48,691 bases of DNA, from IMG/VR virus record IMGVR_UViG_3300048924_000031, positions 1 to 48,691 of that record. The stretch is one strand, 5' to 3'. Below are positions 1 to 48,691 of the stretch, one piece after another. Within the stretch, counting starts at the first letter, position 1. Each line of letters begins with the position of its first letter. A model generated the notes under the pieces. That model made no database searches, had not been told where the DNA came from, and saw only the letters and a list, made by a program, of their open reading frames with translations. Made by a program: the position numbers and the translations under genes. Origin of the DNA: a virus.

Positions 1-127
1 CCCCTGCTCACTACCTGATGGGCGCCTGACATGTCAAACACACAAGAAGCAGAGCTCGAATACCTGCAATGGTTTCATTGCAATGCTGACTTTGGTCCCG
101 CTGAGAGTGACGTTCGTTACTATCTGA
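1..127. repeat. Terminal duplication, copy 1 (identical to 48565-48691); assembly overlap of a circular or circularly permuted genome, unit length about 48,564 bp
   Basis: Exact 127-nt identity read at both window ends. The junction falls inside the SSB 3' end and the next small ORF, not in an intergenic physical end. Confidence 0.95.
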
Positions 128-186
128 ATCAGCAGTACACGGAACAAACAGGCAATCAAGTGCCAGAAGGCTACGACGAAGAGTAA
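31..186 (+). CDS. Hypothetical small acidic protein, 51 aa (MSNTQEAELEYLQWFHCNADFGPAESDVRYYLNQQYTEQTGNQVPEGYDEE); shorter than the shortest ORFs in the track
   Basis: ATG follows the SSB stop (tga 27-29) after 1 nt on the same strand; stop taa 184-186. The listed antisense ORF 34..219 looks spurious. Confidence 0.5.
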   Translation: MSNTQEAELEYLQWFHCNADFGPAESDVRYYLNQQYTEQTGNQVPEGYDEE

Positions 187-251
187 CAACAAAGCCCCGC
201 TAACCACGGGGCAATTCACTCAACACGGAAACTTACACAAAGTGAAACCTT

Positions 252-437
252 ATGCGCAGAGTAAACAGCCAGGCAAAGCTAACCCACGAGGATGTTGAGC
301 AAATCCGACAGCTTAACGAGTGGAAGGAATCTGAGATTAAGCGAATTCTCTCGATTGCAGGTCACAAGGCGCTGGCCGAAAAATTCGGCGTATCGCCCAC
401 TTGTATTGGGCATGTTGTTACTTATAGGACTTGGTAA
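252..437 (+). CDS. Small HTH DNA-binding protein, paralogue of the N-terminus of the next gene
   Basis: KLTHEDVEQIRQLNEWKESEIKRILSIAGHKALAEKFGVS aligns with KLTEEDVEQIRQIMDWKKEEIARINSIASHEALAKKFDVS of ORF 441..980. This motif type is seen in DNA-binding modules of phage homing endonucleases. The segment is AT-rich. Confidence 0.7.
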   Translation: MRRVNSQAKLTHEDVEQIRQLNEWKESEIKRILSIAGHKALAEKFGVSPTCIGHVVTYRTW

Positions 438-440
438 TAG

Positions 441-980
441 ATGAAAAATCACCCAAATTCGAAGCTAACAGAAGAAGATGTTGAGCAGATTCGACAGATT
501 ATGGACTGGAAAAAAGAAGAAATTGCACGGATAAATTCAATTGCTAGCCATGAAGCGCTGGCAAAAAAGTTTGATGTTTCAAAGAGGACCATTGAAAATA
601 TAGGAAACTACGTTTCACACAGAATCAAATCGCCAGATCTTGTATACAACCCTAAAAAAACAGACGAGCAGAGAAAAAACATATCTGTTGCAAAACTTTC
701 AAAAGATAGAACTGCTGCTGGCGAATACACACGCAGGACAGGAATTCCAGCCATCGATGTCATACGGGAAATGGCTCTATACAGCACGAAGACAGAAGTC
801 GCATCCTTTTTTGGGTGGAGAGATGCAACATGTGTAACGAGCTGGCTATCTCTGCGCGGGTACGAAGTAGAATTTAAGAAGCATAAGCCAATCCCGCCAA
901 AACGAAACGGTTGGGGTGCTATCGACTTGAGCCGGAAGCCGCGCGAATCAAAGAGTCATGCCGCTCAGAACACTCTCTAA
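441..980 (+). CDS. HTH / NUMOD-like DNA-binding protein with no recognisable nuclease domain
   Basis: N-terminal HTH is paralogous to ORF 252..437. KKTDEQRKNISVAKLSK resembles a NUMOD3-type motif. No HNH or GIY-YIG motif seen. The 3' end overlaps the convergent o-spanin gene by 62 nt. Confidence 0.65.
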   Translation: MKNHPNSKLTEEDVEQIRQIMDWKKEEIARINSIASHEALAKKFDVSKRTIENIGNYVSHRIKSPDLVYNPKKTDEQRKNISVAKLSKDRTAAGEYTRRTGIPAIDVIREMALYSTKTEVASFFGWRDATCVTSWLSLRGYEVEFKKHKPIPPKRNGWGAIDLSRKPRESKSHAAQNTL

Positions 981-1194
981 GCGCTGCTCCCCACTCAGTC
1001 AGCGCAGTTAGCGCGGCTTCACCAGTGACGCCTTCCAGATCACTTGGAATCCGGCAAGGCGTCAACAGGCTCGCTTGTGATACGCCCGTTCTTTGCGTCG
1101 TTTGCGAGCTGCACGCCGGCAGGATCAAGACAGACGTTGCGATAGACAGGGCGATCAACAATCTTTTCGCGCTCTCGGATGATGGTCGTTTCAT
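919..1194 (-). CDS. rz1: o-spanin (Rz1-like outer-membrane lipoprotein)
   Basis: Signal peptide plus lipobox-like LILPAC in MKRPSSESAKRLLIALSIATSVLILPACSS. Starts inside the i-spanin gene in another frame and runs past its stop (overlapped spanin architecture). Confidence 0.8.
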   Translation of the reverse strand: MKRPSSESAKRLLIALSIATSVLILPACSSQTTQRTGVSQASLLTPCRIPSDLEGVTGEAALTALTEWGAALRECSERHDSLIRAASGSSR

Positions 1195-1411
1195 TTGCCT
1201 TTAGCTCTGATAGGCGGGCCTCGAGAGTCTCCGCGATTGATTGGTCAGCCTTATTCGCTGCAATGACTGAGAATGCAGATGCAAGCCTCTCTCCTGCGCG
1301 CTCAACCTCAACGCGAGACGACGACGCATCATGCCAAAGGAAAACCACGAACGCGCCGCATGCGAGCCCTGAGAGGAATCGCCAGGGTAGCGCGGTTAGC
1401 CAGATTGGCAT
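1040..1411 (-). CDS. rz: i-spanin (Rz-like)
   Basis: N-terminal TM segment (LTALPWRFLSGLACGAFVVFLW) followed by a coiled-coil-like region. Start overlaps the endolysin stop. Contains the Rz1-like ORF. Confidence 0.8.
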   Translation of the reverse strand: MPIWLTALPWRFLSGLACGAFVVFLWHDASSSRVEVERAGERLASAFSVIAANKADQSIAETLEARLSELKANETTIIREREKIVDRPVYRNVCLDPAGVQLANDAKNGRITSEPVDALPDSK

Positions 1412-1863
1412 TAGTGTTCTCCGGAGAACTCTTTGAATTTTGCGACTAGGGTTTCCATCTTGTGCTCATGCTGATTGTAACCGGCGCCAGGAAGAGAAGC
1501 CCACCGCGACCGACACTTGGTCAGCGCCTCAGCAATGCGTCCAGCCTCAATATCATCCATCGCATTACACTCCTTTATAAGCTGGATTGCGATCTTGTCT
1601 TGGCTGGCTGGCGAGAAGTCAGTAAGCTTTAGCTGTGCCTTGTAATGGTCATAGAAGCGCGCCAGGATCTGATAGCGACCAGCAGCAGTGGACTTTATGC
1701 CGAGATTTGGCAGCATAACCAAAACGCGTGGATGGTCCTTGTAGCTGGAGAACAATCCCCCGCCCACCAGCACGTCGTAACCATGATCCTTTGTAGCCTG
1801 GCGACCGTTGTCGGTCCCTTCCGAAAACGCGATTGTCGAAAGGAAAGCCTGCATATTGCTCAT
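1411..1863 (-). CDS. Endolysin, lambda R-type lytic transglycosylase
   Basis: AFLSTIAFSEGTDNGRQATKDHGYDVLVGG...AAGRYQ...WASLPGAGYNQHEHK closely parallels lambda R (AFLDMLAWSEGTDNGRQKTRNHGYDVIVGG...GAGRYQ...WASLPGAGYGQFEHK). ATG at 1863 preferred over the GTG at 1890. Confidence 0.92.
   Translation of the reverse strand: MSNMQAFLSTIAFSEGTDNGRQATKDHGYDVLVGGGLFSSYKDHPRVLVMLPNLGIKSTAAGRYQILARFYDHYKAQLKLTDFSPASQDKIAIQLIKECNAMDDIEAGRIAEALTKCRSRWASLPGAGYNQHEHKMETLVAKFKEFSGEH
1416..1429. promoter_or_regulatory. 14-bp perfect palindrome GTTCTCCGGAGAAC (exact copy 1 of a dispersed family)
   Basis: Read directly. Lies in the last codons of the endolysin gene, and its GGAG sits 7 nt upstream of the Rz start codon. 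Confidence 0.8.
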
Positions 1864-1890
1864 GACGTCACCACCTGAAAATATATCCAC

Positions 1891-1899
1891 ATTTTACCA
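1891..1899 (-). promoter_or_regulatory. Candidate extended -10 promoter (TGgTAAAAT) for the endolysin-spanin cassette
   Basis: The minus strand reads ttTGgTAAAATgtgg about 30 nt upstream of the endolysin ATG. The -35 element is poor. Confidence 0.35.
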
Positions 1900-1908
1900 A
1901 AATAACTG

Positions 1909-1937
1909 TTGCGCATTTCCTAGTGCTCGCTTACCAT
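1909..1937 (+). promoter_or_regulatory. Candidate sigma70 promoter TTGCGC-17-TACCAT for the rightward accessory block
   Basis: Hexamers and spacing read directly. Lies in the 100-bp divergent gap between endolysin and ORF 1964. Confidence 0.3.
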
Positions 1938-1963
1938 TTGTTTAAGCCAACAGGAGCCACCTA

Positions 1964-2218
1964 ATGCATACCAAGAATCAAGCAGCCTTTGTTAAAGCAA
2001 TCCATAACGCTATTTCATTCGCTGACGACAAATTCCAGCGTTCACGCACCAGCGAATACAAGCACATCTTCGGTATGCTCCGTGGTGCCTTGTTGGTCGG
2101 CGGTATCAGCTACGAAATGTACTCTTCTCTGTACAGTCACGTTTGGGAGTGCAAGTTTGACTCTGACGGCGTAGATATGGAAGACCCAGAGCAGGCAGAA
2201 TTGAGCATGGAGGATTAA
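1964..2218 (+). CDS. Hypothetical protein, 84 aa
   Basis: ORF with AGGAG 7 nt upstream of the ATG; first gene of the rightward block. Confidence 0.6.
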   Translation: MHTKNQAAFVKAIHNAISFADDKFQRSRTSEYKHIFGMLRGALLVGGISYEMYSSLYSHVWECKFDSDGVDMEDPEQAELSMED

Positions 2219-2220
2219 TC

Positions 2221-2397
2221 ATGAACATGCGCGCAATCACAACTGTAATTATCATAATTCTTCTTTCGGCTGGGTTCGTAGTATCTAACCGGATGAGCTA
2301 TCAAGATGGCCTGGATGATCAAGCATGGAAATGCCAGATGATCGAAGAAGGTGTCTGGCCAGATGTAGAAAACTACCACGAGAGGGTTTGCAAATGA
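2221..2397 (+). CDS. Small membrane protein, 58 aa (MNMRAITTVIIIILLSAGFVVSN...); not in the ORF track
   Basis: ATG 2 nt after the upstream stop, GGAGGA 6 nt upstream, one clear TM segment. Confidence 0.55.
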   Translation: MNMRAITTVIIIILLSAGFVVSNRMSYQDGLDDQAWKCQMIEEGVWPDVENYHERVCK

Positions 2398-2500
2398 TCA
2401 CTAAATGCCTGCTGGTTTCTGTCGTTTTCTTCTGGCTGCCAGTTTCTTACCTTTTCGCATAACAACAATAACCGCCCTATCGGGCACAGCAGATTGGAGA

Positions 2501-3175
2501 ATGACCGTGAGCGAAGTGAAAAAATACGAATGCACCGTTTTGATTGATGCCAGTTGCGGCGTCACGGTCGAGGCGTCGAGCCCGGAAGAAGCGGCAGAGC
2601 TCGCGGAGAATGCAGCGGCCGAACAAGGTGCCGGTAGCCTTTGCCATCAGTGCTCTGACCACACCGAGTGCGGCGATAGCTACGCCGTTATTGTCTACGA
2701 TGGGGGCGAAGAAGTTCTGGACACAGACTATCGATCGGCCCAACTCAAGGCCGCCCAATCCGAGCTGGCTGCATTGCGGGAAGAGCTGGCCGACCTTGCA
2801 GACCTGAAAGCCTATGTAACCCTTCCTTTGCGCGAACGCTGCGCCGAACGCAAGGACTTGCAACAGCGCCTGACAGCCGCCGAGCAGCGGAATGAGACCC
2901 TTGAGACAGCGCTAATTACCGCGCTGGATGATTCTGCCGAGGATGCGCAGTCAGGTGAAATTGTGATCCAGTATGAAGATTACGAAGCTCTTGTTGCGCT
3001 GGTCGCCAAACCCACCGAATCGGGAGCAAGCGAAATAGCAAAGCGCGCCTTAAGTTTCGAGAATCAACGCATCCACCCGGCGCTCTTCAAGTGCTTGGCT
3101 TGCGGTGATTATCACGAAGGTTCAGGCAATCTGCCGTGCCCGAAAATGTCTCCAATGTCTGGAGTTAAGCCATGA
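2501..3175 (+). CDS. Hypothetical coiled-coil protein, 224 aa (GC-rich segment)
   Basis: Internal ATG 2501 with TGGAGA just upstream is preferred over 2405. Central heptad-like region (AQLKAAQSELAALREELADLADLKA) and a C-terminal CxxC...C motif. Confidence 0.6.
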   Translation: MTVSEVKKYECTVLIDASCGVTVEASSPEEAAELAENAAAEQGAGSLCHQCSDHTECGDSYAVIVYDGGEEVLDTDYRSAQLKAAQSELAALREELADLADLKAYVTLPLRERCAERKDLQQRLTAAEQRNETLETALITALDDSAEDAQSGEIVIQYEDYEALVALVAKPTESGASEIAKRALSFENQRIHPALFKCLACGDYHEGSGNLPCPKMSPMSGVKP

Positions 3176-3594
3176 CCAACACCCTAACAATCTCGCGGGA
3201 GCTGGCGGAGCGAATTCTCGCCAACGATCCGACCGCCGAACATGATGCAATGCTTGAGCTGCGCGCAATCCTCGCCGCCCCTTCCTTCGAGCGCCAAGAC
3301 GAACAGCAGATGGCGTGCATGCCGGTCGAGCGCTGCTACGACGTGCGCGCCCAGATGATCATTGCCTTTAATGAGTCCCGCAAGGCTGGTGGTGATCTGG
3401 ACGACGGGCTTGATGCTGCTTACAAGGCGGCGCTGCGTTACTCGCCAAACCCATTGCTTGCCTCGCCGCCCGCGCCGGTAGCGGTTGTGCTGCCTGAGCC
3501 GCAAGATGAAGGCGGAGGTCAATCAGATGCAGACTACAACTCGGCTTGCGGCTGGAACGCCTGCCTCGACAAGGTCAAGGAGATGAATCGATGA
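3172..3594 (+). CDS. Hypothetical protein, 140 aa (GC-rich segment)
   Basis: ATGA start/stop overlap with the upstream gene. Confidence 0.6.
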   Translation: MTNTLTISRELAERILANDPTAEHDAMLELRAILAAPSFERQDEQQMACMPVERCYDVRAQMIIAFNESRKAGGDLDDGLDAAYKAALRYSPNPLLASPPAPVAVVLPEPQDEGGGQSDADYNSACGWNACLDKVKEMNR

Positions 3595-3830
3595 GATCCG
3601 TCTATGGCGCCGAGTGCCCAAAACATCCAGAAGTTGCTGGCCGACGCTACTTACCGAATAGAGCATGCATCAAGTGCCATAGCATTCAAAACAAAGAACG
3701 TCACGCAGCTAGGAAGGCAGCACTTGACGAACTAATAGCAGCGGCTATAGAGGCACAGCAAACTCCTAGACTAACTGCCGCAATCAGAGCGATGGGAAAG
3801 AAATATGCAACACAGCGCATTGACGAATAG
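3591..3830 (+). CDS. Hypothetical Cys/His-containing protein, 79 aa
   Basis: ATGA overlap with the upstream stop. CPKH...CIKCH motif suggests a zinc-binding site. Confidence 0.55.
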   Translation: MRSVYGAECPKHPEVAGRRYLPNRACIKCHSIQNKERHAARKAALDELIAAAIEAQQTPRLTAAIRAMGKKYATQRIDE

Positions 3831-3993
3831 ATATTACTTGGAAGGCAAAGTGGCCTTTCTGGAGGGTAGAAGTGATTGTCCATACCAAAACGGAGAGCGT
3901 AAGAATTTCTGGCTTGCCGGAATTGTCGAAATGCGCGAAGAACTTAGAGTTCTCAGAGAAAGTTTGCAGTTGCAAGCACGAAATCAGCGGTAG
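3805..3993 (+). CDS. Rmf (ribosome modulation factor)-like small protein
   Basis: RYYLEGKVAFLEGRSDCPYQNGERKNFWLAGIVEM parallels E. coli Rmf RGYQAGIAGRSKEMCPYQTLNQRSQWLGGWREA. Weak RBS. Overlaps neighbouring ORFs on both sides. Confidence 0.55.
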   Translation: MQHSALTNRYYLEGKVAFLEGRSDCPYQNGERKNFWLAGIVEMREELRVLRESLQLQARNQR

Positions 3994-4078
3994 CGGCGGA
4001 ATCTTCCTGAGAAGTTACGGCGTTATTTATTGCAATGAGTGTTCTGGTCTACAGCAAATACGGAAACCAATCAAATGA
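3872..4078 (+). CDS. Possible zinc-ribbon protein, 68 aa, out of frame with and overlapping the Rmf-like ORF
   Basis: GTG start with GGAGGG 5 nt upstream. CSC...(21 aa)...CNEC motif. Its stop forms an ATGA overlap with the next gene start, which argues that this frame is translated. Confidence 0.4.
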   Translation: MIVHTKTESVRISGLPELSKCAKNLEFSEKVCSCKHEISGSGGIFLRSYGVIYCNECSGLQQIRKPIK

Positions 4079-4269
4079 GCCAACGAATCAAACTGAAATT
4101 CTTCCCGTTTCCAGACATGGTTTCGGATCTGGTAGTTAACTTGGCCGAGGCTGGCTTCAATATTGAGATGAGCCCGTGCGAAGGGCAGGACTTTAGCGTA
4201 ATGATTGCCGAGCGGTGTTATGAGGATGAGTTGCCGACGGTGTTGCCGAATGGACCTACCATCCACTAA
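4075..4269 (+). CDS. Hypothetical protein, 64 aa
   Basis: ATGA coupling to the upstream frame; followed directly by a strong terminator. Confidence 0.55.
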   Translation: MSQRIKLKFFPFPDMVSDLVVNLAEAGFNIEMSPCEGQDFSVMIAERCYEDELPTVLPNGPTIH

Positions 4270-4273
4270 AAAG

Positions 4274-4305
4274 AAACCCCGCCTTGTTAGCGGGGTTTTT
4301 CTTTT
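4274..4305. terminator. Bidirectional intrinsic terminator between convergent blocks
   Basis: 9-bp stem aaaccccgc/gcggggttt with a 7-nt loop, a T-run on the plus strand and an A-run upstream. Confidence 0.85.
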
Positions 4306-4308
4306 ACG

Positions 4309-4482
4309 TTACATCGACAAGCTTGGAACGACTGCCCCGCTCGCGTCCTTTCGACAATCACGACAGGATAGCGTCGGCAAGATTACACTTGGCACAGGCT
4401 TAGTAATCATGGTTTCGCCACCACCGCAATGTTCGCACTTGATATAGGTAACACCATTTGCATCTGGCTCTTGTACTTTCAT
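4309..4482 (-). CDS. Small Cys-rich (zinc-ribbon-like) protein downstream of the tailspike
   Basis: CEHC...CRDC motif. ATG at 4482 starts 1 nt after the tailspike stop. Confidence 0.5.
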   Translation of the reverse strand: MKVQEPDANGVTYIKCEHCGGGETMITKPVPSVILPTLSCRDCRKDASGAVVPSLSM

Positions 4483-4483
4483 C

Positions 4484-6370
4484 TTATGCGCTCGCAAAGT
4501 TCATGGTAGGTGTTGCAGTATACGTCACAGACAGCGCGTCACCTGGCGAAAGAATCCAAGTGCCGCCGCCAGCCGTAGAGCCAAGGTTAGTCGCGCCTCG
4601 GAAGTAAGTCGAGATCGAAACAGTACCGCCAGAAACGCCAACGATTAACGGACGACCGGTGTTGTTGGTGTACACGAATGGCGAACCGGTTACAGTAATC
4701 GAGCCCGATACAGATGAGCCAACGCCCCATTTTTGCGATTGAGCTTGGTAGCATTGACCGAAACCTGACCTCGTACCAGCATCCGGAATAACTAGGTTGC
4801 CCGATAAGCCGCGACCGTAGGTTACACCGCCGACAAAGTTACCAGTACCTCCGCTGATCGTGATCTGATCATGCATGCCGCCAACGAGTCTATTCCCAGA
4901 ACCTCCGGTAAAGAAGAACTTAACGGAGTCGACGTTGAACTCGTTAAAGCTACCTGCGCATGTAATGCCGGTGATCGTATTTACTTCTTCATTTAAACCA
5001 TATGCGCGGTTACCAATAGCAAGACTTGTAAATATAGCGCCGGTATCAGAGCAGTATTCGTTGTCACCGCCAATCCATACGTTACCAAGTGTGCTGTCGA
5101 TGTACATGCCGATTTGACAGGCAGCACCCAGCCAGTTATAGAAGATGTTGTAGGAAGCTTGTGCAAAAGCCGCGCTTTGACTAATAGTCATGCCGGATAA
5201 AGGTTTGCCACCCAAGTACCAGCCGTTTACGTAATCTGCTGGATTTTCTTTCGCGCTCTCAGTTGGTGTTGCACCAATCCAGAACTTAGACAGTACGCAG
5301 CCAAGGATAGACCATCCAGTCTGAGTTAACCCTGCGCCCCAGACTCGACCGCGAATCTCGCTCAAGTAAACGTTACGCACAAGTACAGTTGGCGCTGTAG
5401 CAGATGGTCCGTTCTCGAAAACAAACCCAGTGCCAAGACCAATGGTAAGCGCCGTTATGTTTACGCCAAAAGTTGCCCCAGCATCCAAGATCATTGCAGA
5501 TCCGGTGCCAGTGCCGCGAATTTTTACCTTGCCACGGTTCAGAATGACCGCGCCTTGGATCCCCCAGTTAGGCGCAACACTGCACTCATAAGTGCCGGAG
5601 TTCAGCCAAACAGTAGGCAGTTTTCGGAAAGCAGCCAGTTCTGCGCGCAAGAATGTTTCGATTGCGGCGAAGGCTGTGGCGTTGTCGAATCCAGCAACTG
5701 GACGAGCGCCAAACATTCCGGCTTCTAGGTCATCGTATACGCGCAACCAGCGACCGGTAGAAATGCCTGTTGCCGCAACAATAGTGAAATCGTTGGCGGT
5801 TGAAGTGCTAGTGGAACTCCAGATGAAAGGACCATTACCGCCGTCATACGCTGGGTCTACACGCTCCATGTAAACCATGTCGTAGTTATAGCGACCGGTT
5901 ATGGTCTTTAGCTCAGCCAGGGTATTGATATGGCGCATTGTGCGCCCAACCAAGGCAGCTCCATTTGAAAGGCTTACTGCGTCTGCTAATGCCGTGCGTA
6001 GCGCCGCGTCACCTACAGAAACAAACTTAGGCTGATCGATTGTCCAGTTATTCACCGTGGTATATGGAAGAGTAAGCGACGGACCTGGGCGCCAGTATTC
6101 GCCGCCTTTCGACATAACCTGATTTGTGCGGGTGAATGTCAATTCACCTGCTGCATCATAATCGCCAATGAACTCATAACCCAATGCAAGCAACGCATCG
6201 CTTGAGTCCTTTTCAAGGCCAGTCCAAGTCTTTCTTGCATTGCCGAATCGATCAACCCAAGTAGTATTGATCAGGTCATTGACGGCATCATCAAGATTAG
6301 ATGCGTTATTGAACAGTACTTTTACTTCAGTAGATCCCAGCGGAATCCCGCTTGTGTCGTAAGTATTCAT
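4484..6370 (-). CDS. Tailspike / depolymerase with a parallel beta-helix
   Basis: N-terminal IPLGSTEVKVLFNNASNLDDAVN...WVDRFGNARKTW resembles tailspike N-terminal adaptor domains. The central Gly/Asn/Thr-rich repetitive region is typical of pectate-lyase-like beta-helices. Last gene of the tail module. Confidence 0.8.
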   Translation of the reverse strand: MNTYDTSGIPLGSTEVKVLFNNASNLDDAVNDLINTTWVDRFGNARKTWTGLEKDSSDALLALGYEFIGDYDAAGELTFTRTNQVMSKGGEYWRPGPSLTLPYTTVNNWTIDQPKFVSVGDAALRTALADAVSLSNGAALVGRTMRHINTLAELKTITGRYNYDMVYMERVDPAYDGGNGPFIWSSTSTSTANDFTIVAATGISTGRWLRVYDDLEAGMFGARPVAGFDNATAFAAIETFLRAELAAFRKLPTVWLNSGTYECSVAPNWGIQGAVILNRGKVKIRGTGTGSAMILDAGATFGVNITALTIGLGTGFVFENGPSATAPTVLVRNVYLSEIRGRVWGAGLTQTGWSILGCVLSKFWIGATPTESAKENPADYVNGWYLGGKPLSGMTISQSAAFAQASYNIFYNWLGAACQIGMYIDSTLGNVWIGGDNEYCSDTGAIFTSLAIGNRAYGLNEEVNTITGITCAGSFNEFNVDSVKFFFTGGSGNRLVGGMHDQITISGGTGNFVGGVTYGRGLSGNLVIPDAGTRSGFGQCYQAQSQKWGVGSSVSGSITVTGSPFVYTNNTGRPLIVGVSGGTVSISTYFRGATNLGSTAGGGTWILSPGDALSVTYTATPTMNFASA

Positions 6371-6378
6371 TTATAGCC

Positions 6379-7404
6379 CTACACAAGAGAGAACATGACA
6401 GAGAAAGAAATCAAGGCATTCGTGCAGTTGATGCAGGTTATTGTCCCGTCTGGATTTATAACAACTGAGGGTATGGTTATGGAGGTGCTTGGGGCGACGG
6501 CAGGAAAAGTGGTTACAGGGATAACCACGAGAATTGGCGGCCTGAACCCGGCAGGCAGCGTTGCAACCACTGTGCCGTCAGTCGCCGTACCGTTCCTGAT
6601 TGCAACCTCAAGCTGTACGTTATCTGCAACCTTGCGATACACGGCGCGCCGACTCGTGTAGACCACCCAGCTATTATTCAACGGCAAAGCCGTCATTGAC
6701 TGCGCGGCCAACCCTGTACCCCCCTGTGCGATGCTTAGGGGGGTAGTGAGTCCGGTTATGCTGGTGATCGTTGAGTTAGCGCCACCGTAAACAATTTGCT
6801 CCCATGCCAGCCAGGCGGAACCGCTCCAGATGCGTCGATACGTGGCGTTGGTGCCGAGCTGGCGCCACATCTGCTCATACCTCAGCGAGCCAGAAACTAG
6901 AATCGCGCTACTACTCACGTCAACGTACCCAGCGGAAGACGCGATAGGGCTATTGGTTGCGCCTGGCACGGCGTTGTGCACGTATCGCCCGTCCGTGAAA
7001 AGACTGTTTAGGTCAGTCCCCGAGACATCTATCCGGGATCCGATGCCGAAACCACCTACAAGCATTACACGCCCAACGGTTGCGTCTGTCGTCGACGTTT
7101 GAGGCACGAGCCCGAGGCGGCTTTGTTGCGCGCCGAGCGTTGCGTCACTCAAGAACAAACGAGCGATAGGCTTCAGGTCGGTAAGTGCCATCGCTCCGAC
7201 CCCCGTGAAATACGCCAGCTTGTCAGCTGCGCCGGTCAAACCGTTCAGCGCCGTTACGTTTGCACCAATCCCTATCGCAGTGCGAAGCTGCGCTAAGGTT
7301 TGTTTGCGGGTATCAGCCAACTGAACTACCGGGTATAGATCGCCCTCATTCGGCAACTGCGCCGGCGGTAATTCCGATATCTTTTTCGGGACATCAACCA
7401 TCAT
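6379..7404 (-). CDS. Tail fibre protein
   Basis: Position between the tip proteins and the tailspike. Gly/Thr/Ser-rich fibre-like sequence. Confidence 0.65.
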   Translation of the reverse strand: MMVDVPKKISELPPAQLPNEGDLYPVVQLADTRKQTLAQLRTAIGIGANVTALNGLTGAADKLAYFTGVGAMALTDLKPIARLFLSDATLGAQQSRLGLVPQTSTTDATVGRVMLVGGFGIGSRIDVSGTDLNSLFTDGRYVHNAVPGATNSPIASSAGYVDVSSSAILVSGSLRYEQMWRQLGTNATYRRIWSGSAWLAWEQIVYGGANSTITSITGLTTPLSIAQGGTGLAAQSMTALPLNNSWVVYTSRRAVYRKVADNVQLEVAIRNGTATDGTVVATLPAGFRPPILVVIPVTTFPAVAPSTSITIPSVVINPDGTITCINCTNALISFSVMFSLV

Positions 7405-7934
7405 TAATTCTCCAAGGTGAGCGGGGTGCCGTTTTCAGCAAGTAATGTCATACCCGACTCAGTTAGCAGCAATGATTCAGGCTCAACCAAAGGCCACTCG
7501 CGATTCATTGCATAATCGAATATTTCTGGATTCAAGATGAAGCTAGGCAAGATTGACCACCCATATGGAAGAATTGGCCTATCTCTTAATTCAAGTTCGG
7601 CTGTAATGCTCCACAGGTTTGGACCTACTCTAGAAGGACCAGAATAGATATCGGTGAATCGAGACGTGTAATCCTGATATCCAAGCGGAGTTTCTAGCGG
7701 GGCTTCAAACCATTGCGAGCCATCGATTAGCTCGTCTCTCCACCACGCTTCAAAAAGCTGGCACTCTTGGCTAGTAAACAGCCAACTAATCTGTGCCATT
7801 GTTGGAACGCTGGTGAAGTTTCTGCGCTGACGTGCTCGCCCGCTAGCGAGTTCTGATCGCTTAAGCGGGCTTACTGTTTTGTAGGTTCTTCCGTTGTGAA
7901 GGCCTCGCGGTAATCCTTCAGGATACAAAATCAT
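7404..7934 (-). CDS. Tail-tip associated protein (hypothetical)
   Basis: Start/stop coupled between the J-like gene and the fibre gene. Confidence 0.55.
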   Translation of the reverse strand: MILYPEGLPRGLHNGRTYKTVSPLKRSELASGRARQRRNFTSVPTMAQISWLFTSQECQLFEAWWRDELIDGSQWFEAPLETPLGYQDYTSRFTDIYSGPSRVGPNLWSITAELELRDRPILPYGWSILPSFILNPEIFDYAMNREWPLVEPESLLLTESGMTLLAENGTPLTLEN

Positions 7935-10573
7935 GGAGGGCTTCCATTATCATCTAAATAGACTGCCTCATTATACGCCATCGCCTCTACGCTAGCGGAG
8001 TCAGTGCCATTTGGAGATATGGAGGTAATAAGCACCTTGTACCCGATGCCGAATAACAAGTGGGGTGGCTCACGATCAAGCGAAGTATCAGGCGGAAAGT
8101 CCAAGCCGGAGATAGATAGATGGAAGTCATCAATGCGAGTGGCTATGTAGGGGCCAGCGCTAGAACCATCTTGGCGACGAACATAAACATAATGCGGACC
8201 AGCATCAGACCAGTCGAAAGCTTCTGACGATTCAATAACACCATTGTCATACGAGATCATATAGGCCGATTGCGCATAGCCTGGAACGTCGTCTGCAACC
8301 TGAACATAGCTCAAGTAGCGGCTATTCAAAGCATCAAGCTCAGTAGACCAGCGATACTCCCAACGTCGATACTTCATTGCACGGCGTTGGCGCATGCCGA
8401 TCTGCCAAGCCTTCGTTCGATTCGTGCAGCCGTCAGCCTTTACCTTCTGAACACGAACACCTTGATCGCCGGGAAGTCGGCACTCAACGGTTTCAACCTG
8501 CCAAGACACGCCGTCTGTGTACTCAACATCCACTCCATCGAAATCATCAGGGCGAACGGCGGTAAAGTCGCGCTCTAGTGGCTCGGTCATGTTCTGAGGC
8601 GTGTACATGCTCTCAAACGCAGTACGAGGCTCGTCACGCACCGGACGCAATAATCCACGGTCAACGGTAAGCTCAGAGAATCCGCAGTTCAGGGCATCGT
8701 TTATGACGCCTTTAGCGGTGCCGTTTGAGTTAGTCGATTGGTCGTAATGGTCGCCGCGAGCCTTCCAGATTGCATCAAGACGGTCGAGCTCTGCATAGTC
8801 AATCTCAGCATCTGTATAGCCGACAGATTTTGCGACATAAGCGAAGAACGGAGCGATATCGCGCGTAGGTTGCGCGGGCTGCCATACGCCGCCTACGCGA
8901 ACAGGAAGCTTGCGTGTGGCTTCTACCGAAATCATCGACTCAGATTGCGCAGAGAGGCGATCACCGCCGCGAGCATTCACTGCCATGATCGTCACGCCTT
9001 CATAGGAAATAGGCGATGCAAGCAATGAACGGCAGCCATACCAAACAGCCGAGTCCTGCCATTCCTGAGACACCACAGGACTTCGACGGATACGAGCCTC
9101 TGCGCGCATTGGATAAGGAAGGTCAATCTTGAACGTGTAGCCGACAGCATCAAGAGATACGTTGCTTACGGTGCGAGTCTCAACAGTCCACGCACCTGCG
9201 ATATCCATATCGCGCCACTCGAAATAGTGAGTGGCTGGTACGGTGTATCGGTCGCCATTCTTTGCGCCAAGGCCGATCAAGCCGCCAGGAAAGAAAACAT
9301 CCCACTCAATGGAGTAGGCTTTCTCGCCAGACGGACATACGGCGAACGGGCCTCGATAGCCACCCTGCAAGCTGGACTGATCCAGAACGATAGAGGATGC
9401 GGTAGTCGAGAGGAACGTAAAGCCAGAGAATCCTGTATCTGTAGAGCCTGACGACGTAAGGCGCTGGATAGTCAGCTGTGGCGTGCTGAATACAGTGATG
9501 CGGTAACGAAGGCCTACAGGGCCGATGCAGGTTACGATTGTTCCAAGTGTGAACGATGTAACGGGAGATCCGCCAACGAAGTTAAGCGTCATCTCTGGAG
9601 GCGTAGCACCAACAGCTGGCGTGTAGCTGTTGACTACATACAAGCCGCCATTGACGCCAGAGATTTCAATGTTATCGCCAACAGATGGCGCTAACATTTG
9701 CAGGTTGAAGCCTCGGATAATGTCGCGTCCAGCTCCACCATCAACGAACTCGTACTGATACGGAATGATTGCTCGGATGATAAGGCCAGAAGACCAGTCG
9801 GCAGGGAACGAACCTTGGCCGGCAGGAATATTGATATTGAATGCGTTGTACTGAATCGATGAGGCTACGAAACTTGGCGTCAAAGCATTGGCGATAGTCA
9901 GTTCAAGACCAGACGACCCGTTAGAACTAGAACCAACCTCTGTTACATCATTCCACCAGAAGTGCGCAGGATCGCCAGAAATGTTAGTGCCTGGTGGATA
10001 GACGCTATAGATAACATCCGAGCCAAGAGAGATTGCCGGAGTATCGCCAATCAGGATCTTGTCCGAAGGAATGTCATGGTCGCCAACGCCAACGCACAAC
10101 AGCATCTCCACTCGCTGCTCACGGGGGCTAGCAAAGTAGCGGCGCGGAGGCAGAAGGTAGTCCGGATAAACCTTGCGACGGCCTGCAATCTCGCGCACAG
10201 GAGAGTTGATCTTGACCTTGTTGCCCTTAATAGACGCCTCGTTAATACCTTCGCCGTTCTGGCTAGTAGCATTAACTTTCGGAATCTTTGGCGTCATCAG
10301 CTTGATGGCGACTAAGAACAGTGCTCCGAAGAACAGTTCTGTTCCTTTTGGCTCAATGACAATATCAACTGTGTCGTCTTTCGAGAAGACAGTTAGCGCC
10401 CACTCGCTAGCATCAACAACTGATCCATTAAGCGAAACGCTGATCGGGTGAACATCCATATCAGAATAGCTAGGCACGTTCTCGGCCAGCCAGTCACGCA
10501 CAGAGATACCGCCAACCGAATATTCTTCGCATGGCTCATCGTTAAGCTTTGATCCGAATACTCTAACGGTCAC
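7931..10573 (-). CDS. Central tail-tip / host-specificity protein (lambda J-like, with an I-like N-terminus)
   Basis: 880 aa, directly after the K-like and L-like genes. The N-terminal 70 aa resemble the small ubiquitin-like lambda gpI domain. Confidence 0.8.
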   Translation of the reverse strand: MTVRVFGSKLNDEPCEEYSVGGISVRDWLAENVPSYSDMDVHPISVSLNGSVVDASEWALTVFSKDDTVDIVIEPKGTELFFGALFLVAIKLMTPKIPKVNATSQNGEGINEASIKGNKVKINSPVREIAGRRKVYPDYLLPPRRYFASPREQRVEMLLCVGVGDHDIPSDKILIGDTPAISLGSDVIYSVYPPGTNISGDPAHFWWNDVTEVGSSSNGSSGLELTIANALTPSFVASSIQYNAFNINIPAGQGSFPADWSSGLIIRAIIPYQYEFVDGGAGRDIIRGFNLQMLAPSVGDNIEISGVNGGLYVVNSYTPAVGATPPEMTLNFVGGSPVTSFTLGTIVTCIGPVGLRYRITVFSTPQLTIQRLTSSGSTDTGFSGFTFLSTTASSIVLDQSSLQGGYRGPFAVCPSGEKAYSIEWDVFFPGGLIGLGAKNGDRYTVPATHYFEWRDMDIAGAWTVETRTVSNVSLDAVGYTFKIDLPYPMRAEARIRRSPVVSQEWQDSAVWYGCRSLLASPISYEGVTIMAVNARGGDRLSAQSESMISVEATRKLPVRVGGVWQPAQPTRDIAPFFAYVAKSVGYTDAEIDYAELDRLDAIWKARGDHYDQSTNSNGTAKGVINDALNCGFSELTVDRGLLRPVRDEPRTAFESMYTPQNMTEPLERDFTAVRPDDFDGVDVEYTDGVSWQVETVECRLPGDQGVRVQKVKADGCTNRTKAWQIGMRQRRAMKYRRWEYRWSTELDALNSRYLSYVQVADDVPGYAQSAYMISYDNGVIESSEAFDWSDAGPHYVYVRRQDGSSAGPYIATRIDDFHLSISGLDFPPDTSLDREPPHLLFGIGYKVLITSISPNGTDSASVEAMAYNEAVYLDDNGSPP

Positions 10574-10955
10574 GGTAATAAATCACTCTTAGGTATTGGG
10601 ATTCAAAATCGTGGACTCTCAGCAGGCGGGCACCCTTCTTTGGGTTTATCTCAAGCGCGTGCAGTCCATTTTCTAGTTCAATTATAACAGCGACATGGAT
10701 GCATAAAGGTCCACGGAATACGGCTGCTATTGCGCCGTGCTCCGGCGCGCATTCTTCCATTGAGGCCGCTTCTTGTTGATAGGCGCGAGTGAATTCTTTT
10801 GGCTGCGTGTTGCGAATTGCGCCGAATGATGGGAGTAGGCGTTTTCCGCAGTGTATGTGGCGAACTTCTCTCGCGACTCCATAACAATCGTACTTATCAG
10901 GACCGCGCGCACCGTCTTCGTATATTGCGGATAGATAATGATTGAGCCACTGCAT
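10563..10955 (-). CDS. NlpC/P60-type tail-tip protein (lambda K-like)
   Basis: DCYG...H motif (KYDCYGVAREVRHIHCG ... IHVAVI) and gene order. Confidence 0.7.
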   Translation of the reverse strand: MQWLNHYLSAIYEDGARGPDKYDCYGVAREVRHIHCGKRLLPSFGAIRNTQPKEFTRAYQQEAASMEECAPEHGAIAAVFRGPLCIHVAVIIELENGLHALEINPKKGARLLRVHDFESQYLRVIYYRDR

Positions 10956-11443
10956 TAAAGGTACTTCAGGCCAGGGGCGAACTCAGTTGTATACAGTTTC
11001 CGAGGCCATGCAAAGTTTAGAATGTCCTGAAACCCAGCCTCAATAGAAACCGTAGTACCACTTACGTTTCCGCCAAGCACGGTAGCGTAAAACTCGCGTT
11101 CTGATGGCTGTGTCAGGTCGGTATTCAGATAGCGACGGAATGTAAGGCGGATACGCTGCTCGCTCTCAATGGCAGTATCAATCAAGCGCTGAGCCTGCCC
11201 TGTCACATTATCGATTGCGAAGTTCAGCGTCTGCGCGCCTTGGTTATTCTTCTTAGGTAGAGCAATGGAAATTGGCGCTGCCATGAACGACTTAAACGTC
11301 ACGCCATCAATGCCTAGGGTCATATCCTCAAACCCTTTGACGATGTATAGCGATTCCGTCCATGCTGGACAGGCAAGCTCGATGGTGTCAATGATTACCT
11401 CCGAGCCAGCCGAAGCATATACTCGCTCTATTAGCGTACTCAT
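10955..11443 (-). CDS. Minor tail protein (DUF1833 / lambda L-like)
   Basis: Size, position immediately after the tape measure, and the motif IDTIEL...LTFRRY recalled for this family. Confidence 0.65.
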   Translation of the reverse strand: MSTLIERVYASAGSEVIIDTIELACPAWTESLYIVKGFEDMTLGIDGVTFKSFMAAPISIALPKKNNQGAQTLNFAIDNVTGQAQRLIDTAIESEQRIRLTFRRYLNTDLTQPSEREFYATVLGGNVSGTTVSIEAGFQDILNFAWPRKLYTTEFAPGLKYL

Positions 11444-14100
11444 ACACCCTGCTTCCTTGTGCCGGTAGTTTGGTTTACAGCGCGACCAGTCTTGCCGTCG
11501 CCCATCATATCGCCCACAATTGTATCAATAACCCAGCGACGATCAGCCTCGCTGAATTTTGCAGTGCTGCTTGCTTGTTGTCCTGAGTAGTTGTGAACGT
11601 TGATAATTGGGGCTGCCCCTGCGCCACCTCCAGAAGTAGCATCGTTGTTGCTGACTACATCGCCGCGACTGTTAGGCATCATGTACTGACGGCCGTTGGC
11701 AGCGTTGAAGATCTCTGGAGCGCCGGTTTCGTTCACTCGGTACATTCCGTCTGCTTGTACTGGGCCGCCAAGAGCGCGACCGCCAACCAGAGCCAGCCCT
11801 GACGCAAGAGCAGTGGTTGAAGTCAATGCGGCAGCAGCGGGAACGGAGTTGGTGCCAAACGATGCAAGTGACGCCATAGCAGCAGCAGGAGCCCATGCAG
11901 CGGCGACGATACCAGCCTCACCAACAGACGCAGCGGTCGCAGCAGCAGCCGTTGCTTGGCCGACAGATGCCATGACGATCTGCTGCTTAACCCACTCAAT
12001 GCCTGCCTGTACGAACGAACCAATAACGGCATTGAGTACGGTATTAGCGATGTTGCCGAGCGCGTCTTGCAGGCTCATGGTGCCGGAAAGTAGACCGCCT
12101 AACGCTTGAGTACCCGCCGAACCAAGAGCATCGAGACCATCTATCAGCGCCTGATTTCCTGCTGACTGAGCAGCAAACCGCTGGGTCTCAATCTCCATCA
12201 TTCGAGCGTTGTAGTCGGTCTCGGCCTGTTCCTTAAGCGCCAAGTAATCGGTATCGCTCAACAACTTCATGTCATTGACGGTTTGCAGGTCTTTCAGTTG
12301 CTGCGTATAAGCCTGAGTAGCGTTTGCAGCCGGATCAACACGCGCAAGAGTATCCTTCGCGGTCTTGGCGTCGTAGAACGCGCCAGCAATATCGCGAATC
12401 GACTGGATCTGCTCGGGCGTTGCATATTTGTTTAGGCTGAGCTGGGCCTGATCCTGAGCTACCTCCCTGGCAGACTGTCCAACTTTTGCAAGCTCAACGC
12501 CAAGCTTCTGAAATGCTTTCTGGTTTTCCTCTACGCCCTTTCGCTCTTCTGTTGCGGCTTTCTTTGCTTCTGCATTAGCTTTCTTTGCAGCCGCAGATGT
12601 TTCAGCAATTCCTTTCTTTTTGCTTGCTGTTAGCTCTTTTGTAGCAGTGTCTAGCTTGTAAATCTCTGCACCAAGAGATGCAGCTTGTGCTTTTTCTTCG
12701 GCTGTAGCTTTATCTCCAAGCTTTTGAATCGCGATCAGCTTAGCTTTTTCCTCGCCAGTCAGCTTGGCCGCATCAGCCTCTTCCTTGAGCTTATCGATAG
12801 CCTTCTGAGAGTCAGTCTTAGGCGCGTTCTTTGGCGGAGTGATTTTTAGCTTGTCGCTTTCCGCCTTCTGTTCGGCAATCTTGCGATCTTGGATAGCCTG
12901 GATTTCTTTATTAAGCCCCTCTAGCCGTGCCTTGGTTGCCGCTGCTGTAGTAGTCAGGCCAAACTTGATCTGTGTTGCATATTGCTCTTCAGCCGTTGCT
13001 CGCTCTAGAACTAGCTTATTCAGCTGTTGTTGATCTGTCAGCTGTCCAGAAGAAAGGCGAATACCATTAGCAACTGCATCAAGCGCAGCAGCAAGCGCAC
13101 GAGATGCACCTGCTGCCTGGTCAATCTTAGAGATTGCCACGCCCATAGAGTTGATGATTGCGTTGGTCGCAGCGCCTACAGATCGAGGAACTTTATCGAA
13201 TTCTTCGTTTACCTTGCCGGTTTGCTTGTAGATAGCCTCAAGCACTCGGTCAATCGTAAGCTTTCCATCAAGCATCTGCTGGCGGAGTTCGTTAAAAGGA
13301 ATACCAAGGCCGTCAGCAATCTTGCGGCCCAACTCTGGCATCTGCTCAATAATCGAGTTGAATTCTTCAGCGCGCAGAGTACCGCCCGCAACCGACTGAC
13401 TGAATTGACGCAATGCCGCGCTAATCTCTTCAGCGCTAGACCCGCCAATCTTGCCAATCTTTTGCAGGGTATCAGTCAGACTAAGGATCTGATCTTTGGT
13501 TACGCCCAGGCTCTTGAGCGATGCGGTCAGGCTTTCCCATAGCTTAATAGTGGTAGTAAGGTCAGATCCGCCAGCAGAAGAAATCTGAATAAGTGCCGCA
13601 TAGTTAGTCTTAGCATCAGCGGCGCTACCAGATAGGCGAACAACGCGAGATTCAAGCAGAGTGAACTGCTCGCTGAGCTTTTGCAGGCTGACTAGAGCCG
13701 CAACACTGACAAGGCCGGAGATGGCGGAAGCGAGCGGAGACAGCGCAAATGAGAACTTAGAAGAGCTGCTAGTGGCTTTGTCTATTTCTGAGGACGTTTG
13801 CTTTAGGTCTGTGCCGACCTTGTTGATTGCCTTGCCTGCACCACCAGCGGAGGTTTCTACAACCTTCAAAGATGAACCGGCGCCATCAATCTTCTTGCCA
13901 GCATCAGCGGCAGATGCGCCAGTTGTATTTAGTGCAGCACCAGTTCCGCCAACTGCTCTAGTGGCTCCATTGGCTGAGCCGTCAAGCTTATTAAGCGCAG
14001 TATCCAGCTTATCAAGCTGCTTATCTGCTTTCTCTGTGCCGGTAACGAGCGCAGCAGTTTCCACTTCAACTTGATAGGTTATGGTGCCTAGGTTGCTCAT
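11440..14100 (-). CDS. Tape measure protein
   Basis: 886 aa, Ala/Lys/Glu-rich helical sequence, central coiled-coil region, Gly/Ala-rich hydrophobic C-terminal third. Confidence 0.9.
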   Translation of the reverse strand: MSNLGTITYQVEVETAALVTGTEKADKQLDKLDTALNKLDGSANGATRAVGGTGAALNTTGASAADAGKKIDGAGSSLKVVETSAGGAGKAINKVGTDLKQTSSEIDKATSSSSKFSFALSPLASAISGLVSVAALVSLQKLSEQFTLLESRVVRLSGSAADAKTNYAALIQISSAGGSDLTTTIKLWESLTASLKSLGVTKDQILSLTDTLQKIGKIGGSSAEEISAALRQFSQSVAGGTLRAEEFNSIIEQMPELGRKIADGLGIPFNELRQQMLDGKLTIDRVLEAIYKQTGKVNEEFDKVPRSVGAATNAIINSMGVAISKIDQAAGASRALAAALDAVANGIRLSSGQLTDQQQLNKLVLERATAEEQYATQIKFGLTTTAAATKARLEGLNKEIQAIQDRKIAEQKAESDKLKITPPKNAPKTDSQKAIDKLKEEADAAKLTGEEKAKLIAIQKLGDKATAEEKAQAASLGAEIYKLDTATKELTASKKKGIAETSAAAKKANAEAKKAATEERKGVEENQKAFQKLGVELAKVGQSAREVAQDQAQLSLNKYATPEQIQSIRDIAGAFYDAKTAKDTLARVDPAANATQAYTQQLKDLQTVNDMKLLSDTDYLALKEQAETDYNARMMEIETQRFAAQSAGNQALIDGLDALGSAGTQALGGLLSGTMSLQDALGNIANTVLNAVIGSFVQAGIEWVKQQIVMASVGQATAAAATAASVGEAGIVAAAWAPAAAMASLASFGTNSVPAAAALTSTTALASGLALVGGRALGGPVQADGMYRVNETGAPEIFNAANGRQYMMPNSRGDVVSNNDATSGGGAGAAPIINVHNYSGQQASSTAKFSEADRRWVIDTIVGDMMGDGKTGRAVNQTTGTRKQGV

Positions 14101-14720
14101 TTGTTCACCTGATACTGACGCAATCTGTTGATTTCAGCGAGGCGCGACATAGCTTCATCGTGCTCTTCTTCTGGAGGTAATGTTTCCGGCTTGCCGAATT
14201 TTGACTGCATAGCGCCCGAGAATTCTGTCATTGTCAGGTTCCAGGCTTGCTCACTAGATAGGCCAAGATGCGCGATTGCCTGAGCGACAAAATCACGCGC
14301 CTTAAACTCTGGCACGTATTCAGTATCTGGCTTGCTCAGGAGGCGGCCTTCTGGTTTGATTCCGATAATCCCGTGCTTCATCAGGCATCGAGCCAGGTGC
14401 ACCATATCGTTAGAAGGCATGGCGCCAGGAACGAATGAACCCCAACGAGTGCCCATATGTCCAATCAGTGGTGTTAAGTCAGCGTCACAGCAAGCCACTA
14501 GCACGTCATATGCCGTAGCCATAACTTCGCGCTCCCACGCCCTGTACGAAGGCACAGGCCAGAACGGATTAATGTTTGGTGCAGAGAAAAGCAGGCTGAA
14601 TTTGTCTACGATCTCGGTCGATGAGCCGAGAGAGTCAATGGCTTTAAACGATGGCCTGAAAAGGAAGTCATGATCGCCAAGGCTAACCCCAACCTCTCCG
14701 ACAGAAGTGATAGCTCGCAT
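14097..14720 (-). CDS. Tail assembly chaperone-like protein (single 207-aa ORF)
   Basis: Immediately upstream of, and overlapping, the tape measure start. No slippery-site or second-frame pair recognised. Confidence 0.55.
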   Translation of the reverse strand: MRAITSVGEVGVSLGDHDFLFRPSFKAIDSLGSSTEIVDKFSLLFSAPNINPFWPVPSYRAWEREVMATAYDVLVACCDADLTPLIGHMGTRWGSFVPGAMPSNDMVHLARCLMKHGIIGIKPEGRLLSKPDTEYVPEFKARDFVAQAIAHLGLSSEQAWNLTMTEFSGAMQSKFGKPETLPPEEEHDEAMSRLAEINRLRQYQVNK

Positions 14721-14762
14721 TTTTCGAGTCCATAGATAATTGAATTATTTTACCACGGGGTA

Positions 14763-14790
14763 TTGACGCGCTCCGGATCGTAGCTATACT
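14763..14790 (+). promoter_or_regulatory. Sigma70-type promoter TTGACG-16-TATACT of an antisense moron
   Basis: Near-consensus hexamers read directly, 32 nt upstream of ATG 14822. Confidence 0.65.
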
Positions 14791-14821
14791 CTGCCAACAC
14801 ACACAAACTCAAGGATAAGAA

Positions 14822-15031
14822 ATGCTTACTCTGTTGCTGGTTATTGGTCTATGCTCTGACGTTGGCTGCGATTACATTGACGCCACCAAAAAATTTGCTA
14901 TGGAGTCCGACACGGACTGCTTCCAAATGGCGGAGTTCCTGAATGACAGTAACAGGGCTAGCGGAGAGCAGCCTAGATTCGCCTGCCTTGAGCCTGCAAA
15001 GTACCGTGCGCTTGCCAAGAAAGAAATTTGA
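14822..15031 (+). CDS. Moron-encoded small secreted or membrane-anchored Cys-rich protein, 69 aa
   Basis: Hydrophobic N-terminus MLTLLLVIGLCS, AAGGA RBS, own promoter and terminator. Opposite strand to all flanking tail genes. Confidence 0.7.
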   Translation: MLTLLLVIGLCSDVGCDYIDATKKFAMESDTDCFQMAEFLNDSNRASGEQPRFACLEPAKYRALAKKEI

Positions 15032-15040
15032 CTCAATAAA

Positions 15041-15061
15041 AAGCCCCCGGATAGGGGGCTT
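15041..15061. terminator. Bidirectional terminator (ends the moron and the major tail gene)
   Basis: 8-bp GC stem aagccccc/gggggctt with a 5-nt loop. The A-run upstream gives a T-run on the minus strand. Confidence 0.8.
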
Positions 15062-15077
15062 TGTGTATCTGCCTACC

Positions 15078-15806
15078 TTAGACCACGGTAACGGTCATAG
15101 TAGCGGTTTTGGTTGGATCGCTCACCGATGTAGCGGTGATGACCGAAGTACCAGCAGCCACACCAGTAACCACGCCAGCGGCAGAAACAGTTGCCTTGGC
15201 TGGAGTGCCAGAGCTGAACGTGAAGACCTGGCTTGCAGCAGCAGGAAGAGCCTTAGCGATCAAGTTGGTTACGTTGCCGACCGATACTGTTGCAGTGGTA
15301 GGCGATACGGAAACAGAAGTGATAGCGATTGGAGTAGCCGCAACGATTACGCTAGCCAGACCACCAGGGCGCGAGGTAGCGCTTGCGGTGATCGAGTAGG
15401 TTGCGATATCGTCATACGGGAACTCTTGGCTGAACTCGGTCAGGATGCAGAAGCCGGTAACAGTGTTGATCGGGCCAGTCAGACGAAGCCAAACATACGG
15501 CTGTGGATCGGTAACGAAGTGGTTGAACAGCATCTGCTGGTTAGAAGTAGTGCCGTCATCGCGCTTGGTCACGCCGTCGATAGAAACTTCGAAGGTTTTG
15601 TAGGTGATCAAGGTATCGCGGAAGCCACCTACCGAGTCATCGGCAGTAGCGTCAACGGTATCTGCGCTCATTGTCAGAGACTTGTTGCGAGCAGCACCCA
15701 GCGGCAACCACGTCAGCGTAAGCGGATCAACATCACCGCAAGCAAGCGCGAACTCTGCGAGAACGCTCTTACCTACGAATTTAGAACTTGCACAGTTAAG
15801 GGCCAT
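15078..15806 (-). CDS. Major tail protein with a C-terminal Ig-like (Big_2-type) domain
   Basis: Position. C-terminal ITSVSVSPTTATVSVGNVTNL...TATSVSDPTKTATMTVTV is typical of Big_2 domains. Confidence 0.8.
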   Translation of the reverse strand: MALNCASSKFVGKSVLAEFALACGDVDPLTLTWLPLGAARNKSLTMSADTVDATADDSVGGFRDTLITYKTFEVSIDGVTKRDDGTTSNQQMLFNHFVTDPQPYVWLRLTGPINTVTGFCILTEFSQEFPYDDIATYSITASATSRPGGLASVIVAATPIAITSVSVSPTTATVSVGNVTNLIAKALPAAASQVFTFSSGTPAKATVSAAGVVTGVAAGTSVITATSVSDPTKTATMTVTVV

Positions 15807-15871
15807 TCTCGGCGCCTCCTATAAGGTTGTTGAGTATCGCCCACAACTGAGCGTATATTTCAAGCAATAGT

Positions 15872-16258
15872 TTAACACGTCAGCTCGAAATTAATTTCTA
15901 GCCACGGACGGTTTGTCTCTGTGTAATACGGTCCCATAACAGAACCTATCGGTCTGATTTGTAGCATGCAGCTAGTTTCAAAGTTGGCTATTGCTGCGTC
16001 AAATAGTGATTCAGCGAATAGCTCGGCTACTTCTGCATCGCCCAGTGCTCGACCATTTGCGCGTCCAGTAATGATAACGCGGATATGCGGATACTGAATT
16101 TCACCGTTTGGCGAGCGGCCAGAGTCAGACCAAACAGCCACGAACTTCTTGGTCGAGTTATTCGTCTCTTCCCACATGCCGCGACTAATTGTATAGCCAG
16201 CTGTTGAGACGTAAGCCTCTAACCAGTCGCGAAATAGGTTGATTGGTGTGTGGCTCAT
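15872..16258 (-). CDS. Tail completion / terminator-like protein
   Basis: Position between the neck genes and the major tail gene; 128 aa. Confidence 0.5.
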   Translation of the reverse strand: MSHTPINLFRDWLEAYVSTAGYTISRGMWEETNNSTKKFVAVWSDSGRSPNGEIQYPHIRVIITGRANGRALGDAEVAELFAESLFDAAIANFETSCMLQIRPIGSVMGPYYTETNRPWLEINFELTC

Positions 16259-16668
16259 AGAGTCATGTTCCTTGCGATTGTTGCATCTATGTCTGCACGA
16301 GCATCTGAATCTTCAAATGCTTTACGCAAGAATCCCGGCTCAGCATCTGGATCCCATACATTGCCTCGCGACGGATCAGACTTAGAGCGAGGCGTATTCG
16401 ACCCAAGAAGCGTACCTTTCTTGTCATGCACTGCTGCTGCATATGCCGCCGTATAGCCAAGCATGGCTGACACTTTGGTTCCGGACTTAGATATTTTCCG
16501 AAACTGGCTATTGATCAAGTTGCTCGTATCGATTGGCGTCATCGTTGCTGCATATCCTCCAGCAACGATCATAACTTCGGTCAGTGCCTTCTCGGCCATT
16601 GGTCCAGAGATCTCGCCCATGAGCTTGTGCAAGGAATTACGAACCTCGCGCAACCCTTTAACCGGCAT
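16255..16668 (-). CDS. HK97 gp10-like head-tail joining protein
   Basis: Size, position and the pattern GYAATMTP...NLINS...YAAAVH...PGFLRKA recalled for the gp10 family. Confidence 0.6.
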   Translation of the reverse strand: MPVKGLREVRNSLHKLMGEISGPMAEKALTEVMIVAGGYAATMTPIDTSNLINSQFRKISKSGTKVSAMLGYTAAYAAAVHDKKGTLLGSNTPRSKSDPSRGNVWDPDAEPGFLRKAFEDSDARADIDATIARNMTL

Positions 16669-16713
16669 TTGAAAATTTCCTATGCGTTGCTGCCTTGCAG
16701 ATGACTGCCATCT

Positions 16714-18000
16714 CTACAACACCTCTCTGTTTTCCATAAACCTGAACCTCATCACTCCTGACGGCGGACCAGCTATACCCATATAGGCGGATAAACGGAA
16801 ACGGTGATCAGTCAGCCCTGAAATGGCCGTGAATGGAGGAGTACGCATCCGACCCTTGCGCGCACTTTCCGTCACGAGCTGAGTGGAATACCTATTGTTA
16901 TCCCAATTCAGCGCGGCGCTAGTTCCAGCCTCCTGCATGCCTAACTGTATAGACAAGATATTTTGTATATTAGCGTCATACTCATATTCGATAACTCCTT
17001 CGTAAGTCTTGCCTACGACTAATTGCGCGTGCAGACCAATCTGACGAAGGATATCTACTGCGGCGTTAGCTGTAGCAGTAGTTCCGCCAATAACGACTTG
17101 GCACCATCTTCCTGTAGCAGTAGTGACTTCCTGATACGTGAGTGTTGTTCCTGTGGTTCCGCTGGCTTTGGTGCTCGTGTAGCCCGTCGGCAAAGTAGAG
17201 CTTGCAGTAGTAGAAGCACCAGCAATCTCAACGTTAGTATTAATCGAGCTAGATGTAGTGGCAGCCGGCATGCCTGCCGCGCCATTTGGATAGAGGCTTT
17301 TAAGTAGCGCCCCATCTGCCGGCCCCGTAACCTCCTGAACGAACAAGTTGCCAGGATGCTTCCCGTCTTGCGGTGAGTACTTGTCGATCAGATCGAACGT
17401 AGTACTGGATTTCAACAACTGCGCGAACACATCTACAACGTAGCAACCAACACCCGGAAGCTCGGCTTTAATTCGAGCATTTCGCTCAAGCATTGCCGCG
17501 GGGTTGGCGGGCCTGCTCGCTGGAAAAGCATCGTTTCCGCAAGGCGTTATGGTATGAAAGATGATCACTGTCTTAGCTGCTAATGCCTTCGCCTTCCAAA
17601 CCTTCATTTCTGCCAAGGTTTGCTCGACGGTTAGCGCATCATCATTAATACCGTTCCATGCATATACCACGCCACCTAGTGCAGCCGCGATAGCAGAATC
17701 AGCGCGCACACCTATCATTGTAGTGGTGTCGCCTCCGAAGCCGAACGCACCGTCAAAACCTAGGCGCCTAACTACCTGCCCGGAATCGTCAGCTGCACCA
17801 GTAGCTACCCCATAAGACCGATAACCATCAGAAGATGCGCCATGCTGCCCATTAGCTATGAAGGAGTGGCCTAGTTCTGCCATTTTGTTACTGGACGGCA
17901 TGCCATCCCAAATTGGTGGCATGACCCTTGAAATTGGAGCGTCACCCATATTTTGTGAGATGCGCCACCCGACACTTGTAGCTATTGGGGAGATAATCAT
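16714..18000 (-). CDS. SGNH/GDSL-type hydrolase fused to a C-terminal beta-sandwich-like domain (virion-module esterase)
   Basis: SGNH blocks in order: GHSFIANG (I), FGFGGDT (II), WNGINDD (III), DGKHP (V). ATG 18000 is chosen because it starts 1 nt after the upstream stop. Confidence 0.65.
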   Translation of the reverse strand: MIISPIATSVGWRISQNMGDAPISRVMPPIWDGMPSSNKMAELGHSFIANGQHGASSDGYRSYGVATGAADDSGQVVRRLGFDGAFGFGGDTTTMIGVRADSAIAAALGGVVYAWNGINDDALTVEQTLAEMKVWKAKALAAKTVIIFHTITPCGNDAFPASRPANPAAMLERNARIKAELPGVGCYVVDVFAQLLKSSTTFDLIDKYSPQDGKHPGNLFVQEVTGPADGALLKSLYPNGAAGMPAATTSSSINTNVEIAGASTTASSTLPTGYTSTKASGTTGTTLTYQEVTTATGRWCQVVIGGTTATANAAVDILRQIGLHAQLVVGKTYEGVIEYEYDANIQNILSIQLGMQEAGTSAALNWDNNRYSTQLVTESARKGRMRTPPFTAISGLTDHRFRLSAYMGIAGPPSGVMRFRFMENREVL

Positions 18001-18001
18001 T

Positions 18002-18283
18002 TCAACCCCTGAATGCACCAACAGCGCCCGATACACGGCGAACTCGGTAGGTTCCAATTCCGCTAAGTACGCAAGCAACGTACTCGCCAATTAGCGAGTA
18101 CACATCCCAGTATGCGCCAGCATCATCTTTAAGCTGGATCGCAATACTGTCACCGCTAGCAATACTTGGCGCGCTTGCGTCTTTGCGACAAATCGTTGCG
18201 GTTTCGCCAGCGGCCAATGTGAAGTCGGCAGAGTTAGCAGCTCCAGACGCAATAGGTAGAAGTTCTGTAGCCATTGAATTCAA
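18002..18283 (-). CDS. Hypothetical structural-module protein, 93 aa
   Basis: ORF in the neck module. Confidence 0.55.
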   Translation of the reverse strand: MNSMATELLPIASGAANSADFTLAAGETATICRKDASAPSIASGDSIAIQLKDDAGAYWDVYSLIGEYVACVLSGIGTYRVRRVSGAVGAFRG

Positions 18284-18308
18284 CTCCGATAATTTCTAAT
18301 CATGTATT

Positions 18309-18653
18309 TTACACTGTTTCCAAATCGTACTCGTCTTCATACCCCATAGCTGACATACCATGACGAGCGACTTTGCGAATCTCTGCGGCCTGTACTGCAT
18401 CCCATGTCTGCGCGGTAGTGTCGCCGTATGCGATACGGTCTAGGAACGCTGGACGAGTGTCGCCGGTGTAATAGATGTCACGCGTTACGAACTCAGCGCC
18501 TTCCTGGTCGCGTGATTGCCGTGATACGCCTTCATGACCGCATAGGATGGTGTATGGGGTTCCGTATGTGACGCCGCCGCCCCAGTCTCCTTCTGCGAGC
18601 CTTGGGTACACGGTTGCGGTGTCGATCATGTACCACGCGGACATGAATGCCAT
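18309..18653 (-). CDS. Head-tail adaptor-like protein, 114 aa
   Basis: ATG 18653 shares one base with the upstream stop (TAATG). Assigned by position. Confidence 0.5.
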   Translation of the reverse strand: MAFMSAWYMIDTATVYPRLAEGDWGGGVTYGTPYTILCGHEGVSRQSRDQEGAEFVTRDIYYTGDTRPAFLDRIAYGDTTAQTWDAVQAAEIRKVARHGMSAMGYEDEYDLETV

Positions 18654-19042
18654 TAGCAGCACTTCCCGCCAGTAGAAACCCACAGGCCGGCAGATGCGCC
18701 AGGCTCGGTAGGGATTACCGAAGCTGTGCAACCAGAAGTATCCAGCGTACCAAGAAGAGAGCGCAGAGAGCGATAACGGTCAACGAAAGAACCCCAACGA
18801 AAAGACTGAGAAGCGCCAGACGGAGCAGTCTGCGAACTGATTTGACGATCCACGTTGACATAGCCAGTCAATCCAAGGAGGTACAGGTAGATAAGGGTCT
18901 GCGTAGCTTCTGGATAGCCCGCACCATCCAGACATGGCTGAATGACTTCTACGGAATCAATCCAAAGTTGCAGGATAAAGTCTGGCGGAACTGGAATCCC
19001 ATACGCCAAGAAGTAGGCCTTAATTTGCTCGATACTGGGCAT
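18653..19042 (-). CDS. Head-tail connector (gp6-like) protein
   Basis: Position and size; start coupled to the upstream gene. Confidence 0.5.
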   Translation of the reverse strand: MPSIEQIKAYFLAYGIPVPPDFILQLWIDSVEVIQPCLDGAGYPEATQTLIYLYLLGLTGYVNVDRQISSQTAPSGASQSFRWGSFVDRYRSLRSLLGTLDTSGCTASVIPTEPGASAGLWVSTGGKCC

Positions 19043-19341
19043 CAGCGATCCTTAATCTTCAAGTAAATAGACCGTACAGCCGTGCGACCTTCTGCTGTGG
19101 TGATTGAGCAGGTCACAACAGCCGTGCTGCCAGCCACGCCGCCAGACACCCAAGCAGTAGCGGAAGTAGTGGTATGGCTAGACGAATCAACCACAACGCC
19201 AACAGGTTCAAACTGCATAGACAGAATTGTGTCGGTAATGTCAGCCAGGTACGCAGACCAATCAAACGTGTAATCAAGAACCTCTTCAGGATCTTTTACA
19301 ATCGTTGGCTTATCCGGGCCTCCAGTGTATGTCTCTGTCAT
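19042..19341 (-). CDS. Hypothetical virion-module protein, 99 aa
   Basis: ORF start/stop coupled on both sides. Confidence 0.55.
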   Translation of the reverse strand: MTETYTGGPDKPTIVKDPEEVLDYTFDWSAYLADITDTILSMQFEPVGVVVDSSSHTTTSATAWVSGGVAGSTAVVTCSITTAEGRTAVRSIYLKIKDR

Positions 19342-20846
19342 TCTGCGATGTTCCTATTCTGAGGCTCTGGAGTAACCGATCTGTTTTGCGCTTCGATTGA
19401 GGCTAATCTTGATTGGGCTATCAGCGAAATAATACGCTGCTGACTCTGCTGATACGCCGTGCGGCCCTGGCTTTGAATGCCTAAATAAACCCGCGATTCA
19501 GCACCAATAAACAATGTTCGTTCTAGTGACGGATCGAATACTCCGCCGACAGAAACCGATGCGCTCATTATATCAGCAGCGACTACTGCTTCAGATTCAG
19601 CGGATATTGCCGTAGCTGATTCGGATGCTGCGGAATCGTCTAGTTCTTGGTTTGCAGATTCAGCAGATATGCCGACAGTGCCGAATGATGCGGATGTGTC
19701 GCCAATGAGAGCGACGGACAGTGCCGCGCCAATTGAACTAGATGCTGACCCAGACGCCTGATCGTTAGCCAGTTGCATTGAAGATGATGCAGACACTAGC
19801 GCCACACCAGCAGACGACGCGCTATCAGCCTGCATGGTGAGCGATAACGAAGCGGATACACCATCTTGCAGCTGAGCGCTTACCGTATCTCCAGCGTTAA
19901 CCATAGAAGACGTGGCGACTACGGATGCCTGAGCCTGAGCAGAAATCCCATCATCCTGGAGCGTAACAGCTAGATTCGCAGAGATATCTGTAGCAGCAAC
20001 GCCTGCCAAGCTAGATAGCGTATCGCCTTGCAGTGTTGCCGATGACGATCCGGATATAGCAGCTACGGACTGAGCCGAAGTAGTGTCATTCTGAGCAGTC
20101 ACTGCCAGCTGAGCAGATACTTCGGCAGTAGCGCCTGCTGAAGTAGTATCGTTCGCCAGAGTTACAGCTAAAGTCGCATTAACTCCACTAGACGGAGTGC
20201 CAAACGTCAGCGTGTCAGCGCTAAAGTTTAGGAATGACGCATGGTTCGTGACGACGGTGTTAACCGTTGCTGTCTCGGTCGTACCGTTCGCCCATACGTC
20301 GGCTGTATAACTAGTAGCGGCTGCCTGCGTGTGAAACTGCCAGATCTCGCAGACGATTACATCGCCAGCAAGCGCACTAACGGTGCTGGTTGAGGACGTA
20401 GACGCGCTGTTAGACCGCTCAGAGTTCGCCGTAGTAGGTTCGGCTGAGCCAGTCATTGTCAGGCAATCGCAAATCGTCCCAACCCTTGCGCCTGTGGACG
20501 GGCGCCATACATAAACGTTGCAGCGCAGATCAGCGCCGAAGTTCATGCTTAGGTTGTTTTCACGGTTAGCAAGGTTGAGCGTGAGAGTCTGGCCTGCACC
20601 GCCAACACTCTGGTTTACGTCTAATGTATCTGACGCAAAGTAGCCGCAGAACGCCGTCTGCAAAGAGGTATTAGCAAGACTCGTACCGCTAAACGAACCC
20701 TGACCACCACCCTTTGTTCCACGCATAGTCAGCAGCGACGAAGCGCCGACCATAGACCAACTGGCAGTCTGCGAGGACTGCTCAGTTGTGGGGAAGGTTC
20801 CTGTTAGCCCATTAGCTGTCGATAACAGGTATAGCTTGGTAGCCAT
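19338..20846 (-). CDS. Repeat-containing structural-module protein (possible head fibre or decoration), 502 aa
   Basis: Globular N-terminal region of about 210 aa, then about ten degenerate 21-aa repeats, then a short (A/Q)(S/N)R-repeat tail. Confidence 0.7.
   Translation of the reverse strand: MATKLYLLSTANGLTGTFPTTEQSSQTASWSMVGASSLLTMRGTKGGGQGSFSGTSLANTSLQTAFCGYFASDTLDVNQSVGGAGQTLTLNLANRENNLSMNFGADLRCNVYVWRPSTGARVGTICDCLTMTGSAEPTTANSERSNSASTSSTSTVSALAGDVIVCEIWQFHTQAAATSYTADVWANGTTETATVNTVVTNHASFLNFSADTLTFGTPSSGVNATLAVTLANDTTSAGATAEVSAQLAVTAQNDTTSAQSVAAISGSSSATLQGDTLSSLAGVAATDISANLAVTLQDDGISAQAQASVVATSSMVNAGDTVSAQLQDGVSASLSLTMQADSASSAGVALVSASSSMQLANDQASGSASSSIGAALSVALIGDTSASFGTVGISAESANQELDDSAASESATAISAESEAVVAADIMSASVSVGGVFDPSLERTLFIGAESRVYLGIQSQGRTAYQQSQQRIISLIAQSRLASIEAQNRSVTPEPQNRNIAE
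19570..20205 (-). repeat. About ten degenerate tandem repeats of about 63 nt (21 aa; consensus roughly a-x-S-A-x-L-x-V-T-L-x-x-D-x-x-S-A)
   Basis: Periodicity read from the translation: GVNATLAVTLANDTTSAGAT / AEVSAQLAVTAQNDTTSAQSV / ... / AISAESEAVVAADIMSASVSV. Confidence 0.6.
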
Positions 20847-20848
20847 AC

Positions 20849-21253
20849 TTAAGCATTGCCGGTCGTCAGCGAGAAGGAGTTAACGGTTACGACTTGGGAA
20901 ACGGCAATACTGGTGTTGTCGAGGATCATGTCGCCGCCGCCACCGGTAATGGTTGCAGTGCCTTGCGCGTGGGTAGTGGTGCCGGCAGTGTCAACGATGC
21001 GGAAATAGCCAGCAGTGCCAGCAGCAGCGCCAGTGCCAGACCACGTACCAGACTTGGCCTTGACGCCAGCAGATGCAGCCGCCATCCAGTCAGAAGGCAG
21101 TGCCATCTCGACCAGCAGCGTGCCTGTAGCCGCCGCCGCGCAGTTAGCTGGAACCGTTCCAGTGTAGATCCGGAGCTTAGCCGAAGTGCCTGCCGTGCTT
21201 TCGAATGCATCAAGGCGTGCGTTGTTTACTGCTACTGAGTACTGGAGCGTCAT
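20849..21253 (-). CDS. Gly/Ala/Thr-rich structural-module protein, 134 aa
   Basis: ORF immediately upstream of the repeat protein. Confidence 0.6.
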   Translation of the reverse strand: MTLQYSVAVNNARLDAFESTAGTSAKLRIYTGTVPANCAAAATGTLLVEMALPSDWMAAASAGVKAKSGTWSGTGAAAGTAGYFRIVDTAGTTTHAQGTATITGGGGDMILDNTSIAVSQVVTVNSFSLTTGNA

Positions 21254-21296
21254 TTTCGTGGCCCGTAAATGGTTTTGACTATTTTAGCATTTTTGC

Positions 21297-21325
21297 TTGA
21301 CGCGGAATTCGGGCGGGTCTAGTCT
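21297..21325 (+). promoter_or_regulatory. Sigma70-type promoter TTGACG-17-TAGTCT, antisense to the structural operon
   Basis: Hexamers read directly. Shares TTGACGCG with the moron promoter at 14763. Confidence 0.5.
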
Positions 21326-21331
21326 CTGTTT

Positions 21332-21445
21332 AACGAACCCCGGCGAGTCCGGCCCATCAACCAACGGAGCAATCGACATGCTTACCGCCGCCCTGATTCT
21401 TCTGCTGCTGTTCTGAAACAAAGCCCTCCAAGTGAGGGCTTTTTT
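21332..21445 (+). ncRNA. Candidate transcript of about 115 nt carrying a 12-codon hydrophobic micro-ORF (21378..21416, MLTAALILLLLF)
   Basis: Promoter, GGAG 8 nt before the ATG, and an intrinsic terminator starting 4 nt after the stop. All lie in a 197-bp gap between minus-strand genes. Confidence 0.35.
21421..21445 (+). terminator. Intrinsic terminator (plus-strand polarity)
   Basis: Stem aagccctc/gagggctt, loop caagt, then TTTTT. Confidence 0.7.
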
Positions 21446-21449
21446 ACGC

Positions 21450-21641
21450 CTACGATTGATCTTTCGGAGGGCGACCGCGACGAGGGGTTGCTACTTCTAG
21501 CGTTTTCTCTCCTACAGATTCGACTTCCTTAGCCTTGTTGACCAATCCAGCCGGCAGATACTCATGCTTAACCCGCGTACCTACCTCAAGCTCCAAGCCA
21601 TCAGCAAACACGCCTTTCTCTGTAATCACAAACTCTTTCAT
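21450..21641 (-). CDS. Hypothetical protein, 63 aa, downstream of the capsid gene
   Basis: ORF with a basic C-terminus (PRRGRPPKDQS). Confidence 0.55.
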   Translation of the reverse strand: MKEFVITEKGVFADGLELEVGTRVKHEYLPAGLVNKAKEVESVGEKTLEVATPRRGRPPKDQS

Positions 21642-21652
21642 TTCGAAACCTC

Positions 21653-21680
21653 AATAAAAAAGGGGCCCGCTAAGGCCCCT
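21653..21680 (-). terminator. Intrinsic terminator directly after the major capsid gene
   Basis: The minus strand reads aggggcc-ttagcg-ggcccct followed by TTTTTTATT. Confidence 0.8.
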
Positions 21681-21696
21681 ATTCTAACCCAGCGGA

Positions 21697-22704
21697 TTAG
21701 CCTTTGGTGAACTGGGCATAGCCCGCGTTACCAGCATAATCGCGCTTGAACTGCGGCGCTACTGCGGTCATGATCTGGAAGCTGTACTCGTCGGTGAAGT
21801 TTTTACGTTCAATCGGCATGGTGGTTACAGGCATACCAGTCAGGATCTCAACAACGCGACGCTCTTTGACCACTGCCAGAATTTCGTTAGCAGGTACTGC
21901 GGTCGAAGGAACGATTGCCAGAACGCCAGGAATTGCCATTACGCGATTCAGGATAGTGTTCTGTGGAGCTGCGGTCACGTAGTCAGCTACCGACATAGCG
22001 AACCAGTCGCCATAGTTCAGGTAGATGGTAACGCCGCCGTAGAAGTTCTTAGCCTGGAGGCCTTGCAGAACTTTGGTGATTGCGGTTACCCACTGAGCGC
22101 CGGTAGCGGTTACCAGATCAACGTTACCAAACAAGCCGGTAGCACGACCAGGCGCAGTACGCAGACCGTAGACCTGAGCGCCGCTAACGTTGAACTTGGT
22201 GTCGCCGTTAACAACCAAATCCTCGAGTTTTTCGATGATGCGCCGATTACCGTTGTCACGAGTAGCGGCATCCAGATACTGCCAGCCACCATCTTGACGA
22301 GCGGCTTCAACATCGCGCCAGCCGAAGGTGAAGGTAGTGTCATAGATCGGCAGCGGAGTACCTTCGTAATCCAGTACTGGCGCATCTGCCTTGGCACGGC
22401 TGCGACCATCAAGCGAGCTGTTAACTTCGCCCGAGTCGGAGACCTTGGAGAAGTAGTTCAGAACCTTGCCAATTGGCACGTTCTTTTGCAGGCTGGACAA
22501 GTCGGTGAACACACCCAATGCAGCACGCTGCAAGGTGATCAAGTCTTGGTCATAGGTAGCCCATGCATCACGAGGGATGGTATAGGCGTTACCGATCAGC
22601 TCGCCTTCGCTTTCTTTTGCGAGACGTTCCTGGCGGGCGTTGTGAGCGCGGCGCTTGCCGATAACGGCCGCTTCCTGCTCTTTGTTAAAGGTCAAAATAG
22701 GCAT
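21697..22704 (-). CDS. Major capsid protein
   Basis: 335 aa, follows the scaffold/protease and decoration-like genes, and is followed by a strong terminator. Family not verified. Confidence 0.8.
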   Translation of the reverse strand: MPILTFNKEQEAAVIGKRRAHNARQERLAKESEGELIGNAYTIPRDAWATYDQDLITLQRAALGVFTDLSSLQKNVPIGKVLNYFSKVSDSGEVNSSLDGRSRAKADAPVLDYEGTPLPIYDTTFTFGWRDVEAARQDGGWQYLDAATRDNGNRRIIEKLEDLVVNGDTKFNVSGAQVYGLRTAPGRATGLFGNVDLVTATGAQWVTAITKVLQGLQAKNFYGGVTIYLNYGDWFAMSVADYVTAAPQNTILNRVMAIPGVLAIVPSTAVPANEILAVVKERRVVEILTGMPVTTMPIERKNFTDEYSFQIMTAVAPQFKRDYAGNAGYAQFTKG

Positions 22705-22710
22705 GTCTTA

Positions 22711-23142
22711 TTACACCACGTAGGAGTTAGCGAGGATGCGGACGTCACCGAGGCCGTTCGCAGCGATGGCGCGGGAAGCTGCCTCGTCGAATACGGCTAC
22801 AGCTACTTCACCGGTTGCGGCTGCCTTGAACTGACCGTTGACGATGCTCAGCATTGCGCCCGGTGCATAGGTGGCAGCAGCGAAGCGAACGTTGAACTCG
22901 TACTGCGGAACAGGCTTGAATGCCTCGCCAGTTTCGCCAGCAGGAACAGCGGTGTCCACGGTTTCGCCGATGTAGGCGCGGTTATGGGTGATGAAGAAGT
23001 CAACCTTAGAGGTTGCAGCCAACACGAACTGACCAGCAGTAATCGACACAGCCAAGCCGGGCAAGGTGGCAGCGGTGAACTTCAGAGTGCGCGAATCAGG
23101 CTGTGCAAGATGCACAGGACCACGCCAGATAACGTTAGCCAT
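22711..23142 (-). CDS. Head decoration / cement-like protein
   Basis: 143 aa, Ala/Gly/Val-rich beta-type sequence between the scaffold-protease and capsid genes. Function inferred from position. Confidence 0.5.
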   Translation of the reverse strand: MANVIWRGPVHLAQPDSRTLKFTAATLPGLAVSITAGQFVLAATSKVDFFITHNRAYIGETVDTAVPAGETGEAFKPVPQYEFNVRFAAATYAPGAMLSIVNGQFKAAATGEVAVAVFDEAASRAIAANGLGDVRILANSYVV

Positions 23143-24467
23143 TATTTGGCCTCCTGATCAGCTTGGTTCAAGCTATAGCCTTCGAACTCGTCTTTGGCGT
23201 TGGTTGCAACGGAGCCAGACAAGATGCCAGCAGCGGTTTGAACGCCAACATACATTGCGTCCAGAGCTTCACCGCTCAAGGCGTTTGCAACAACTTCGCC
23301 GTGAACTTTGGCGACTGCGGCACGCTTGTCTTTCAGGCCGGATTCAGCGGCTTCGTTCAGCTTTGCATTTACAGCAGTAAGCGCCTCGGCATTTTTAGCT
23401 TCAAGAGCTGCAAGCGCCGTATTGAATGCGCCCTGCAACTTATCGGCCTGCGCATCAAGCGCGGCTTGCAGTTCTTCAGGTTTCATATCGGGTGTTTCCT
23501 CGATCACATTAGCCACGACTGGCTGTTTAGTTTTGGTACTGAAATATTTTAGCACGCTTCGGACGTGCTCAATCATGGAGTTAGTTTTGACCTTGTACGA
23601 CGTTTCAACAGTTACTACTTTCGATTCGCCAGTGAGGATTGGGTTGTCACCCTCATAGTGATAGTCGATGGTGTAAGTGCCTTCTGGCGTTACGTAGATC
23701 AGTGCGCGATCATCAAAGTCTTGCACGTATGCGTAACTGTCCGATGTTGCGAATCGCTCCTTGACTGCCTCGCTCAAGATGGCAAGTTTCTCGCCATATG
23801 AGTCGTCTAGGGCGTCTTCGTTGGCTTCGTCGAGCTTCGAGTTGATAACCATCTCGCAGTTCACCGCAATAGCGATCTCATCACCGCCAGCGCCATTCTC
23901 GTGAAACAGGATAGCCAAGTGATCGTATGCCTGATTAGCCGCTCGCCATGTGTATTTCTTGCCGCGAGACTCGCCGTTAGCCTGGACTCGATTAGTCATC
24001 AAGCCGGTAGACATGTGAATAGGATCAGGCTTCTCTCCATTCTCTACCTTGCCAACCCAGTTAAGCAGCAGAACGCCGTCATCGTGGGCGTTGGCAACGC
24101 GCTCATTAATCATCACATCAACAAAGTAGTCTGAGCCTGCCTTGCGCACGTTCTGAGCGTGAACGCCACCGTAGTGCTTACCTAGCGCCACTGCTACATC
24201 AGCGCTGTCTAGCTGGCTAATAGCGACGTATTCGCCATTAACCTCTGGATGGCGGAATGGCATAAGCCGACCGTCCATCGACGGATAGCCTTTCTCGTTG
24301 TCTTCGGCGGCATACAAGCCACCATTGAGCACGACACCATCGGTCATCCATAGCACGTTCTTGATGATGGCGTATTTCTCGCCATCGATCTCAGTACGAT
24401 TAATGGTGACGGACGCCGCGTTGATCGCGGTAAGGATATTAACCCTTGTCTTTTTCATTAAATCCAT
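23142..24467 (-). CDS. Prohead protease / scaffolding fusion-like protein
   Basis: Position upstream of the capsid genes. The C-terminal third is an Ala/Lys/Glu coiled coil (EELQAALDAQADKLQGAFNTALAALEAKNAEALTAVNAKLNEAAE). Confidence 0.6.
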   Translation of the reverse strand: MDLMKKTRVNILTAINAASVTINRTEIDGEKYAIIKNVLWMTDGVVLNGGLYAAEDNEKGYPSMDGRLMPFRHPEVNGEYVAISQLDSADVAVALGKHYGGVHAQNVRKAGSDYFVDVMINERVANAHDDGVLLLNWVGKVENGEKPDPIHMSTGLMTNRVQANGESRGKKYTWRAANQAYDHLAILFHENGAGGDEIAIAVNCEMVINSKLDEANEDALDDSYGEKLAILSEAVKERFATSDSYAYVQDFDDRALIYVTPEGTYTIDYHYEGDNPILTGESKVVTVETSYKVKTNSMIEHVRSVLKYFSTKTKQPVVANVIEETPDMKPEELQAALDAQADKLQGAFNTALAALEAKNAEALTAVNAKLNEAAESGLKDKRAAVAKVHGEVVANALSGEALDAMYVGVQTAAGILSGSVATNAKDEFEGYSLNQADQEAK

Positions 24468-24529
24468 TCCTCTTCATTGGTGCAGCCTTCGCCTACACCG
24501 CTGATAAATCCTTCGTATTCTTCAAGCAT
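24458..24529 (-). CDS. Possible 23-codon upstream ORF coupled to the protease/scaffold start
   Basis: GGAGG 7 nt before ATG 24529. Its stop TAA (24458-24460) overlaps the ATG of Met4 of the next gene (TAATG). Confidence 0.25.
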   Translation of the reverse strand: MLEEYEGFISGVGEGCTNEEEWI

Positions 24530-24576
24530 ATGCAAGCCTCCAATAGATAGCCGTTATTCTATCACGCACAAAGAAA

Positions 24577-24600
24577 ACCCCGCCGAAGCAGGGTCTTTTG
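24577..24600 (-). terminator. Intrinsic terminator after ORF 24616..25494
   Basis: The minus strand reads accctgc-ttcg-gcggggt followed by TTTCTTTG (one mismatch in the stem). Confidence 0.6.
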
Positions 24601-24615
24601 TGTTGCGGTTATGGG

Positions 24616-25494
24616 TTATGGCCGGCGGATGAATGTCAGATTATCATTGTCGCTATCGTCGATATTGCAAGTGCTGTGCCCGCCACACTCATCGTAAACA
24701 ACGGCATAATTATCGTCAGCTTCTTGAACCTTATAAGTTCTGCCTGCTATGTACAGTGATGCATAATTGCTGTGCGTGCATTCAAGAGTATCGCCGGCTT
24801 TCCAGTTGCGCCAGTCAGTAGGGTCAGCATCAGTATCACTCGCCCTCACATCAGTAATCGGCTGAATCAATGAAAACCCTTCATCCGCAAGCCGCGTACG
24901 ATTCCGCTCAATCTCCCTCTCGCAGTCTTCGATGATTGCTTGGCAGTGGATGATGGTGTCGCGCCAAGCCAAGGGCCCAGCAATTTGATCAACGCTGATC
25001 TTGTAACTGATCGTGCCAATGTCCGTATGTTTCACCTCTACTTCCTCTGCTTGTGGCTGGCTGATGATTCGGTATGCCGTAATTGCTGGATCTGCCTCTC
25101 CCTTCCTCCATTCCCAAGAATCTGCGCGCACGCCATTGATAACTCGGCCATCTTTGAATCTAACGTCGATCATCACGTCATTCGCTACCGGCTGCTTACC
25201 ACCGCGATGCCGCTTCCACTCGCCACCCTTTTGACGGTCGCGCTCGGCTTGCCATTGGTCCTTGGTTACGATAGCGCTCTGATAGTCGCCTGACTGGCTA
25301 AGACTCATAACTAAAGCTGGGTTTTCAGGGTCGTCCAGATAGAAAGCACCTTTACCCCAAGCATTACCCTGCAATACAGGAGGGTATTCAACTGTACCGC
25401 CATTTATGGCGCCACCATAATCTTGCGTAATGCATTCTGCATCTTCAGGCCATTCCTTCAATTCTCGCGCTAAAATCTCTACCAACTTCGCCAT
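24616..25494 (-). CDS. Hypothetical protein, 292 aa
   Basis: ATG 25494 with GGAGGGG upstream. Contains a module (PVANDVMIDVRFKDG...ITAYRI) shared with ORF 36909..37421. Confidence 0.65.
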   Translation of the reverse strand: MAKLVEILARELKEWPEDAECITQDYGGAINGGTVEYPPVLQGNAWGKGAFYLDDPENPALVMSLSQSGDYQSAIVTKDQWQAERDRQKGGEWKRHRGGKQPVANDVMIDVRFKDGRVINGVRADSWEWRKGEADPAITAYRIISQPQAEEVEVKHTDIGTISYKISVDQIAGPLAWRDTIIHCQAIIEDCEREIERNRTRLADEGFSLIQPITDVRASDTDADPTDWRNWKAGDTLECTHSNYASLYIAGRTYKVQEADDNYAVVYDECGGHSTCNIDDSDNDNLTFIRRP

Positions 25495-25521
25495 TACAAC
25501 CCCTCCGTTTAATGTCAGCAA

Positions 25522-25550
25522 ACCTTAGCCTAAACCTCTCAATCCTGCAA
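25522..25550 (-). promoter_or_regulatory. Candidate promoter TTGCAG-17-TAAGGT for the leftward head-tail block
   Basis: Read on the minus strand in the 92-bp divergent gap. Confidence 0.35.
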
Positions 25551-25552
25551 GC

Positions 25553-25560
25553 TGTATAAT
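25553..25560 (+). promoter_or_regulatory. Candidate -10 element TG-TATAAT for the portal gene
   Basis: gctgTATAATgagg lies 27 nt upstream of the portal ATG. The -35 element is weak. Confidence 0.4.
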
Positions 25561-25586
25561 GAGGATAATTTACGAGGCCCTATTTT

Positions 25587-26957
25587 ATGACTGTGAAACG
25601 CACGCCTGCACTAGAGATGGCGCTTAACTCGGCACTGAGCGAGCGTCAGGCTGTGGCTAGCCGTCAGTCGCTGCTTATGGGTGGCATTGATAACAAACGC
25701 CCTGATGCCTGGTGCAGCTATGGTTACAAGGAAACGCTGTGCTTCAATGACTACTATCGCCTGTTCGAGCGAGGCGGCATTGCTCACGGCGCAGTAATGA
25801 CGCTGAATGAGGCGTGCTGGTCTACTGATCCCGAGGTTATTGAGGGCGACGAAGAAGATCGCGCCGAAGCTCCGACCGCTTGGGAGAAACAGTTCAAGAA
25901 GCTAGCCAAGCGCCTGAAGCTGTGGGAGAAGTTCCGTGATGCGGATATGCGCCGTCTTGTTGGTCGCTATTCGTGCATCCTCCTGCAATTCAAGGACTCG
26001 AAGCAATGGGATCAGCCAGTCGGCAAGGCATCTGAACAGCAACTGATCAACCTAATTCCAGCATGGGAGGCGCAGATTCGTGTTGCGTCTTGGTACGATA
26101 ACCCAGTAGACCCTAACTTCGGCAAGCCTAAAGAGTTCATCTACTCAGAAAATGCTCTGCATGAAAACTTTCAGGCTGAGCCAGGCCGTATTATCACCGT
26201 GCATCCTGACCGCGTTGTCGTGATTGGTGACATGCGCAACGGTATTCCGTTCCTGCAAGCTGGTTTCAACGACTGCGTGAACATGGAGAAGGTTCTCGGA
26301 GGCTCGGGTGAATCGTTCCTGAAGAACGCTAGCCGTCAATTGGCTATCAACTTTGATAAGGAGGTTGACCTTTCCGCCATTGCCCGCGCACACGGGGTAG
26401 CTGAGGGCGAACTACAAGAGATCTTCGATGAAGTAACTCGCGGCATGAACCGTGGGCAGGATCAGACGGTAATCACTAAGGGCGCTACTGTAACGCCTCT
26501 GGTGGCTAACGTTCCAGATCCTATCCCAGCCTTCGACGTATCGCTGCAATCGTTCTGCGCCTCTATCCGTATCCCGTCCAAGATCATCGTTGGCAATCAG
26601 ACTGGCGAGCGTGCCTCGACTGAAGACCAGAAGACGTTCAATAAGCGCTCACAGGGTCGCCGGGTTAGCCTGCTATCGTCGGACATTGAGACGTTCGTTG
26701 ATCATCTGATGCGACTTGGTGTTCTGCTGACTCTGGAATATTCGGTTTGCTGGGACAACCTGGCCGAGGCTAGCAAAGATGAGATGATTAGCATTGTCGT
26801 CAAGATGGCAGACGTGAACAGCAAGATGCTTGCGTCTGGGCAGCCAGTGTTTACGGCTGAAGAGATGCGCGAGGTGGGTGGCTATGACAACGATGTTGAG
26901 TTACCGCCGTTGCCAGACGTGAATCCGCCTGATGAACCATCGGTTCCAGCGCAATAG
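25587..26957 (+). CDS. Portal protein
   Basis: 456 aa, immediately upstream of the SPP1 gp7/Mu F-type gene (the classic pair). N-terminal region resembles DUF1073-type portals from memory. Confidence 0.75.
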   Translation: MTVKRTPALEMALNSALSERQAVASRQSLLMGGIDNKRPDAWCSYGYKETLCFNDYYRLFERGGIAHGAVMTLNEACWSTDPEVIEGDEEDRAEAPTAWEKQFKKLAKRLKLWEKFRDADMRRLVGRYSCILLQFKDSKQWDQPVGKASEQQLINLIPAWEAQIRVASWYDNPVDPNFGKPKEFIYSENALHENFQAEPGRIITVHPDRVVVIGDMRNGIPFLQAGFNDCVNMEKVLGGSGESFLKNASRQLAINFDKEVDLSAIARAHGVAEGELQEIFDEVTRGMNRGQDQTVITKGATVTPLVANVPDPIPAFDVSLQSFCASIRIPSKIIVGNQTGERASTEDQKTFNKRSQGRRVSLLSSDIETFVDHLMRLGVLLTLEYSVCWDNLAEASKDEMISIVVKMADVNSKMLASGQPVFTAEEMREVGGYDNDVELPPLPDVNPPDEPSVPAQ

Positions 26958-26961
26958 AAAA

Positions 26962-26990
26962 AGGCCTCTTAATTGAGGCCTTTCTTTTTA
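26962..26990. terminator. Bidirectional terminator after the portal gene
   Basis: aggcctc-ttaatt-gaggcct followed by TTCTTTTT. The preceding context TAGAAAAAGGCC is shared with the terminator at 29183. Confidence 0.8.
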
Positions 26991-27260
26991 CTCGTAAACG
27001 ACAGTGGTTGTCGTTACCTGCTTCTCTGTTCGCTTTAGACCTTCCTGCTGGATTTCGATTTGGTCGCGGCCATTGTCGTAATCTTGGTAGGCGAACACGA
27101 GAGCGTAAGTGTCTTCCTCTTTTTTCTTGATGTGGAAACTAACCAGTGCGCCACGCTTGTGAGTTTCTTCATCGTAATCGTATTCGGTGTCTTCGTCGTA
27201 GCCGTTAGCCTCGCACCAGTCATAGAATTCGCTGTTTGTATCAAGGTAGATCGTTGTCAT
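26988..27260 (-). CDS. Hypothetical acidic protein, 90 aa
   Basis: GGAGG RBS. Lone minus-strand gene between the two plus-strand cassettes. Confidence 0.6.
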   Translation of the reverse strand: MTTIYLDTNSEFYDWCEANGYDEDTEYDYDEETHKRGALVSFHIKKKEEDTYALVFAYQDYDNGRDQIEIQQEGLKRTEKQVTTTTVVYE

Positions 27261-27261
27261 T

Positions 27262-27290
27262 TTGTAGCCTCCAGTGGATTCGCGTACAAT
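27262..27290 (+). promoter_or_regulatory. Sigma70-type promoter TTGTAG-17-TACAAT for the head-morphogenesis gene
   Basis: Hexamers and spacing read directly, 37 nt upstream of ATG 27327. Confidence 0.5.
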
Positions 27291-27326
27291 CTACCCCAAG
27301 CCCAACGAATAGCGCAAGGATTATTT

Positions 27327-29177
27327 ATGGCCGGTTCTCCCGTGCTTCCCCGTTCACTTTCTGACCCGACCGGCCAAGACTCACGCGAGCGCAAGGCAAT
27401 CAAAGACTTCGACCGCCGAGTTAACGCAATCGGAAAAGAAGTCCTGCGTATCCTTGGCGAACAGAACTACACGGTCGTTACGCTGAATGCTATCGAGATT
27501 AACGCATCGACGTATCAGTTCGCCTTGGATCAAGCGATTCTGTCAGGTATCAATTCTGAGATTGAGCGAATCTGCAACCTGATCTTGCTGGAAGGTGGCG
27601 AGCAGGATCTATGGTTCATGCGCGCCTATGTCGAGCATAGCTATCAGCAGGGAACAGCAACGACTGCGGCTAACCTAACTGTTCAATCAGAAGCCTACGC
27701 ACTCACAAAGCCCAGCCTGGACGCAATCCTATTCAGCCCGCCATACCGTAAGCGCATCGGCTTATTGCGAGCCCGTGAGTTCGAACTGATGCAGGGTTTC
27801 AGTCAGCAGATGAAATCGGATCTTGCGCAGACGTTAACGCGTGGGATGATCGCCGGTCAGAATCCACGAGTGATCGCTAAGGACATTCAGGAGCGTACAG
27901 GTGTTAACCGTTCGCGTGCTGAGCGGATTGCTCGGACTGAGGTGACTAATTCGTTTAGGCAGGCGCGTATGGATGAAGCTCAGGATGCGCAGCAGTCATT
28001 AGGTATTAATACGCGCTTAATGCACCTTTCCGCCTTATCGCCTAGTACCAGGCCTGAGCACAGAGCCAGGCACGCGCATATCTACACGATTCAGGAAGAG
28101 AGAGACTGGTGGGCTATCACGCCTAACATGATCAACTGCTACCTTCCAGGAACGAAGGTAGCTGGTCGATTCAAGGCTGGATCAAAAAGCTACTACAGCG
28201 GCCCTGTCGTCAAGGTAGTGACTGCTAGTGGCCGGAACTTTACCGTCACCGCTAATCACCCCGTAATGACCAGTAAAGGAATGCTGCCTGCTGCAAAAAT
28301 CACAGAAGGCAACGATCTGCTGGCATACGGCGTCAAGGTCGAAAACTCTGTTCGGGTATCTGCATTGGATGATGAACAGGTTTCGGTTGCTGTCGAGGAT
28401 GTGTTTAGCGCGCTCCTTAAGGTAGGTCAGTCGCGTCCTATCAGGGTGACTGCTGTAGATTTCCACGGCGACGCTGAATTCATGGATAAAGGCATCGACG
28501 TTGTACTTGCTGATCGCGTATTGACCTTCGGCTGCGATACCAAGCTCGCCGAGTCTCTGGATAACCTCGCCCTCAAACATTCCGACGCGAGCCTCACTCA
28601 TGCCAATGGATCTCTTTTTCAGAACATCAAGACTGTCCTTCTGTCCTCTCCGGTTTTCATGAGCATTTGCGGCTCTCTGCTTCCTGAAGGCTGGATCAAG
28701 CTTGCTGGCGCTAAGAAAAGCCGCCTCGCTCATTCCACGGTATTCGAGTCCGCGCATCGTGAACCATCGATTCAGCGTAATCCTGGAAACTCCGGTTTCT
28801 TTGCTGAGCTGAAGAATCGTTTTTCCGGCGACATGCTCGGCGTGAAGAGCCTCTACATCGAACTGATCGGCAAGGTTAGGCGGCTTGATTCCATCCTGCC
28901 TAAACCAATCCCAAACGGTTCTGCTGCTAACTCCTGCGACAACCGCAAGCTGCTTGAGGGTCTTGCCGCGCCCGTATTCTTCGACAAGGTTGTTGAAGTC
29001 ACTATCACTGATTTTTCTGGCCACGTTTATGATCTCGAAGAGGTTTCTGGGCTCATGGTAGCAGAAAATCTAATAATGTCCAATTGCAAATGCTCGACTG
29101 TTGAGATCTTGGTTGACGAGAAGGGTAATCCTTTATCACCAGGAATCATCGAGCGAGCCAAGCGCAAGCTGAAATAG
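27327..29177 (+). CDS. Head morphogenesis protein (SPP1 gp7 / Mu F family) interrupted by an intein
   Basis: ATG 27327 with AAGGA RBS; the upstream part of ORF 27060.. overlaps another gene. The extein junction restores ...ITPNMIN-CKCSTVEIL, matching the family's conserved C-terminal NC(R/K)C motif. Confidence 0.85.
   Translation: MAGSPVLPRSLSDPTGQDSRERKAIKDFDRRVNAIGKEVLRILGEQNYTVVTLNAIEINASTYQFALDQAILSGINSEIERICNLILLEGGEQDLWFMRAYVEHSYQQGTATTAANLTVQSEAYALTKPSLDAILFSPPYRKRIGLLRAREFELMQGFSQQMKSDLAQTLTRGMIAGQNPRVIAKDIQERTGVNRSRAERIARTEVTNSFRQARMDEAQDAQQSLGINTRLMHLSALSPSTRPEHRARHAHIYTIQEERDWWAITPNMINCYLPGTKVAGRFKAGSKSYYSGPVVKVVTASGRNFTVTANHPVMTSKGMLPAAKITEGNDLLAYGVKVENSVRVSALDDEQVSVAVEDVFSALLKVGQSRPIRVTAVDFHGDAEFMDKGIDVVLADRVLTFGCDTKLAESLDNLALKHSDASLTHANGSLFQNIKTVLLSSPVFMSICGSLLPEGWIKLAGAKKSRLAHSTVFESAHREPSIQRNPGNSGFFAELKNRFSGDMLGVKSLYIELIGKVRRLDSILPKPIPNGSAANSCDNRKLLEGLAAPVFFDKVVEVTITDFSGHVYDLEEVSGLMVAENLIMSNCKCSTVEILVDEKGNPLSPGIIERAKRKLK
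28137..29084 (+). mobile_element. Class-1 intein, 316 aa (Cys1 ... Ser-Asn, +1 Cys)
   Basis: Block A CYLPGTKV, block B TANHPVMT, blocks F/G GHVYDLEEVSGLMVAENLIMSN followed by C. The sense-strand linker has no LAGLIDADG, HNH or GIY-YIG motif. Confidence 0.85.
28182..29024 (-). CDS. Antisense ORF inside the intein: putative homing endonuclease (two HTH repeats plus a Vsr/DUF559-like PD-(D/E)xK core)
   Basis: 280 codons, GTG start, in exact codon register with the intein frame. Motifs: GKTLKQLAVVAGVSSRTVWDWFRQDG, GKTILQLSKETGVSRITLNRWFTMRG and EGEVIQRLGELGIAAEGQYAISKYNVDAFIHEFSVAVEIYSSH. No clear SD. It could still be a shadow ORF. Confidence 0.55.
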   Translation of the reverse strand: MARKISDSDFNNLVEEYGRGKTLKQLAVVAGVSSRTVWDWFRQDGIKPPNLADQFDVEALHAEHVAGKTILQLSKETGVSRITLNRWFTMRGLEYRGMSEAAFLSASKLDPAFRKQRAANAHENRRGQKDSLDVLKKRSIGMSEARVGMFEGEVIQRLGELGIAAEGQYAISKYNVDAFIHEFSVAVEIYSSHPDRTRLTYLKERAKHILDSNRNLFIIQCRYPNRVFDLDAVCQQIVAFCDFCSRQHSFTGHYGVISGDGKVPATSSHYLDDRAAVVAF

Positions 29178-29182
29178 AAAAA

Positions 29183-29210
29183 GGCCCTTGATTAGAGGGC
29201 CTTTTGTTTA
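29183..29210. terminator. Bidirectional terminator after the head-morphogenesis gene
   Basis: ggccct-tgattag-agggcc followed by TTTTGTTT. Separates convergent transcription. Confidence 0.8.
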
Positions 29211-29402
29211 CCTAATGTCGCGCCAAGTATCTAGTGCAGAGGATAGCGATAGATCGGAAATCATAACTGCAAATGAAACGATTAGTCGGCCGGTTATGTA
29301 GATCGGATAAGCCAGCAAGCTCAAAAGAATCCGATGTGGCGGGCGAAGCTTCTCTTTTCCCCACTTCCACTGCTTAAAGTCTAGCTTGCCGATAACCATC
29401 AC
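29208..29402 (-). CDS. Small membrane protein, 64 aa
   Basis: Hydrophobic segments (ILLSLLAYPIYITGRLIVSFAVMI). Last gene of the leftward packaging block. Confidence 0.55.
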   Translation of the reverse strand: MMVIGKLDFKQWKWGKEKLRPPHRILLSLLAYPIYITGRLIVSFAVMISDLSLSSALDTWRDIR

Positions 29403-29893
29403 ACAACCTCCCGCTTAAACCCAGCATCAACCAACCTAGCAGCAGTCACGCGGCAATCTACTTGTGCGATGTCCATTAGTTCGCGGATTGCGGATTCGCG
29501 TTGGTCGGCGGCTAGTTGTTCTGGTGTTTTGATTGCGCGGAATTCATCGCACCAGAAAAGGCGAGATTGCGAATATACGGCGCATTCATTGCCTTCGTGA
29601 TGCCAGATTACTTTGCCTTCTACCCAGCCATATTTGTTAGTTAGCGGCGCAGGCAAATGGCATTCACACACCGTACCTACTGGCGGCAACCCATCGCCCG
29701 ACCACGCTTGCGGCTTTTTTGGGCGCTCGATAAGTAGCAGTCCATATTCGCTCTTGTTTGATGCGCCATTCCATGGATTGCTGCCACCGTGATAAACAAA
29801 CCCATGCTCGCAGCAAAACTTGTAAAACATCTTATTTACTGTGTTGTAATGCGTTGCGCTATCCGGCGCCAAACTCCAATCAACCTTGCTCAT
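29399..29893 (-). CDS. Hypothetical protein, 164 aa (C-terminal module shared with ORF 41179..41481)
   Basis: Start/stop coupled. WSGDGLPPVGTV...FRAIKTPEQ...LVDAGFKR parallels WNGVWPPAVGSV...LRPIHTEER...LYEAGYRK. Confidence 0.6.
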   Translation of the reverse strand: MSKVDWSLAPDSATHYNTVNKMFYKFCCEHGFVYHGGSNPWNGASNKSEYGLLLIERPKKPQAWSGDGLPPVGTVCECHLPAPLTNKYGWVEGKVIWHHEGNECAVYSQSRLFWCDEFRAIKTPEQLAADQRESAIRELMDIAQVDCRVTAARLVDAGFKREVV

Positions 29894-30183
29894 AACCTAA
29901 CCCCGTCCGCGTCATATTGTGGGTGATGTTTCTTCAGCTCGGCAATGTAGGCTCCTGCTACGTATTCGAAGTCTGACTCTGTGAAAATGCCGTTCGAGAA
30001 GTAGGCCGCACGGTCTGGATAGTAGACCCATGCGTTCTCGGCGTTGAATGGTTGTGCCGACATACGGATCTGTACGCCAGATGACCATACGTCAACATGA
30101 GCGTCAACCTTGCCAGTCTCGTTTACTTTTGTCGCCAAGTCGATGATCTCGCTCAGCAGGATTCGTTCTTTTTCGGTAGCCAC
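29890..30183 (-). CDS. Hypothetical protein, 97 aa
   Basis: GTG start with GGAGGG upstream. Confidence 0.6.
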   Translation of the reverse strand: MATEKERILLSEIIDLATKVNETGKVDAHVDVWSSGVQIRMSAQPFNAENAWVYYPDRAAYFSNGIFTESDFEYVAGAYIAELKKHHPQYDADGVRL

Positions 30184-30197
30184 TGTGTACCCTCCGC

Positions 30198-30377
30198 TTA
30201 GATGTATTTTACGACGCCGCCACTTTTTGCAAATTCCTCAGCTTTTTCAACCGAGACGTGGGTATTAGTTAAATGCCCATGGACGCCGCATGCCGTCCAG
30301 ATAGGAAACCACCAGCGCTTAACCTGAACCTCATAGCCGCAGTAACTATCTTTGGCAATCCTGTATTTGTTCTTCAA
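30198..30377 (-). CDS. Hypothetical small protein, 59 aa (MKNKYRIAKDSYCGYEVQVKRWWFPIWTACG...); not in the ORF track
   Basis: TTG start with GGAGGG 6 nt upstream. Replaces the implausible listed ORF 30346..30531. Confidence 0.5.
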   Translation of the reverse strand: MKNKYRIAKDSYCGYEVQVKRWWFPIWTACGVHGHLTNTHVSVEKAEEFAKSGGVVKYI

Positions 30378-30437
30378 GGTAAACCCTCCGTTTGTGTTCG
30401 ATGAATGTAGCCTCGATTCGGTTCAGCGTCAATCTAT

Positions 30438-31058
30438 TTAACCCCAGTTTTCCGCCATCGCATTGGCAATTGCTGGATATGTCCTGCTGCGTTCTTTCTC
30501 GCGCTCCGGTCCGGGTGATGCGTAATGGCATGCAGCGACGATCTTTTCGTAATCAGCTTTCTTGTGGGTTGCTATCAACTTAGGCAGCCCTTTGAGCCAC
30601 AATGCAGCGCCCTTGGTGAAGGGGTCGCCAAACATCCACGGCTGAACAATCTGGTCGTACTTGCCGATAACCGACATAGCCAGACCATGAGGCTGCGAGT
30701 TCTCCAAGCATATTTTTGGAATTGGCGCGCCCATCAGCTTATTGAAGAATGCAGCACCTTCAAGGAAGTGATTCATTCGATCTGGATACTGCGGATGACG
30801 ACGACGCTGAGCGGCCGGAAGATGCGTGTCTTCTGGGTGATACATCCAGCGAATGCCGGCCAGTGTGTTGTAGGTGCAGTACGGGTGTCCAATCATCATG
30901 TCCCAGCCTTGATCTAGGATGTTCAGCACGTCCCCCTGTATATGCCACTGCGGGTCACCTTCGCACTCGCGCAGATCGCACGACCATGCATCGTGACCTT
31001 TGGCGCGGAATGCATCTCTGACCCTTCCCGAATATTCGCAAGCAATTAATACGCGCAT
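30438..31058 (-). CDS. Minimal C5-cytosine-methyltransferase-like protein (206 aa, no room for a target-recognition domain)
   Basis: Motif I-like VLIACEYSG, motif IV-like GHPYCTY (P-C), motif VI-like LENS, C-terminal RTYPAIANAMAENW. GGAGGG RBS. Confidence 0.6.
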   Translation of the reverse strand: MRVLIACEYSGRVRDAFRAKGHDAWSCDLRECEGDPQWHIQGDVLNILDQGWDMMIGHPYCTYNTLAGIRWMYHPEDTHLPAAQRRRHPQYPDRMNHFLEGAAFFNKLMGAPIPKICLENSQPHGLAMSVIGKYDQIVQPWMFGDPFTKGAALWLKGLPKLIATHKKADYEKIVAACHYASPGPEREKERSRTYPAIANAMAENWG

Positions 31059-31113
31059 AACGCCCTCCGTTGATTTGCGTGAACATTAGCTGCTTGCTGA
31101 TTAGGAGTCAAGT

Positions 31114-31127
31114 GTTCTCCGGAGAAT
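31114..31127. promoter_or_regulatory. Palindrome family copy GTTCTCCGGAGAAt (13/14), intergenic
   Basis: Read directly between the TerL stop (31133) and the methyltransferase-like start (31058). Confidence 0.7.
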
Positions 31128-31132
31128 CGTTA

Positions 31133-32365
31133 TCAGCGACGGAGACGCTTAGGCAGAAGTATGCCGCCCGAGTTCTTCAGCTTCATCACAGGCTCAAGCG
31201 CGTAACGGATTGCATCAATGTAATGGTTCCAGTCGTCGACGATCACCGGCAGGATGTCACCAGACAGGCGGTCAACCTTGTAGCCGTACTTCCTGAACTC
31301 TTCCTGCACCTTGACGCAGCGAGTGTGAATTACCACTTCCTGATAGCTCTTGATATGCTCTACGCCGTCTTCTACGCTCCCCTTGCCCTTTGTGACGCCT
31401 TCGATGCGAGGCATCCCGTGGCGCTTCAGGTAGCTTATGGACTCAGGACGAGCACAGTCAGCACGGACGGCATGCTCGGCGAATCCAGGCACGCGCTCGT
31501 TGACGTATGCGGCTGTATCGTCAAGCTCCAGACCGATACGGCCAGCCTCGTACTCAACATAAAGCCGATCTTCATAGATCCAGCACTTGACGGCAGCTGT
31601 AGGGTCTTGCGCGAAGCCAAAGTCTAGGCCGTTGTATGGTCCATCCCAATCTGGACCTGGCTTGAAGTCTGCAATGCGTGACTTGCCAGCGAATACTTGC
31701 GCATCAGTACGGCTTAGATAGTCGCCTTCCCATATGTGCGCATAGGTTGCGGAGTCCATGGTTTTAAGCGCATGCAGGCGCTGCTCTTCAAGCTCAAGAG
31801 GGAACCACGGATTGTCTGAATAGTTCATTTCCACGATGCATGATCGCGGAGGTATGTTCTTTACGAAACGGGTGTCTACAGGGCTCCCGTCTAGGCGTGG
31901 GTTCCAGACTACCCATATCTCTGAGCCTGGAGCACGGATCGTTGGCTCTAGGGCCTGCCATGATGCCTCTGGTACGTCTTCAGCCTCTTCCACGATACAC
32001 AGATCAATCTGCGCCAGAGACTTGATAGATCCGATGTTGTGGCGAAGGCCTTTGAACAGGAACTCGGTCCCGTTCTTCCCTCGCAGGTAGTCAACGCCAA
32101 CGTCATAAGCAGCCTCAAGCCACGGCTCTGAAGCAATGGCGTTCTTTAGCTCGGCGTGGAATGACTCTTTGATAGAAGCCTGGAGTTCGCGGGTGCAGAG
32201 GATACGCAGCGGTTCGATTACGCCCCAGATAGCGGCCATCTTGGCGAATGAAAAGGATTTGCCCGAACCTCGGCCACCTCTTGCGCCTCGGTACCGAACT
32301 GTGCCGCGTGGATGGCTGAACACCTCTAGCATCTTAGGAGGTAGCCGGATTTTAGCCGTACTCAT
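31133..32365 (-). CDS. terL: Terminase large subunit (PBSX / Terminase_3-like)
   Basis: Walker A GARGGRGSGKS, Walker B-like LCIVEEAED, 410 aa, coupled to the TerS gene. Confidence 0.9.
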   Translation of the reverse strand: MSTAKIRLPPKMLEVFSHPRGTVRYRGARGGRGSGKSFSFAKMAAIWGVIEPLRILCTRELQASIKESFHAELKNAIASEPWLEAAYDVGVDYLRGKNGTEFLFKGLRHNIGSIKSLAQIDLCIVEEAEDVPEASWQALEPTIRAPGSEIWVVWNPRLDGSPVDTRFVKNIPPRSCIVEMNYSDNPWFPLELEEQRLHALKTMDSATYAHIWEGDYLSRTDAQVFAGKSRIADFKPGPDWDGPYNGLDFGFAQDPTAAVKCWIYEDRLYVEYEAGRIGLELDDTAAYVNERVPGFAEHAVRADCARPESISYLKRHGMPRIEGVTKGKGSVEDGVEHIKSYQEVVIHTRCVKVQEEFRKYGYKVDRLSGDILPVIVDDWNHYIDAIRYALEPVMKLKNSGGILLPKRLRR

Positions 32366-32823
32366 TCCTTGCCTGCTACTAGCTCGATTCGATTAGGCAA
32401 CATAGTGCCGTCGCTTGAGTGCTTAACCTCTTGCTTGTCAACAAGACCAAGGTCGCGGGCAATTAGAGTCGAATTCATCAGTCCAGCAACTGCGCGCTCA
32501 AACTTGAACGTGCGCATGCGTGCCTCTACCTCTTCGCAAACCATGTCGAACTCTTCGGAGATCCGATAGTTATGCCAGGTGTGCCGATGAATTCCGAGAT
32601 GCGTGCAGAGAGCAACGATAGATGGTGCCCGAGGCTTCTGCAATTCGGCCATGATGATCTGGCCTTGAAAGCAGAATGGTTTTTCCTCGATCAGTGGATT
32701 GGACTCATTCCACGCAAGGTATGCCTCGCACGCTTCCATTAATTCTTCTGGCGTCTCAAACGCCCGAGTCCGCCCGACTGTCGAGGTCTTATCCCCGGTG
32801 TGTACTATTGGCTTAGCAGCCAT
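32362..32823 (-). CDS. terS: Terminase small subunit
   Basis: 153 aa, ATGA-coupled upstream of TerL. N-terminal GRTRAFETPEELMEACEAYLAW resembles TerS families. Confidence 0.75.
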   Translation of the reverse strand: MAAKPIVHTGDKTSTVGRTRAFETPEELMEACEAYLAWNESNPLIEEKPFCFQGQIIMAELQKPRAPSIVALCTHLGIHRHTWHNYRISEEFDMVCEEVEARMRTFKFERAVAGLMNSTLIARDLGLVDKQEVKHSSDGTMLPNRIELVAGKE

Positions 32824-32848
32824 AAAAAAGCCCTCCGTATGAAGGGCT
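32824..32848 (-). terminator. Hairpin plus T-run abutting the TerS start codon
   Basis: The minus strand reads agccct-tcatacgg-agggct followed by TTTTTT, then the TerS ATG. Confidence 0.55.
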
Positions 32849-32864
32849 ATCTTAGCATTTTCCG

Positions 32865-33194
32865 CTATTCCGCTGCTTTCTTATCTGCAAACTTGGCAGC
32901 GAATGCCTTAACCTGATCAATCCCGAAGACTGCAACTGCGCCACCGATAGCGAAACACCAGCCGTTAGAAAGGCCGAACGCCTCGACTGCTGAGCCAGCC
33001 ATGAATGTGATGATGCCGCCACCACTCACCTCAAGCAGCGCAGTCCAAAACGTTCGCTCTTTGTTTCGAAACGCCATCACAGTACTAAGCGCGACGTTCA
33101 TAACAGCGGCTTTCAGTGGTTCTGGCAAGCTGGCCCAGAATTGAGCAATTACGCTTGGGTCGCTAGTTGGGTCGCTCATTGGTGACTTCTTCAT
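32865..33194 (-). CDS. Class I holin, lambda S-like, with a possible dual start (MKKSPM)
   Basis: Three TM segments. C-terminus AIGGAVAVFGIDQVKAFAAKFADKKAAE parallels lambda S [23 protein letters not shown]. Start is uncertain (33260, 33230, 33194 or 33179) and there is no strong SD. Confidence 0.7.
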   Translation of the reverse strand: MKKSPMSDPTSDPSVIAQFWASLPEPLKAAVMNVALSTVMAFRNKERTFWTALLEVSGGGIITFMAGSAVEAFGLSNGWCFAIGGAVAVFGIDQVKAFAAKFADKKAAE

Positions 33195-33289
33195 GGGTGA
33201 TAGGTCTGGATGTAGTGGAATGTAATCCATTTGAACCAATTGTATCAGTTGTGGTTCCATGGCGTCTGGCCATTACTTTTTGGCGCTCA

Positions 33290-33336
33290 TAAAAAAGCCC
33301 CGATTTGAGCATAACTGAAGTCATAGGCTTGGGGCT
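33290..33336 (-). terminator. Terminator-like element upstream of the holin (6-bp GC stem, 29-nt loop, T6)
   Basis: The minus strand reads agcccc...ggggct followed by TTTTTTA, about 30 nt before the first in-frame ATG of the holin ORF. The stem is weak. Confidence 0.35.
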
Positions 33337-33370
33337 GTGTTCCGTTACCTGCGTCTCACCCCGTGCAGTG

Positions 33371-33405
33371 TATCTGCATGCTATCTGCCAGAGTTCCTGC
33401 ATGCT
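33371..33405. repeat. Short direct repeats TATCTGC (x2) and CTGCATGCT (x2, 23 bp apart)
   Basis: Read directly: tatctgcatgctatctgccagagttcctgcatgct. Confidence 0.7.
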
Positions 33406-33491
33406 GCGACAGGTATATCCAGAAGCTAACAGGATTTCAAGTCCTGCGCTGGCATTGTCACTGGATGCAAGAATGATAACACATGCATAAA

Positions 33492-33544
33492 AATGCACAT
33501 ATTCTGCCAGTTTTGCTGAAAAACGGTAATTTAATGCACATTCT
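33492..33544. repeat. Direct repeat AATGCACAT(A)TTCT, two copies 41 bp apart
   Basis: aatgcacatattct at 33492 and aatgcacattct at 33533, plus a related acatgcat at 33481. Confidence 0.7.
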
Positions 33545-33548
33545 AGGC

Positions 33549-33583
33549 AAAAAAATACCCACTGGACGGTACACAGTGGGTAT
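33549..33583 (-). terminator. Intrinsic terminator after the HNH gene (end of the leftward early operon)
   Basis: 10-bp stem atacccactg/cagtgggtat with a 9-nt loop. The minus strand then reads TTTTTTT. Confidence 0.85.
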
Positions 33584-33619
33584 CAAGGTTGCATCGCTGC
33601 GGAGGGGGGACGCTGCGAT

Positions 33620-34180
33620 TTAGTGCAAGGTCAAGTGTACACCAGATTTAACGATTGCGCGCCATTCATCTGGATGTTTTGAGCCTTTTTTCATGTTGCA
33701 TCTCGGACATAGAAGCTGAAGATTGTCAGGCCAGTTAGAGCCGCCTAGTACAAGCGGCATGATGTGGTCGACGTGATAGTTGTTTTTCCCATCGATTACC
33801 AGCCAGGTAAAGCATGCACTGCATTTGCCTTCCTGCACATCAAGCATCTTAAGGATGTGCTCTCCAATGAATTTTCCGTCAACTCTTAGGCGATTAGCTC
33901 TGCGCCTCGCATTATCAGCATTCTTTTGCTCTGGATGCGCTGCTCTATATTTGGCTGCACCAATCTTCTTGGCTGCTATCTTCTCTTCTGTTGTCGCGGG
34001 AACATATGGCCTTGATTTCTTTGGCTTCTTTGTTTCGGCACGACAAGCTATGCATCCGCCGCCCAAGGTCTTTTCTGAAAGATGACCTTTGAAACACGAT
34101 GAACCATCGAAGTATTTTTGATGACCAGCGAATTTTGCTTGCTTGTACGAAATTAGGTGCAGATGAATCTGTTCTGGCAT
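33620..34180 (-). CDS. HNH endonuclease
   Basis: HVDHIMPLVLGGSNWPDNLQLLCPRCNMKKG, plus N-terminal Cys clusters. Confidence 0.9.
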   Translation of the reverse strand: MPEQIHLHLISYKQAKFAGHQKYFDGSSCFKGHLSEKTLGGGCIACRAETKKPKKSRPYVPATTEEKIAAKKIGAAKYRAAHPEQKNADNARRRANRLRVDGKFIGEHILKMLDVQEGKCSACFTWLVIDGKNNYHVDHIMPLVLGGSNWPDNLQLLCPRCNMKKGSKHPDEWRAIVKSGVHLTLH

Positions 34181-34280
34181 GGCTTAGCGTCCACGTGATT
34201 AGCTTGATTGATTTGCGCCAAACCTTGCTAAAGGGTCTTTCGGGTTGCATTCCCTAGGCGCGCACCAATTCTAACACATG

Positions 34281-34505
34281 CTATGCCATAGCTTTATACA
34301 TCGGTGCGCATTTAATTCTCAGCTCAAGATCGCGTTCGGTCTGTGCCCGATCAGAAAGCCAGGACTTCAGCTTGATTCGAAGTGTCGAGCCCTTATCACC
34401 ATGCATAGCCTTGTCTCGGAACCGCTCGTAAGCAGCAAAGCCAATCTCGCTCAAGGTCATCATGGCCTCGGCGTTGATTGCGTCGATGTCGTGAATTGTT
34501 GTCAT
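34281..34505 (-). CDS. Hypothetical protein, 74 aa
   Basis: ATGA overlap with the upstream stop. Confidence 0.55.
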   Translation of the reverse strand: MTTIHDIDAINAEAMMTLSEIGFAAYERFRDKAMHGDKGSTLRIKLKSWLSDRAQTERDLELRIKCAPMYKAMA

Positions 34506-34729
34506 TTTGGTGGCTCCGGAAGATTCATCCAATGTGTGGCAATGAAGTAATTAGACCTGAACTCATGCCAAACCTCTTTGCCGCAAACTTTTTCATAACA
34601 GCCGGTCACAAACTCTCCGCAGCCAACGTTAACTCCATCTGTCAAGATGACATCAATTGTTTCATACATGCACACATTGCCTGACAGCTGGATTGGCAAC
34701 TCTGCATCTATACTTATCCACTCGCTCAC
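34502..34729 (-). CDS. DUF551-like protein, 75 aa
   Basis: GTG start (GTGA overlap) with GGAGG upstream. C-terminal THWMNLPEPP signature. Confidence 0.6.
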   Translation of the reverse strand: MSEWISIDAELPIQLSGNVCMYETIDVILTDGVNVGCGEFVTGCYEKVCGKEVWHEFRSNYFIATHWMNLPEPPK

Positions 34730-34923
34730 TTCTTCGCCCTCCACCAGTACCAAGCATCCATTGCGTAACGATAAGGCCAGAATGCTGACCAGACTGCCCA
34801 TGCTGCGATCCAAGGCCATATCGATTGGTCGCCATTAACATTTTCGTATACGCCGTGATGCCATACCAGCGGCCAGTACGAGAAAAAGCCGACCGCCAGA
34901 TAGATTGCGATTAGGGTTGTCAT
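34726..34923 (-). CDS. Small Trp-rich membrane protein, 65 aa
   Basis: ATGA overlap. Two hydrophobic segments. Confidence 0.55.
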   Translation of the reverse strand: MTTLIAIYLAVGFFSYWPLVWHHGVYENVNGDQSIWPWIAAWAVWSAFWPYRYAMDAWYWWRAKK

Positions 34924-35135
34924 GGGCGCGGCTCCAGTGTTTCTTTCCAATCTCCGAATACCAAGCTCGCACAGATATCCTCATATTTATAATTCTCCAT
35001 TGGCTTGCCCTGACTCCAGCATTCTGCAACATCACAGGATACAGGCGCAATATTCCACCAACTCCACCACCCGTCCTTATCCTGCGCGAGAAACATCGCC
35101 CAATCAGGAGCATCTTTCCATTCAGGCTTTCTCAT
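34920..35135 (-). CDS. Hypothetical Trp-rich protein, 71 aa
   Basis: ATGA overlap. The motif WKDAPDWAMFLAQDKDGWW is common in small phage proteins. Confidence 0.55.
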   Translation of the reverse strand: MRKPEWKDAPDWAMFLAQDKDGWWSWWNIAPVSCDVAECWSQGKPMENYKYEDICASLVFGDWKETLEPRP

Positions 35136-35350
35136 AACTTAACCCCCAAAGACCGCTCAACCGCCATAGACTGCAACCACTCCAACTCATGCGCCTCAAT
35201 CAGCGTCGTGTGCTTGACGATCTTCTGCGTACTAGTTAGCGCAGTCTGACTGCCTACCAACTCCCAGTCGCCGGATTCGTATAGGAGGAATTGGCCAGGT
35301 TTGAATGACTCAGGTGCGCCTTGTTTCCATTTTACGATTACGTTGATCAT
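35132..35350 (-). CDS. Hypothetical protein, 72 aa
   Basis: The internal ATG 35350 is preferred, because the region upstream of it translates to an implausible peptide. Confidence 0.5.
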   Translation of the reverse strand: MINVIVKWKQGAPESFKPGQFLLYESGDWELVGSQTALTSTQKIVKHTTLIEAHELEWLQSMAVERSLGVKL

Positions 35351-35439
35351 ACAGACACCGCCACAAGGCAATAAAAAAGGATTGCAGCAAATGACCAGCC
35401 TGTAATGCAGCAAATCTTAAGCCGCGCAGCTCTGAAATA

Positions 35440-35556
35440 CTAGCCAATCAGTTTGTCTTTTGCGTAGAAATAACGGTCTTGATACTGACTTACGATTCCT
35501 TGCCAGTCCTGACTCCAATCAATTTCAACCTCATCATCCCATGGATACTTTTTCAT
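35440..35556 (-). CDS. Possible small protein, 38 aa (MKKYPWDDEVEIDWSQDWQGIVSQYQDRYFYAKDKLIG)
   Basis: ATGA overlap with the upstream stop. Not in the ORF track. Confidence 0.35.
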   Translation of the reverse strand: MKKYPWDDEVEIDWSQDWQGIVSQYQDRYFYAKDKLIG

Positions 35557-35720
35557 AAACTACCCTCAACCATCATATAAAACCCATAAGTAAACGCAGC
35601 CATTACGACAGCAGCAGTCAGCCAGATAAGCGCTGTGATTCGAACACCAATCAGTAGAGAGCTGAACACGAACAGCGCCACCATTACGATCAAGATTAGG
35701 AATATGCCTAGGTAAAACAT
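35553..35720 (-). CDS. Small two-TM membrane protein, 55 aa
   Basis: ATG 35720 with AGGAGGGG upstream. Confidence 0.55.
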   Translation of the reverse strand: MFYLGIFLILIVMVALFVFSSLLIGVRITALIWLTAAVVMAAFTYGFYMMVEGSL

Positions 35721-35790
35721 GATTCGCCCCTCCTGTGTGATTTCTTTTAGGTTAGACCGCGTGGTTAGCGCGGTCAATCCCTAATCGCAA

Positions 35791-36912
35791 TTAATGCAGC
35801 ATTTCAGGCGATACGGTGATTCGGCTTACCTCGCCAAAGTCCTTGTGGTAGGTGATAACCGTAGAGCTGCGACCAGACATCCATCCGCCACGGCTTGCGT
35901 ATGCGTCAGCGCCAGCCAGGGTGCGGTGCTGCTCAACGATCATCAGACTGGTTTCCTTAAGGTCACGATGGTGCAGGTGTCCCGTGTGCGCGTAGGAGAA
36001 TTTGGTACGCCCGAACACTTCGCGGAACTTGGCGACGAATACAGAATCGATACCGGCCATCCGGTGCTTGTGGGAGTGGTGCCAGAACAGGCTAGTTAGA
36101 CCGTGCTCATAGCAGTAGTACGGGTCAGGTCGCGTCTCAACGGTAATGCGTGGCTCATCCATGTAGCGGGCAGCGAACAGCTCACGAAGCCATACAGACG
36201 ATGCAAGGTCGTGATTTCCTTCTGCCATTAGCATGAACACTTTCGGATATTTAGCGAGCAGCATATCCACGATACGAGCCACTGTACGGATGACTACGCG
36301 CACTAGACGACTGAAGCGGGTGTCTGCATCAAGGTTGTGTCCGCTGCTCGGCGTGATGCTCTCCAGCCCGTCAAAGTGCATGAAATCGCCAAGCTGCGCG
36401 AATACACACGATGACGCATCAGGAGCCTGGCTAATCGACTGAGCAAACCAGTTGATAAGCATCTGCTCGGCGATATCGGTATCCCAATCGTCGCCAGTCT
36501 CAGGCTTCCAGGCGAGCATACCGAAGTGATAGTCGGAGATGGTGTAGACGTTAAGCAGGGTTTCGTTATTGGCGATTGGTGGAGCTACTGCGCGAACTGC
36601 CGGGATCTCTTCCTTGAGTGCTGATACCGTTTCCATCAGCAACTGTAGACGGCGCTCGTCGTCAGTGGTTGTCTTTACCCACTGAGCAGAGAGTATGCCG
36701 TCCTTGTTGTACAGGCTAGACACGCCCTTAACCTTGAAGCCATCAGGGCATTGCCGAGTCATATCATGCTCTGGCGAGTAACCTGACACAGCCAACTTAG
36801 CCTTCCACCGCCGCATAGTCCGTTCATTCACGCCAAGCATATCTGCCATCGACTGGTTCGTGCCGCCCACTGCAAGAGCTTCCTTTACGCGCTGCTCGTT
36901 GTATTCGGTCAT
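35791..36912 (-). CDS. HTH-fused calcineurin-like metallophosphoesterase, 373 aa
   Basis: N-terminal HTH (NQSMADMLGVNERTMRRWKAKL). Phosphoesterase motifs SDYHFG, GDFMHFD, GNHD and GHLHH. ATGA overlap at 36912. Confidence 0.75.
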   Translation of the reverse strand: MTEYNEQRVKEALAVGGTNQSMADMLGVNERTMRRWKAKLAVSGYSPEHDMTRQCPDGFKVKGVSSLYNKDGILSAQWVKTTTDDERRLQLLMETVSALKEEIPAVRAVAPPIANNETLLNVYTISDYHFGMLAWKPETGDDWDTDIAEQMLINWFAQSISQAPDASSCVFAQLGDFMHFDGLESITPSSGHNLDADTRFSRLVRVVIRTVARIVDMLLAKYPKVFMLMAEGNHDLASSVWLRELFAARYMDEPRITVETRPDPYYCYEHGLTSLFWHHSHKHRMAGIDSVFVAKFREVFGRTKFSYAHTGHLHHRDLKETSLMIVEQHRTLAGADAYASRGGWMSGRSSTVITYHKDFGEVSRITVSPEMLH

Positions 36913-37421
36913 TGGGCTGTGCTCGTTGGGCTTAGGCGGTAGGCTGTAATTCCATGCCAGTGTTCGGCACCGCATGGATCCCCGTCTCTTGATTTGAAGT
37001 CGCCCATAGTAAGCGCAGGAATTGAATAAGCCTCGTCGCCATCGGTGTATCTGACATCTACCAGAACGCCTTTCGCAACCGGTGATGAATCGTCTCCATT
37101 CCATTCAAGCCATGCGCTGGCTACTTCCTTCTCCTCTAGCTGCCCACACTGCTCACTAGCTGCCTCGGCGTACAGTGACGCATAAGCCACGAAGTCAAGC
37201 GCGGAGTCATGATGGTATTGCTCGGGGTTTTGCGCCTGCCTGACGAGCTTCAGGAGGCTTAGCATGAGCCAGCCGTCACTCTCTTCAAGTGTGCGACCAG
37301 TGATGCAGTTGAACGCGCTGATTGTTGCGCCCATTGAACGCTCGCCAGTCGGCTTGTCGTACTGCTTGCCGCGCTCAGCCTGAACGTCGATTGCTGCCTG
37401 TAGGAATTCGGTCGATTTCAC
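36909..37421 (-). CDS. Hypothetical two-module protein, 170 aa
   Basis: N-terminal ERGKQYD...FNCITG...DGWLMLSLLKLVR type domain. C-terminal module PVAKGVLVDVRYTDG...ITAYRL is shared with ORF 24616..25494. Confidence 0.6.
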   Translation of the reverse strand: MKSTEFLQAAIDVQAERGKQYDKPTGERSMGATISAFNCITGRTLEESDGWLMLSLLKLVRQAQNPEQYHHDSALDFVAYASLYAEAASEQCGQLEEKEVASAWLEWNGDDSSPVAKGVLVDVRYTDGDEAYSIPALTMGDFKSRDGDPCGAEHWHGITAYRLSPTSTAQ

Positions 37422-37606
37422 TTGTCAGCCTCCATATCCTTACGCCCAGCTTCCCATCCCCAATGAGCAGTTGCAACCATCTGCCCGACATAGCTACCGT
37501 CTTCATTCTTGCGGAATGCGACACCAGTATCAAAAACCGCTTCCTCTCCATATGCCGAGTAGATTTCGTTCATTTCTTTTTCGTATGCCAGTTCAAAAGC
37601 GTTCAT
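37418..37606 (-). CDS. Hypothetical protein, 62 aa
   Basis: ATGA overlap with the upstream stop. Confidence 0.5.
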   Translation of the reverse strand: MNAFELAYEKEMNEIYSAYGEEAVFDTGVAFRKNEDGSYVGQMVATAHWGWEAGRKDMEADK

Positions 37607-37788
37607 TCTTGTGTCTCCATGTCGTCGAGGTTGATGCCACATTCTTCTTCAGCTAGTCGGAGCAGTGCTCGCTCTTCACGAACACCAAACACTCCTCGCT
37701 CAAGCCTGTTCTGGCTGACACCGCTTCTTGCGGCGATCAAGGCCAAAGACCATCCTCTAGCCTGCATCTCCTTGATAATTTCATGCAT
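37603..37788 (-). CDS. Small HTH protein, 61 aa
   Basis: GWSLALIAARSGVSQNRLERG is a helix-turn-helix-like pattern. Confidence 0.55.
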   Translation of the reverse strand: MHEIIKEMQARGWSLALIAARSGVSQNRLERGVFGVREERALLRLAEEECGINLDDMETQE

Positions 37789-38080
37789 GCAGTTCTTCCT
37801 TGTGTGTTACGTCTAGTGGGTCAGCTTCTGGTTTGATTGGTAGAAGGTGACTAGGCAAGGCAAATGAATAATTGTTATCGACAATAGTGCCGTCCATGAA
37901 TAAGGACTTAAGTCCTTTTGCCTCAATCATCCAACACGGCTTGGATCCGCCAAACGTCATGCCGTTGAATGTCTCATCAGTCTGAACCAATTTAACTAGC
38001 TCAACAATCATTCCGATGTTCGCTGGATTGCGATCGCATCCAGTAACCATCGCCAACATTCCAGCCTGCAACTCGCTCAT
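37781..38080 (-). CDS. Hypothetical protein, 99 aa
   Basis: ATGA overlap at 38080. Confidence 0.55.
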   Translation of the reverse strand: MSELQAGMLAMVTGCDRNPANIGMIVELVKLVQTDETFNGMTFGGSKPCWMIEAKGLKSLFMDGTIVDNNYSFALPSHLLPIKPEADPLDVTHKEELHA

Positions 38081-38304
38081 ACCCAAAGCCCCTGCGCAAT
38101 CAGATTCTCGTGAACCTCGGCCAGATCGACCGAGAATTCGAGTTTAGTACAGAATGCGGCGCATGCGTTCCAGTACTCGTGGCGGGCGTTGGTGAGTGCT
38201 TCTTTAGTGGTGATGATTTGTGTTGGATGGGTAACGTCGGCGCTGATATAGGCCAATTGTGCCGCTTCGAGTGCTTCCCGTGCGGCTTTGACTGTGATGC
38301 TCAT
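38077..38304 (-). CDS. Hypothetical protein, 75 aa
   Basis: Start/stop coupled chain. Confidence 0.55.
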   Translation of the reverse strand: MSITVKAAREALEAAQLAYISADVTHPTQIITTKEALTNARHEYWNACAAFCTKLEFSVDLAEVHENLIAQGLWV

Positions 38305-38534
38305 GATCTATTCCCCTCTATCTGCGCCCAAATGGCGCGTTCGATCTCATTTATATACTCGTTGCAGATTAAGTCAAGCGCTGAAGTGGAAATATTTTCG
38401 CCTATCTCGTCCTGGCCGCTGATGCATGTCCATTCTAGTTCGCTGTAGCCGTTTGCGTGGCGTGTAGATGGCTCGTAGTTGGCGTAGGTGATATCTACGT
38501 CTAGAACGAGCCCATGGAGGTTCACGATTGGCAT
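38301..38534 (-). CDS. Hypothetical protein, 77 aa
   Basis: Its start shares one base with the upstream stop. Confidence 0.55.
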   Translation of the reverse strand: MPIVNLHGLVLDVDITYANYEPSTRHANGYSELEWTCISGQDEIGENISTSALDLICNEYINEIERAIWAQIEGNRS

Positions 38535-38716
38535 CAGGAATGGTTCTCCGGAGAACTGATAGTCGCCTTGACCTTAATTCCTCCAATTGCCCAGCCAAGC
38601 CCCCAGCAGTGTTCGCACGGCCCATCCGGATGATAGTTGCATCCGCAGTCGGCAGCCTCCTCAAGCGTCCAGTTGTACTTAGCCTCCAGCGCCTTAACTT
38701 CTTCGTCGTATGTCAT
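38534..38716 (-). CDS. Hypothetical Cys-rich protein, 60 aa
   Basis: ATG 38716 with GGAGGGG upstream. CGC...CEHC motif. Confidence 0.55.
   Translation of the reverse strand: MTYDEEVKALEAKYNWTLEEAADCGCNYHPDGPCEHCWGLGWAIGGIKVKATISSPENHS
38543..38556. promoter_or_regulatory. 14-bp perfect palindrome GTTCTCCGGAGAAC (exact copy 2)
   Basis: Read directly. Lies in the last codons of ORF 38534..38716, 9 nt upstream of the next start codon, and in a different reading frame from copy 1. Confidence 0.8.
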
Positions 38717-38740
38717 ACACCCCTCCAATAACTAATTTTC

Positions 38741-38769
38741 ACCTTAACGGCAGGCAGAATATACGTCAA
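38741..38769 (-). promoter_or_regulatory. Internal sigma70-type promoter TTGACG-17-TAAGGT
   Basis: Read on the minus strand in the 73-bp gap between ORFs 38790.. and ..38716. Confidence 0.45.
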
Positions 38770-38789
38770 CGCGAACCATGTGCAAGCGA

Positions 38790-39119
38790 TTATTGGCATA
38801 GTGATTCCCCAATGTAGCTAGCTGCCCTAAGCACGGCTATGCGCATGGCCTGACTTTTATCATTGCTTGACCAGTACTCCATGCACCGTTCGCCATCTCC
38901 ATATACCGCAACGGATCGATAAACGATGCTGTCAAACCGAAGCGTCATGTTGAGGTCTGATGCCAGCTCAAACGAATCCGCGCTCGACGTCTCAGGCTCC
39001 CACCGCCTAAGAATAGCCCCATCCTTAGCCAGGTAGTTCGCGCCCGTAGCTGGATCAGTCCACAGGTCACACTCAATCGCGAAGGCTGCGTTTTTTAGGG
39101 TTGTGGTTGAGATGGTCAT
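38790..39119 (-). CDS. Hypothetical protein, 109 aa
   Basis: ORF in the early leftward operon. Confidence 0.55.
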   Translation of the reverse strand: MTISTTTLKNAAFAIECDLWTDPATGANYLAKDGAILRRWEPETSSADSFELASDLNMTLRFDSIVYRSVAVYGDGERCMEYWSSNDKSQAMRIAVLRAASYIGESLCQ

Positions 39120-39373
39120 TTTGCTCGCTCCATTATCTCTTTGAAGTCTTCCATGGTCATTCCGTTTTGCTCTGTAAAATGCTCAAGACAGATAAGAAGC
39201 CCAATCTCATCGAGCAGGCCACCAATATCAAAGGCTTCAACAATTTCCTTAGCCGTAAACTGGCGAATAACATCAGCCTGGTCGACCTCAACAACCATCT
39301 CAATACCGCTATCTTCACGAGCGTAACGGTGCGCAACCGAGAACCTCTGACACTCAATGTTTATGTATTTCAT
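39116..39373 (-). CDS. Hypothetical protein, 85 aa
   Basis: ATG 39373 with GGAGGGG upstream. Confidence 0.55.
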   Translation of the reverse strand: MKYINIECQRFSVAHRYAREDSGIEMVVEVDQADVIRQFTAKEIVEAFDIGGLLDEIGLLICLEHFTEQNGMTMEDFKEIMERAK

Positions 39374-39442
39374 AACCCCTCCAAAAATAATCCAAAAAGA
39401 AAGGCTCACATTAGGAGCCTTTTGGTTTTGCGTCAACAAAAA

Positions 39443-39604
39443 TTAAACCAGTTTTCGGTATTTTACTTTTCCACAGCATTTGCACTGCAAATTCATCCAT
39501 TGACCGTTCCTAACTGAACCCCACGAATCCCTTAGCTCATAAGGACCGCTATCAACAACCTTGTACTCGTGAACGCCGAATAGACACCACCACTTAGCGC
39601 TCAT
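39443..39604 (-). CDS. Hypothetical Cys-containing protein, 53 aa
   Basis: ATGA overlap at 39604. Confidence 0.5.
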   Translation of the reverse strand: MSAKWWCLFGVHEYKVVDSGPYELRDSWGSVRNGQWMNLQCKCCGKVKYRKLV

Positions 39605-39798
39605 TTCAAAATTTCCCGCGCCAACCGCTGAATATCGCCCCACAATTGCGATGAGGGTGAGTCTTCATACTGCGCCAGCATCTTAGCCAGGCGCACACCG
39701 GCTGGCTTGTGGGTGTCTTGCACGTCCATCACGTTTGCAGGGTATCGCTGATGGCTGATCACGGTAGCCAATTCCAGTTGTCCGGGTAGTGCGGTCAT
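39601..39798 (-). CDS. Hypothetical protein, 65 aa
   Basis: Coupled chain. Confidence 0.5.
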   Translation of the reverse strand: MTALPGQLELATVISHQRYPANVMDVQDTHKPAGVRLAKMLAQYEDSPSSQLWGDIQRLAREILK

Positions 39799-40016
39799 TT
39801 TGACGACTCCATAATAACCAGTGCTTTGATGACGTACTCGTCCTGATCGTCAAACTTCTTGCCTGTCAAGTGGCGCATGTGTGGCGATGGATATCCAGTC
39901 CTGCGCACAAATTCCCCATGCCAGCTAGTTTTTGCACCACCAGTCGAATCGAAGCACGACCCCCAGCGCTGCCCGGTTTCTTTGTTAACGATTACGTAAC
40001 CTTGAATATTGCTCAT
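39795..40016 (-). CDS. Hypothetical protein, 73 aa
   Basis: Coupled chain. Confidence 0.5.
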   Translation of the reverse strand: MSNIQGYVIVNKETGQRWGSCFDSTGGAKTSWHGEFVRRTGYPSPHMRHLTGKKFDDQDEYVIKALVIMESSK

Positions 40017-40315
40017 TCCTTTATCCTATTCATTGCCGCCGCAATACCGCGCATGTGTTCGCACGAGAAATCATCACCTATAACGCCGTATTTGTCACGC
40101 ACATAATTTAGAAGGTTGCTAGCGTGAAATATGATTTCTGCTGAAACTGCCGTCGTCTCCTGGCAGCGGGTGAAGGTGTCGAGGCGGTCATTCCACTCAT
40201 AGCATGCGAGCTGGTCGTCATCGCCATATGGCAGATACAGGCCATGCTTTTCGTGCCAATACACACCCTCAGGCACCGGCCAAATTTCCTCAAAACGCTC
40301 TCGAATCGTCTTCAT
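40013..40315 (-). CDS. Hypothetical protein, 100 aa
   Basis: GGAGTGGG RBS. Confidence 0.55.
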   Translation of the reverse strand: MKTIRERFEEIWPVPEGVYWHEKHGLYLPYGDDDQLACYEWNDRLDTFTRCQETTAVSAEIIFHASNLLNYVRDKYGVIGDDFSCEHMRGIAAAMNRIKE

Positions 40316-40327
40316 TTCCCACTCCGA

Positions 40328-40376
40328 TTGTTATAGTGTTACAAAAGGCGAATATTTGGTCAGGATTGTATACAAT
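40328..40376. promoter_or_regulatory. Two dyad-symmetric elements: TTGTTA-N5-TTACAA (40328-40344) and the perfect 12-bp palindrome ATTGTATACAAT (40365-40376)
   Basis: Read directly in a 67-bp intergenic gap inside the early leftward operon. Confidence 0.5.
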
Positions 40377-40382
40377 GCCAAG

Positions 40383-40670
40383 CTATTTTGTTGCTAAATC
40401 AATAGCTTGTTGTGCAATGTTGCGGACCAGATCTGTAGAAAGAGTTCCGTATTGGCAACCGTCGCTATCGTCTGCGTAATCGATGAGCATTTGTAGTGCG
40501 TCGATCAACTTTGGTGCGGCGGCGATTAGGCGAGCATCAGCATCTCTATTATCGCCGTACACATCAGCCAACGGTTCAATCATTCCGAACGACTGATCGT
40601 CCGCATCGCTTCTTGGGCCGATTTCAAATTTACTACCTATTCTCCAAGGCCCCTTCGTATATTCGCTCAT
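40383..40670 (-). CDS. Hypothetical protein, 95 aa
   Basis: The motif TKGPW...ARLIAAAPKLIDAL is common in phage small proteins. Confidence 0.55.
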   Translation of the reverse strand: MSEYTKGPWRIGSKFEIGPRSDADDQSFGMIEPLADVYGDNRDADARLIAAAPKLIDALQMLIDYADDSDGCQYGTLSTDLVRNIAQQAIDLATK

Positions 40671-40679
40671 TCCATCACC

Positions 40680-40856
40680 TCAATAAAAATCCACAAACAG
40701 TTCCCCTTTCTTCCCAAGCTCGCAGTCACACTCAAGCTGAGAGATAAGCACGCCGACAATAGGCTTATGGTCATCAAACCCTGTGCCTAGCTTTAGTTCG
40801 CCGCCGTGAGTGTCGTAGGCGGCTAGGAGGATGGGGAGTAGGTCGTTTAGGGTCAT
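40680..40856 (-). CDS. Hypothetical protein, 58 aa (MTLNDLLPILLAAYDTHGGELKLG...); not in the ORF track
   Basis: ATGA overlap with the upstream stop. Preferred over the listed ORF 40774..41049. Confidence 0.45.
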   Translation of the reverse strand: MTLNDLLPILLAAYDTHGGELKLGTGFDDHKPIVGVLISQLECDCELGKKGELFVDFY

Positions 40857-41134
40857 TTCCAGGTAATTCCTTGTTCTTTAAGCATGTCGCACCATTCGTC
40901 GTTAACACATCGGACAATTTCGGTTGAGTTGATTCCATATAGTTCGTCAGATACGCGATCAAATACCAGCGATTCGCGTGATGCCTGCCAGCCCCAGTAA
41001 GCGCCATTAACGCGAATAGATCGATATTCGTTATCAGATCCGCGCTCAAACATCATCTCGATTGAGAAATCACTGTAGCCTTCAGACGACAACTGCTTAG
41101 CCATCGCGCCTTCAAATTCAATCCGCATATCCAT
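40853..41134 (-). CDS. Hypothetical protein, 93 aa
   Basis: ATG 41134 with GGAGGGG upstream. Confidence 0.55.
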   Translation of the reverse strand: MDMRIEFEGAMAKQLSSEGYSDFSIEMMFERGSDNEYRSIRVNGAYWGWQASRESLVFDRVSDELYGINSTEIVRCVNDEWCDMLKEQGITWK

Positions 41135-41178
41135 CACACCCCTCCAAACTCTCAATTTAACTGTTCTCTGGAAAACAA

Positions 41179-41481
41179 TTACTTGCGGTAGCCGGCTTCG
41201 TAAAGGCGCTGAATGATTGCGTCTCTAGGCGCGTACGTACCACCGGCGATCTCAGTCATATCAGCAATGACCCTTTGCCGTTCTTCGGTGTGAATGGGTC
41301 GAAGCTCTACTTCATGCTTGTAGCAAGCGCATGCCTGACCTTTGGCCTGACCATCCCAGCGCCATACAATCACGTTGTCAGCAGTCCATTGAACTGTTGC
41401 AACTCCCCAGTCAGCACCTTGAGAGCTAATCTCGATAACCGAACCAACTGCTGGCGGCCATACTCCATTCCACTCAATCAT
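41179..41481 (-). CDS. Hypothetical protein, 100 aa (module shared with ORF 29399..29893)
   Basis: See the alignment noted for 29399..29893. Confidence 0.55.
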   Translation of the reverse strand: MIEWNGVWPPAVGSVIEISSQGADWGVATVQWTADNVIVWRWDGQAKGQACACYKHEVELRPIHTEERQRVIADMTEIAGGTYAPRDAIIQRLYEAGYRK

Positions 41482-41541
41482 TTTTGTACTCCCTCTGAAT
41501 GTGAAAACAATTTACGGTGCTGCTGGGTTGGCGTCAAGCAC

Positions 41542-41892
41542 TTAATCCACGTCTTCGTAGATTTTCACCACGACTTTTCCGCCTGGAAACTTGTCACGAG
41601 TCCGGACCCTAAGCTGAAACCGAACGTCGTCAATCTCCAGAGCTTCAGCAATCCCATCTCTACCCGACTTGAAGCTGGCAATCATGTTGTCGTCGTCTCT
41701 GTGGCGCTTGTCAGGCGGAAAGAACTCAAGGTCTAGCACGAGGTCGCCATCTGGCACATCGTGGCTAGATTCGCCTGCTATGGCCTTGCAGGTGCCACGG
41801 TACATCTTGATGTATCCCATCTTTGCAGCCCAATGGAGCTTTTTGTTAGGGTTGAGCTCCTTGGGAGGGTATGGCACGGTGATTTCTATCAT
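41542..41892 (-). CDS. rusA: RusA-type Holliday junction resolvase
   Basis: ITVPYPPKELNPNKKLHWAAK...YR...DDDN pattern. ATGA overlap at 41892. Confidence 0.75.
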   Translation of the reverse strand: MIEITVPYPPKELNPNKKLHWAAKMGYIKMYRGTCKAIAGESSHDVPDGDLVLDLEFFPPDKRHRDDDNMIASFKSGRDGIAEALEIDDVRFQLRVRTRDKFPGGKVVVKIYEDVD

Positions 41893-42272
41893 TCGCCAGA
41901 ATCCATCTTGACCAGATAGTATTTGCACCAGAACACATCTTGCCGCTCTCCTGCCTCATAGACGATAAATGGTGTCTGACCTTCCTCTGGCAGTGTCAAA
42001 TCACCGATAACCTCGGCAATAGCCTCTTCGATCAGCTCAAAATCACCAGACTCAAGAAAAGAATCGAACATGTTGATGATCGTTACGCCGTACTCGCCTT
42101 CCTCAATGTCGCATCCGCACTCGGTAGTGATGAACACCTGAAAGACCTTCTTGTAGCCGGCGATACCTGGCAGTGTGGCGCGATCAGGGCAGTCAGCATT
42201 CTTGATCTCTAAGCACTGGTTGAGGTATTCGATCTCTGCTTTTGCGTATTCCAGTTCGTCTGCCATTTTCAT
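41889..42272 (-). CDS. Hypothetical acidic protein, 127 aa
   Basis: Coupled chain. Confidence 0.55.
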   Translation of the reverse strand: MKMADELEYAKAEIEYLNQCLEIKNADCPDRATLPGIAGYKKVFQVFITTECGCDIEEGEYGVTIINMFDSFLESGDFELIEEAIAEVIGDLTLPEEGQTPFIVYEAGERQDVFWCKYYLVKMDSGE

Positions 42273-42523
42273 TTCTTAACCTTCAGCAATAAATTCAGTT
42301 GGCGCCGTGTTTCGGCTTCTATGTCGGGCCTAGTCTTTAATTCGCGCTCTGCCCATAGTCGTTTCTTGCCTGACTTCAGTCCCAAATAGATCTGGTTGGC
42401 GTGCTGGTTGGCTGCCTTCCATCTCTGGAGACATTCCTCTTTGTGGCTCTCGATGGTCTCGCGCTCGGCAGTCGAAAGGGTTGCCAAGTTGAGAGATCCA
42501 GCAGGTGTAGCAGATGTGGTCAT
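42269..42523 (-). CDS. Hypothetical protein, 84 aa
   Basis: Coupled chain. Confidence 0.55.
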   Translation of the reverse strand: MTTSATPAGSLNLATLSTAERETIESHKEECLQRWKAANQHANQIYLGLKSGKKRLWAERELKTRPDIEAETRRQLNLLLKVKK

Positions 42524-42535
42524 TGTCGCTCTCCA

Positions 42536-43930
42536 TTAGTAAGTTGGCTCCTGATCTTTCTTCTTGAAGTCTTTTGGATTCTTAGGCTTTGCTGCCCTCT
42601 CTTCCTCGCGATCCTCATAGTTGGACTGGACGGCATTTTCGAATTTTGCCCTGTCACCATGGAATTGAAGCAGACAGAAGCCAGGCTTTGCGTGGCGAAC
42701 CTTTACCGCCTCCACCTCGGTAATACCATTAACGCCTCGTTCAGATTGCATATCTCGGTGCGCCATGATGATTACGTCTGCGTCTTGCTCAATCTCGCCA
42801 GAGTCGCGCAGATCGCTCATTTTTGGCCTTGGGTCAGTACGACCCTCGATGCCACGGTTAAGTTGCGCCAGAGCAACCACAGGAACGTTCAGCTCCTTTG
42901 CCAAAGCTTTTAGGCCGCGACTGATCGCACCGAGCTCTTGGTTTCGGTTCTGTATGTTCTTTGATGGGTCTCCAACGATCAGGCCAATGTAATCAATCAC
43001 GATAAGGTCTAGCGGCTTTGCTCTGTGCTGGAACCTTGCCATGTTGCAGATGCGGCTAAACATTAGCGCCGGCTTTTCGCATATATGCAGATTTGAATTC
43101 TTCAGCTTCAGCGCGGCTGACATTATCTTGCCTGCCGTCTCCGGATCATCAAAAGCATCGCCGGTCTCAATATCGTTAATCCGGATATCCGATACAGAAG
43201 CGAGCGTTCTTTGCGCAAGATCAATATCAGCCATCTCAAGAGAGAAAACTAGCGTGTTCTTGCCATGGATAATCGATGAGCGCTCCGCAAGCCCCATGCC
43301 TAGAACTGTTTTGCCAGTACCAGGACGACCAGCAATAATGATTAGATGGCTACGTCTAATTCCTCGAATGATCTTATCAAGATCTTCAAGCCCGAAATCA
43401 AGACCAAGATCACCCTGGCCGGACCGGCGAAGCTCAATACGATCCATTAGCTCGTCAAGCACCACCCCTATTTGCTTAAAATCAGGCTTATCATCGCCCA
43501 CATTAAGACTCATGATGAGAGCCTGAGCCTGTGCGACCTGATCAGCGATCTTGCCTTGTGACTGCGCAATTTCAGATATTTGCATAGCAAGTGATTGAAG
43601 CTTTCGTGCAGTTGATCGCTCAAGAACAATCCGCGCATACGTTATCGCGTTTGCAGCACTTGGCACGTTGCGCATGATGTCAGCAGCGTAGATGATAGTC
43701 ATCTCGCCGCTGGGAAGATCTTGTCGTAGGTCCATCAGTGTGACTGGGTCAGGGCTGATCTGCTTTGAATGACAGGCCAAGATCATTGAGTAAAGAGTGC
43801 TGTTGTCCTCGTAAGCAAAATCCTGCGGCCCAAGGAATGCTGCAATCTCTTCGCAAAGCTCAGGCTTAATCATAAGAGCGCCGATAACACCGTGCTCTGC
43901 CTCTTGCGAATAAAGCTCCCTCTCAACCAT
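42536..43930 (-). CDS. dnaB: Replicative DNA helicase (DnaB family)
   Basis: N-terminal AEHGVIGALM, Walker A GRPGTGKT, and LIVIDYIGLI plus ALAQLNR motifs. Confidence 0.92.
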   Translation of the reverse strand: MVERELYSQEAEHGVIGALMIKPELCEEIAAFLGPQDFAYEDNSTLYSMILACHSKQISPDPVTLMDLRQDLPSGEMTIIYAADIMRNVPSAANAITYARIVLERSTARKLQSLAMQISEIAQSQGKIADQVAQAQALIMSLNVGDDKPDFKQIGVVLDELMDRIELRRSGQGDLGLDFGLEDLDKIIRGIRRSHLIIIAGRPGTGKTVLGMGLAERSSIIHGKNTLVFSLEMADIDLAQRTLASVSDIRINDIETGDAFDDPETAGKIMSAALKLKNSNLHICEKPALMFSRICNMARFQHRAKPLDLIVIDYIGLIVGDPSKNIQNRNQELGAISRGLKALAKELNVPVVALAQLNRGIEGRTDPRPKMSDLRDSGEIEQDADVIIMAHRDMQSERGVNGITEVEAVKVRHAKPGFCLLQFHGDRAKFENAVQSNYEDREEERAAKPKNPKDFKKKDQEPTY

Positions 43931-44732
43931 TGTTCTTCTCCAGTGCCGCGATTATGTTTTTTTCCTTCAGTACGAACGTGAAGTCAGCTCTCCAGCCCCT
44001 GTCATTCACGCCGCACCAATGAGTGTCGTTTGGGCAAATCGAGAAGTAGGCCCTCCAGTACTCGATTCCATATTCCTTGAACGGCTTTTCTCCTGCGATC
44101 TTAAGCTCAATAGCTTTATCTATCAATCGCTTTCTTTCAGCGTTTAGGCTGTCGCAGCCAATCAGCTTTCCTTTGCCTGCACAGAGCTCGTTGTAAGAGG
44201 CCATGATCGCCTCGTAATCTACAACCGGCTTAGCCCTGGCCTTTGGCTTTACAGGAGTAATTGGTTCTCCAGAGAACAGATCATCAACACCGGTTGCCGA
44301 GTCATCGGCGACAAGAGCTCTTGATTCTAATATTCTCTTCTCTTCTTTAGGTAACGCACCTTGCGTTAGCGTAGCGTTAACCTTGTGCAAAGCCACGCGC
44401 TTAGCGGTCAGAGCTCGATTCTTTGCCGTCTTACCATTGTGTCTGTCGAAGTTAGGAAGGGCCACAAAAGGCAGATCACCTTCCGAATATTCAATCATCC
44501 AACCTGCTTTTATCATGCAATCGCAGAAGCCATTAACGCCACACAAACGGTCTACTAACCTTTTGCTAACGCTTGGAGCGTTACCATTCTCTGTTTGCTG
44601 GTCAAACCAAGCCCAAACCCGCAGTAATTTACCTATCGCCGCATCCTCGTCGATGCCTGCTAGGTCTGCCACCTGATAAACCTCCGTCTTCTCAAACGTA
44701 GACAGTTCAAACTTAATCCAATCGCCAGCCAT
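43923..44732 (-). CDS. Replication organiser / initiator-like protein
   Basis: Overlaps the dnaB start by 8 nt. N-terminal winged-helix-like region typical of phage replication proteins. Function inferred mainly from position. Confidence 0.55.
   Translation of the reverse strand: MAGDWIKFELSTFEKTEVYQVADLAGIDEDAAIGKLLRVWAWFDQQTENGNAPSVSKRLVDRLCGVNGFCDCMIKAGWMIEYSEGDLPFVALPNFDRHNGKTAKNRALTAKRVALHKVNATLTQGALPKEEKRILESRALVADDSATGVDDLFSGEPITPVKPKARAKPVVDYEAIMASYNELCAGKGKLIGCDSLNAERKRLIDKAIELKIAGEKPFKEYGIEYWRAYFSICPNDTHWCGVNDRGWRADFTFVLKEKNIIAALEKNNG
44264..44277. promoter_or_regulatory. Palindrome family copy GTTCTCCaGAGAAC (13/14)
   Basis: Read directly inside the replication-organiser gene. 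Confidence 0.6.
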
Positions 44733-44741
44733 TCGGCCTCC

Positions 44742-45356
44742 TTAGCGTTTAAGCATTTCACGAAGACTGACTAGAGCCGCTACTGCGCTCTCTTTCTTTT
44801 TCAAGCTTGATGCCTTAATTTTCTTCGGAGTTTGACCATGATCAAACCTTGCCTGTCTAGCCTCAAGCTTTTGCTTTGCGTTTCCGATTGCCATCCATTC
44901 TTTCTCTTTGCCAGTGCATGGGCTAACAACCTGCTCTCCGGTTGACAGCCGAACAAAGCAAATCTGCATATCGGTCCACTTCTCGTGCCAGCCGGCAGGC
45001 AGCACCTGATATCCGATAGACGGAGTCACTCCATCGGACAAGCAAAGAGAGACCCAATTATGGTCGTAGGGATCTCCAAACAAACCCCATGCAGCAGACC
45101 CGGTAACCTCGGTAAGCCGCTTAAGCTGTGATCGAACCTTATCCTTGTCTCCATTCTTCGGTTTAATCTCAAGGAACGCATTGAAGTCCGGCAGGTAAAA
45201 GTCTGGCAGATACCACCCAATGGATCCAAGGTCGTATCCGTCCGGCTCGTAATCCCAAGCAACATCGACAAGGTCAAAGTACAGAGCCCATCTTGCCTCT
45301 AGCTTGCTTCTGAATTTGTATCCTTGGTAGACGGTCTCGATTGGTTGGATTGTCAT
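44742..45356 (-). CDS. PD-(D/E)xK-type nuclease-like protein, 204 aa
   Basis: YKFRSKLEARWALYFD...WYLPDFYLPDFNAFLEIKP (D...E-x-K). ATGA overlap at 45356. Confidence 0.55.
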   Translation of the reverse strand: MTIQPIETVYQGYKFRSKLEARWALYFDLVDVAWDYEPDGYDLGSIGWYLPDFYLPDFNAFLEIKPKNGDKDKVRSQLKRLTEVTGSAAWGLFGDPYDHNWVSLCLSDGVTPSIGYQVLPAGWHEKWTDMQICFVRLSTGEQVVSPCTGKEKEWMAIGNAKQKLEARQARFDHGQTPKKIKASSLKKKESAVAALVSLREMLKR

Positions 45357-45526
45357 TTGCGCGCTTCCAGATACTCCGAGATCTTTTGAGCGGTCAGGAT
45401 TCCAGGGTTTGCTGTTGCGCCAGTTGCGATAGCCCATATTTTCTGCCTGCTGATGCCTGTTGCTCGGGAGACTTCTGCGTAATTCATGTGCTGTAGCTGT
45501 CTGACAATGTCAGGAAGTGTCAACAT
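45353..45526 (-). CDS. Cro-like HTH regulator, 57 aa
   Basis: NYAEVSRATGISRQKIWAIATG is HTH-like. First gene of the leftward early operon. GAGGG RBS. Confidence 0.7.
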   Translation of the reverse strand: MLTLPDIVRQLQHMNYAEVSRATGISRQKIWAIATGATANPGILTAQKISEYLEARK

Positions 45527-45579
45527 TTGACAACCCTCGTCTGGTTTAGGTGACACATCATATCATGGAATTCAAAACA

Positions 45580-45593
45580 CTTCTCCGGAAAAC
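45580..45593. promoter_or_regulatory. Palindrome family copy cTTCTCCGGAaAAC (12/14), flanked by the direct repeat AAAACACT
   Basis: Read directly in the leader of the leftward early transcript. Confidence 0.55.
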
Positions 45594-45606
45594 ACTTAGA
45601 TTTTCG

Positions 45607-45637
45607 TTGCTATAAACCGCTCGTCGGTTATAACCAA
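45607..45637. promoter_or_regulatory. Overlapping divergent promoters sharing an inverted repeat (candidate genetic switch)
   Basis: Plus strand: TTGCTA-16-TATAAC (45607-45634). Minus strand: TTGGTT-17-TATAGC (45637-45609). Inverted repeat TATAAACCG-CTCGT-CGGTTATAA at 45611-45633. Confidence 0.55.
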
Positions 45638-45745
45638 ATCGTCTTTGCAACATCTCATTGCTGAGCTAGCCTTAGATCAAGGGGCAGCAAGACGCGGCCC
45701 CAAATCTGAAATAAGGATCTAACCACACGAGAGGCTTTGAAAATC

Positions 45746-46306
45746 ATGATGACTACTACTAAAAGCAAGCAAGCACTGGTTCTTCAACAGATCGCTGAGC
45801 AGGGCGACAAGCTGGACAATGTAGCAGGCGCCTTTATGAAGCTAGTCAAGGAAGAACAGATAGACACGCTGGAGAAATTCAATCCGTGGTTAGCTGTTGG
45901 TTACGAAGAGAACGGATGGTCGAACGTGATTGGTCGACCGGTGCCAGGTTCGGTGTTGACTCCGGCACCGAGGGCGGTTAAGCAGTATGCCTCGATGTTC
46001 CGGGCGGCGTATAAGTACGAGATGAAGGTGACTGAGTTCGAAACGGTGCGGCAGATGGTTGATGCTGTTGCCGAGAAGCGTAAAGAACTCGCCAAGCCTG
46101 TCGAACGCATCCAAGACCCAGAGCTTAAAGGCGTTCTGGTGAAAGCTGGGGCTCGAATGAACGGCGCCCTATGGCATGACGCAATAGTCGTCATAGAACA
46201 CCTCAACGACGACGACAAGGACGATTTCGAGCAGCGACTACGCAAGCTCGTGATGCGCTTCCAATCCAAGGTTCCGAAAGAGATCCGCAAGCAGGTTGCC
46301 GCCTAA
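45746..46306 (+). CDS. Hypothetical protein, 186 aa; first rightward early gene
   Basis: ATG 45746 preferred over the TTG at 45737. GAGAGG upstream. Confidence 0.6.
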   Translation: MMTTTKSKQALVLQQIAEQGDKLDNVAGAFMKLVKEEQIDTLEKFNPWLAVGYEENGWSNVIGRPVPGSVLTPAPRAVKQYASMFRAAYKYEMKVTEFETVRQMVDAVAEKRKELAKPVERIQDPELKGVLVKAGARMNGALWHDAIVVIEHLNDDDKDDFEQRLRKLVMRFQSKVPKEIRKQVAA

Positions 46307-46315
46307 GCGTAAAGA

Positions 46316-46329
46316 GTTCTCCGCAGAAC
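46316..46329. promoter_or_regulatory. Palindrome family copy GTTCTCCGcAGAAC (13/14), intergenic
   Basis: Read directly between stop 46306 and the terminator at 46332. Confidence 0.65.
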
Positions 46330-46331
46330 AG

Positions 46332-46363
46332 AAAGGCCAGCTAGAAATAGTTGGCCTTTTTTG
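46332..46363 (+). terminator. Intrinsic terminator
   Basis: aaaggcca...tggccttt stem followed by TTTTTT. Confidence 0.75.
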
Positions 46364-46392
46364 TTGACTCGGGGAAAGTGGCGGGCTAATCT
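46364..46392 (+). promoter_or_regulatory. Sigma70-type promoter TTGACT-17-TAATCT
   Basis: Read directly immediately after the terminator. GGAGGG RBS precedes ATG 46423. Confidence 0.55.
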
Positions 46393-46422
46393 CTGGCTTA
46401 CAAATAAATCGGAGGGTTTGAA

Positions 46423-46608
46423 ATGAACAAGGCAGAATTAGCGGCAATGATGGAAGCCTTTCAGAACAAAGGCGGCAAGGTAGACAAAGTAGAAGAAGGC
46501 AAGCGAGCAATCGATCCTGCTATTCGTCACTGCAAATGCGGCTGCAATGGTGACTGGACTGATCACACCATGCGTCAAGGTGAATCTGGAACTCGGAGTA
46601 ACTGGTAA
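46423..46608 (+). CDS. Hypothetical Cys-containing protein, 61 aa
   Basis: GGAGGG RBS. CKCGC motif. Confidence 0.6.
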   Translation: MNKAELAAMMEAFQNKGGKVDKVEEGKRAIDPAIRHCKCGCNGDWTDHTMRQGESGTRSNW

Positions 46609-46733
46609 TGACCTACCGCGACGCAATCTGGACAGCAATCATCGGCGAGGCTGATAAGTTTGGCCTGACTATTACGGATGCAAAACGTGAGCGATACATG
46701 CGTCTAGTTAAACTTTGGGGGATGACACAGTGA
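46608..46733 (+). CDS. Possible small protein, 41 aa (MTYRDAIWTAIIGEADKFGLTITDAKRERYMRLVKLWGMTQ)
   Basis: TAATG overlap upstream and GTGA overlap downstream. Not in the ORF track. Confidence 0.4.
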   Translation: MTYRDAIWTAIIGEADKFGLTITDAKRERYMRLVKLWGMTQ

Positions 46734-47593
46734 CAGCAATCGCACAATGGACAATGAAACCAGGCATCTACACGGCTGATCAGATTTCTAATGCCGAGTA
46801 TCACGCAGGACCCGGCATTAGCTGCACTGGGCTGAAGAAGATCGCAGTCAGTCCGGCGCACTTCAAGTATGGCGAATTCAAACAGACCGCTGCGATGGCT
46901 ATGGGCAGCGCTACCCACTCAGCCATCCTTGAGCCGGATTCGTTCGCCAAGCAGTACGTCACGTTACCTGATGGCAAAGATCGTCGCTCTACTGAGTACA
47001 AGGCTCTATGTGCTGCTAACGGCACTGACAACGTGCTTGTGTCGGCTGATGCTAGCCAGATCAGCGCAATGCAGTCAGCAGTCCGCGCTAACCCGGTCGC
47101 GAACAAGTGGCTGTATCAGGAGCAGGGTCGTAACGAGTTGTCGGTATACGCAAAAGATCCAGAGACAGGAATCCTCGTTCGCTGCCGATTCGACCGGCTG
47201 CTTGATCGTAGGTTCTCGCCGGATTTGAAGACGACGACTGATGCTAGTCCGCGTGGGTTTAGTAATGCGATTGCCAAGTACGGGTATGCATTCCAGGCTG
47301 CGTTCTACCTCGACACTTATTACTGGGCGACTGGCGACGTGCTGGATGGATTCGGGTTCATTGCCGTAGAGAGCAAGGCGCCGCATAACGTCATGTGCTA
47401 TCGGCTTGATGATGAGTCGATCGCTGTTGGTCGCGAGCAATACCGATCCGCGCTGAATATTTATGCGAATTGCCTTGAATCCGGAGTATGGGACGGTTAC
47501 GATGGCGCTTCAGAAGAACAATTGATCGGGCTTCCGTTTTGGGCGCTTGAGAAAAACGACGAAGTAGAAATCGATTTTGGAGCAGAAGAATGA
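46730..47593 (+). CDS. RecE / exonuclease VIII-like PD-(D/E)xK exonuclease
   Basis: ISNAEYHAGPGISCTGLKK...GSATHSAILEP...RCRFDRL...DLKTT pattern. GTG 46730 with GGGGGA upstream (ATG 46754 is an alternative start). Confidence 0.75.
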   Translation: MTAIAQWTMKPGIYTADQISNAEYHAGPGISCTGLKKIAVSPAHFKYGEFKQTAAMAMGSATHSAILEPDSFAKQYVTLPDGKDRRSTEYKALCAANGTDNVLVSADASQISAMQSAVRANPVANKWLYQEQGRNELSVYAKDPETGILVRCRFDRLLDRRFSPDLKTTTDASPRGFSNAIAKYGYAFQAAFYLDTYYWATGDVLDGFGFIAVESKAPHNVMCYRLDDESIAVGREQYRSALNIYANCLESGVWDGYDGASEEQLIGLPFWALEKNDEVEIDFGAEE

Positions 47594-48174
47594 GTGAAGA
47601 TGTGGATATCCGCGCAGCAACGAAGCCTAAATCGGACCAATTGAACTATGAAAATTTTATCTCTGGCCCGCAGACGTTCACTGTAGCCAAGGTAACTCCA
47701 GGGGATCGCGACCATCCAGTGTTCGTTCACATGGTCGAGTGTCCGGCAACGCCGTACAAGCCTAGCAAGGGAATGCTGAAATGCATCGCCTCCCCTGATG
47801 GATGGGGCGACAAGTCAAGCAAGTGGCAAGGCAAGGCTATCACGCTGTACGGCGATCCGACTGTTATCTACGGCGGTGTTGAGGTTGGCGGAATCAAGAT
47901 TGGAGCGCTTGAAGGCATTGCGTCTGATTACGAAACGCTGATTAGTGCTCGTCGCGGTGTTCGCAAGCCGCACCTGATCAAAAAAATGGAAGTCGTCTAC
48001 TATGACGCCGCCAAGTTTGATGCTAATCTTCCGGCCTGGATTGCAGCTATCGACGGCGGCAAGGCGACAGCGGATCAGATTATTTCGAAAGTAGAGCAGT
48101 CTGGAAAGCTTACTGACGAGCAGAAACAAAAGATCCGAACACCAGCATTTCAATCTGAAGGAGTTGTACAATGA
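47590..48174 (+). CDS. Hypothetical protein, 194 aa, in the position usually held by a single-strand annealing protein
   Basis: ATGA-coupled between the exonuclease and SSB genes. No known recombinase motif recognised. Confidence 0.6.
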   Translation: MSEDVDIRAATKPKSDQLNYENFISGPQTFTVAKVTPGDRDHPVFVHMVECPATPYKPSKGMLKCIASPDGWGDKSSKWQGKAITLYGDPTVIYGGVEVGGIKIGALEGIASDYETLISARRGVRKPHLIKKMEVVYYDAAKFDANLPAWIAAIDGGKATADQIISKVEQSGKLTDEQKQKIRTPAFQSEGVVQ

Positions 48175-48593
48175 ACGTTTGGTCCTTTACCGGTAATCTC
48201 GGCGGCGACGTAAAAGTAAACAAGGTCAGCGACCAATCGGTAGCGAATTTCAGCGTTGCCGTTAAATCTGGTTACGGCGACAAGGCGACCACGATTTGGG
48301 CGGGGTGTGCGCTTTGGGGGAAACAGGCCGAAAGTAAGCTGGTTGATTACCTTCTGAAAGGTCAGATGGTTGCTGTTAGTGGAGAACTGTCCATGCGAGA
48401 ACACGATGGGAAGCTATATCCAAGTGTGCGTGTGAATTCGGTTAGCTTGGTTGGCGGCAAGTCTGAAGGCGGCTCGAATCCTGCGCCACGCCCGCAACAG
48501 GCAGCACCACAACAAAGCCAGCAAGCAGCACCACCAGACGACTTCGGAAGCGACATTCCCTTTGCCCCTGCTCACTACCTGATGGGCGCCTGA
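48171..48593 (+). CDS. ssb: Single-stranded DNA-binding protein with a C-terminal extension beyond the DIPF tip
   Basis: OB-fold N-terminus (NLGGDVKVNKV...FSVAV...TIWAGCALWGKQAE), Pro/Gln-rich linker, then DDFGSDIPF followed by APAHYLMGA. Confidence 0.9.
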   Translation: MNVWSFTGNLGGDVKVNKVSDQSVANFSVAVKSGYGDKATTIWAGCALWGKQAESKLVDYLLKGQMVAVSGELSMREHDGKLYPSVRVNSVSLVGGKSEGGSNPAPRPQQAAPQQSQQAAPPDDFGSDIPFAPAHYLMGA

Positions 48594-48691
48594 CATGTCA
48601 AACACACAAGAAGCAGAGCTCGAATACCTGCAATGGTTTCATTGCAATGCTGACTTTGGTCCCGCTGAGAGTGACGTTCGTTACTATCTGA
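48565..48691. repeat. Terminal duplication, copy 2 (identical to 1-127); includes a partial second copy of ORF 31..186 from 48595
   Basis: Exact identity read directly. Confidence 0.95.

Follow-up and report, generated by a model that had tools for sequence, protein, structure and literature searches.

Several arrangements in which an intein and its endonuclease gene are separately encoded have been described, and the closest to the element reported here is recent. Gosselin, Arsenault, and Gogarten (bioRxiv 10.1101/2025.01.02.630785) reported class-1 inteins of the "VSR -1 ORF" type in Gordonia phages, inserted in MuF-like minor capsid genes; examples include Vivi2 (gp14), Angelicage (gp15), Malisha (gp5), ViaConlectus (gp16), Keitabear (gp16), Sedona, and others. 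Their survey was of PhagesDB only, and they favor a scenario in which a free-standing endonuclease gene invaded an intein recently and by accident. The preprint also cites antisense LAGLIDADG genes in inteins (Gorbalenya 1998; Gogarten 2002) and describes such genes in minor capsid inteins of actinophages. In the "fractured gene" split inteins (Dassa et al. 2009, PMC2677866), a Vsr-like or GIY-YIG gene with its own translation signals lies between the N and C parts of the Hint domain in a phage gene. The characteristic residues of the EDxHD/Vsr-like family are an Asp, a Glu at the position of Vsr F62, a His, and a further Asp (Dassa et al. 2009, PMC2677866). In I-Bth0305I (Taylor et al. 2011, PMC3239194), two N-terminal HTH/NUMOD-like DNA-binding modules precede a Vsr-like catalytic domain at the C terminus.

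We analyzed a 48,691-nucleotide stretch of viral DNA (IMG/VR virus record IMGVR_UViG_3300048924_000031, positions 1 to 48,691), referred to here as the window. We estimate a probability of roughly 0.85 that a mobile class-1 intein occupies the conserved ...N|C(K/R)C site of its MuF gene and that the homing endonuclease of this intein is a separate protein, whose gene runs along the complementary strand with each codon facing one of the intein. The element is homologous to the published "VSR -1 ORF" MuF inteins as judged from sequence; the arrangement is therefore known, and the example is new. Both reside in the same gene family and at the same ...(I)N|C(R/K)C site. The published inteins are likewise class-1 inteins of ~270 to 330 aa, with a Vsr-like ORF of ~240 to 300 aa in the -1 in-register frame and a sense linker without recognizable structure. 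When we searched with the antisense protein of the window by tblastn, we recovered Vivi2, Angelicage, Malisha, ViaConlectus, Keitabear, Sedona, Kewpiedoll, and APunk (26 to 29% identity across 83 to 98% of the protein length), in each case with the MuF gene on the opposite strand. The preprint lists these phages as "VSR -1 ORF" cases. The initial annotation of this locus knew of no described case; that claim of novelty fails, since homologous inteins at the same site in Gordonia phages were described in 2025. The published hosts are actinobacteriophages, whereas the window is by its sequence a proteobacterial-type phage. Its portal protein is ~50% identical to portals of Pseudomonas phages, and a search of GenBank for a close relative of the window found none. 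Relative to that survey, the element is now also found in phages of Vibrio, Pseudomonas, Cronobacter, Edwardsiella, Klebsiella, Pantoea, Aggregatibacter, and Idiomarinaceae; these phages, with Gordonia phages and metagenomes, are the sources of the 28 intein-bearing loci discussed below.

The other described systems are less similar. The antisense LAGLIDADG inteins (Ssp DnaX and Cau SpoVR) also encode the endonuclease on the complement of the linker, but, going by the preprint, they use a different nuclease family, and the classical cases reside in other host genes. The "fractured gene" loci resemble the window in having an endonuclease gene with its own translation signals between the Hint halves, but there two ORFs make up a physically split intein and the endonuclease gene shares their strand, whereas in the window a continuous intein ORF is read through the complement of the endonuclease gene. 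The window protein has the two-HTH-plus-Vsr-like architecture and the Asp, Glu, and His in common with I-Bth0305I and the EDxHD family, which are tied to inteins and introns of phage genes as the window gene is to its intein. In contrast with that family, the window gene runs antisense to a contiguous intein that overlaps it along its whole length, the two are only remotely similar in sequence, and, compared with I-Bth0305I, the activity and target of the protein are predicted.

The host gene (27327..29177, plus strand) encodes a MuF/SPP1 gp7-type head morphogenesis protein as a 616-aa precursor comprising an N-extein, the intein, and a C-extein. Its reading frame is open from 27060, and homologues support the ATG at 27327. 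The precursor matched phrog_758 (head morphogenesis; E = 4.5e-103) and Pfam Phage_Mu_F (PF04233; E = 1.3e-14), and 73 MuF homologues were retrieved, some with and some without the insert. The N-extein (27327..28136; 270 aa, ending ...WWAITPNMIN) was modeled by AF2 with a pLDDT of ~90 and aligns end to end with an intein-less homologue (L014). The C-extein (CKCSTVEILV...KRKLK, 29085..29177 including the stop codon) runs on directly from the N-extein in intein-less alleles; an intein-free relative whose extein protein is 86% identical reads ...WWAITPNSIN|CRCSAVEV. In L014 and 72 IMG/VR loci, the sequence ...IN|C(K/R)CS... is uninterrupted, so the insertion is precise and in frame.

The intein itself (28137..29084, plus strand; 316 aa) begins at PNMIN|CYLPGTKV and ends at ...IMSN|CKCS, its C-terminal end reading ...GHVYDLEEVSGLMVAENLIMSN|CKC. 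It has Cys1 (tgc, 28137-28139), block B (TANHPVMT, with the T-A-N-H residues), block F (GHVYDLEEV), a terminal Ser-Asn, and a +1 Cys. An intein occupies this site in 13 relatives, with the junction xxN|C(K/R)(C/S) and, in one Vibrio phage, Q at -1. Cys1 and the block B T-A-N-H-P are kept in 13/13 relatives, and the terminal Asn (N586) and +1 Cys (C587) are present in at least 90% of the sequences of alignment A2. The penultimate residue is Ser in the window rather than His and is S, R, or H in relatives. A penultimate Ser is tolerated in many inteins, which is not proof of efficient splicing. Pfam Intein_splicing (PF14890) matched at E = 1.4e-5 (25 bits, under the gathering score of 35.8), and the intein with its linker deleted matched the KlbA intein (2jmz; E = 7e-5) across blocks B and F. 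The top Foldseek matches of the precursor model were all inteins or Hint domains, including the Hedgehog Hint; NpuDnaB was matched with a probability of 0.99, with E values that are weak for a multidomain query. These results agree with the initial annotation on the MuF identity, the 316-aa insert, its junctions, and its penultimate Ser, and the empty allele reads through the site; the sense ORF and the 280-codon, GTG-initiated antisense ORF also lie in exact register, as described there.

Within the modeled precursor, the Hint parts have pLDDT values of ~70 to 80. The N-terminal region (28137..28568, plus strand; aa 271 to 414), containing blocks A and B and the motifs EDVF...DFHGD...VV..DR.L, forms beta strands at a pLDDT of ~70 to 80 and is also read on the minus strand from 28182 onward. 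The C-terminal part (28974..29084, plus strand; blocks F and G, ending IMSN) forms beta strands at ~80, and its block F aligns to that of KlbA. Between them, the sense linker (28572..28967, plus strand; aa 416 to 547) is the complement of the HTH half of the antisense protein; it has a pLDDT of ~25 and almost no secondary structure, and no Pfam or PHROG domain matched it. The description of the sense linker as featureless therefore held in part: these ~130 residues are disordered and belong to no family, but the rest is structured, and the C-terminal ~130 antisense codons, including the nuclease core, overlap the structured Hint N-terminal region and block B.

The antisense gene (28182..29024, minus strand) encodes 280 aa in codon register with the intein, from a GTG start to a TGA stop. 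Nucleotides 29022-29024 are a sense codon and the antisense start codon at once, and the antisense stop (28182-28184) is a sense Ser codon, TCA. HTH module 1 (aa 7 to 43; 28896..29006, minus strand) matched Pfam HTH_23 over the gathering score (E = 3.9e-7) and is modeled as three helices with a pLDDT of 87 to 89. HTH module 2 (aa 57 to 90; 28755..28856, minus strand) matched HTH_3 (E = 1.3e-4), is helical in the AF2 model, and has conserved G.SR..I.R columns; a profile search with alignment A3 matched the tandem-HTH protein 2lvs at E = 6.9e-8. The Vsr-like nuclease core (aa 148 to 258; 28251..28583, minus strand) was identified from the AF2 fold, Foldseek, and profile matches. It is modeled as alpha-beta-beta-beta-alpha-beta-alpha-beta, with pLDDT values mostly of 74 to 95; the mean for the whole protein is 82, from only 9 sequences. 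Foldseek matched 3hrl (probability 0.97, TM score 0.60) and 1vsr (probability 0.97, TM score 0.59, rmsd 3.8 over 134 columns), although the E values of the full-length model were weak (0.02 to 0.2) despite these high probabilities. The 61-sequence A3 profile matched the DUF559-like 3hrl at E = 3.1e-7, Vsr (1cw0) at E = 1.8e-3, and I-Bth0305I (3r3p) at E = 2.3e-3. PF18741 was matched by 8 of 9 family members (best E = 2.5e-5), and the window's own protein matched Pfam MTES_1575 and DUF559 under threshold. Pfam, AF2, Foldseek, and PDB profile matches thus agree with the two HTH repeats and Vsr/DUF559-like core first proposed from the letters, and the models support a folded protein of this composition. 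Its relationship to the Vsr-like/EDxHD endonucleases, as detected by profiles, appears real but remote.

The antisense gene could be real and selected yet no longer encode a homing endonuclease, in an intein that is now mainly vertically inherited; its product might then regulate by binding DNA, act as a nickase in some other role, or be a nuclease that has been domesticated or is decaying. The HTH half is indeed the best-conserved recognizable part of the window's own antisense sequence, the nuclease motifs are partly replaced in some members (in Aaphi23 and its relatives, for instance, the alignment shows no H in the ..H.. motif), and several VSR-like groups look vertically inherited according to the preprint (bioRxiv 10.1101/2025.01.02.630785). 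However, Y174, N175, D177, E188, and R205 are invariant in the antisense family, E151 is nearly so, and at least 90% of the 61 sequences have H193; D177, E188, and H193 align to the catalytic positions of Vsr (D51, the F62 position, and H69) and correspond to the residues described for the EDxHD/Vsr-like family (Dassa et al. 2009, PMC2677866). The final Asp of the window (D212) is common across the family and was not flagged as nearly invariant. Moreover, the intein is sporadic among close MuF relatives, being carried by 8 of the best 80 IMG/VR matches, and that of the window is 98 to 100% identical to the intein of another phage, L016, whose exteins are ~20% diverged (75 to 88% identity, dropping to 53 to 62% just upstream). 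A near-identical intein in diverged exteins indicates recent lateral transfer. Dual-coding constraint could partly explain the low divergence of the intein from that of L016, but the comparison with a second relative, L013, shows that the intein normally diverges at about the rate of the extein. We therefore regard loss of the homing function as improbable, though it is the reading that best survives besides homing.

A second reading holds that the antisense ORF is a shadow ORF, an accident of sense codon usage without a protein product. Shadow ORFs arise most often in in-register antisense frames: one of 364 codons lies at 22063..23157 of this genome, in line with an earlier caution that ORF length alone proves nothing, and a GC-rich Pseudomonas relative has an open antisense stretch of 1058 codons. 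The 364-codon control ORF, however, had no PHROG match at all, in contrast with the above-threshold HTH match, confident fold, and Vsr-like profile matches of the product studied here. With this genome's codon usage (TTA, CTA, and TCA make up 2.7% of codons), the opposite frame in register with a 279-codon gene would stay open with a probability of ~5e-4; the antisense ORF was unbroken in 28/28 intein-bearing loci examined, which are diverged in sequence and include the AT-rich Aaphi23.

Frame-specific substitution patterns are more direct. Between the window and L013 (69% identical protein), divergence at sense codon positions 1, 2, and 3 was 0.22, 0.13, and 0.62 in the exteins, the classic sense-coding pattern, and flipped to 0.45, 0.17, and 0.28 in the linker. 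The most variable position thus moves from sense position 3 to sense position 1, the antisense wobble position, exactly in the linker. Over aa 371 to 552, omega was 0.77 in the sense frame and 0.20 in the antisense frame (antisense dN/dS, 0.20 to 0.23). Compared with L016, 11 linker codons had changed, of which none was silent in sense and 6 were silent in antisense. Antisense identity exceeded sense identity in 74 of 78 pairs drawn from 13 diverged phages, in an alignment guided by the antisense protein. In 30-codon bins over aa 421 to 540, identity was 0.22 to 0.53 in sense and 0.37 to 0.67 in antisense. The substitution pattern shows that purifying selection acts on the antisense frame in the linker.

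Translation signals are conserved as well. The antisense initiation region (29022..29036, minus strand) has GAG at 29036-29034, a 9-nt spacer, and GTG at 29024-29022; on the sense strand, the GAG reads as CTC, the Leu codon of block F, and the GTG reads as CAC, its His codon. Nearly all relatives have an SD-like GGAG, GAGG, or GAGA 7 to 9 nt ahead of the start, the window having GTG and a weak GAGA instead of ATG and GGAG. The block F Leu codon is CTC in 18/19 sequences, whereas CTC makes up 11 to 41% of Leu codons in the same genes. Retention of an SD and start at a synonymous site of the sense gene counts against a shadow ORF, and the frame-specific substitution pattern refutes that reading in practice; we consider it very unlikely. 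The antisense gene nested in the intein, as initially proposed, is thus favored by the domain and fold matches, the disordered linker, antisense selection, and the intact ORF in all loci examined.

Upstream, a consensus scan for an antisense promoter found none that was convincing, its one weak match being a candidate sigma-70-like, TG-extended TGGACA-16-TACCAT (29055..29082, minus strand; 9/12 matches) ~30 nt ahead of the antisense start; shuffled sequence yields 1.3 such sites in the region, so this match is no evidence of function. The scan also found a hairpin flanked by A and T runs (29179..29205), between the MuF gene and the convergent minus-strand genes at 29208-30183. It is likely a bidirectional terminator lying upstream of the antisense gene and separates those minus-strand genes from it.

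That the in-frame sense segment is itself functional, as an endonuclease or regulatory element, with antisense conservation as a by-product, is equally hard to credit: the sense frame does have conserved EDVFS.L, DFHGD, and VV..DR.L motifs and a predicted structure as far as aa 414, but these motifs are exact complements of the nuclease catalytic motifs (DFHGD complements VAVEI), the frame past aa 415 is disordered and poorly conserved, evolving at the sense omega given above, and no known endonuclease family in Pfam or PHROG matches it. Where the nuclease core overlaps the Hint N-terminal region, divergence at position 2 between the window and L013 was 0.02 over aa 287 to 370 (omega, 0.39 sense and 0.31 antisense) and 0.00 to 0.10 in 30-codon bins over aa 301 to 420, and on this evidence both frames are constrained there. 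In the part available to us, the preprint on the Gordonia phages contains no frame-specific selection test, no SD and start embedded in block F, and no dual coding of the Hint N-terminal part.

We propose that the mobile intein with its complementary-strand endonuclease works as follows. The plus strand would be translated through the whole insert, and the Hint N-part (aa 271 to 414) and C-part (aa 550 to 586) are predicted to fold around a disordered loop of ~130 residues, on which the sole demand would be the absence of a stop codon. The intein would then splice out and restore MuF, as conservation of Cys1, T-x-x-H, the terminal Asn, and the +1 Cys suggests. The minus strand would be transcribed, from a putative promoter, into a putative transcript and translated from the SD-like GAG and a GTG or ATG start, which face the Leu (CTC) and His (CAY) codons of block F on the other strand; purifying selection and the conserved SD and start point to this step. 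The product, according to profiles and fold, would be an endonuclease of the EDxHD/I-Bth0305I type with two HTH modules and a Vsr-like nuclease. By analogy with I-Bth0305I, it may recognize and cut the empty MuF allele near ...ccgaac..atcaac|tgc... in prophages or mixed infections. If the break were then repaired from the intein-bearing copy, the intein and the endonuclease gene would move together, for which the near-identical inteins in diverged exteins offer indirect support.

Whether such an element is an old, tightly coadapted two-strand unit rather than the result of a recent, accidental invasion by a free-standing endonuclease gene is, in our estimation, an even call. The case for coadaptation points to the ribosome binding site and start hard-wired in block F (Leu CTC and His CAY), to the dual coding of the nuclease core with the structured Hint N-part, to the presence of the unit at one MuF site in proteobacterial and actinobacterial phages alike, and to its frequency: the antisense profile had 1,404 matches at E <= 1e-30, or well over a thousand 50%-identity metagenome protein clusters, and among the top matches sampled, 6/6 were nested in MuF inteins. 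If it is true, the coadapted antisense MuF-intein unit would possibly be the most abundant antisense-coded mobile-element gene, and the antisense MuF inteins would form a large data set from nature in which long (>240 codons) antiparallel genes overlap completely.

The MuF open frame begins at 27060 on the plus strand, and homologues place its start at ATG 27327 (MAGSP...), giving a 616-aa MuF/SPP1-gp7 head-morphogenesis precursor that ends at 29177 (phrog_758, E 4.5e-103; PF04233, E 1.3e-14) and has a weak Intein_splicing match at residues 256-571. Because the homologues start at MAGSP, the 5' extension of the frame (27060..27326, plus strand) is probably untranslated. An acidic 90-aa ORF on the minus strand (26988..27260), between the portal and MuF genes, overlaps this TTG-started extension. 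The boundaries proposed in the initial annotation for the 316-aa insert (28137..29084) were borne out: the protein reads ...TPNMIN|CYLPGTKV at the upstream junction, continues through TANHPVMT, and leaves the insert at GHVYDLEEVSGLMVAENLIMSN|CKCS, and the DNA flanking the insertion point is tggtgggctatcacgcctaacatgatcaac|tgcaaatgctcgactgttgag. In the intein-less allele L014, whose extein is 86% identical to that of the window in protein and 76% in DNA, ...WWAITPNSIN|CRCSAVEV is uninterrupted.

Deleting the linker between the two Hint halves gave a query that aligned over blocks B and F with the KlbA intein of M. jannaschii (2jmz; E 7e-5). In twelve GenBank phage relatives, MuF is interrupted by an intein at this position; Cys1, the block B NH and the terminal Asn are kept in all 12, the +1 Cys is likewise conserved, and the penultimate intein residue is S, R or H. 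In the AlphaFold model of the full precursor, the MuF body was confident (pLDDT about 90); pLDDT was about 80 for the Hint C-part (aa 550-586) and about 70-80 for the Hint N-part (aa 271-414). The best Foldseek matches of this model were all inteins or Hedgehog Hint domains. Residues 416-547 had a pLDDT of about 25, with hardly any secondary structure, and appeared to be of the disordered type. No Pfam or PHROG family matched them, in line with the initial annotation, which saw no LAGLIDADG, HNH or GIY-YIG motif in the sense linker. Ordered helix and strand elements were also modeled at aa 356-414 (window 28392..28568), exactly opposite the nuclease core of the antisense protein; these may either truly extend the Hint fold or echo covariation that stems from the antisense protein. 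In three carriers, the Gordonia phages Vivi2 and ViaConlectus and phage Aaphi23, MuF extends 220-480 residues past the intein, to a total of 800-1083 aa, which suggests C-terminal cargo or fusion domains like those of MuF polymorphic toxins. InBase reportedly has an entry for an "Aaphi23 MupF intein"; a literature search on the MupF intein gave no match.

The antisense ORF (29024 to 28182, minus strand) has a GTG start and 280 codons. It is in exact codon register with the intein, nucleotides 29022-29024 serving as a sense codon and, on the other strand, as the antisense start, and its TGA stop is the complement of a sense Ser codon (TCA, 28182-28184). The initial observation of a MuF intein with an in-register antisense ORF was thus confirmed in the sequence. 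Pfam searches with the antisense protein returned HTH_23 (E 3.9e-7, above the gathering score), HTH_3 (E 1.3e-4) and, weakly, REase_MTES_1575 at aa 150-189. An AlphaFold model built from nine sequences only (mean pLDDT 82) placed three-helix HTH modules at aa 7-43 and at aa 57-90, then a helical connector, then a nuclease core (aa 148-258) with the order alpha-beta-beta-beta-alpha-beta-alpha-beta. By Foldseek, the core resembles Vsr of E. coli (1vsr; TM 0.59, rmsd 3.8 Å over 134 columns, probability 0.97) and also the DUF559-like 3hrl (TM 0.60, probability 0.97). A 61-sequence profile matched 3hrl (E 3.1e-7), Vsr 1cw0 (1.8e-3), I-Bth0305I 3r3p (2.3e-3) and the tandem-HTH protein 2lvs (6.9e-8). 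I-Bth0305I shares this layout, a Vsr-like domain preceded by two HTH/NUMOD modules. Alignment to Vsr pairs D177 with D51, E188 with the F62 position and H193 with H69, and the equivalents of these three positions are the residues given for Vsr-like homing endonucleases (Dassa et al., PMC2677866). AlphaFold and Foldseek results support the Vsr-like core that had been proposed for this product, and the profile matches point to a remote link with that family.

Antisense frames in register with a coding sequence can be open for trivial reasons, and the antisense ORF might accordingly be a mere shadow of the intein. We reject this reading. A 364-codon, TTG-start ORF at 22063..23157 (plus strand), used as a negative control, had zero matches when searched against PHROG; it sits opposite minus-strand ORFs 21697..22704 and 22711..23142 and behaves as a true shadow ORF. 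The antisense product of the intein, by contrast with this control, has domain and fold matches; its frame is intact in all 28 intein-bearing loci examined and shows frame-specific selection. These loci include 12 fetched phage loci (12/12 open over the full length, 233-299 aa), the closest relative L013 (MuF protein 69% identical), the near-identical intein L016, five metagenomic loci found by profile search and eight from IMG/VR. Loss of the ORF in relatives carrying the same intein, an outcome named at the outset as a possible refutation, was therefore not seen. A tblastn search with the antisense protein returned 62 phage records, the match in each lying antisense to a MuF-like gene or a head gene. 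For a 279-codon gene with the codon usage of the window (TTA+CTA+TCA = 2.7%), the chance that the in-register opposite frame is open is about 5e-4; double openness recurs in every relative, so selection holds the sense frame open, as a read-through intein needs. The GC-rich genome of Pseudomonas phage vB_Pae_BR313c has an in-register antisense frame without a stop for 1058 codons, a stretch that spans several genes, so ORF length alone is uninformative in that genome; the endonuclease-family match there is confined to the last 233 codons.

Selection on each frame was assessed in pairwise comparisons guided by the sense protein, with the exteins as an internal control. Between the window and L013, the N-extein differed at sense codon positions 1, 2 and 3 by 0.22, 0.13 and 0.62; sense omega was not computable because dS was saturated, antisense omega was about 1, and the C-extein was similar. 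In the linker (aa 371-552), the corresponding values were 0.45, 0.17 and 0.28, with an antisense omega of 0.20 versus a sense omega of 0.77. The wobble position of the linker thus belongs to the antisense frame. In the overlap of the antisense gene with the Hint N-part (aa 287-370), the values were 0.27, 0.02 and 0.26, with a sense omega of 0.39 and an antisense omega of 0.31, which indicates that both frames are constrained and that the dual coding is real. Conserved sense motifs within the intein mirror antisense ones: DFHGD is encoded opposite the catalytic VAVEI of the antisense protein, and block B, T(P/A)NHP.(M/L)T, opposite Y.VI(R/S)G.G at the antisense C terminus. At the 11 linker codons that differ between the window and the very close L016, 0/11 changes are silent in the sense frame versus 6/11 in the antisense frame; sense position 1 takes 9 of the 13 nucleotide changes. 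Antisense identity also exceeded sense identity in 74/78 pairs, but we set this result aside as evidence since that alignment was guided by the antisense protein and is hence biased. Three regimes can be distinguished: sense-only in the exteins, dual in the Hint-N/nuclease-core segment, and antisense plus a "no stop" rule in the linker. With 280 codons open on both strands, the locus is a clean natural two-strand case.

The antisense gene starts opposite the block F His codon, CAT giving ATG and CAC giving GTG; since either His codon yields a start, it is not silently removable. In nearly all relatives, GGAG, GAGG or GAGA lies 7-9 nt upstream of the start, formed where the block F Leu codon and adjoining sequence are read on the opposite strand. 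That Leu codon is CTC in 18/19 sequences, from the AT-rich Aaphi23 to GC-rich Gordonia phages, and CTC makes up only 11-41% of Leu codons in those same genes. Such nucleotide-level conservation at a sense-synonymous site is as expected for a putative ribosome-binding site. A promoter scan upstream of the antisense start found nothing convincing; its one weak minus-strand match was equaled by shuffled sequence and was dropped as evidence. Portal and MuF are plus-strand genes, and the next genes (29208..29402, 29399..29893 and 29890..30183, minus strand; region 25587..30183) converge on MuF. L013 and the intein-less L014 have this layout too; most other carriers (e.g., Vibrio phage H2 and Pseudomonas phage BR313c) instead have capsid genes after MuF on the same strand. 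Between the MuF end and the convergent genes, a hairpin with a 10-bp stem (AAAAGGCCCT...AGGGCCTTTT) and A- and T-run flanks (29179..29205) is probably a bidirectional intrinsic terminator, which would curb transcription running on from those minus-strand genes into the antisense gene.

Intein DNA of the window and L016 is 98-100% identical, compared with 75-88% for the exteins, and about 60-120 nt before the upstream junction identity is down to 53-62%. Dual-coding constraint might by itself produce such a step; however, in the comparison with L013 the intein diverges at about the rate of the extein, so this constraint alone is insufficient. The step is instead best explained, on these identities, by recent lateral transfer of the intein and endonuclease gene together. 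Among the 80 best IMG/VR MuF relatives, 8 have the intein and 72 an intact xIN|CKCS. A near-identical intein with sporadic spread is the pattern that active homing would produce, although this evidence is indirect.

A single-protein query for related IMG/VR loci recovered only L016, and a word-index protein search with the antisense protein gave only eight matches, because the index rarely contains such uncalled ORFs; an exhaustive profile search was required. That search matched 1,404 representatives of 50%-identity clusters at E <= 1e-30 and 19,001 at E <= 1e-3, the latter including weak matches and any free-standing relatives. Most of the 150 profile matches listed were full-length proteins of 230-310 aa, and all six top matches traced to DNA (P0082, P0083, P0084, P0090, and P0097 at two places) were antisense ORFs in MuF inteins. 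Inspection of 12 GenBank records showed the long MuF ORF annotated alone, with the antisense gene annotated in 0/12. Among gene calls, the antisense protein turns up mostly where MuF is truncated by the end of a contig (metagenome contigs L015 and L017-L021); databases therefore hold many context-less "hypothetical proteins" that are intein-nested endonucleases. With the traced matches nested and called mostly at contig ends, the element appears to be widespread and largely invisible in annotation.

An out-of-frame endonuclease of a cyanobacterial dnaX intein is reportedly described in a 2026 bioRxiv preprint. The arrangement studied here had been taken to be undescribed, and that claim fails. 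[quoted passage not shown] VSR -1 ORF" entries for Malisha gp5, Vivi2 gp14, Angelicage gp15, ViaConlectus gp16, Keitabear, Sedona, Kewpiedoll and others. These published loci are tblastn matches of the antisense protein of the window and share its insertion site. The same preprint cites Gorbalenya 1998 and Gogarten 2002 for antisense LAGLIDADG genes in inteins. The reading of our locus as an endonuclease gene nested antisense in a read-through intein is supported by fold, by profile and, above all, by frame-specific selection. Megablast against GenBank phages gave no match for the MuF region or for window positions 1-25000, and the window portal is about 50% identical to Pseudomonas phage portals. 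The window, a proteobacterial-type phage, extends the element beyond actinobacteriophages; the same element was found in Vibrio, Pseudomonas, Cronobacter, Edwardsiella, Klebsiella, Pantoea, Aggregatibacter and Idiomarinaceae phages. Relative to the available part of the published account, the additions appear to be the quantified strand switch of selection inside the intein, the dual-coded Hint-N/nuclease-core segment, the start codon and putative ribosome-binding site built into block F, the element's abundance beyond actinophages and one concrete recent-transfer pair. The value added thus lies in the extension to proteobacterial-type phages and in the evolutionary tests, rather than in a new class of element. 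The arrangement shows a way for a homing endonuclease to attach to an intein without fusion, and it bears on "splicing domain first, endonuclease later" models of intein origin and on the link to split-intein "fractured genes."
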